From IMG/VR virus record IMGVR_UViG_3300025103_000122, positions 1 through 27,654 of that record: a stretch of DNA of 27,654 nt. One strand, written 5' to 3'. The position numbers were made by a program, and so were the translations under genes. The notes under the pieces were generated by a model. It did no database searches and was not told the DNA's origin. It saw only the letters and a list, made by a program, of their open reading frames with translations. Origin of the DNA: a virus. Its lineage: Duplodnaviria > Caudoviricetes. How positions within the stretch are numbered: position 1 is the first letter of the stretch; the number at the start of each line of letters is the position of its first letter. This document shows positions 1 to 27,654 of the stretch, one piece after another.

Positions 1-163
1 GCTGTTCCACAATCGTTTCTTTTTTCAAACGCTTGTCTAATTCAATGCCATGCTTACGACCAATTTTTTCAAGTTCTTTGGCACTTTTTTTCATCAGCTC
101 CTTTTTGTTCAGGGATGCTGAAATCCAAGGGTGGTATTGACCTCTACCGAAGTTATAACTCAT
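1..163 (-). CDS. Small basic protein, possible Rho-N/HeH-like nucleic-acid-binding fold (runs off the left edge)
   Basis: Not in the ORF track. Manual translation gives MSYNFGRGQYHPWISASLNKKELMKKSAKELEKIGRKHGIELDKRLKKETIVEQ, open to the edge. Its ATG overlaps the TGA of 160..348 and follows a GGAG SD. Confidence 0.75.
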   Translation of the reverse strand, partial: MSYNFGRGQYHPWISASLNKKELMKKSAKELEKIGRKHGIELDKRLKKETIVEQ

Positions 164-348
164 AGCTCTGTCTCCTCAATTATTATTAAAGGTTTATCTT
201 CCAAGAACCCCTGACATTCAGTCAAGGATTCATCATCACAGAATAGCAACGACTCATTCTCCTCACATACATAGAATGGTGGTGGTGCTACTCCGAGTTC
301 ATTACAGCCAGTTAAGGCTAATGCAAGTATTATTATTAGTGTTTTCAA
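160..348 (-). CDS. Small lipoprotein
   Basis: MKT, a hydrophobic stretch and lipobox LTG|C; three further Cys; ATGA overlap with the ssb stop. Confidence 0.75.
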   Translation of the reverse strand: MKTLIIILALALTGCNELGVAPPPFYVCEENESLLFCDDESLTECQGFLEDKPLIIIEETEL

Positions 349-788
349 AATGGTATCTCCTCATCCTCAAAGTCATCCTTCGCAACTGGTTCTATCGTAG
401 GTTGTTCAGAAGGAATTTCTGTTGGTGGAGGTGTTTCTTGCGTTGGTTGTTTTTTAGACAAAATACGAAACTCTGATCCAAAGCCACCAAGTTTAATTAC
501 AGTAGAGTATTTCTTAACACCGTTAACTTCATAGCTACGAGTGTTTAACTTGCCCTCTACATATACCTGAGTGCCTGTATCAAGATCAAGTTTCTGTAGT
601 GTTTCAGCCAGTTTATTCCACACGCTACAAGTATGATATTCTGTTTCTGTTTTACGCTCACCTGTAGTTTTATCTTTCCACGATTCATTGGTAGCTAATT
701 TAACTCTACATAAAATACCACCATTATCTAGCTGTTTAAATTCAGGTGGCTGTGTTAAATTTCCAATTAGAATTACTCGATTTATCAT
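345..788 (-). CDS. ssb: Single-stranded DNA-binding protein
   Basis: NRVILIGNL, LATNESWKDK, TEYH and VYVEGKLNTRSY motifs, acidic C-terminal tail ending EIPF, AAGGAG SD. Confidence 0.97.
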   Translation of the reverse strand: MINRVILIGNLTQPPEFKQLDNGGILCRVKLATNESWKDKTTGERKTETEYHTCSVWNKLAETLQKLDLDTGTQVYVEGKLNTRSYEVNGVKKYSTVIKLGGFGSEFRILSKKQPTQETPPPTEIPSEQPTIEPVAKDDFEDEEIPF

Positions 789-811
789 TACATCTCCTTA
801 TATTAAAATTA

Positions 812-880
812 GGTGGTTACTTACGGCAACCAATCGGACTTGTTTGTCTTTAACTAAGGATGGCTTGGAGAACCACCCAC
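812..880 (-). promoter_or_regulatory. Structured leader upstream of ssb
   Basis: Minus-strand hairpins GGGUGGU/GCCAUCC (878-858) and UGGUUGC/GUAACCA (832-814). Their G-U pairs work only on the mRNA strand. Confidence 0.5.
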
Positions 881-894
881 ACAGCGTAGGAAAG

Positions 895-1566
895 TCAATC
901 CTCTGTGTTCTTTTGTTTCTCAGCAAAGTCTTTAGCAAGAGCAACATTTTTTTCATGTTTAGCTTTTGCTTTTTCTTTGCTCTCTAACGACTTGCGCTCT
1001 TTCCGTTCAGCCATCCACTCCAAGTGTTCAGGACTTAGCGTAAGTTTAACCCTTGTAGCTAACGGAGTGTCACCTCTGTAATCTTTCTCTACTTCAGTAA
1101 CACCTTCCTCATCTTCAGATTCAATAGCCATGATCAACTTAGCTGACAAACTCTCAGCTTTGTATTGAGCCAACTCATCAGCTTTAGCATTAGCTTCTTG
1201 TTGTGCAATCGCATTCTTAACTTCATCGTATGTCGCAACTGAGTTTGTGATACCTATACCCATCATCCCAAGCGCCCGCCCAACTGCGCTGGTTTCACAT
1301 ACCTCGACAAAAGAAGTAGCATTAATGTTGTTCTTGCTTTTTTCTTCATGAGCCATACCAGTAGCAACTAACTTGCCATCAACATGGATTGTAGTCTTGC
1401 ACATAATCGACTCACCATCAAAAAACACATGATCCGTATCAATACTAGCGTTCTCGTAATGCTTACGAAAGTATTGAAGCCTAGTCTTGACCATTACATA
1501 TTCAGACTTACCCAAAGGTATTGACTCAAGTAATGGTAGACCGTATTTGTCTAATTGCTGTTCCAT
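895..1566 (-). CDS. Sak/Rad52-like single-strand annealing (recombination) protein
   Basis: YVMVKTRL...ATGMAHEE...SFVEVCETSAVGRALG motif pattern, adjacent to ssb, AAGGAG SD. Confidence 0.7.
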   Translation of the reverse strand: MEQQLDKYGLPLLESIPLGKSEYVMVKTRLQYFRKHYENASIDTDHVFFDGESIMCKTTIHVDGKLVATGMAHEEKSKNNINATSFVEVCETSAVGRALGMMGIGITNSVATYDEVKNAIAQQEANAKADELAQYKAESLSAKLIMAIESEDEEGVTEVEKDYRGDTPLATRVKLTLSPEHLEWMAERKERKSLESKEKAKAKHEKNVALAKDFAEKQKNTED

Positions 1567-1575
1567 AATATCTCC

Positions 1576-2040
1576 TTAATTTTTGTGATAAGAATTTTTC
1601 CTATCTCTTGTTTGAAAAAAACCTTGATGTTGTGGGAAGTCATCCATAAACTTTCTAGCGTAATGTGAAATCCACCCATCATCAATTTTATAATCGCCTT
1701 CACCTGAGATCATAGTTTCCCATCTGATCCTGTGAAATATAGCTTTTGCAGAATAGTATTTCTTTCTTTGTGTAGCCATATTTGTAAACTTAACAAACAA
1801 GTCATAAATCTCAGGGTGATTTTTATGATATTCATTAAAGTTTTCTTTAGTCCATTTACCATGCATATTGCTCTCTTGCATTGTAAATTCACCAAACCCC
1901 GCTAATTCTTCCTTGCGCTCATCAACATATGGATTTTCAAATTCTTCATTTGTGTAACCATGTTTAATTAACTTGTTGACAGTATCTTCCGAGAATGGAA
2001 AATTATCTTCATTGTCAATTGCATCTGAATGACCGTTCAT
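1576..2040 (-). CDS. Hypothetical phage protein (basic/aromatic C-terminal domain, possibly DNA-binding)
   Basis: ORF with GGAGG SD and TAATG coupling. C-terminal YSAKAIFHRIRWE...YARKFM...FFQTR looks like a conserved phage domain. Confidence 0.75.
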   Translation of the reverse strand: MNGHSDAIDNEDNFPFSEDTVNKLIKHGYTNEEFENPYVDERKEELAGFGEFTMQESNMHGKWTKENFNEYHKNHPEIYDLFVKFTNMATQRKKYYSAKAIFHRIRWETMISGEGDYKIDDGWISHYARKFMDDFPQHQGFFQTRDRKNSYHKN

Positions 2041-2381
2041 TATTTACCTCCAAGTTTTAAGTCAAAAGAAAGACGATCCTGTAACACCATCTTGATGTCA
2101 TCAGTAAAGTCATAATCGAAATCTTCTTCGTAATCCTGATACTTTCCATAGACCATAGCAGAAAGTGTGAAATATCGAAGTTTTATTACCCTGTTGATAG
2201 CATCAGCTAAGATCAAAGTGTTTTGAACATCAAGTTTTTGATCTAAATCGCCAACCATATGTTCAACTTCCATAATGATGTTGTCAGCTTCAGTCATGCA
2301 TTCGTCACGAGCATCATCTTTGTTAGCTTCCCATTGTGTTGAGAACGCTTCGTCTTTTAATATGTCTTGCTTAGTTTCCAT
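2040..2381 (-). CDS. Hypothetical acidic protein
   Basis: 113-aa ORF with TTGGAG SD, directly downstream of the operator/promoter copy at 2406-2430. Confidence 0.8.
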   Translation of the reverse strand: METKQDILKDEAFSTQWEANKDDARDECMTEADNIIMEVEHMVGDLDQKLDVQNTLILADAINRVIKLRYFTLSAMVYGKYQDYEEDFDYDFTDDIKMVLQDRLSFDLKLGGK

Positions 2382-2405
2382 AATATCTCCAAGTGTTTAA
2401 AGTGT

Positions 2406-2430
2406 TAAGTATATACTAATATTGATATAT
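2406..2430. promoter_or_regulatory. Operator-like palindrome copy 1 with leftward -10 (TATACT)
   Basis: TAAGTATATACTAATATTGATATAT, 24/25 identical to 4641-4665; intergenic. Confidence 0.75.
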
Positions 2431-2433
2431 GAT

Positions 2434-2745
2434 TTAATAATTAGTATTCATTTCGTATTGGTCATCACCAACCTTAGTTACAAAACCTACTTCAAGCGCT
2501 TTAGCTAAAAGTTGGTCAGCATCTAATTCAAAATTAAATGATGGGCATTGATCAATAAATAACTCTTGCTTAGTAAAGATTACTTTCATAAATTTACTTT
2601 CTAAGTATTTAATTAAGTATTTAGCATAGCCTACGACAAACTCTTTATTTTTAAACTTAAATACTTTCTTAGGGTTATCGCTATGCTTTGCATAAATATC
2701 TTTAAATTGAGCAAATTCTTGCTCTGTAAATGTAATATTTTCCAT
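2434..2745 (-). CDS. Hypothetical protein
   Basis: 103-aa ORF, GGAGGT SD, TAATG coupling to the upstream gene. Confidence 0.75.
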   Translation of the reverse strand: MENITFTEQEFAQFKDIYAKHSDNPKKVFKFKNKEFVVGYAKYLIKYLESKFMKVIFTKQELFIDQCPSFNFELDADQLLAKALEVGFVTKVGDDQYEMNTNY

Positions 2746-3413
2746 TACAGTACCTCCACGTTATTAGGTCGTTTAAAAAAACCAAACTTAGGATCGTCAT
2801 CGCTTGGTATAACTTTAGCTACAAAAGAAACTCTAGTTCCTTCGTCAAGAGTTCTAGTTCGATAATCACCATCTTCATCAAAGTCATATTTTTCTACAAA
2901 GGCTTGTCCTACTGAACCATTCAGTTTAAAGCCACGATCATCAACAAAAAACATCTTTGTTGAACCTCCCCATTGACTATATGTAAAGTAAGTCTTTTCA
3001 ATAACACCAGTAAACTTGATACGTTCATCAGTTACTGGAATAGGTTCAGCTTTATCGTAGGCTTCTTGTTTAAGACGTTGCTCCTCAACTCGTTCAGCTT
3101 CTGCTTCAGCTTTTGCTTCAGCTTTGGCTTTGGCTTCAGCTTCACGCTTGGCAATCTCTTTAGGAGAAAGAACAGGAGCTTCCCAACGATAAGGTTTCTC
3201 AGCTTCGCCCCACTTCTCAAGATCAAACTTATTGCCTACCTGAAGTTCACGGTCACCAACAAACTCTTTAGCTTTAGCGACAGCCTTGTCGAAATCTCTA
3301 CTAAGGTTTTTGACATATCTATCTTCCTCATTGATGCCATAATTAGTAGGAATTAAGTAATGCTCACGAAGTGTGTACATACCGTTTCCAAATCCACTTG
3401 AAATGTAATACAT
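2745..3413 (-). CDS. Hypothetical protein with AEAK-rich helical linker and possible C-terminal OB-like beta domain
   Basis: 222 aa, EAEAKAKAEAKAEAEAE linker, GGGAGGT SD, TAATG coupling. Confidence 0.8.
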   Translation of the reverse strand: MYYISSGFGNGMYTLREHYLIPTNYGINEEDRYVKNLSRDFDKAVAKAKEFVGDRELQVGNKFDLEKWGEAEKPYRWEAPVLSPKEIAKREAEAKAKAEAKAEAEAERVEEQRLKQEAYDKAEPIPVTDERIKFTGVIEKTYFTYSQWGGSTKMFFVDDRGFKLNGSVGQAFVEKYDFDEDGDYRTRTLDEGTRVSFVAKVIPSDDDPKFGFFKRPNNVEVL

Positions 3414-4177
3414 TACTTACCTCCCAATATTTTTTTAGTATATCTTGGTGATTCACTTTGATCGCCTTTTACAGCTTCAGGGTGTTCTTTAAACCACAGC
3501 TCGTTTAAGCCAACAGTCCAATTCTCAGTCAGCTCTTTCTGAATATCTCCCTTGATCAGCTTCTTTGCTAAGTTGTATGCCTTGTACCAAGAAGTAGTCT
3601 TATCAGTATATTCATACATCCAATGCTCATAGAAGTGTTCAAAGTCAAGGCGCTCATCAAAGATTTCAATTTCCAAATCAGCTCCATAGTAACCTTCCTT
3701 CTCATAGAAACTCAACCAAGAATACTGAGCCATTAATTCCATAGTTCTTTCTTCCCAATCTCTAATAACTCTTGGTTTTCTTGGTGGCTTAACAATAAAG
3801 GCTTCAGGTTTAAGAAGGTCTTTTTGCTCGAACTTGCCCATGATCTCAGCTATTTGATCTCGATCTAATGGATCACTATTAAACTGATTATGGTTATATC
3901 CATAGTTGTGCATTAGTTCATGTGCAAAGAGTTGTGCTACTTGATACAAGGAACAATCTTTTGACATTGATAAAAACATTCCCCAAGGTTTGTATCTTGG
4001 AAATCTAAGGAAAGCTCGACCACTAAATTTTGAAGTTGTCTTGTCCTGTATGTGAATGTTGAGATCATCCCACCATGGCATTCTACCTTCGTGCTTGGCA
4101 AGTTGATTGTGAATGAAACAAAACAAGCTCTTTAGCTTCTTAGTCTCATATAAAGATGTGTTTTTAGTTATTTTCAT
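3413..4177 (-). CDS. HExxH zinc-metallopeptidase-like protein
   Basis: LFAHELMHNYG motif. Start reassigned from 4258 to ATG 4177 (MKITKN) because of the CTTGGAG SD and removal of the overlap with the upstream gene and hairpin. Confidence 0.65.
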   Translation of the reverse strand: MKITKNTSLYETKKLKSLFCFIHNQLAKHEGRMPWWDDLNIHIQDKTTSKFSGRAFLRFPRYKPWGMFLSMSKDCSLYQVAQLFAHELMHNYGYNHNQFNSDPLDRDQIAEIMGKFEQKDLLKPEAFIVKPPRKPRVIRDWEERTMELMAQYSWLSFYEKEGYYGADLEIEIFDERLDFEHFYEHWMYEYTDKTTSWYKAYNLAKKLIKGDIQKELTENWTVGLNELWFKEHPEAVKGDQSESPRYTKKILGGK

Positions 4178-4195
4178 ATACTTCTCCAAGTAAGT

Positions 4196-4212
4196 GGGGA
4201 GCAAAGCTCCCC
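4196..4212. promoter_or_regulatory. GC-rich intergenic hairpin (weak terminator or processing/stability element)
   Basis: GGGGAGC-AAA-GCTCCCC perfect 7-bp stem; no good U-tract on the minus strand. Confidence 0.55.
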
Positions 4213-4220
4213 TGTTAAAA

Positions 4221-4586
4221 TTATCTGCAAAGGATGTTGTAAGATTCTTGTGATTCAAATCTATCGAAAACAGGAATCACATCAGGACATGGATACCCAA
4301 GCATTTCAGTAATGTGATCAGCGATGTAGTTATCTACTTCAGCATACACACCGTTGTGCATAGCACCGATCAAGCCTTCAGGTTTGCGTAGTGGTTTTAA
4401 AATTGCTCTGTATCCACCTTTAACCTGTTGCTTTTCAATAATAAATTCAGGAGCTGACTCATCAGCTTCTTGTACGAAATAGCCACTAGGAATCTCTACA
4501 CCAATAATAGTGATCTCATCTTTACCTTTTAAAAGGTCTTTGCTACCGTACTTGCTAGTTAATAATTTTGCTCTGTTAAATGACAT
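4221..4586 (-). CDS. Hypothetical protein, first gene of the leftward operon
   Basis: The TTGGAG SD at 4598-4593 favours ATG 4586 (MSFNRAK) over the track start at 4598. Confidence 0.75.
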   Translation of the reverse strand: MSFNRAKLLTSKYGSKDLLKGKDEITIIGVEIPSGYFVQEADESAPEFIIEKQQVKGGYRAILKPLRKPEGLIGAMHNGVYAEVDNYIADHITEMLGYPCPDVIPVFDRFESQESYNILCR

Positions 4587-4640
4587 TTTCATCTCCAAGT
4601 TGTTAGTTTAAAAGTGCCGATTTGTTATCCTCGACACAGA

Positions 4641-4666
4641 TAAGTATATACTAATATTGGTATATA
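4641..4666. promoter_or_regulatory. Operator-like palindrome copy 2 with leftward -10 (TATACT)
   Basis: TATATACTAATATTGGTATATA (4645-4666) is a 22-bp palindrome with one mismatched pair, upstream of the leftward operon. Confidence 0.75.
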
Positions 4667-4728
4667 GGTAGATTATTTTACATTTATTTTATTTCCTTTA
4701 GGAATAGGGGTTGTAGAGGTATTTTTTT

Positions 4729-4759
4729 ATCCCTGACTATAGATAGGGATTATTTTTTT
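4729..4759 (+). terminator. Terminator-like hairpin upstream of the ncRNA candidate
   Basis: ATCCCT-N10-AGGGAT followed by TATTTTTTT. Confidence 0.45.
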
Positions 4760-4832
4760 GCAAATTTTTATAAAATGATCAGAAAACCTGTGTATTATTA
4801 CTGGTCTTGGTTTAGCGTTTTTTGAGTAGATC

Positions 4833-4873
4833 AGAAAGCGAAAACCCCTAGAGTGAATGAAGCTCTAAGGGTT
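4833..4873 (-). terminator. Intrinsic terminator of the antisense RNA
   Basis: Minus strand CCCUUAGAG-loop-CUCUAGGGG followed by UUUUCGCUUUCU. Confidence 0.65.
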
Positions 4874-4905
4874 GTCTAAAACTGGTGTTTGCCCCACCGT
4901 TCTGT
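4833..4905 (-). ncRNA. Candidate ~70-nt antisense RNA
   Basis: Bounded by the minus-strand promoter at 4938-4911 and the intrinsic terminator at 4873-4833. Confidence 0.62.
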
Positions 4906-4910
4906 GAAAG

Positions 4911-4938
4911 ATTATACCATCTTAGGACTTCTTGGCAA
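4911..4938 (-). promoter_or_regulatory. Sigma70-type promoter (leftward)
   Basis: TTGCCA (4938-4933), 16-nt spacer, TATAAT (4916-4911) with extended -10 TGgTATAAT. Confidence 0.7.
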
Positions 4939-5375
4939 ATATCAGGATGCGAATCGTGATATGTCTGACATTTTATGTTTCACTCACACGACAAAAAAGA
5001 GATTCAGTTATGCATCCCAAGAAGCTGTTGATTGATGTTAGATTAAGAAGGTTTATACTGGTAACCACCTTGAACCGATAAAGAAAATCTAGCGTAGAGT
5101 TGCAGAAGGCTGAGTACGGATCATACCGTAGCAATGAACTCTAACTTGTATAGCTATGATGGTTACAAGCATTGGATGATACTGCGATGAGCTGTAAACC
5201 GATGATAATCTCTAACTGCTTTAATTAGTGGTTAGGGATTGATTTGCTTGAACTTCCCCAACTCCAAACTGTTCCCGATAAGTTAAAAAGCAAAAGCTCT
5301 TGATCTTAAAAAGGGATTTATCCCTCTGCTCTACTGAAGTCACTCGCTGAAAGCGAAATATAAGAGTAAACCAAC

Positions 5376-5404
5376 TTACCACTTTGTACTAATATTGATA
5401 TAAT
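5376..5404 (+). promoter_or_regulatory. Rightward sigma70 promoter overlapped by operator copy 3
   Basis: TTACCA-17-TATAAT with TGa extension. TACTAATATTGATATA (5387-5402) overlaps the spacer and -10. Confidence 0.75.
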
Positions 5405-5431
5405 TATATTATTCTATTACTTTTTTTTATT

Positions 5432-5650
5432 ATGTCTAAGATAATTTATTACGAATCAATTCCTAGAGAGCTTGAAAGGCTTGAGATCACACAAAAAGAA
5501 GCAGCCAAAATGTTAGGTTTATCACTTAGTGGTTTTACATCAAGAATAGCATCAAACAAACCTATAACTCATTGGATGATCTATGGGTTGTCCAATTATT
5601 TAGAGCCAACTAAACCTAGAAAACGTATTAAGAATGCCAAAAAAAATTGA
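5432..5650 (+). CDS. Cro/XRE-like helix-turn-helix regulator
   Basis: LERLEITQKEAAKMLGLSLSGFTSRI HTH signature; first gene of the rightward operon. Confidence 0.85.
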   Translation: MSKIIYYESIPRELERLEITQKEAAKMLGLSLSGFTSRIASNKPITHWMIYGLSNYLEPTKPRKRIKNAKKN

Positions 5651-5819
5651 TCACTCCGAAAGAAAAAAACTAATCCAATCAATCAGAGATATTATTGGAA
5701 CGATTGAAGCCATAGAAGATCATGCTATAAAAGAAAACTTATGCCACCAAATTATAGGTTTATGTGATCAGATGAAATTTACTTTAATTATGGATATGCA
5801 AAAAGCTGATGAACTATGA
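5634..5819 (+). CDS. Hypothetical helical protein
   Basis: 61-aa ORF filling the space between the HTH and VRR-NUC genes. Confidence 0.65.
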   Translation: MPKKIDHSERKKLIQSIRDIIGTIEAIEDHAIKENLCHQIIGLCDQMKFTLIMDMQKADEL

Positions 5820-6180
5820 AGAAGATGTAATTCAGAAAGCTATCTGTAAGTACCTTGATATGCGTAAGGTTTGCTATTGGGCAGTACCTAATGGTGGTTC
5901 TAGGTCTGCAATTGAGGGCGCTAAACTTAAAGCTACAGGAACTAAAAGTGGTGTGCCTGATATAACAGTTGTCTATGATGGAATGTATTGGGGATTAGAA
6001 ATCAAACGACCAGCGAATGATAAACATCCTAAAGGGTATTTAACTCAATCACAAAAAGATATGCATGAAAAAATCAGAAATGCAGGTGGATCAGTTAAGA
6101 CAGTTTATAGTGTAGCTGATGTTATTCTTTGGCTTAATACAGATGTTATGTATGAAGTTAAGTTTGATGTAGAAAAGTGA
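5809..6180 (+). CDS. VRR-NUC family PD-(D/E)xK nuclease (Holliday junction resolvase-like)
   Basis: EEDVIQ, AVPNGG, GVPDI, LEIKRP and LTQSQ motifs. Confidence 0.9.
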   Translation: MNYEEDVIQKAICKYLDMRKVCYWAVPNGGSRSAIEGAKLKATGTKSGVPDITVVYDGMYWGLEIKRPANDKHPKGYLTQSQKDMHEKIRNAGGSVKTVYSVADVILWLNTDVMYEVKFDVEK

Positions 6181-6476
6181 AAGAGAGTGCCATAACTCGT
6201 AGTGCTAAAGGGCAGGCTTGTACGCTAAAACTAGATGATTGCTTGAATGATAATGGTGCTACAACTGTTTTTGCTCACAAGAATGGTGGTGGCATGGGTG
6301 AAAAAGTTAAGGATGATCATGGTAGAGATGTAGGAGCTTATCTGTGTCGCTATTGTCATGATGTCGTAGATGGTCGCATTCAACATCCCTATTGGAAACC
6401 ATATTTTCTTCAAGAAATGTTTGATCACGCAATTATGAGAACAGATAGAATATTAAGGAAGAAGGGATTGAAATGA
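6177..6476 (+). CDS. DUF1364/YbcO-like zinc-binding putative nuclease
   Basis: RSAKGQAC...C...TTVFAH...GMGEK...AYLCRYCHDVVDGR. Confidence 0.85.
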   Translation: MKESAITRSAKGQACTLKLDDCLNDNGATTVFAHKNGGGMGEKVKDDHGRDVGAYLCRYCHDVVDGRIQHPYWKPYFLQEMFDHAIMRTDRILRKKGLK

Positions 6477-6886
6477 GTGAAACCTTATCAAGAGTTCTTA
6501 GAAGGGATAAACCTAAAGCTGAGATCATAGAGGATATGACTCGAACTTTTTTTATGAATGTTAGTGGAGATGAAGCGATCATAAGTATTAAGCCTAACAA
6601 AATGACTAGGACAGGACAGCAGAACAACCTTTATTGGCATATCATTGAGCAAGTGAGGGTAGAGACAGCGAACACAAAAGATGCTATCCATGACCATTGT
6701 CGTAAAGAATTTCTTGAGGTCAGAGTTGAGGAAGTTGCCAAGAAGCCAGTAGTGGTGCTAAAATCTACTACAAGTTTGAATACTAAAGAGATGGGAATTT
6801 TTATAGATGAAGTCATTACATGGGTAGAGAGTGATTTGGGAATTAAACTTAATTTGCCTGATGGATGGAGGGAGTTAATAAGCTAA
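6473..6886 (+). CDS. ninB: NinB-family recombination protein
   Basis: RTGQQNNLYW and STTSLNTKEMGIFIDEV motifs; nin-region context. Confidence 0.8.
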   Translation: MSETLSRVLRRDKPKAEIIEDMTRTFFMNVSGDEAIISIKPNKMTRTGQQNNLYWHIIEQVRVETANTKDAIHDHCRKEFLEVRVEEVAKKPVVVLKSTTSLNTKEMGIFIDEVITWVESDLGIKLNLPDGWRELIS

Positions 6887-7248
6887 TGGCTAGACCTACT
6901 AAGTGGAACAAGGAGTTAGAAGCTCAAGCCTACGAGTATATAAAAGACTATCAGGTGCATGGACATATGATCCCAAGCATTGAGGGTTTAGCTATGGTTT
7001 TAGACCTTCACAGAGATACTTTATACGATTGGGCGAAGGATGAAAAGAAAGAGTTTTCCGACATATTAAAGAAGATTTTAAATGCGCAGGAATTTTGGTT
7101 GGTTCAGAACGGACTCAACAACACATTTAATTCAGCAATAACTAAGCTAGTTTTAGGTAAGCACGGATACCACGACAAGATGGATCAAGACATCACAACA
7201 AAGGGAGAAGCTATGCCAACTACAATTGAATTGGTTGCTAAGAAATGA
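6886..7248 (+). CDS. terS: Terminase small subunit (P22 gp3-like DNA packaging protein)
   Basis: MARPTKW...PSIEGLA...TLYDWAK...EFSDI...NSAITKLVL. Start at 6886 supported by a GGAG SD and TAATG coupling. Confidence 0.85.
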   Translation: MARPTKWNKELEAQAYEYIKDYQVHGHMIPSIEGLAMVLDLHRDTLYDWAKDEKKEFSDILKKILNAQEFWLVQNGLNNTFNSAITKLVLGKHGYHDKMDQDITTKGEAMPTTIELVAKK

Positions 7249-7757
7249 ATGGCGCTTGGAGAAGTCCTCATGGTGGCTTACTTGAAGCAATACTGGGTGG
7301 TGTGACAAGAGCAACACCTGAAGAAGAAGCATCTCTGTTTAATTACCACGATGCTTATGGAGAAGTAAAAGGTGATAAGGCTTATATCAATGAAGCAAGA
7401 CTGAGAGAAGAAGGAAGCACAGGTGACTTTCTTGGTGACATGATGTTGGGTGAAGCTCTGCATAACTTAGATAAGACATCGCCTTACTGGTATAACAGAT
7501 TAAGAAATGCCGCACAGGTAGATGATGAGGTCATGGAATGGAAGGATGACTCATATAAGCACGTTACTACCCATGATGGTGAAACAAGACCTAAAGAACA
7601 ATGGTGGGATGTCAGTAGGTTTGACCAAGTAGTAGGTGGATATTTGTTAGGTGGTAAAGATGCAAATGTACATACAATGAGAGGTTGGGAAAAGATGCCA
7701 TTTGGCACAACCTTTAGAACAGAATTAGAAGCATTTAAAAAGGCTTTAGGTAGGTGA
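7245..7757 (+). CDS. Hypothetical protein between terS and terL
   Basis: 170-aa ORF with 4-nt overlaps on both sides. Confidence 0.8.
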   Translation: MNGAWRSPHGGLLEAILGGVTRATPEEEASLFNYHDAYGEVKGDKAYINEARLREEGSTGDFLGDMMLGEALHNLDKTSPYWYNRLRNAAQVDDEVMEWKDDSYKHVTTHDGETRPKEQWWDVSRFDQVVGGYLLGGKDANVHTMRGWEKMPFGTTFRTELEAFKKALGR

Positions 7758-9037
7758 AGGCTGAGATAGAATTACCTCCGAAGCTCGTACCAGTATTTGA
7801 AGGTGAAGCTAGGTATCGTATAGCCTATGGAGGTCGGGGTAGCGGGAAAACACGCTCGTTTGCGCTGATGACAGCAGTTAAAGGTTATCAATGGGGTATG
7901 GAAGGTCTGAAAGGTCAAATACTATGTGGTCGTGAGTTTATGAACTCTCTTAACGATTCTTCATTAGAGGAGATCAAGTCAGCTATTGCATCAGTACCGT
8001 GGTTAGCTGACTATTACGAATGCGGCGAGAAATACATTCGCAGCAGAGATGGCAACATAACCTATACATTCGCAGGACTTCGCAGATCACTAGAGTCAAT
8101 TAAGTCTAAAGCAAGAATATTGTTAGCTTTCGTAGATGAAGCTGAACAGGTATCAGGCAAGGCTTGGCAGGTATTGTTACCTAGCGTTAGGGAGGTCAAT
8201 AGTGAAGTATGGATCACATACAACCCTGAATCAAAATACAGCGCAACACACGAAAGATTCAGAGCTAATCCACCCAAAGATGCTAAGATTGTCCAAATGA
8301 ATTACACAGATAACCCATGGTTTCCTGATGTGCTAGAACAAACTAGACTAGAAGATAAAGAGAAACGACCTGATCAGTATGAACACATATGGCTCGGAGG
8401 TTTCCAAATTTTCTCGGAAGGTAGTTACTATGCTAGTGAAATGAGAAGGGCAAGAGAAGAAGATCGCATAACTAAAGTTAGATATGATCGTGGTAAAGGT
8501 GTTGTTGTTGCATTCGATTTAGGAGTGGGCGATTCAACTGCGCTATGGTTTGCACAATTTATAGGAACTGAAGTACATCTAATAGACTACTATGAAGCAT
8601 CAGGGGTTGGTTTAGATCATTATGTGAAGGTGTTACAAGATAAAGGCTACATCTATGATCAATACATATTCCCACATGACATCAGAGTAAGAGAGCTTGG
8701 ATCAGGCAAAAGTAGACTAGAAACATTACAAGGTATGGGTATTCACGCTGACAAAACAGAGATTTGTCCACAGTTATTGATTGAGGATGGCATACAAAAA
8801 GTAAGAGAGATGTTAGACAAATGCTTCTTTGATGAAGAAAAGTGTGAACGTGGCATAGATTGTTTGTTAAACTATAGCAAAAAATGGGATGACTCAGGAG
8901 CAACATGGAGGATGCGACCTGATCACAATTGGGCATCACATGGGGCAGACAGTTTTCGTTACCTCGCTGTAGGGTATCAACCTTACAATGAATCATGGGA
9001 TAAACCAATTAGGAGAAATCTACAAGGAGTAGTATGA
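7754..9037 (+). CDS. terL: Terminase large subunit (PBSX/Terminase_3-type ATPase plus RNase H-like nuclease)
   Basis: YGGRGSGKT Walker A, FVDEAE Walker B, TYNP coupling motif, FDLGVGD and SHGADSFRY nuclease motifs; GTG start. Confidence 0.97.
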   Translation: MKAEIELPPKLVPVFEGEARYRIAYGGRGSGKTRSFALMTAVKGYQWGMEGLKGQILCGREFMNSLNDSSLEEIKSAIASVPWLADYYECGEKYIRSRDGNITYTFAGLRRSLESIKSKARILLAFVDEAEQVSGKAWQVLLPSVREVNSEVWITYNPESKYSATHERFRANPPKDAKIVQMNYTDNPWFPDVLEQTRLEDKEKRPDQYEHIWLGGFQIFSEGSYYASEMRRAREEDRITKVRYDRGKGVVVAFDLGVGDSTALWFAQFIGTEVHLIDYYEASGVGLDHYVKVLQDKGYIYDQYIFPHDIRVRELGSGKSRLETLQGMGIHADKTEICPQLLIEDGIQKVREMLDKCFFDEEKCERGIDCLLNYSKKWDDSGATWRMRPDHNWASHGADSFRYLAVGYQPYNESWDKPIRRNLQGVV

Positions 9038-12000
9038 GTTTCTTTGAAAATTTATGGACAGTAATTAAGCCTGAAATAACAGGATTATTAGGTACAGAGC
9101 AATCAAGGCAAGATAAAGTCACAGGATTACTTATTGATAAACCATTTGAATTTGGTAAAAACATAGGTCTTTATGATGACAAGATAAAAGCTCCTGATCT
9201 TATAAATACTACAAACCCAAACAATACAGTTAAGCAAAACGCTATTGCAAGTATGAATGATAGTGTTGCTAACATGGCGCAAGACTCAGAAATATTTAGA
9301 AAAAACCTACCAGCAAGTATGTTTGAGATTGGTGAGTTTGGTATTGATCTAGCAATGAATCCAATCAAATACGGTAAAAAAGCACTTAGTTTAGGAAGTG
9401 GTTTGATTTACAATGCACTCCCTGATCATGCACCTTTAAAAAGATTCGCAGATTGGTCAGATAAATTAATAGGTTACGAGGATCAAACAAAAGCAGATTC
9501 AGAAATGGCATCAATGGTGGTTGATTCAACAATAGAGTTTTTTGAAACACCAGGTGCATTAAGAAAGGCAATGCTAGAAAACCCAGCTGATGTATTGGCT
9601 ATGCTAATGGGTGGTAGTTCCATATTCAAAAAATTGGTGGCAGAAAAACCTCAAGAAGTTTTATTAATGAAAAATGCTATCGAGAGAATAGGACACAAAG
9701 AAAGCCTATTTAAAAGAATAGGAGCAATTCCTGTTGGTCTATCAATGAAAGATGTGAGCGTTATATCAGGTAAAGATGTTGTAGAGTCGTTAAAGAAGAT
9801 GGGTACTGATGCATCGGAGGATGCAGGTAAGTACGCTGAAACTGGAGGATTTGTACCACATACTTTAAAAGAAATTGAAAATGAAAATTTTACAAAACAA
9901 ACAGTTGGTATAAATGAATTGATTTCAGGCGATGCATTTCTTAAAGACTATATTGAATCAAACCCAAGCATAAGAGATTTCGATAAAGATGCAACTATGC
10001 CTATTGTTGTTGACTCGAAAGGAGCTGTAAGAGATGGTTACAATAGAATTAACCAAGCTCTTAAAAATGGTGAAACTGAAATTGAAATATTGAAAGGATC
10101 AAACACAGAACTAAGCAAAGTGGGTGGTACAGACTTAGCAACGCAAAGACAACTAGCTAATGTAGATGCATCGGGTTTTTATTCAAAAGCTGAACAAGTA
10201 ATACTAGATCAAATGCCAAAAGATTTACCACAAAATCAATTGCGTGGTTGGTTTGAAAAAAGACGTGTATCAAAGACTGAGTTAGAAGATTTAGGCATAC
10301 TTGCCTTGGTTGATAATATGGAGATAGGTGAGAAAGTAACAAAAGAAGGGTTACTACAACATATTGCTGATCAAAATCTAACATTCTCAAATACAACTTT
10401 AGATGACAATGCAAGTAGAAATATAGACCTGTATGATGAAGATATACAAGCTCGACAAGATTTTGAAATACCTGATGCTGGTGTAGACTTCATGAATAGA
10501 TACAATGATGGCGATGTAAATTGGGATCATATCTTAGCGAGTGCTGATGAGCCTGACGATTGGTTAAATATATCAGGTAACGAATGGAGACTGTCACCTG
10601 ATAGTTCAGACAGAGCTACTAACTATGGTCAAGATATATTTGATGATGAAATTGGATCGTCAGTAAACGTAAACCCTAGTAGTGATGGTGAAATAGCTAG
10701 AATAAGGGGAGGGCAAACGTATCATTACCCTTTTAACAATAAAACTAAGAAAGATTACCCTGATGAAGAAGATGGTAGTATAAACAAGAACTACATGGAT
10801 TTTCGATCTTTTCATGATGATGACAATCTAAAGTTTACTAAGTATATGCACTTCATAAACCCTGAAAGGTATCCTAAGACAAAATCTATGGAACTTAAAA
10901 TACTATATCAAGATTATAATCAAAGAAAAAAACTAGATGAAGTATATCTTTCAGATCGAGAGAGGGAAACATATCTACCTCGCTCTCACGGTCAATTAGA
11001 TACTCAAGAAAATTATAAAAACAAGATTGCAATGCTAGAAGCTAGTATTGAGGATGATATCCGTAATGATAAGATGGAATGGGATATTAAGATGTTGCGA
11101 GAAGCAGCTTATTTACACAACCCATGGGATATGGAAGGTGAAGATAGATTGAAAATGGATATGGTAGAAGCTCAAGAAATGATGGGTAGAGATAGGTATC
11201 TTGAATCACCTGAGTTTGAAATAGATGTAGAAGTAGGTGGAGAAGAATATCAAATATATGGTAATGAGGACATTGGTTACGTAGTATCAACACCTAACGA
11301 TGGATTAGAACATCGTGATCGTGCGCTTCAGGATTTATGGGATTTACCTACTGTAGAATCAGCAATTAGAAATCACGCAAGGGATGAGGGTTATATTGAT
11401 GAGTGGTATGATGGTGCTAATAATGAAGGTTCTTCTACAAAATGGGAAAATTACACTTTAAATAGACATCATAGAGATGCACCACAAGAAAATTACAAAG
11501 AAGAATTAATTATATTAAGTCCTGACAAAGAGCAACTGCGTGGTGGTTATCAGTTTGAAAGTGGAGTGCATTACGGTGGACACAAAGGTTTATTTGCACA
11601 TTTAAGAAAATCTGATAGACGAGAATTAGGTACAAACAGTAATGATGTGTATTTTATTGAAGAAGCGCAATCAGACTTTCAACAATCAAGAAGGGAATTA
11701 GGTGCGACAAAAGCAGAAACAGACGATTTAAAGTATCAAAACCGTATGGAAAGCTCTGCTACAGGTGATATGCTAACTGCTTGGAACGCTTTAGATTATG
11801 GTAAAAAGCGTTTAGATGGTGAGAGATCAATAGCATCCCCAACAAGCGAAACCATTGGTGGTGACTTAGTATGGAAGAAGTTAGTTAAAACATCAGAACA
11901 AAAAGCACTTTATAAACAAGCGATGTTGGCTCAAACAGATCAATATCAACTATCTAATTTTCAATCTACTTCAGGTGAACAAAAAAAGAAAGCGTTAGAA

Positions 12001-12624
12001 CAAGTTAAAAGTTGGAATGATAATTGGCATTTAAATACTCGCAATCCTGATTCTGAGAGTTGGGCAGGTTTAAGTTTTGATGAATATGAGGAACTAGGTC
12101 AATATTTGAGTGAGCATCAAAACGAATTACAAAAAACAGGTCGTAAGTTAGATGACCACTCACACACTAGCAGAACACCAATACAAGGAGATCGTTGGTA
12201 TAAAACAGTTCTAAACTATGCAATTATGAAGGCTGTAGAAGAAGGTAAAAGCACAATATCTTGGGCAAACTCAGACCAAATATTAGATCAATGGAATCCA
12301 GGTAGAGATACAATTTACACTAAGAAAATTAAATTCAAAGAAAGCTATGTTAACACTTACGATAGGAAGCTGAAAAAAGCAGCTGAAAAATATGCTAAAG
12401 ATTATGATGGTGAATTTGAAATTATAAAAATTGATCTTGGTGATGGTAACCATAGTGAAAACTTTTCAATTAGAATTACTCCTGAGATGATAGATAAATT
12501 GATGGAGGAGTTTCCAGCTAATACAGAAACAGGTTTTGCTAGACCTACACATGGTAAACTACAGCAAATACCTTCAGGCTTACTTAAAACGGATGTAACA
12601 GAACAACAGGGGTTATTAGTATGA
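9034..12624 (+). CDS. Large acidic multidomain protein, probably virion-internal/injected, with a ParB/Srx-like segment
   Basis: 1196 aa; PIVVDSKGAVRDGYNR; GFYSKAE; HYGG...HLRKSDR...YFIEEAQSD. The function is inferred. Confidence 0.7.
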   Translation: MSFFENLWTVIKPEITGLLGTEQSRQDKVTGLLIDKPFEFGKNIGLYDDKIKAPDLINTTNPNNTVKQNAIASMNDSVANMAQDSEIFRKNLPASMFEIGEFGIDLAMNPIKYGKKALSLGSGLIYNALPDHAPLKRFADWSDKLIGYEDQTKADSEMASMVVDSTIEFFETPGALRKAMLENPADVLAMLMGGSSIFKKLVAEKPQEVLLMKNAIERIGHKESLFKRIGAIPVGLSMKDVSVISGKDVVESLKKMGTDASEDAGKYAETGGFVPHTLKEIENENFTKQTVGINELISGDAFLKDYIESNPSIRDFDKDATMPIVVDSKGAVRDGYNRINQALKNGETEIEILKGSNTELSKVGGTDLATQRQLANVDASGFYSKAEQVILDQMPKDLPQNQLRGWFEKRRVSKTELEDLGILALVDNMEIGEKVTKEGLLQHIADQNLTFSNTTLDDNASRNIDLYDEDIQARQDFEIPDAGVDFMNRYNDGDVNWDHILASADEPDDWLNISGNEWRLSPDSSDRATNYGQDIFDDEIGSSVNVNPSSDGEIARIRGGQTYHYPFNNKTKKDYPDEEDGSINKNYMDFRSFHDDDNLKFTKYMHFINPERYPKTKSMELKILYQDYNQRKKLDEVYLSDRERETYLPRSHGQLDTQENYKNKIAMLEASIEDDIRNDKMEWDIKMLREAAYLHNPWDMEGEDRLKMDMVEAQEMMGRDRYLESPEFEIDVEVGGEEYQIYGNEDIGYVVSTPNDGLEHRDRALQDLWDLPTVESAIRNHARDEGYIDEWYDGANNEGSSTKWENYTLNRHHRDAPQENYKEELIILSPDKEQLRGGYQFESGVHYGGHKGLFAHLRKSDRRELGTNSNDVYFIEEAQSDFQQSRRELGATKAETDDLKYQNRMESSATGDMLTAWNALDYGKKRLDGERSIASPTSETIGGDLVWKKLVKTSEQKALYKQAMLAQTDQYQLSNFQSTSGEQKKKALEQVKSWNDNWHLNTRNPDSESWAGLSFDEYEELGQYLSEHQNELQKTGRKLDDHSHTSRTPIQGDRWYKTVLNYAIMKAVEEGKSTISWANSDQILDQWNPGRDTIYTKKIKFKESYVNTYDRKLKKAAEKYAKDYDGEFEIIKIDLGDGNHSENFSIRITPEMIDKLMEEFPANTETGFARPTHGKLQQIPSGLLKTDVTEQQGLLV

Positions 12625-13367
12625 CAAAAGAAGAATTTTTAAAAAAAGCATTAGGTTCTCAATACTCAGAAAAAGAAGCAGAAAAAGGACTACTTGATCT
12701 TGATGCATTAAGACGAACAGCAAAAAACAATTTAGGCTCTCAATTTACTGAGTCAGAATTTAATACGATGATGGGTGTTGAAAAACCAATGGGTATTATG
12801 GATTTAAACGAAGTAGAACTAAATAAGCTGCGAAGAATAAAAGAACAAATGGGTGGACAAGTTACTGAAAAAGAAGCTATGGCTATGATTCGACCAACAG
12901 ATGCATATGGTGAACCAATACCTGAATTAGATGTTGCTGATTTAAGAAGGCAATTTTCAAGTATATTAAGCTCTATTACACCACAAGAGCAAGAAAACGT
13001 ACTCAAGCATTGGCAAATGTCAGATGATAATGGCAAAGTTGAATTTATGAAATGGATCGTAGACAAACCTGAGAGAGCAACTGGTTATGGCATACAAGAT
13101 GAAGTCTTATTACCTAAAGAAGCAAACTTAGGACTTGGAGGAAGTCAGACACAAACAGCAGGTACAAATAACACATATTATGATGACGTATTAGGCATAT
13201 ATTTACCAATGGGTTATCAACGAATGGGTGGCACAGGTGATGAAAGATTTCGTCAAGGTTCAGCAGGATGGGGATTTGACTCTTATCCTCATTCAGCACC
13301 TAGGAACTATTATGGAGCGAAAATGAGAGATGCTGATGAAAGATATAGACCATTGGTACTAGGTTAA
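12621..13367 (+). CDS. Hypothetical protein with three internal G(S/G)Qx(S/T)ExE repeats
   Basis: 248-aa ORF with ATGA coupling to the upstream gene. Confidence 0.8.
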   Translation: MTKEEFLKKALGSQYSEKEAEKGLLDLDALRRTAKNNLGSQFTESEFNTMMGVEKPMGIMDLNEVELNKLRRIKEQMGGQVTEKEAMAMIRPTDAYGEPIPELDVADLRRQFSSILSSITPQEQENVLKHWQMSDDNGKVEFMKWIVDKPERATGYGIQDEVLLPKEANLGLGGSQTQTAGTNNTYYDDVLGIYLPMGYQRMGGTGDERFRQGSAGWGFDSYPHSAPRNYYGAKMRDADERYRPLVLG

Positions 13368-13377
13368 GGAGGATAAT

Positions 13378-14004
13378 ATGGCATTAAATACATTCACAGC
13401 ACTAAAATCAAGTATTGCTGACTTCCTAAACAGAGACGATCTAACCTCCGTTATCCCTGACTTTATAACATTAGCAGAAGCTCAGATTAATAGAGATATA
13501 CGTCATTGGAAGATGGAAGCTCGTTCAAGTGGGCAACAATCAGCAGGTGACGAGTATATGCAGATACCAGCAGATTGGTTAGAAACAATTAGATTTCATC
13601 TCACAGGAACAGGAACAAGTGTAGTTAACTTAGTTTCAAGAGATGCAATGGCTGATAAACGATCAGCACAAGAAGATGAGTCGGGAACACCGACCATGTA
13701 CACACACGCAGATGGACAGTTTCAGTTATATCCAACACCATCTACTGACACAGACTTTGAGTTACTTTATTATCAGAAGATACCTTCTCTTATTAGTAAC
13801 GCAGACAACTGGCTTTTACTAGAAGCGCCTGATGTATACCTCTATGGAGCGTTATTACATTCAGCACCGTACCTAGCAGAAGATCAAAGGGTAGCAATAT
13901 GGGCGCAGATGTATAGTGCTGCAGTTGCTAGATTAAATGAATCCTCTGATACTGCTCGTTATAGTGGATCAGGGTTAACAATGAAAGTGAGGGGATTAGT
14001 ATGA
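13378..14004 (+). CDS. Head-tail adaptor (tail tubular A-like) protein
   Basis: IADFLNRDDL..IPDFITLAEAQINR, LYPTP and PDVYLYGAL motifs; strong TAAGGAGG SD. Confidence 0.75.
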   Translation: MALNTFTALKSSIADFLNRDDLTSVIPDFITLAEAQINRDIRHWKMEARSSGQQSAGDEYMQIPADWLETIRFHLTGTGTSVVNLVSRDAMADKRSAQEDESGTPTMYTHADGQFQLYPTPSTDTDFELLYYQKIPSLISNADNWLLLEAPDVYLYGALLHSAPYLAEDQRVAIWAQMYSAAVARLNESSDTARYSGSGLTMKVRGLV

Positions 14005-14384
14005 GTTTTACAAACTTTTTAGAAACAGAGATATTAGACCATGTATTTGCAGGGGCGGCTTACACAGCACCAGGTACCAAATACTTAGCGTTGTTTACAG
14101 CTATTGCAGATGGTGAAGCAGGTTCGGTAACTGAGTTATCAGGCAATGCTTATGCTCGTCAGACAGTAGCGTTTACAACTTCAGGTAACACAACTTCAAA
14201 CAATGCAGCAGTAGAATTTCCTACAGCTACAGGTAACTGGGGAACAGTAACACACGTTGGGGTTTACGATGCATCTACATCAGGTAACTTAATGGCTTAT
14301 GCGACATTGTCAGCATCAAAGACTATTGAAACTGGTGACGTGTTTCGTGTGCCATCAGGTGACTTAGACATTACACTTAACTGA
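14001..14384 (+). CDS. Small virion/tail structural protein
   Basis: YLALFT...YARQ...FPTATGNWGTVTHVGVYDASTSGNL, typical of phage tail-associated beta proteins. Confidence 0.75.
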   Translation: MSFTNFLETEILDHVFAGAAYTAPGTKYLALFTAIADGEAGSVTELSGNAYARQTVAFTTSGNTTSNNAAVEFPTATGNWGTVTHVGVYDASTSGNLMAYATLSASKTIETGDVFRVPSGDLDITLN

Positions 14385-14392
14385 TTAAGTAA

Positions 14393-15646
14393 ATGGCTTT
14401 TGAGTATGGTGAATCGTATTTCGGTTTACGAAGCTATGGCTCTAGTGCAGGTGAAGTAAAGGATGCTTCAGCTACAGTAACTGCTACGTCAGGATCAAAT
14501 CCTGTTGCTTGGGCAGTAGGACTAGGTTCAGGTCAAATAACTGGTACAGTTGCATCTTCATCATCATGTAGTGGTGAAGTTGTAATCATAGAAGAATCAG
14601 ATGTTTTCTCCTATGGTATGGGTTCGTATGGACAAAATGCTTATACTCAAGGCGATCTTCAAACTACTGTAACTGCTACAGCTTCAGCAACTGCTTCTTG
14701 TCTTAGGAAGCGAACTGCTTCTGCTACAGTAACAGTATCTGCGGCGATATCAGTAGAAGCAAGACGTATACCTGAAGGCTCTGTACTTATAGAAGGATCG
14801 TCTACAACAACGATTACAACTTCAAGTAATGGATCAAGAGTCAGAGAAAGTAGCGCAACATCATCTCCAGTAACAACTATTACAACAAGTGGCTTTAAAA
14901 CAGTTAAAGGAACTGCAACAGTATCAGCAGTAGCATCAAATACTGCAAATGCTGAATTTATGGTTAATGCTTCAGCTACAGTTACACCGACAGTAACAAG
15001 TGCGGCTATATGTAATAGAGTAAGATTTGGTTCAGGTGTACCGACAGCAGTAGCAAGTATTACTGTACTTGGATATGCTACAAGAGGTGGTATCGCATCA
15101 ACTGGAAGCACTCATGTTAGTACAGTAACAGTACAGAATGTGAGTGGTAGCAACAAATACTTTATTAATGGAGTACAACAAGAAACACAGACACTTGTTG
15201 AAGGTAATACCTACACGTTTGATTGGAGTGATGCAACAGCACAAGATCATCCTTTTAGATTTTCAACAACTTCAGATGGTACACATGGTAGTGGAACAGA
15301 GTACACAACAGGTGTAACAATTAATAATCCTTCTCCTTATATAACAACAATAGTTGTAGCAGATGATTCGCCTGTGTTGTATTACTACTGTGAATTTCAC
15401 CCAAGCATGGGTGGTGCAACAACAACTCCGAACAACTCTGTTAACTCTAGTGCGACAAGTGATTCAGAAAAAATATTCCAAGGCAGTATTGTATTGGAAG
15501 CATTAGCTACAAATACAGCAACGTGTAATAGAATGCAAAGTACATCAGGTGTTGTTAGTGCTACATCAGGCACAGCTACAATAGGTAGAGAAAAATGGGA
15601 AATTATTACTAACGATTCAGTAACATGGACAGAGATAGCGGCTTAA
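14393..15646 (+). CDS. Ser/Thr/Ala-rich fibre/spike-like virion protein with a cupredoxin-like insert
   Basis: Low-complexity beta repeats; HPFRF...LYYYCEFHPSMGG. Confidence 0.75.
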   Translation: MAFEYGESYFGLRSYGSSAGEVKDASATVTATSGSNPVAWAVGLGSGQITGTVASSSSCSGEVVIIEESDVFSYGMGSYGQNAYTQGDLQTTVTATASATASCLRKRTASATVTVSAAISVEARRIPEGSVLIEGSSTTTITTSSNGSRVRESSATSSPVTTITTSGFKTVKGTATVSAVASNTANAEFMVNASATVTPTVTSAAICNRVRFGSGVPTAVASITVLGYATRGGIASTGSTHVSTVTVQNVSGSNKYFINGVQQETQTLVEGNTYTFDWSDATAQDHPFRFSTTSDGTHGSGTEYTTGVTINNPSPYITTIVVADDSPVLYYYCEFHPSMGGATTTPNNSVNSSATSDSEKIFQGSIVLEALATNTATCNRMQSTSGVVSATSGTATIGREKWEIITNDSVTWTEIAA

Positions 15647-15650
15647 TATT

Positions 15651-17129
15651 ATGGCATTAATACCACTACAATTACCACCAGGAATACATCGAAACGGAAC
15701 GGACTTTGAGTCCTCGAATAGATGGAGAGATGCTTCTTTAATTAGATGGCATGATGGATCATTAAGACCTATAGGTGGATGGACTACTAGAAAGGCAAGT
15801 GCATTTGCAGCGGCACCAAGGGCAATGATCTCTTGGTTAGACAATACAACAGACTCTTATTTAGCAGGAGCAACCTACAATAAACTATACTATGTAAATC
15901 CCTCACATACAGTTTATGACATAACACCTTCAGGATTGACATCAGGTTCAGAGGATGCCTATACAAACTTAGGTTATGGTGGAGGTTTTTATGGACTCAC
16001 CAATTATGGTAGACAACCAACAAGTTCAGGTGTTTATCATGAAGCTACAACTTGGGCATTAGATACTTGGGGTGAATACCTTATGGCTTGTTCATCAAAA
16101 GATGGTAAGTTATATGAATGGCAATTAAACACAGGTGTAACTGCACAAGTAGTTGCGAATGCACCAACAGGCAATAAATCAATGGTTGTAACTGAAGAAA
16201 GGTTTGTTATGGCACTTGGTGCAGGTGGAAATCCTCGTAAAGTGCAATGGTGTGATCAAGAAAATAATACGACATGGACTGCATCAGCTACAAACCAAGC
16301 AGGTGATTTTGAATTACAGACAACTGGACAAATTATGTGTGGTGTTCGTATGAGAGGAAGAACTTTAATACTCACAGATAATGATGCGCATATAGCGACA
16401 TACTCAGGTGCGCCATTTGTTTATGGTTTCGAGAGAGTTGGTACAGCTTGTGGTGTAGCATCAAGGAAAGCTGCTGTCGCAATTGATGAGGGAGCATTTT
16501 GGATGGGCAAGAAAGGGTTTTTCTCTTTTGATGGCTCTATTGCAACAGAAGTTCCATGTGAAGCACTAGATTATGTTTTCGATGACATTAATGATTCACA
16601 AATAAGCAAAGTTTATGCAGTACACAATGCTCAACATGGCGAGATATGGTGGTTCTATCCATCAAGTAGTTCAAATGAAAACGATAGATATATTTCACTT
16701 GACTATAAAGAAAATCATTGGAATGTTGGAGTTTTAGATCGTACAGCAGGTGTAGATCAAGGTGTATTCAACAAGCCAATATGGGCAGATGCTAGTGGAA
16801 ATCTATATAATCACGAATCAGGTACTACACATGGATCAACAAAACCATACGCTGAATCAGGTGCAATTAGTTTAGGCAATGGTGATAGTATTATGAAAGT
16901 AACACAGCTTATCCCTGACGAGAAAACGCAAGGACAAGTAGAAGTTACATTTAAGACAAGATTTTATCCTAATGCTACTGAGACATCTCATGGTGCATTT
17001 ACTCTTAGTAATCCAACAGATGTTAGGTTTCAGGGTAGACAAGTACGCATTAAGGTTCAAGGTGTAGGAAATACCGATTGGAGGTCAGGTATTATGCGAA
17101 TAGAAGCAAGTGCAGGTGGTAGGCGATGA
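15651..17129 (+). CDS. Tail nozzle / head stabilisation protein (P22 gp10-like beta-propeller)
   Basis: 492 aa, beta-rich; VQWCDQEN..W, AFWMG and EIWWFYP motifs; position in the tail module. Confidence 0.75.
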   Translation: MALIPLQLPPGIHRNGTDFESSNRWRDASLIRWHDGSLRPIGGWTTRKASAFAAAPRAMISWLDNTTDSYLAGATYNKLYYVNPSHTVYDITPSGLTSGSEDAYTNLGYGGGFYGLTNYGRQPTSSGVYHEATTWALDTWGEYLMACSSKDGKLYEWQLNTGVTAQVVANAPTGNKSMVVTEERFVMALGAGGNPRKVQWCDQENNTTWTASATNQAGDFELQTTGQIMCGVRMRGRTLILTDNDAHIATYSGAPFVYGFERVGTACGVASRKAAVAIDEGAFWMGKKGFFSFDGSIATEVPCEALDYVFDDINDSQISKVYAVHNAQHGEIWWFYPSSSSNENDRYISLDYKENHWNVGVLDRTAGVDQGVFNKPIWADASGNLYNHESGTTHGSTKPYAESGAISLGNGDSIMKVTQLIPDEKTQGQVEVTFKTRFYPNATETSHGAFTLSNPTDVRFQGRQVRIKVQGVGNTDWRSGIMRIEASAGGRR

Positions 17130-17341
17130 GTTTAGCTACACCTCCACCACCTTTAGGTGAGAATTGGAAATCATGGGGAGAGCGTGTTAATAAGTTTCTT
17201 ATGAACACAAGAAGTAAATTACAATTTAAAGACTCAAGTTCTAAAGCTGTAGAGGATGGTATTTTGATGTGGGATGAAGCGCAAAATGCTGTTGTTGTAA
17301 GTAAGAACGGTGCTTGGGTTAAACTAAAATACGATCCATGA
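17126..17341 (+). CDS. Small tail-associated protein
   Basis: 71 aa, coupled on both sides; DGILMWD...NGAWVKL. Confidence 0.7.
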   Translation: MSLATPPPPLGENWKSWGERVNKFLMNTRSKLQFKDSSSKAVEDGILMWDEAQNAVVVSKNGAWVKLKYDP

Positions 17342-17715
17342 GTTTAGAAGAAGAATTGATAAGATGTAAAGACTGGATACAGTCAGCTTTAAACAAAGGT
17401 GGTGATACTCACGACTTTAAAGACATAGTTGATGGGATAATGAGTGGAAACTTTCAGCTATGGTTAGGTGCAAACGGTTGTGCAGTAACTGAAATAGTAG
17501 TGTATCCTAATAAGAAGGTTCTTCATGTGTTCTTAGCAGGTGGGGATCAAGGGCAAGGAATAGAACAAATTACCGATATGCATGATGATGCAATGGCATG
17601 GGGTAAACAGCAAGGTTGTGATGGTATGACTGTTACTGGTCGTAGAGGTTGGAAAAAAGTTTTAGCTTCTAGGGGTTGGAAAGAGCAATTCACAACATTA
17701 TTAAAGGAGTTTTGA
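17338..17715 (+). CDS. GNAT-fold-like virion assembly protein (P22 gp14/T7 gp13 position)
   Basis: LHVFLAGG...AWGKQQGCD...GRRGWKKVL; lies between the nozzle and ejection-type genes. Confidence 0.65.
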   Translation: MSLEEELIRCKDWIQSALNKGGDTHDFKDIVDGIMSGNFQLWLGANGCAVTEIVVYPNKKVLHVFLAGGDQGQGIEQITDMHDDAMAWGKQQGCDGMTVTGRRGWKKVLASRGWKEQFTTLLKEF

Positions 17716-17716
17716 C

Positions 17717-18502
17717 ATGAGTAGTGGTGGTGGAAAAGGTGGAAAAAATGAAAGTAAAACAGAGCAAGATTTACCTGAATGGCTAAAACAACCAGCGATT
17801 AGGAACTTACAACGTGCTGAAGATGTTCAGCGAATTGAGTATATGCCTTATCGTGGCGCAGAGATTGCGGCTTTTAATGATGTGCAAAATGCGGCAATGA
17901 ATAACAATATTGCAACAGCTAAAGCGTTTGGCTTACTTGATCCTAATAGTACAATGACTGCTGAAGGTCAGATGCCAACACCAACTACATTTGATGGTGG
18001 ATTTAAAGGTTATTCGTCAATGCCACTATACGATCAAGCACTTGCTGAAACAAAAGCACAACAACCAGGTGCAATAGCACAATATGAAGCGTTATTTGGC
18101 GCACCAGCTATGGCACAGTTAAATGCAGCTAGAAATAGTGGTGGAGGTCGTTTTAGAGGTAATGCTAGTAGTCCTTCTCATAATCCAAGTAAACCATACG
18201 ATCCAACAAGTGAGCCATATTACACACCGATGGGCGGCCCTCGAAGAAGCGTTGAAGGTGGAGGTGGCGCAGCTCGTGAAAGACAACGTGAAAGATTAGC
18301 AAAAGCAGAAGCTGAAAGAGTAGCAGCTATGGATAAAGCAATGTCAAGCTATGGAACAAGAGGTACACCTAGATATGTATCTCAAGGGAATCCACACTCT
18401 AGTGGTGGTTTAACTAGCAGATTAGATAGCAAAGGTGCTACACCGACACCTGTTAGTAGACCGATAGACGAAATAGTAGCGGGGTATCGCTCAAAAAAGT
18501 AG
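17717..18502 (+). CDS. Putative DNA ejection/internal virion protein 1 (261 aa; predicted 330-aa -1 frameshift isoform ending at 18708)
   Basis: MSSGGGKGG N-terminus, Gly/Ala/Gln-rich, follows the GNAT-like gene, ends in A AAA AAG TAG. Confidence 0.7.
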   Translation: MSSGGGKGGKNESKTEQDLPEWLKQPAIRNLQRAEDVQRIEYMPYRGAEIAAFNDVQNAAMNNNIATAKAFGLLDPNSTMTAEGQMPTPTTFDGGFKGYSSMPLYDQALAETKAQQPGAIAQYEALFGAPAMAQLNAARNSGGGRFRGNASSPSHNPSKPYDPTSEPYYTPMGGPRRSVEGGGGAARERQRERLAKAEAERVAAMDKAMSSYGTRGTPRYVSQGNPHSSGGLTSRLDSKGATPTPVSRPIDEIVAGYRSKK

Positions 18503-18528
18503 TTGAGCCGTCATTAATAATGCGCGGC
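18481..18528 (+). promoter_or_regulatory. Programmed -1 ribosomal frameshift cassette
   Basis: SD-like GGGGT at 18481-18485, in-frame A-AAA-AAG at 18493-18499, 7-nt spacer, hairpin at 18507-18528; the -1 frame is open into ORF 18520..18708. Confidence 0.7.
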
Positions 18529-18708
18529 CCATTTGAAAAAGAACAATATGATAGAGATACACAAAAATTCTTTGCTGACAGAACACAACAAGGTGGTAAC
18601 CCACATCAGAGATCGTCAGTTAAAAATGCAGGTGGTGGCATAACAAATGTTAGTCATCCAGTATCAGATGCAGGTTGGAGATTATTATTGAATGATAGGA
18701 AACGATAG
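18520..18708 (+). CDS. Probable frameshift extension of 17717..18502 rather than an independent gene
   Basis: No SD, the ATG is buried in a hairpin, and the frame is open back through the slippery site. Confidence 0.6.
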   Translation: MRGPFEKEQYDRDTQKFFADRTQQGGNPHQRSSVKNAGGGITNVSHPVSDAGWRLLLNDRKR

Positions 18709-18717
18709 GAGATAAAA

Positions 18718-19491
18718 ATGGCAGGATCACCATTACCAGGTGGGCAAACAGCACCACCAAACATAAATAGCCTAGCCGCACAGGGTATTCAAGGTGCGGG
18801 TATGGGAACTGCTACAGGTATGGGTTATACACCATTATCTGTAACACCAAATCAGTTAGCTACTACTAATCTAGCACCGTATATGAACCCTTATACAGAT
18901 GCAGTTATTAAGCAAAATGAAGCTGACATACTAAGAGGGGCGCAGATAGGACTTAACGAATTATCATCTCAGGCACAAGCGGCAAAATCATTCGGTGGAT
19001 CAAGACATGGTATTCAAGGTGCTGAGTTAGGTAGATCGTCACTTGAACAACTCGCTAAATCATCAGCAGGACTGAGACAAGCTAATTATGGTAATGCACA
19101 ACAAGCGGCTATGCAAGATATAAATACTAATCTTCAAGGTCAGTTGGCTAACCAAAGTGCTGATTTATCAGGAGCAGGACAGAGACTAGGAGCTGCTAAT
19201 CAACTAGGTCAGTTATCTAATCTTGGCTTTGGCATGGGGCAACAAGTTAACCAAAACCTTGCACAACAAGGTGCAATGCAACAAGCACTACAGCAAATGG
19301 TAATGGACAATGCTACGAATAAGTTTAATCAATACACAGGACACCCAGCGGCTGGTCTTGGTTATTTGACAAATGCTTTAAACGCTACACCATTGAATAA
19401 TGCTATGTATAAAAACACAACAGAAACGAAAACACCAGGTTTATTTGATTACCTAAGTTTAGGGGCATCAGGTTACACAGGAGGTAACTAA
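18718..19491 (+). CDS. Putative DNA ejection/pilot protein 2
   Basis: Gln/Ala/Gly-rich; YMNPYTDAV and FGGSRHGI motifs; AGGAG SD. Confidence 0.7.
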   Translation: MAGSPLPGGQTAPPNINSLAAQGIQGAGMGTATGMGYTPLSVTPNQLATTNLAPYMNPYTDAVIKQNEADILRGAQIGLNELSSQAQAAKSFGGSRHGIQGAELGRSSLEQLAKSSAGLRQANYGNAQQAAMQDINTNLQGQLANQSADLSGAGQRLGAANQLGQLSNLGFGMGQQVNQNLAQQGAMQQALQQMVMDNATNKFNQYTGHPAAGLGYLTNALNATPLNNAMYKNTTETKTPGLFDYLSLGASGYTGGN

Positions 19492-20807
19492 TGGCTAGTT
19501 TTGGATTAGGGCAAATGTTGATCGGTGGCTTGATTGGTAGTCAATTAGGCAAAGGTGGTTTGTTAGGATCGGATGACGAAGATAAACAACCACAAGCACA
19601 ACCACAAGCACAGTCACAAGGTGGAGGAGTTTTCGGTGGTATTGGTGGTATGGTTACTGGTATTAGCAATGAATTGTTTAAAGGTATGAGCCAAGAACAA
19701 GTTGCTAGATTAGGCATGGGATTTAACTCAATGCGTTTAAATCCGAGTGATAATTTAGCGGCTAGTTTTCAAACAACTATTAATGATAGCATTGCAAAAG
19801 CAAAACTTACAAAACAAACTACTGACACAATAGATTGGTTGAAAAATTCAGTAACAGATGAATATCCAAATGGTCGAACAGACATCATAAATATGCTCTC
19901 AAAAGGCATTATATCCCCAACAGATGCAATAACTATGTCTCAGAAAAAGCCAAGTACATTAGCAGAAAAATTTACAAAATATGATAATCTTAAACAAATA
20001 TATGGTGGTGCTGACAAAATACCAACACATGAATTAGCGCTTCTCAATATTACACAAAACGAAGTAAACAGTATTGAAGAATTTGAATACTACAAAAAGG
20101 GTTTAAAACCAGGTGAAGAAGCATTAACCTACTTACAATTTTTAGATTTAGGAGCGCCAAAAACTACAATTACATTTGAAGATCAAAAAGTAATTGAAGA
20201 AAACGCTTTTTGGAAAGCATACAATGCAGACATGATTAAAGAGGTTATTGCTTGGCAAGTAGATAACGCAGATAAAAAGGGAAATATTGTTAAATTAATG
20301 GATGTATTAGAGCAACTAGGTGATCCAAATGCATTGTTGACTGGGCCGCTGATTGGTCAAATGCCTGATTTCATACAGAATTGGCTTAACCCTGACTCAG
20401 TAGCGGCACGAGAAGCAGTTGAATCAGTTGTACAAAGAAACCTTAAAGCTGTGTTAGGTGGGCAGTTTACAGAGCGAGAAGGTGAAAAACTGGTTAAACG
20501 TGCTTACAACCCTAGTTTGAGTCAAGAAGAAAATGCTAAACGTCTAAGAATACTTATTGAACAAATGGTTAGAGCTGCTGAAATGCAAGATGCACGAGCA
20601 GCTTGGATTATGGATGATGATAATAATGGTAGCTTTAGAGGATTTAACGGTGAGATACCAACATTGGATGATTTTTGGACAGCACTTTCATCTAGTCAGA
20701 AAGGTGATATAGTTTGTGATACTGCCACAGGTAATGCACAAAAATGCTATGAATACTTGGGTGGAGATGAGAAGTCTAAAGCTAGTTGGAAATTAGTGGA
20801 GAAATAA
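19491..20807 (+). CDS. Putative DNA ejection protein 3
   Basis: Gly-rich hydrophobic N-terminus, helical body, TAATG coupling, position in the block. Confidence 0.62.
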   Translation: MASFGLGQMLIGGLIGSQLGKGGLLGSDDEDKQPQAQPQAQSQGGGVFGGIGGMVTGISNELFKGMSQEQVARLGMGFNSMRLNPSDNLAASFQTTINDSIAKAKLTKQTTDTIDWLKNSVTDEYPNGRTDIINMLSKGIISPTDAITMSQKKPSTLAEKFTKYDNLKQIYGGADKIPTHELALLNITQNEVNSIEEFEYYKKGLKPGEEALTYLQFLDLGAPKTTITFEDQKVIEENAFWKAYNADMIKEVIAWQVDNADKKGNIVKLMDVLEQLGDPNALLTGPLIGQMPDFIQNWLNPDSVAAREAVESVVQRNLKAVLGGQFTEREGEKLVKRAYNPSLSQEENAKRLRILIEQMVRAAEMQDARAAWIMDDDNNGSFRGFNGEIPTLDDFWTALSSSQKGDIVCDTATGNAQKCYEYLGGDEKSKASWKLVEK

Positions 20808-20808
20808 T

Positions 20809-22506
20809 ATGGCAACGCTAGTAGATATGCAAGAACAGATTAAAGCTAAACAAGAACAAGTTTTAGCTGATGCTAAATTAAAAGAACAGTCAATAACTAG
20901 CCAAGCACTTAAAGTTGCTTCATCACATGACATCATCAGTCCGTGGGAAAGAGATGATCCATCAGAAACAATGTCATGGAATCAAGCCTTAGTACAAGGC
21001 GCTCAAAATTTACCAAGTTCTGGTGTTGGAGTAGTGAGAGATTTAGCTCATGCTGTAATGCATCCAATAGATACTGGAATGACTATCCTTAAATTAATGC
21101 AAGGTTCATTGCACTTAGTATTGCCTGATGAAATACAACAAAGATTTGATCCTGAAGGTCAGACAGAAGAAGCTCAAGAAATGGCTAGAGCAGTTGGTCA
21201 ATACTTTAAAGACAAATACAAAGATGAAGATAGTATTAAACACGTTATAGCTAATGATCCAGCTTCTGTACTTATGGATATTGCTACTGTGTTGTCAGGT
21301 GGTGGTTTGGCTGTTGCAAAAACAGGACAAATTGCAAGAGTAGGTAAAATGGCAACAACTGGTCAAGCAATGCAAAAGGCAAGTACATTTGTTGATCCAT
21401 TGGTAGCTACTGCAAAATTAGGTACTACATCAGTTGGTCTTACAGCATTAGCTGCACGAGAGATGACAGGTGCTTTATCAGGAACAGGTGGTGGAACAGT
21501 TGGTAATTTGTATGATGCATCAAGAGCAGGTTCAAAAGAAGGCTCTTGGTTCTCAAGAGGTGAAGAAGGTCAAATGGCTACAAGCGCCTTACGAGGAAGT
21601 GGAAATTTAGACAATGTTTTACAAGTGGCTTTGCGTGATCTTGATGTAATGAAAAAACAAAAGCAAGACAATTATCGTCAAAACGAACTATTGTGGAAAA
21701 AAGATAACACAATATTAAATTTTGAGGAAATCACAGCAGCTTTAAACAATGCAGAAAAAATGGTCAAGTATCAAGGAACAATTAAAAATCCAGCAGGTGC
21801 TAAAGCATTAGATGAGCTAAGAAAAATTGTAGATGATTGGAAACTTAAACCTGAACGCACTCATCATACTCCTGAAGGTATGGATGCTCTTAAACAGAGA
21901 TTATGGGCAGTAGTAGAAACTGTGCCTATTGAAAATGCAACAGCAAAAGGTGTAGCTCAAAATATTTATCATTCAGTAAAAAATACTATATCTAAACAAG
22001 CACCTGGTTATGCAAAAGCAATGAAAGAATATACAGATGCATTAGATTTAATTAAAGAAATAGAAAAAACATTATCACTTAATCCAAAAAAAGGTAGTGT
22101 AGATACAGCAATAAGAAAACTAAACTCTATTATGCGTGACAATGTAAACACTAATTACGGTCAAAGAGTTAAATTAGCTAGACAATTAGAAGATGTAGGT
22201 GGAGAAAAGTTCTTAGCTGAACTTGCAGGGCAACAATTTTCAAGTGCAATGCCAAGAAGCATACAAGGTGCTGTATTACCAGCAATGGCAACAACAGCAG
22301 TAGCAACAGGTGGTGGAAGTATACCAGGTGCTATGGCAACTTTAGCAATGGGATCACCAAGAATAGTAGGTGAAGGCGCTAACTTAACTGGATATATTAT
22401 GGGTAAACTAGACAAATTACCTACACCAAGTTATGAAGGTATAGCTGGATTGCTAGAATTACTTTATCAAACACAAGCACAACTTGAAAATAAACAGAAT
22501 CAATAA
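20809..22506 (+). CDS. Putative DNA ejection protein 4
   Basis: 565 aa, helical, with Ala/Gly-rich hydrophobic segments; last gene of the ejection-type block. Confidence 0.62.
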   Translation: MATLVDMQEQIKAKQEQVLADAKLKEQSITSQALKVASSHDIISPWERDDPSETMSWNQALVQGAQNLPSSGVGVVRDLAHAVMHPIDTGMTILKLMQGSLHLVLPDEIQQRFDPEGQTEEAQEMARAVGQYFKDKYKDEDSIKHVIANDPASVLMDIATVLSGGGLAVAKTGQIARVGKMATTGQAMQKASTFVDPLVATAKLGTTSVGLTALAAREMTGALSGTGGGTVGNLYDASRAGSKEGSWFSRGEEGQMATSALRGSGNLDNVLQVALRDLDVMKKQKQDNYRQNELLWKKDNTILNFEEITAALNNAEKMVKYQGTIKNPAGAKALDELRKIVDDWKLKPERTHHTPEGMDALKQRLWAVVETVPIENATAKGVAQNIYHSVKNTISKQAPGYAKAMKEYTDALDLIKEIEKTLSLNPKKGSVDTAIRKLNSIMRDNVNTNYGQRVKLARQLEDVGGEKFLAELAGQQFSSAMPRSIQGAVLPAMATTAVATGGGSIPGAMATLAMGSPRIVGEGANLTGYIMGKLDKLPTPSYEGIAGLLELLYQTQAQLENKQNQ

Positions 22507-22517
22507 AAGGATTTAAG

Positions 22518-24617
22518 ATGGCAAATACAGAACTAAAAGCAATGAGTGAAGATGATGTACAGAAAATATCATCTGAAGCTGTTAGAAGTGCAATCAATTT
22601 TGTTGAAAGTGAGATAGCCGAAGATCGTATCAAAGCACAGCGTTATTTTGAGGGTGAAACTGATATAGGTGAAGAAGAAGGTCGTTCAAAAATCGTATCA
22701 ACTAAAGTTCGTGACTGTATTAGGGCGATTAAGCCTAGTTTGATGCGTGTTTTCTTGTCATCAGAGAATCCAGTTGAATATATTCCAACAAGCCAAGAAG
22801 ATGTAGCAAATGCAGAACAGGCAACTAAATATGCCAATTATAAGTTTGGTGAACTAAATGGTTACACTTTGTTAAATGATGCAATACACGATGCTTTAGT
22901 TAAAAAGACAGGTGTTCTTAAAATATGGTGGGAAGATAACACAGATGAAGAATTTTTTAACTTTACGAATGTTACTGAGGAAGAAATGGCTGCTATTGTC
23001 AATGAACCTGATGCTACAGTCATTGAACAGTCTATGGAAATGTCTATGGAGATGGGTGAAGATGGCATGGAAGTAGAAACTCCTGAGTATTCACTTAAAG
23101 TTAGCTATAAAAAAGAGAAAGGTAAGCTACAAATTGAATCCGTACCACCTGAAGAATTTATAGTAGATCGTAACGCTAAATCTGTTGAAGATGCTTATGT
23201 GGTTGCACATAGAACAGAGATGAGAGTTAGTGAACTTGTACAAATGGGATATGATTGGGAAACAGTTTCTAATTTATCAGGTTTAAGTTCAGATGACACA
23301 TATACAGACTCTGAAGCATTTGAACGCAAAGGTTATGAGCAAGATGAAGAAGATACTACTCTTGATATAAGTATGAAGAAGGTAGCTGTATCAGAAGCCT
23401 ATATGAAAATGGACAAGGAAGGAACTGGCATAGCATCAATGTACAGAATAGTATTAGCTGGTGGTGATAACACGCTATTAGAATGTGAGCCTTGGGGTGA
23501 AGTGCCATTTGCAGTATTTGAAATTGATCCTGAACCACATACATTCTTTGGTCGTAGTGTTGCTGATCTAATTATGAACGACCAAGACTCCTCTACAGCA
23601 ATGCTTAGAGGTATGATGGATAACGTAGCATTAACCAATTCACCTAGACAGGGTTATGTACAAGGACAAGTGAATGTAGATGATCTAATGAATAATGAGA
23701 TTGGTGGATTAGTTAGATTAAAGTCTCCACAGGCTCTAGTTGATATTGCAACACCATTTGTAGCAGGTCAGGTTCTTACAGCGATGCAATACATGGATGA
23801 TGCTGTTGAAGGTAAGACAGGAGTCAGTAGAGCTTCACAAGGACTTGATCCTGATGCTTTACAAAACACTTCAGCGACAGCAGCTCGTTTACAAGCACAA
23901 CAAGGTTCAGCACAAATTGAAGTTATGGCTCGAAATATTGCCGAGGGAGGTATGAAACGCTTATTTAAGCTAATGCTACATCTTTTGGTAGAAAATAGTT
24001 GTGAGGATACTATGATGCGTTTACATGGTGATTTTGTTCCAGTTGATCCTCGTTCTTGGAATACAGACATGGATTTGTCTTGTAATGTTGGTTTAGGAAC
24101 TGGTAGAGAAGAAACTAGAACAATGGCTTTAAATCAAGCGTTACAGATGCAGATGCAGATATGGTCAACATATGGGCAAGGCAATGGTCTTGTTACCATG
24201 ACAGGAATTAGAAACACTCTAGGAGATATGTTAGCGATTGCAGGTATTAAGAATGTTGATAGATACTTTAATCCTATGACTCCTGAGATGGAACAACAAC
24301 TAATGCAACAGAAACAGCAAGAAGCACAAGAGAATCCACAGTTATCTGATGCAGAAGCGATTGTACAAGCAGAACAATACAAGGCTGATAAGAAGGCTGA
24401 AATGGATATGCTTAAAGCACAGATTGATGCACAGAAAGCCATTGCAGTTGATGACAGAGAGCGTGATAAGATGGATCAAGACCTATTAACTGATGCAGCT
24501 AAGATACTTGGTGAATACGGAACTAAGGTAGATGTTGAAACCATAAAAGGTCAACAAAAAGAGCCTAGATACCCACAAGAATCACCTGCTAAAGCAGTAA
24601 CTGGAGGTAGATTCTAG
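22518..24617 (+). CDS. Portal protein (P22-like, long Gln-rich C-terminus)
   Basis: GRSKIVSTKVRD..PSLMRVF, DALVKKTGVLK, VPPEEF and PHTFFGRS motifs; precedes scaffold and capsid genes. Confidence 0.92.
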   Translation: MANTELKAMSEDDVQKISSEAVRSAINFVESEIAEDRIKAQRYFEGETDIGEEEGRSKIVSTKVRDCIRAIKPSLMRVFLSSENPVEYIPTSQEDVANAEQATKYANYKFGELNGYTLLNDAIHDALVKKTGVLKIWWEDNTDEEFFNFTNVTEEEMAAIVNEPDATVIEQSMEMSMEMGEDGMEVETPEYSLKVSYKKEKGKLQIESVPPEEFIVDRNAKSVEDAYVVAHRTEMRVSELVQMGYDWETVSNLSGLSSDDTYTDSEAFERKGYEQDEEDTTLDISMKKVAVSEAYMKMDKEGTGIASMYRIVLAGGDNTLLECEPWGEVPFAVFEIDPEPHTFFGRSVADLIMNDQDSSTAMLRGMMDNVALTNSPRQGYVQGQVNVDDLMNNEIGGLVRLKSPQALVDIATPFVAGQVLTAMQYMDDAVEGKTGVSRASQGLDPDALQNTSATAARLQAQQGSAQIEVMARNIAEGGMKRLFKLMLHLLVENSCEDTMMRLHGDFVPVDPRSWNTDMDLSCNVGLGTGREETRTMALNQALQMQMQIWSTYGQGNGLVTMTGIRNTLGDMLAIAGIKNVDRYFNPMTPEMEQQLMQQKQQEAQENPQLSDAEAIVQAEQYKADKKAEMDMLKAQIDAQKAIAVDDRERDKMDQDLLTDAAKILGEYGTKVDVETIKGQQKEPRYPQESPAKAVTGGRF

Positions 24618-24874
24618 TGGCAAACCAACTATCAGTAGTGGAAAAAGGCGCTAAAATGAGAACATTAAAAGCTGATGACACGTTTCAATTGGCTTTCAAA
24701 GAGATTACAGATCAGCAAATAGCTGTGTTTGTAAGTGCAGATTCGACAACGGATCAGCGAGAGGAAGCTCACAATTTAATTTGTGCGCTTAGAAAGATTG
24801 AGGATTACTTCGACTCTGTAGATACAGATGAAGCAATGTACAATCATAAACTTAAAAAGGAGACAGCACCGTGA
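24617..24874 (+). CDS. Small head-module protein between portal and scaffold
   Basis: 85 aa, GGAGGT SD, GTG start. Confidence 0.75.
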   Translation: MANQLSVVEKGAKMRTLKADDTFQLAFKEITDQQIAVFVSADSTTDQREEAHNLICALRKIEDYFDSVDTDEAMYNHKLKKETAP

Positions 24875-25884
24875 GTGAAGCGACTGAAACCACAATAACG
24901 GACATCGATAGTGCTATAAGTAGCATTGTTGAACCGATGGAAGATACAACTGAAGAAGTAACTGAAGAAGTTCAGGCAACAGAGGAAGCTACCGAGGTAG
25001 TAGAGACTGCTGAATCTGAAGAAACTACAGAAGTTGAAGAAGAAACAGAAGAAGAAGCTGAAGAAATTGAAGCATCTGATTCTGAGGATGACGTAGACCA
25101 AATAGATGATGCCAGTTCAGAAGCGCCTGAAAGTCAAAATTCATTTACTGTTAAGGTAGATGGGGTTGAACAACAGGTAACCTTAGAGGACTTAAAGCAA
25201 GGCTATAGTGGGCAAAAGTATGTCCAACAAGGAATGCAAGATGTTGCAGCACAAAAGAAAGAAGCTGAAGCAGTTTACACTTCCTTGACTAATGAACGTC
25301 AGCAATTAGCTGAGTTATATCAATCGCTACAAAATGGTAATGTTGCAGCACCTCCTCAGAAACCTACAAAAGAATTGTTTGATGCCGATCCTATCGGGTA
25401 TATGAAACAAAACTTAGAGTATGAAGAACAGAAGGGGCAGTATGATGCACAAATGGCGCAATTACATCAGGTATCACAACAATCAAGTGAAGCTGAAGCA
25501 ACTGCAAAACAAGCGTATCTAAATGAACAAATGCAAATATTACAACGTGAAATTCCTGATTTCGCAGACTCTAAAAGAGCAACTGCATTAAAGGAACAAC
25601 TGGTAGATTATGGAACTGCACATTATGGTTACACGACTGATGAAGTTTCACAAATTACCGATCACAGAGCGATAAAAGTGCTACATGATGCTATGAAGTA
25701 TCAGGAAATTATTAAAGGCAAGTCACAGGCTAAGACTAAAACTAAGTCTGCGAAACCGATGGTAAAACCAGGCGCTAAGAAAATGGCAACGCCAAATGCT
25801 AAAATACGTTCACGCCAAAAGGCAAAACTGAAGGGTTCAGGTAGCATCGATGATGCCTTGGACTTAATTTTAAATACAACATAA
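24871..25884 (+). CDS. Capsid scaffolding protein
   Basis: Very acidic N-terminus, VKVDGVEQQVTLEDLKQGY, coiled coil and basic C-terminus; immediately upstream of the capsid gene. Confidence 0.88.
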   Translation: MSEATETTITDIDSAISSIVEPMEDTTEEVTEEVQATEEATEVVETAESEETTEVEEETEEEAEEIEASDSEDDVDQIDDASSEAPESQNSFTVKVDGVEQQVTLEDLKQGYSGQKYVQQGMQDVAAQKKEAEAVYTSLTNERQQLAELYQSLQNGNVAAPPQKPTKELFDADPIGYMKQNLEYEEQKGQYDAQMAQLHQVSQQSSEAEATAKQAYLNEQMQILQREIPDFADSKRATALKEQLVDYGTAHYGYTTDEVSQITDHRAIKVLHDAMKYQEIIKGKSQAKTKTKSAKPMVKPGAKKMATPNAKIRSRQKAKLKGSGSIDDALDLILNTT

Positions 25885-25896
25885 TGGAGAATTATT

Positions 25897-26847
25897 ATGG
25901 CGCAACCCAGCAATACTTTCGACAGTTATGACGTAGCAGGCATCCGAGAAGATTTATCTAACGTAATTCACGATATATCGCCGGAAGAAACTCCTTTCTA
26001 CTCAAGCTGTTCTAAAGTCAAAGCAACAAACACCAACCATGAGTGGCAAACTGATGCATTACGCAGTTCAGCCGCCAATGCTCATATTGAAGGTGATAAT
26101 ACAACAGGTGAAGCAAGAACCCCAACTACTCGTTTGGGCAACCAATGCCAAATCTTTAAGAACGCAGTCGTTATCCCTGATACTGACTCAGGTCTTGATA
26201 AGGCAGGTCGTGCTTCAGAGATGGCATATCAGACACTCAAGATCGCTAAAGAGCAGAAGCTCGATATCGAGAAGGCTTTGTTTGATAACAATGCAAAGGT
26301 GGTAGGATCAAACTCAGCGGCTCGTGAATTAGCAGGCGCACCAGTTTGGTTCACTTCTACTATTCAGAACAAAGGTTCAGGTGGCGCACACGCTAACGGA
26401 ACTGGTTCTAATGCTCGTACAGATGGAGCGCAAACTGTATTCAATCAAGATAAGTTTGATGCAACTATGCAATCTATTTGGGAGAAAGGTGGAAACCCTG
26501 ATACTGTTTATCTGAGTGCTTTTCAGATGAACAAGGCATTAGCCTTCACAGGTAATAACAACCAAAGATCAACTGTTCAGGCAGGTAATGAGAAGGTTGT
26601 TAAGTCTTTGGATGTTTATGTGACTCCGTGGGGAACTATTGAGTTCCAACCTACTAGGGAGAATCGTTCTCGTGACGTTTTCGTTATGCAAGACGATATG
26701 TGGGCAGTAGCTGTTCTTAGACCTACTAAGAATGTTGCACTAGCAAAAACAGGTGATGCAGAGACTCGTCAAGTTGTGACTGAGTTGACTCTCGTTTGTA
26801 AGAATGAGAAAGCATCAGGTATGATTGCAGACTGCTCTACTTCTTAA
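25897..26847 (+). CDS. Major capsid protein (DUF5309/SU10-like)
   Basis: GIREDLSNVI.DISPEETPF, HEWQTDAL, KEQKLDIEKAL and LAKTGDAE motifs. Confidence 0.92.
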   Translation: MAQPSNTFDSYDVAGIREDLSNVIHDISPEETPFYSSCSKVKATNTNHEWQTDALRSSAANAHIEGDNTTGEARTPTTRLGNQCQIFKNAVVIPDTDSGLDKAGRASEMAYQTLKIAKEQKLDIEKALFDNNAKVVGSNSAARELAGAPVWFTSTIQNKGSGGAHANGTGSNARTDGAQTVFNQDKFDATMQSIWEKGGNPDTVYLSAFQMNKALAFTGNNNQRSTVQAGNEKVVKSLDVYVTPWGTIEFQPTRENRSRDVFVMQDDMWAVAVLRPTKNVALAKTGDAETRQVVTELTLVCKNEKASGMIADCSTS

Positions 26848-26863
26848 TGAGGTAGAATAGTGT

Positions 26864-26941
26864 TGTGGGGAGTCCTCCTTAATCTCCCCACACTTTTCAT
26901 GTAACATTAAGATGGGGAGTCTGAGTTAAGCTCCCCACCTT
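26864..26941 (+). terminator. Tandem duplicated hairpins after the capsid gene
   Basis: TGTGGGGAG/CTCCCCACA followed by CTTTT, and TGGGGAGT/GCTCCCCA followed by CCTT. Confidence 0.7.
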
Positions 26942-26972
26942 ACAAAAGGAAAGATATGCGAAATTATAGTTT

Positions 26973-27263
26973 ATGAAAATTAAAGAACAAGTACATCATG
27001 ACACAACTAATGGTAAGATTATTGTCAAGAGTACATATGACAACAACCCTGTACTTGAAAGGGTAGAGCAACTGAATCAAGCAAAAGTTGGTCTAACTGG
27101 TGAAAGTAGGTTAGTTGGATCGATACCCATTCATATCATTAAAATGTGGTGTGATGAAGAAGGTATCAAATGGAGTGATATAGAAGCTCGTAGGGATGTC
27201 ATGAAGAAAAAAATTCTTAGTGGCGATTTCGATAAACTTCGAGTGTGGAAAGGTACTTTTTAA
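26973..27263 (+). CDS. Hypothetical protein downstream of the capsid gene
   Basis: 96 aa; LVGSIP...WCDEEGI...FDKLRVWKG. Confidence 0.8.
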   Translation: MKIKEQVHHDTTNGKIIVKSTYDNNPVLERVEQLNQAKVGLTGESRLVGSIPIHIIKMWCDEEGIKWSDIEARRDVMKKKILSGDFDKLRVWKGTF

Positions 27264-27280
27264 ATTAATGGAGAACAAGC

Positions 27281-27654
27281 ATGGCTGATACAACTACTTC
27301 AACGTACTCTTTGGTTAAGCCTGAAGTGGGAGCTTCGGCAGACTCTTGGGGTGGAAAGTTAAATACAAACTTAGATACAATTGACAACCTGTTAGATGGT
27401 GGAGCGCAAATTTCTCCTGATTTAACAGATTTAGAGATTGATGGAACAATTGTAACAACAACTCCTGCTGAGTTAAACCTAATAGATGGTGGCACAGCAA
27501 GAGGTACAGATGCAGTTGCAACTGGTGATGGCATCCTAATCAACGATGGTGGAACAATGAAAATGACCAATGTTGATACTGTACGAACATACATGGAAGC
27601 AGATTCCGTTCCATTAGCAGGTGGAACAATGACAGGTGATTTACTAATGGGTGC
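27281..27654 (+). CDS. Tail fibre protein, N-terminal part (runs off the right edge)
   Basis: Not in the ORF track. GGAG SD, then [36 protein letters not shown]...[11 protein letters not shown], open to the edge. Confidence 0.85.

Follow-up and report, generated by a model that had tools for sequence, protein, structure and literature searches.

A conserved element with a predicted structured RNA and antisense partner in the replication slot of marine P22-like phages: a probable RNA-primed origin

The DNA analysed here, called the window throughout, comprises an entire virus record (27,654 nt; 73% complete) with the layout of a P22-like marine podovirus. Its leftward arm carries an SSB gene and a conserved 223-aa gene, whose product is taken by its position as a Sak-like annealing protein. 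After a gap, the rightward genes follow in the order HTH, VRR nuclease, HNH/YbcO, NinB, terminase and virion genes. Two genes between the terminase and the virion genes (9034-13367; 1196 and 248 aa) have no family match; their slot varies among relatives, and LPD23/DUF7178 domains occur in one copy. The gap itself, 4599-5431, holds no credible gene. Its longest ORF has at most 53 aa, all six frames are interrupted by stops of all three kinds, and the copies of relatives differ by frame-breaking indels, which together rule out a hidden or recoded ORF. A preliminary description of this DNA had found no repressor, initiator, helicase or primase ORF between the two arms, and this holds in the window as well as in near-complete relatives. 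The GC skew turns near 4500, at the same place as the switch in gene direction, and is therefore uninformative as an origin marker.

Table 1. Features predicted at the locus (window coordinates; colons join the two sides of a helix)
Feature	Position	Strand	Remarks
Predicted leftward promoter	4643-4664	-	-10 box 4643-4648, palindromic spacer 4649-4664; spacer repeated at 5387-5402
Terminator-like hairpin in optional AT-rich block	4729-4750	+	missing from many relatives; outside core
Predicted -10 box of long-RNA promoter	4793-4798	+	TATTAT; start predicted near 4805
Predicted long structured RNA (RNA II-like)	4805-5290	+	covarying G-U-rich helices
Long-range helix of long-RNA 5' end	4805-4810:5018-5023	+	column pair 4807:5020, five events
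Predicted antisense RNA (RNA I-like)	4839-4904	-	66 nt, two hairpins
Predicted antisense promoter	4911-4938	-	TTGCCA-16 nt-TATAAT with TG; scores 11/12 in window
Covarying helices	4945-4951:5011-5017, 4953-4958:4987-4992, 5036-5042:5088-5094, 5095-5099:5139-5143	+	tree-counted double changes
Covarying helices	5115-5119:5126-5130, 5145-5149:5165-5169, 5207-5215:5232-5240	+	tree-counted double changes
Pseudoknot	5002-5008:5109-5115	+	crosses other helices
Pseudoknot, loop-loop	5120-5125:5155-5160	+	crosses other helices
A-run and TTTA-loop hairpin	5308-5325	+	five-A run 5308-5312; covarying Watson-Crick stem
GAA-triloop hairpin	5344-5356	+	DNA-type mini-hairpin, covarying stem
Predicted HTH-operon promoter	5376-5404	+	-10 TATAAT 5399-5404, conserved
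Cro/XRE-like HTH gene	5432-5650	+	72 aa; 3' of element in carriers; homolog without element in L205
ORF2, helical-hairpin protein	5634-5819	+	61 aa; C-D-Q-x-K invariant

The gap is largely filled by a conserved element of about 560 nt (about 4805-5360). In relatives found via a neighbouring protein the noncoding DNA is 66-86% identical, and one further copy is near-identical. DNA-pattern scans found the element at 65 loci in viral records and 120 in metagenomes; four metagenome contigs of 36-40 kb bear it. A family profile matched 330 of the 415 loci examined; these 330 are redundant and contain 103 distinct full-length copies from marine phages. Searches of reference collections did not place it in a known family. 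Rfam gave no match at the gathering score and, with E values up to 10 admitted, just three chance matches (E 0.6-5.9); the Rfam PAGEV model matched none of four records, and the element fits none of the covariance models ROOL, GOLLD, ARRPOF, GEBRO and PAGEV. A DNA similarity search of annotated phages yielded two short weak matches, and a plasmid collection lacking the MRB reference plasmids yielded none. The search of species genomes for a host likewise returned no DNA-pattern match to the element. The single match in a MAG, a 7.7-kb contig assigned to Parvibaculum (L128), has the element and the HTH gene; this contig itself looks phage-derived, so the link is doubtful and Parvibaculum was not counted as host.

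The region 4780-5430 folds more strongly on the + strand (z = -5.2) than on the - strand (z = -2.4). For comparative analysis we used an alignment of 40 non-redundant copies, each below 95% identity to the others (pairwise 48-95%). RNAalifold predicted 67 pairs from it, 40 of which show double changes. Tree-based counting found at least two independent double changes in 13 of the 53 conserved helices, two pseudoknots among them, compared with 0/26 and 0/27 helices under false pairing rules used as a control. G-U cells outnumber A-C cells in four core helices by 76/0, 47/0, 77/1 and 49/0, and this excess indicates a + strand RNA. In 25 of the 40 copies the duplex formed by the 5' end of the long RNA has an energy of -4 kcal/mol or lower; the remainder include anchoring failures. 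In relatives the -10 box of the long-RNA promoter reads TATCAT or TATGAT, in some with TTGACC 17 nt upstream. RNA-library contigs of relatives cover about 4817-5217; in five runs they start at 4817-4832, and one contig spans 4610-5217. Because flanking genes are covered too, these contigs, which may be DNA and do not resolve strand or ends, give a weak hint of transcription at the element.

A terminator-like hairpin at 5207-5240 is followed by a U tract in 29/40 copies, and 4998-5004 competes with 5232-5240 for pairing to 5207-5213. The invariance of these competing helices, together with the hairpin, would suit an antisense-controlled attenuator or life-cycle switch, in which folding of an RNA leader sets read-through into the HTH-nin-terminase operon. 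The RNA would then stand in for cI, not for O and P, and replication would start elsewhere. The carriers lack cI as well as O and P, which also fits such a switch. For reasons given below, we nevertheless regard it as unlikely.

The predicted antisense RNA lies over the 5' part of the long RNA. It begins with a 5' hairpin bearing a 7-nt loop, followed by a terminator hairpin with a variable loop and a U run. In all 40 aligned relatives such a two-hairpin RNA with terminator is predicted (63-75 nt, median 66 nt). The -10 box of its promoter is invariant (40/40), and the -35 box agrees at four or more of six positions in 31/40. In every one of the 40 copies the antisense strand folds more stably than its complement, which could in part reflect G+U bias. 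For the hairpin 4845-4871, covariation is strongest when pairs are scored by the - strand rule (22 events), and the loops of the antisense RNA differ between relatives. Thus both RNAs of the preliminary description, a structured candidate of ~570 nt and a short antisense RNA over its 5' part, were borne out: the former as a conserved, folded and covarying element, the latter as a predicted two-hairpin RNA with promoter and terminator. Short antisense regulators such as lambda OOP and P22 sar are common in temperate phages, and their frequency lends some credit to the attenuator. The specific analogy with OOP drawn earlier fails here, as no cII or O gene lies beneath the antisense RNA and it hence has no such target.

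A length of about 500 nt, pseudoknots and a phage location also recall large ornate RNAs, since GOLLD and ROOL occur in prophages according to PMC5737381. That the element is a free-standing RNA of this kind with a role unrelated to replication is, to our judgement, highly improbable. The long RNA has no conserved terminator, it comes with a dedicated antisense unit and it keeps strictly to the replication slot; no Rfam family matched, and the RNA-library contigs weakly suggest the same in showing no sign of very high abundance.

At its 3' end the element changes character. The TTTA hairpin is present in 58/64 and the GAA-triloop hairpin in 55/64 copies (a count that omits one of the 65 rows and includes one duplicate of the window), and the A-run precedes the TTTA hairpin in 53/65. 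As a control, 28 kb of upstream element contained four GAA-triloop and no TTTA hairpins, and the window has no further hairpin of either type. The stems of both hairpins covary with hardly any wobble. A TTTA loop is stable in DNA. According to PMC13037366, GNA mini-hairpins reach a far higher stability as DNA than as RNA and are found at the G4 origin and in RSF1010 ssiA as CCGAAGG; the CCGAAGG variant of the GAA hairpin occurs in 12 of the 64 copies. From hairpins of the DNA type we infer that the + strand is single-stranded at times, comparable to the strand that is displaced in the ColE1 loop (PMC5043065). The A-run and the TTTA hairpin may therefore be regarded as a candidate RNA-to-DNA switch region, and the GAA-triloop hairpin as a candidate single-strand initiation signal. 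In L009, L079, L081-L083, L069, L114 and L321, the GAA hairpin is replaced or supplemented by other 3' cassettes, which contain TTCA-loop hairpins and motifs of the GAGCGAAGCG type. A motif similar to these GAGCGAAGCG-type motifs, GCGAAGCG, is found in the F-G intergenic region of phiX174.

The flanks are less uniform than the core. Flanking operators and AT-rich DNA had been proposed, and both apply to some copies only. The palindromic spacers of the two flanking promoters are operator-like in the window's clade, but just 29 of 58 operator pairs (4649-4664/5387-5402) score above the cross-clade mean, so that a pair common to both promoters was rejected as a general feature of the family. The AT-rich block at about 4690-4780 of the window is missing in many relatives. 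The leftward promoter motif (window 4641-4664) recurs further along the left arm in several relatives (L005:2516-2539, L009:3289-3312, L016:2505-2528). Downstream of the element, the HTH and ORF2 proteins measure 52-95 aa among relatives. L205 has the HTH gene and an ORF2-like gene without the element, so their link to the RNA is not obligatory. Homology of ORF2 to Rop found no sequence support: 33 members gave no Pfam Rop match, neither the PDB nor Foldseek provided a match, and hhalign against ColE1 Rop returned a probability of 0.9%. The fold search VIA had its best Z, 6.5, with unrelated helices; for such a simple fold these searches are uninformative. A 297-aa gene with a PAPS-reductase domain lies between the HTH gene and ORF2 in two loci (L038:2653-3546, L039:432-1325). 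These flanking data bear on the attenuator. The HTH gene, the first of the operon concerned, carries a conserved -10 box of its own, and in L205 the HTH and ORF2 genes remain in place without the RNA. Moreover, an attenuator leaves the DNA-type 3' hairpins and the missing replication genes unexplained.

How far such genes are missing was assessed in four carrier records that are 93-100% complete, one of them with terminal repeats. For G001, G002 and G004, the PHROGs scan covered 123 proteins and the Pfam scan 127, of which 11 were from the window; most of the virion genes that resemble the window's were omitted. Neither scan found a family of initiator, loader, helicase, primase, polymerase, integrase or cI. 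The frameshift-rich G003 was covered by six-frame family searches and tblastn only. Six-frame searches of G001-G004 and the window found DnaB, an O-like initiator and an integrase in none of the five records, and HTH_36 gave two weak matches, both within the small terminase gene. A dif-like site was absent from the four genomes and the window. No iterons were found at the locus, and as an O-like initiator and a helicase loader are also absent, it lacks the marks of a lambdoid O/P origin. The VBR1 replicon, considered as a possible relative, depends on iterons and two required proteins and was dismissed as unrelated. The search of full genomes for replication genes suggested by the preliminary description has thus returned near-complete carriers without recognisable ones. 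The late region of G001, G002 and G004 has clusters of 2OG-Fe(II) oxygenase genes, three to four in each, downstream of the tail-fibre genes.

The carriers also contain numerous small ORFs without a family match. G001, G002 and G004 each have a small winged-helix HTH_39 gene in the left arm, upstream of the Sak-like gene (L126:19411-19644, L123:12550-12936, L120:8433-8696); the window has a gene at 1576-2040 at that place. Because of these unannotated ORFs and the HTH_39 protein, an unrecognised initiator is possible. The locus might also be an origin in which the RNA is not the primer, either because an R-loop or transcription only opens the DNA so that host PriA/DnaB can load or because a small phage protein acts there as initiator. 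This reading shares all evidence from the replication slot with RNA priming. In carriers the element is followed by the HTH and ORF2 genes, which are candidates along with the HTH_39 protein, hairpins of the ssDNA type suit loading of primase or primosome, and even in the MRB plasmids discussed below the action of RNA II is uncharacterised in PMC3035462. We give it a low probability, as the HTH and ORF2 proteins are only 52-95 aa long and exist without the element, iterons were not found, and an antisense layout like that of ColE1 and MRB is most simply explained as primer control.

Relatives show what can take the place of the element. It is borne by 116 of the 119 loci with homologs of both the left arm and the nin arm. 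The element-less loci L045, L047-L051, L221, L225 and L226 have O-like and/or P-like genes; the more distant of them (L045, L047-L049, L221, L225, L226) carry genes of the O/P or O/DnaB type. In L051, cI, cro and an O-like gene stand in place of the element, with a downstream 106-aa gene lacking a family match. The replication proteins of element-less loci had no match in the 330 carrier loci or the four genomes, the sole matches of this search coming from a methylase query. A third arrangement is found in L205 (overlapping L206), whose early region is seen whole and contains neither the element nor O/P genes. This sister phage, with TerL 70% and capsid 71% identical and no initiator gene, has nine same-strand DnaA boxes, by the standard consensus, in 213 nt of an ORF-free gap (L205:2505-2717, genome G006). 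Carrier loci have at most two such boxes per 500 nt (330 loci). The cluster heads the early region, not immediately upstream of the HTH gene, and is likely a phage origin mimicking oriC.

On a TerL tree of 30 rows, carriers fall together with L050 and L051 in a clade supported by 97/96, which L205 adjoins. The tree requires no more than one gain of the element (support 51/14), and the either/or pattern therefore counts as about one evolutionary event, not many. With this weight attached, the mutual exclusivity that the preliminary description had suggested looking for was found, relatives having the element or another origin system. Conservation, covariation, promoters and terminator as predicted, gene content and the alternative modules are all computed from these comparisons. 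Because the structured element occupies the slot of the O/P-like genes of sister phages, the locus is likely an origin. Of the two functions considered earlier, an RNA-primed origin or an RNA switch, the comparative evidence thus favours the former and leaves the switch as the lesser rival.

Among known replicons, the MRB plasmids of Vibrionaceae (pB1067) come closest. According to PMC3035462, they have no Rep gene, a unit of about 500 bp, variable loops and an antisense RNA with its own promoter and terminator, the latter two being predicted here. MRB RNA I is a 68-nt transcript with two stem-loops, and its start lies 104 nt within RNA II, which measures at least 465 nt; the corresponding values of the phage element, 66 nt, about 99 nt and about 485 nt, represent a nearly equal geometry. 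As to shared sequence, which in MRB plasmids would concern a 110-bp core, neither PAGEV nor the plasmid collection, outside which the reference MRB plasmids fall, gave a match, and MRB is a plasmid replicon whereas the element resides in a tailed phage. ColE1/pMB1 shares a folded RNA of similar length, an antisense RNA over its 5' part, the absence of an initiator protein and a 3' A-run, but its RNA I is about 110 nt long with three hairpins (PMC5043065), compared with 63-75 nt and two hairpins here. ColE1 had been the model first put forward, with the caveat that sequence identity to RNAII is lacking. The layout of the RNA pair stands, the two-hairpin MRB RNA I is the better model, and indeed neither the Rfam search nor the family HMM, which had no match in ColE1, revealed homology to RNA I or RNA II. 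A G-tract/C-tract pair as in ColE1 was not identified, nor was Rop.

The position of the element, between recombination arm and nin genes, is that of the lambdoid cI-cro-O-P block, as in L047 and L051, with the difference that carriers lack cI, O and P. RNA-based origins are not a new idea for phages, since they have been published for the cluster A mycobacteriophage prophages Alma, LadyBird and RedRock, in which a non-coding RNA region replaces the RepA gene (PMC7157519). Those origins are adjacent to parABS and function in the prophage state, the genome maps label a DNA polymerase I, and the passages of PMC7157519 on them describe no antisense pair. Carriers have no match to parABS, polymerase or integrase, and for this reason the unit may serve all replication. 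In the open literature, our search for RNA-primed origins in such phages found only the MRB, ColE1 and mycobacteriophage precedents named here.

By analogy with the plasmids, we consider the locus to be probably an RNA-primed origin of the MRB/ColE1 kind, free of a protein initiator and with antisense copy control. Host RNA polymerase would transcribe the pseudoknotted RNA from about 4805. In its proper fold, in which the 5' end pairs with 5018-5023, the RNA would stay hybridised to the template near the A-run at 5308-5312, and host RNase H and Pol I would then make the primer. The displaced + strand could fold the TTTA and GAA mini-hairpins and thereby load host primosome or primase. Kissing contacts of the 66-nt antisense RNA with the 5' loops would refold the long RNA and stop initiation, perhaps by favouring the terminator-like hairpin 5207-5240. 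Priming, the parts of RNase H and Pol I and antisense control are all modelled on ColE1 and MRB. The outcome would be copy control and exclusion of phages sharing the same loops, and the arrangement suggests a plasmid-like carrier state. A further and more tentative proposition, which we hold as possible without favouring it, is that a widespread group of marine tailed phages gave up initiator, loader, repressor and integrase, and that one RNA pair of a new family runs both replication and the decision between lysis and carrier state. With close kin relying on O/P proteins or a host-DnaA origin, three types of origin would then swap within one lineage.

RNA-primed replication without a Rep protein is known from ColE1, MRB plasmids and, in the prophage state, some mycobacteriophages. 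The RNA family described here and its position in the lambdoid O/P slot are absent from the literature we found, and would, if the interpretation is correct, add a third unrelated RNA family for this mode of replication, in lambdoid-like phages of the ocean. A fragment of 600 bp would then be expected to act as a replicon with loop-specific incompatibility. The large alignment with covarying pseudoknots is useful for studies of pre-primer RNA folding, and the element provides a marker to find more such phages. An RNA-primed origin would explain how DNA is copied in phages without an annotated replication gene.

Follow-up and report, generated by a model that had tools for sequence, protein, structure and literature searches.

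The locus examined here raises the question of what a large structured RNA does at the point where the gene directions of a tailed phage diverge. The window, meaning the whole 27,654-nucleotide stretch that was analysed, is a 27.7-kb tailed-phage fragment estimated to be 73% complete. Terminase, portal, scaffold, and capsid genes lie on its + strand and SSB and small early genes on its - strand, with a folded element occupying the gap between them. In the initial annotation, this element had been taken for a noncoding RNA of unrecognised family and set beside the large phage RNAs GOLLD and ROOL. The reading favoured here, with a probability of roughly 80%, is that it is a protein-free replication origin, primed by RNA in the ColE1/MRB manner and belonging to a separate sequence family, and that these phages of ~40 kb probably have no other origin.

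Homologues and distribution of the element

Homologues were gathered through terL neighbours and by pattern scans of viral and metagenome contigs. The 863 stored loci, a highly redundant collection with many contigs fetched repeatedly, were reduced to 459 that matched the family profile, 346 that were full-length, 116 that were distinct, and 82 after clustering, partial and near-duplicate rows being excluded. These 82 nonredundant homologues are 46-85% identical to the window and form two clades (A and B) and one outlier (L849). TARA or marine occurs in many of their contig names, and close variants of the element are contained in seawater RNA runs; in eight RNA runs, the element matches were in assembled contigs only, with small word shares, and other phage genes were covered too. 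The element was carried by 23 of 80 terL loci, most of the remaining loci being too short upstream, and it is constantly found to the left of an HTH-nuclease-NinB-terminase block.

A blastn search of the element against GenBank phages gave no match, and blastn searches of PLSDB with the window, two divergent homologues, and one 3' fragment gave chance matches only, two weak ones of which were inspected. No homologue was present among 120 loci when 3 of 64 parts of the bacterial genome contigs were scanned with a loose pattern. No description of this family, or of the repeat identity coupling reported below, was found in the literature searched, in which subscription journals were thinly covered.

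Fold of the predicted long RNA

The + strand of the element has a folding energy of -163.3 kcal/mol (z = -5.15), and none of 100 shuffles was equally good; the - strand gave z = -3.20 in the shuffle comparison. Taken together with the pairings listed for the window and the compensatory changes found in the 82 homologues, this argues that the RNA-like fold is real, and the earlier proposal of a large, covarying, structured RNA read from the + strand is supported. The family is also unrecognised, as had been claimed: no Rfam family reached its gathering score in the window, and only chance matches (E 0.46-4.4) fell within 4600-5500. The long RNA predicted here is structured and free of ORFs, and its length fits the ~450-550 nt of a ColE1/MRB-type origin. 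Features of the locus are collected in Table 1.

Table 1. Features predicted in and around the element, in window coordinates
Feature	Position	Strand	Remarks
Probable leftward (early) promoter	4645-4680	-	Read from sequence; putative role
Terminator-like hairpin with T-run	4729-4750	+	Just upstream of long-RNA promoter; missing in some homologues
Predicted -10 box (TATTAT) of long RNA	4793-4798	+	No consensus -35
Predicted primer RNA (RNA II)	4804-5290	+	~480 nt to putative RNA-DNA transition; covariation; ends estimated from where the promoter and repeats lie
Predicted antisense RNA (RNA I)	4841-4904	-	64 nt, two stem-loops, U tail
Second antisense stem-loop, intrinsic terminator	4843-4873	-	Double changes in 10/10 pairs; followed by U-run on - strand
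First antisense stem-loop and complement	4884-4898	both	Variable loop, candidate specificity (incompatibility) loop
Antisense promoter TTGCCA-16-TGG-TATAAT	4911-4938	-	11/12 consensus
Core domain 1	4945-5017	+	Helix 4945-50/5012-17 around helix 4954-58/4987-91
Long-range pseudoknot 5004-5008/5109-5113	5004-5113	+	97% canonical; 4/5 pairs with double changes
Helices 5036-44/5086-94, 5095-99/5139-43, 5115-19/5126-30	5036-5143	+	94-99% canonical, including optional 5050-5076 domain
Kissing loop 5120-5124/5156-5160	5120-5160	+	95% canonical; 3' partner is loop of hairpin 5145-5169
Repeat R1	5192-5203	+	Blocks 5192-94 and 5199-5203; predicted RNA segment pairing with template DNA strand at R2
Long hairpin between repeats	5207-5240	+	87% canonical; double changes in 7/14 pairs
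Repeat R2	5269-5279	+	Blocks 5269-71 and 5275-79; predicted start of persistent RNA-DNA hybrid
A-run, candidate RNA-to-DNA transition	5285-5289	+	3' of R2; role proposed from the ColE1 case
Two small hairpins 5312-16/5321-25, 5345-55	5312-5355	+	87% and 83% canonical, double changes; 3' of putative origin
Rightward promoter TTACCA-17-TG-TATAAT with operator-like motif	5376-5404	+	Upstream of HTH gene
72-aa HTH protein gene	5432-5650	+	First of HTH-VRR_NUC-HNH-NinB-terS-terL; constant right-hand neighbour

Covariation was assessed on an earlier set of 54 sequences against a tree-based null with a cut-off of E <= 0.05. Eight pairs passed, seven of them canonical (5040-5090, 5095-5143, and 5119-5126 are among the pairs at this cut-off) and one an identity pair. 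Canonical percentages were taken from the alignment of the 82 homologues, which was not fitted to a structure. In this larger set, helices 4945/5017, 4954/4991, 5036/5094, 5050/5076 (optional), 5095/5143, 5115/5130, 5145/5169, 5207/5240, and 5312/5325 were supported. Core domain 1 encloses a near-invariant internal loop (4958-65, 4981-86), and the kissing-loop pair 5122-5158 is canonical in 78 of 78 homologues, with 29 double changes and 8 shared changes on the tree. The optional domain (window 5045-5085) is missing in some homologues and 50-90 nt larger in clade B.

All 15 pairings listed in the initial annotation exist in the window, 14 of them perfect when G-U is allowed and one (4843-4853/4863-4873) with a single mismatch as written, because of a bulge. 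Across the homologues, those at 4945/5017 (91% canonical), 5050/5076 (94%, the domain itself being missing from some), 5115/5130 (99%), and 5145/5169 (90%) and the 14-bp stem 5207/5240 (87%) were retained. The helix placed at 5035/5095 holds at 97% as 5036/5094, a shift of one pair, and the helix given as 5096-5101/5137-5142 holds at 98% as 5095/5143; the sub-hairpin drawn inside it at 5103-5112 is instead an arm of the pseudoknot. Helices 4843/4873 and 4884/4898 show double changes but are just 71-77% canonical in the unfitted alignment. The pairing that was said to link the two ends of the element (4807/5374) is 81% canonical but has double changes in just two of eight pairs, and the 5' leader pairs about equally with 4872-4885 (median -5.8 kcal/mol, against -5.9 kcal/mol for the end-to-end partner). 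Helices 4801-07/4828-34 (44%), 4928/5024 (57%), 4951/5005 (the GAATC helix, 51%), 5243/5294 (54%), and 5297/5366 (55%) proved to be specific to the window. Absent from the earlier description were the direct repeats, the promoter of the antisense RNA, and, within the fold, the pseudoknot, the kissing loop, and helix 4954-58/4987-91.

Two further candidates were examined and found to be unsupported: a pairing of AGAGAT (4999-5004) with 5208-5213, which in the one register examined reached 52%, and a 70% pseudoknot between 4889-93 and 4934-38, the 3' arm of which is the -35 box of the antisense promoter. A run-through form of the long RNA could reach 5374, and the hairpins at 5312-5355 could act as single-stranded DNA signals.

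A predicted antisense transcription unit and flanking promoters

A near-invariant ATTATA at 4911-4916 is the -10 box of the opposite strand, with TTGCCA 16 nt away. On the - strand, TATAAT is perfect in 81 of 82 homologues, and the -35 box of 64 of these 81 matches at four or more of its six positions. The predicted product, which folds into two hairpins, terminates with a U-run in 72 of the 81 homologues and is 57-74 nt long where that run is present; its start lies 80-114 nt inside the long RNA (99 nt in the window). Judged from sequence, 81 of 82 homologues thus have a predicted short antisense RNA, with a promoter and a terminator of its own, that overlaps the long RNA at its 5' end. The first antisense loop differs between phages and, by analogy with MRB RNA I (PMC3035462), is a candidate for the specificity loop.

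The outlier L849 is without the entire antisense unit and begins at the core, which it retains together with both repeats (L849:5560-6100, - strand). It may be a natural "runaway" or purely lytic version, and, with the unit missing here, the predicted copy control is not universal in the family.

The -10 box of the long RNA matches at five of six positions in nearly all clade A homologues (TATTAT, TATCAT, or TATGAT) and is weak in clade B. The motif TACTAATATTGG, at 4649-4660 in the leftward promoter, recurs in the rightward promoter. In its 14-base form, it lies at 4649-4662 and 5387-5400, in both outward-facing promoters, with 13 of 14 positions matching in the window, and homologue groups have different variants that are matched between their two promoters. 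This motif is a candidate operator of the HTH protein, the promoter and operator roles alike being putative. The HTH protein itself gave a weak HTH_3 match in one homologue and was named VapI/HigA-like antidote by a source in one cluster.

Coupled direct repeats

The five-base blocks of R1 and R2 (5199-5203 and 5275-5279), 76 nt apart in the window, are identical to each other in 81 of 82 homologues and occur in seven variants. On the tree, 11 changes were counted for R1, 12 for R2, and 12 for the two jointly; the repeats are spaced by 72-86 nt across the homologues. Among 98,346 pairs of variable columns, only 4 were perfectly identical, and all 4 lie within R1/R2. The second block behaves similarly, 5192/5269 and 5194/5271 being identical in 78 and 77 of 82 homologues, respectively, and positions 5198/5274 switch between A-C and G-T, in six of six cases jointly.

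A complementary covarying column within the RNA, which would provide a third strand for R1/R2, was searched for, and none was found. Because R1 and R2 are kept identical without a complementary RNA partner, the simplest partner is the complement of R2, that is, the template DNA strand. This identity coupling predicts that the upstream segment of the RNA can pair with the template strand further downstream. Given how short the repeats are, and that they are not rich in G, the stability of such a hybrid is doubtful without structural help. An A-run of at least 4 follows within 45 nt 3' of R2 in 79 of 82 homologues, a count that was made in AT-rich DNA and has no chance control.

In L016, L028, L332, L217, and L849, insertions with a GAACGAAG/GCGAAGCG-type motif are seen 3' of R2. 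This type of motif is reminiscent of plasmid single-strand initiation signals; one search of PLSDB with the 3' fragment bearing the insertion motif returned nothing.

Gene content and relatives without the element

The three complete element-bearing genomes are 39-41 kb long. Searches for the O-like initiator phrog_270, DnaB_C, DNA_pol_A, Phage_integrase, and RVT_1 found none in any of the three, with positive controls each time. Scans of 42 G008 ORFs against Pfam and of 55 G006/G007 ORFs against PHROGs recognised no replication initiator, primase, or helicase; virion-gene homologues, oxygenases, and a few short or boundary-spanning ORFs lay outside these scans. In terms of recognisable families, all three complete genomes are thus without an initiator of their own, and the many early ORFs without a family could hide one. 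Partition, dimer-resolution, and toxin-antitoxin genes were not recognised either, so a plasmid state, which is where copy control would be needed, is only putative. tRNA and tmRNA genes were absent from the window and from all six of the genomes or contigs scanned.

Two relatives lack the element. The sister phage G164 (79% complete; capsid protein 71-75% and terL protein 69-70% identical) carries, immediately ahead of its early promoter, nine DnaA boxes within ~210 bp and an AT-rich stretch after them; with the DnaA-box consensus, there were 13 matches in 20 kb against 4.0 expected. Several GATC sites also lie in this oriC-like region (L887:12330-12625), and no initiator gene was found. The cluster is apparently a mimic of the host origin. 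The cultured Octadecabacter phage DB2, also without the element and with a capsid protein 68% identical, encodes an O-like initiator. No DnaA-box cluster was found in any of the 82 element loci. The presence of the element, of DnaA boxes, or of an O-like initiator in different relatives suggests an origin slot filled by alternative solutions, as judged from two relatives, one of them 79% complete. GC skew flips at the element, which is not independent evidence because gene direction flips there too.

Comparison with known RNA-primed origins and large phage RNAs

RNA-based origins as such are known from ColE1, MRB plasmids, and mycobacteriophages, and it is the sequence family that appears to be new here. 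The closest likeness in layout is to the MRB plasmids (pB1067, pES213, pSDH-2), part of whose origin is covered by Rfam PAGEV (RF03037). As far as the account in PMC3035462 goes, MRB RNA I is 68 nt long with two stem-loops and starts 104 nt inside RNA II, which is at least 465 nt long, has no consensus promoter, and acts by a mechanism that was uncharacterised. The corresponding values in the window are an antisense RNA of 64 nt, an offset of 99, and R2 at +470 of the long RNA. In neither system is there a Rep gene; both have, as a prediction in the present case, a two-hairpin antisense RNA of ~65 nt starting ~100 nt inside a long RNA of ~470 nt. They also share the order of terminator, linker, first hairpin, -10, and -35 and, towards the 3' end, a direct repeat made of two blocks and centred on CCGA.

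The MRB members compared were taken from a table of PMC8683028, excluding pB1067 and pAK1. In Vibrionaceae MRB-type origins, a two-block repeat pair with a CCGAAA core was found in eight of eight examined (38 records matched), the spacing being 93-96 nt in the five origins for which it is given, and in seven of eight the two copies agree in the two bases that follow the core (TA/TA twice, GG/GG five times). This variation falls into two main states and so may reflect one event. The element repeats, in contrast, are 72-86 nt apart and far more variable; the element also resides in tailed phages rather than plasmids, and its replication is predicted whereas that of MRB is demonstrated. Two Vibrio plasmids considered as MRB candidates encoded Rep and were set aside as not MRB. 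The two-block MRB/CLV repeat, which lies where the PAGEV region ends on its 3' side and whose copies vary in step (L884:3955-4070, L885, L889-L894), was not found described in the literature searched.

With ColE1/pMB1, the element has in common a long primer-like RNA and an overlapping antisense RNA, both predicted here, and a sense-strand direct repeat that implies pairing of RNA with template, with an A-run after the downstream repeat. In ColE1, whose sense strand has two G6 runs, a persistent hybrid forms only if a run of rG in RNA II pairs with a run of dC in the template, according to the part of PMC4412123 relied on here; the trigger of that hybrid is called speculative even for ColE1 in a review (PMC5043065, in the section drawn on). 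The ColE1 RNA I (RF00106) differs in having three hairpins and a length of ~108 nt, its G-run repeats are 247 nt apart, and Rop was not recognised in the element-bearing phages. ColE1-like origins are, in the portion of PMC8683028 used, known from five orders of Gammaproteobacteria.

No sequence kinship accompanies these likenesses. Nhmmer comparison with ColE1, Pasteurella, and MRB/PAGEV origins gave a best E of 0.15, which is no similarity, and a model of the element RNA I found none of these origins and, in 151 Vibrionaceae genomes, a single match to a plain terminator. Neither ColE1 RNA I/RNA II (RF00106, nhmmer; ColE1 control, 73.8 bits) nor the MRB 110-bp RNA I core or PAGEV (controls matched on pSDH-2 and pPHDP10) was matched by the element, and an MRB origin gave nothing against GenBank phages in the blastn set. 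The element is therefore not a member of the ColE1, Pasteurella, MRB, or PAGEV families, and the likeness would be one of working only.

RNA-based origins have been reported for prophages of the cluster A mycobacteriophages RedRock, Alma, and LadyBird, which, as described in the available part of PMC7157519, are phages without RepA whose replication needs a noncoding transcribed region. That description, which was compared in place of the sequences, puts their origins beside parABS, at one to two copies and in the prophage only; no parABS was recognised in the element-bearing phages.

Like ROOL (RF03087) and GOLLD, the element is phage-borne, ~575 nt long, and rich in helices, with a pseudoknot and a kissing loop. 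An internal antisense unit and coupled repeats are not described for those RNAs in the portions of the literature drawn on, and they often adjoin tRNA genes, of which none is near the element in six of six sequences scanned. The ROOL covariance model gave no match at E <= 10 (130 bits on the pMP118 control), and the family HMM found nothing in the pMP118 ROOL at E <= 100. The earlier likening to GOLLD and ROOL accordingly gives way, on these grounds and on the antisense unit, the repeats, and the gene content, to a probable primer RNA.

Proposed mechanism and alternative explanations

Comparative analysis of the sequences establishes the fold, the antisense promoter-hairpin-terminator unit, the enforced identity of the repeats, and the lack of recognisable replication genes; the antisense unit, the coupled repeats, and the gene content point to the primer RNA of a replication origin. 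In the mechanism proposed, host RNA polymerase would start the long RNA near 4804, and this RNA would fold into the multi-helix core with the pseudoknot and kissing loop that covariation demonstrates. While the polymerase passes 5269-5279, the R1 segment of the transcript (5192-5203) would base-pair with the R2 template strand exposed there, and this pairing, suggested by R1 = R2 identity, would seed a persistent RNA-DNA hybrid. By analogy with the ColE1 scheme as outlined in PMC5043065, host RNase H and DNA polymerase I might then make a primer near 5285. The predicted antisense RNA of 64 nt, started from the 4938-4911 promoter, would attach to the long RNA at its 5' end and refold it, which would limit initiation and set incompatibility.

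Among the alternatives, a cis-acting leader or switch between the divergent operons, in which the antisense RNA toggles read-through into the HTH-terminase operon, would suit the position of the element at the divergence point beside a constant right-hand neighbour, the two near-equal partners of the 5' leader, and the conservation of the antisense unit. It is nonetheless unlikely, as the HTH operon has a strong conserved promoter of its own (5376-5404), and it would leave unexplained R1 = R2 identity without an RNA partner, the missing replication genes, and the DnaA-box cluster of the sister phage. Slightly less probable still is a free-standing ornate RNA of the ROOL/GOLLD type, possibly multimeric, with R1 and R2 touching as a parallel like-with-like duplex. 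Its ROOL-like size and multi-pseudoknot fold (PMC12286853 and PMC5737381, in the parts used) fit, and the coupling does run in parallel register to 5198/5274 (six of six joint) and 5197/5273; CGA-based parallel homoduplexes are known, but those described are of DNA and pH-dependent. The A-C/G-T coupling would be equally compatible with an RNA-template hybrid that has an rA-dG/rG-dA mismatch, neither ROOL similarity nor a tRNA context was found, and the antisense promoter and the pattern of gene content would go unaccounted for.

Identical direct repeats in a structured RNA are also what jumping reverse transcriptases, telomerase- or DRT2-like, demand of their templates, on which the repeats would be take-off and landing sites; alternatively, gene conversion might have equalised the repeats. 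Both are highly improbable. RVT_1 was found in none of five genomes (three complete), the spacing of 72-86 nt occurs in all three frames, with stops and no endless ORF, and the endless-ORF and reverse-transcriptase template readings were rejected. Interspersed with the identical positions are others that show no coupling or are coupled as nonidentical pairs, a pattern that copying would not give.

With the RNA-primed origin retained as the preferred reading, a broader proposal can be put forward with more reserve, though we still lean towards it: that a widespread ocean phage lineage copies its DNA with SSB and recombination helpers as the only replication proteins it encodes, through a new family of RNA-primed origins interchangeable with the oriC-like DnaA-box origin of sister phages, with programmable repeats, free to vary yet always matched, that pair RNA to template DNA to trigger the priming R-loop, a rule held in common with Vibrio MRB plasmids. 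Such an origin would offer an explanation of how 40-kb marine phages without a recognisable replication module copy their DNA, and its antisense RNA suggests an overlooked multicopy plasmid state or superinfection control. The seven natural matched versions of the repeats and the two-block contact make the model of RNA-template pairing directly testable, and the same repeat signature occurs in MRB plasmids, for whose RNA II no mechanism is characterised in the consulted part of PMC3035462. "Identity covariation" of this kind can serve as a search signal for RNA-primed origins among the large RNAs of phages that lack annotation.

Other genes of the element-bearing phages

Two observations were made outside the putative origin region. 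A 1196-aa ORF without a Pfam or PHROG match follows terL in the window (9034-12624), and in relatives this position is taken by proteins of 535-1341 aa. The tail genes of complete relatives are followed by clusters of 2OG-Fe(II) oxygenase-like genes (L869:11321-13064 and L865:2308-4794).
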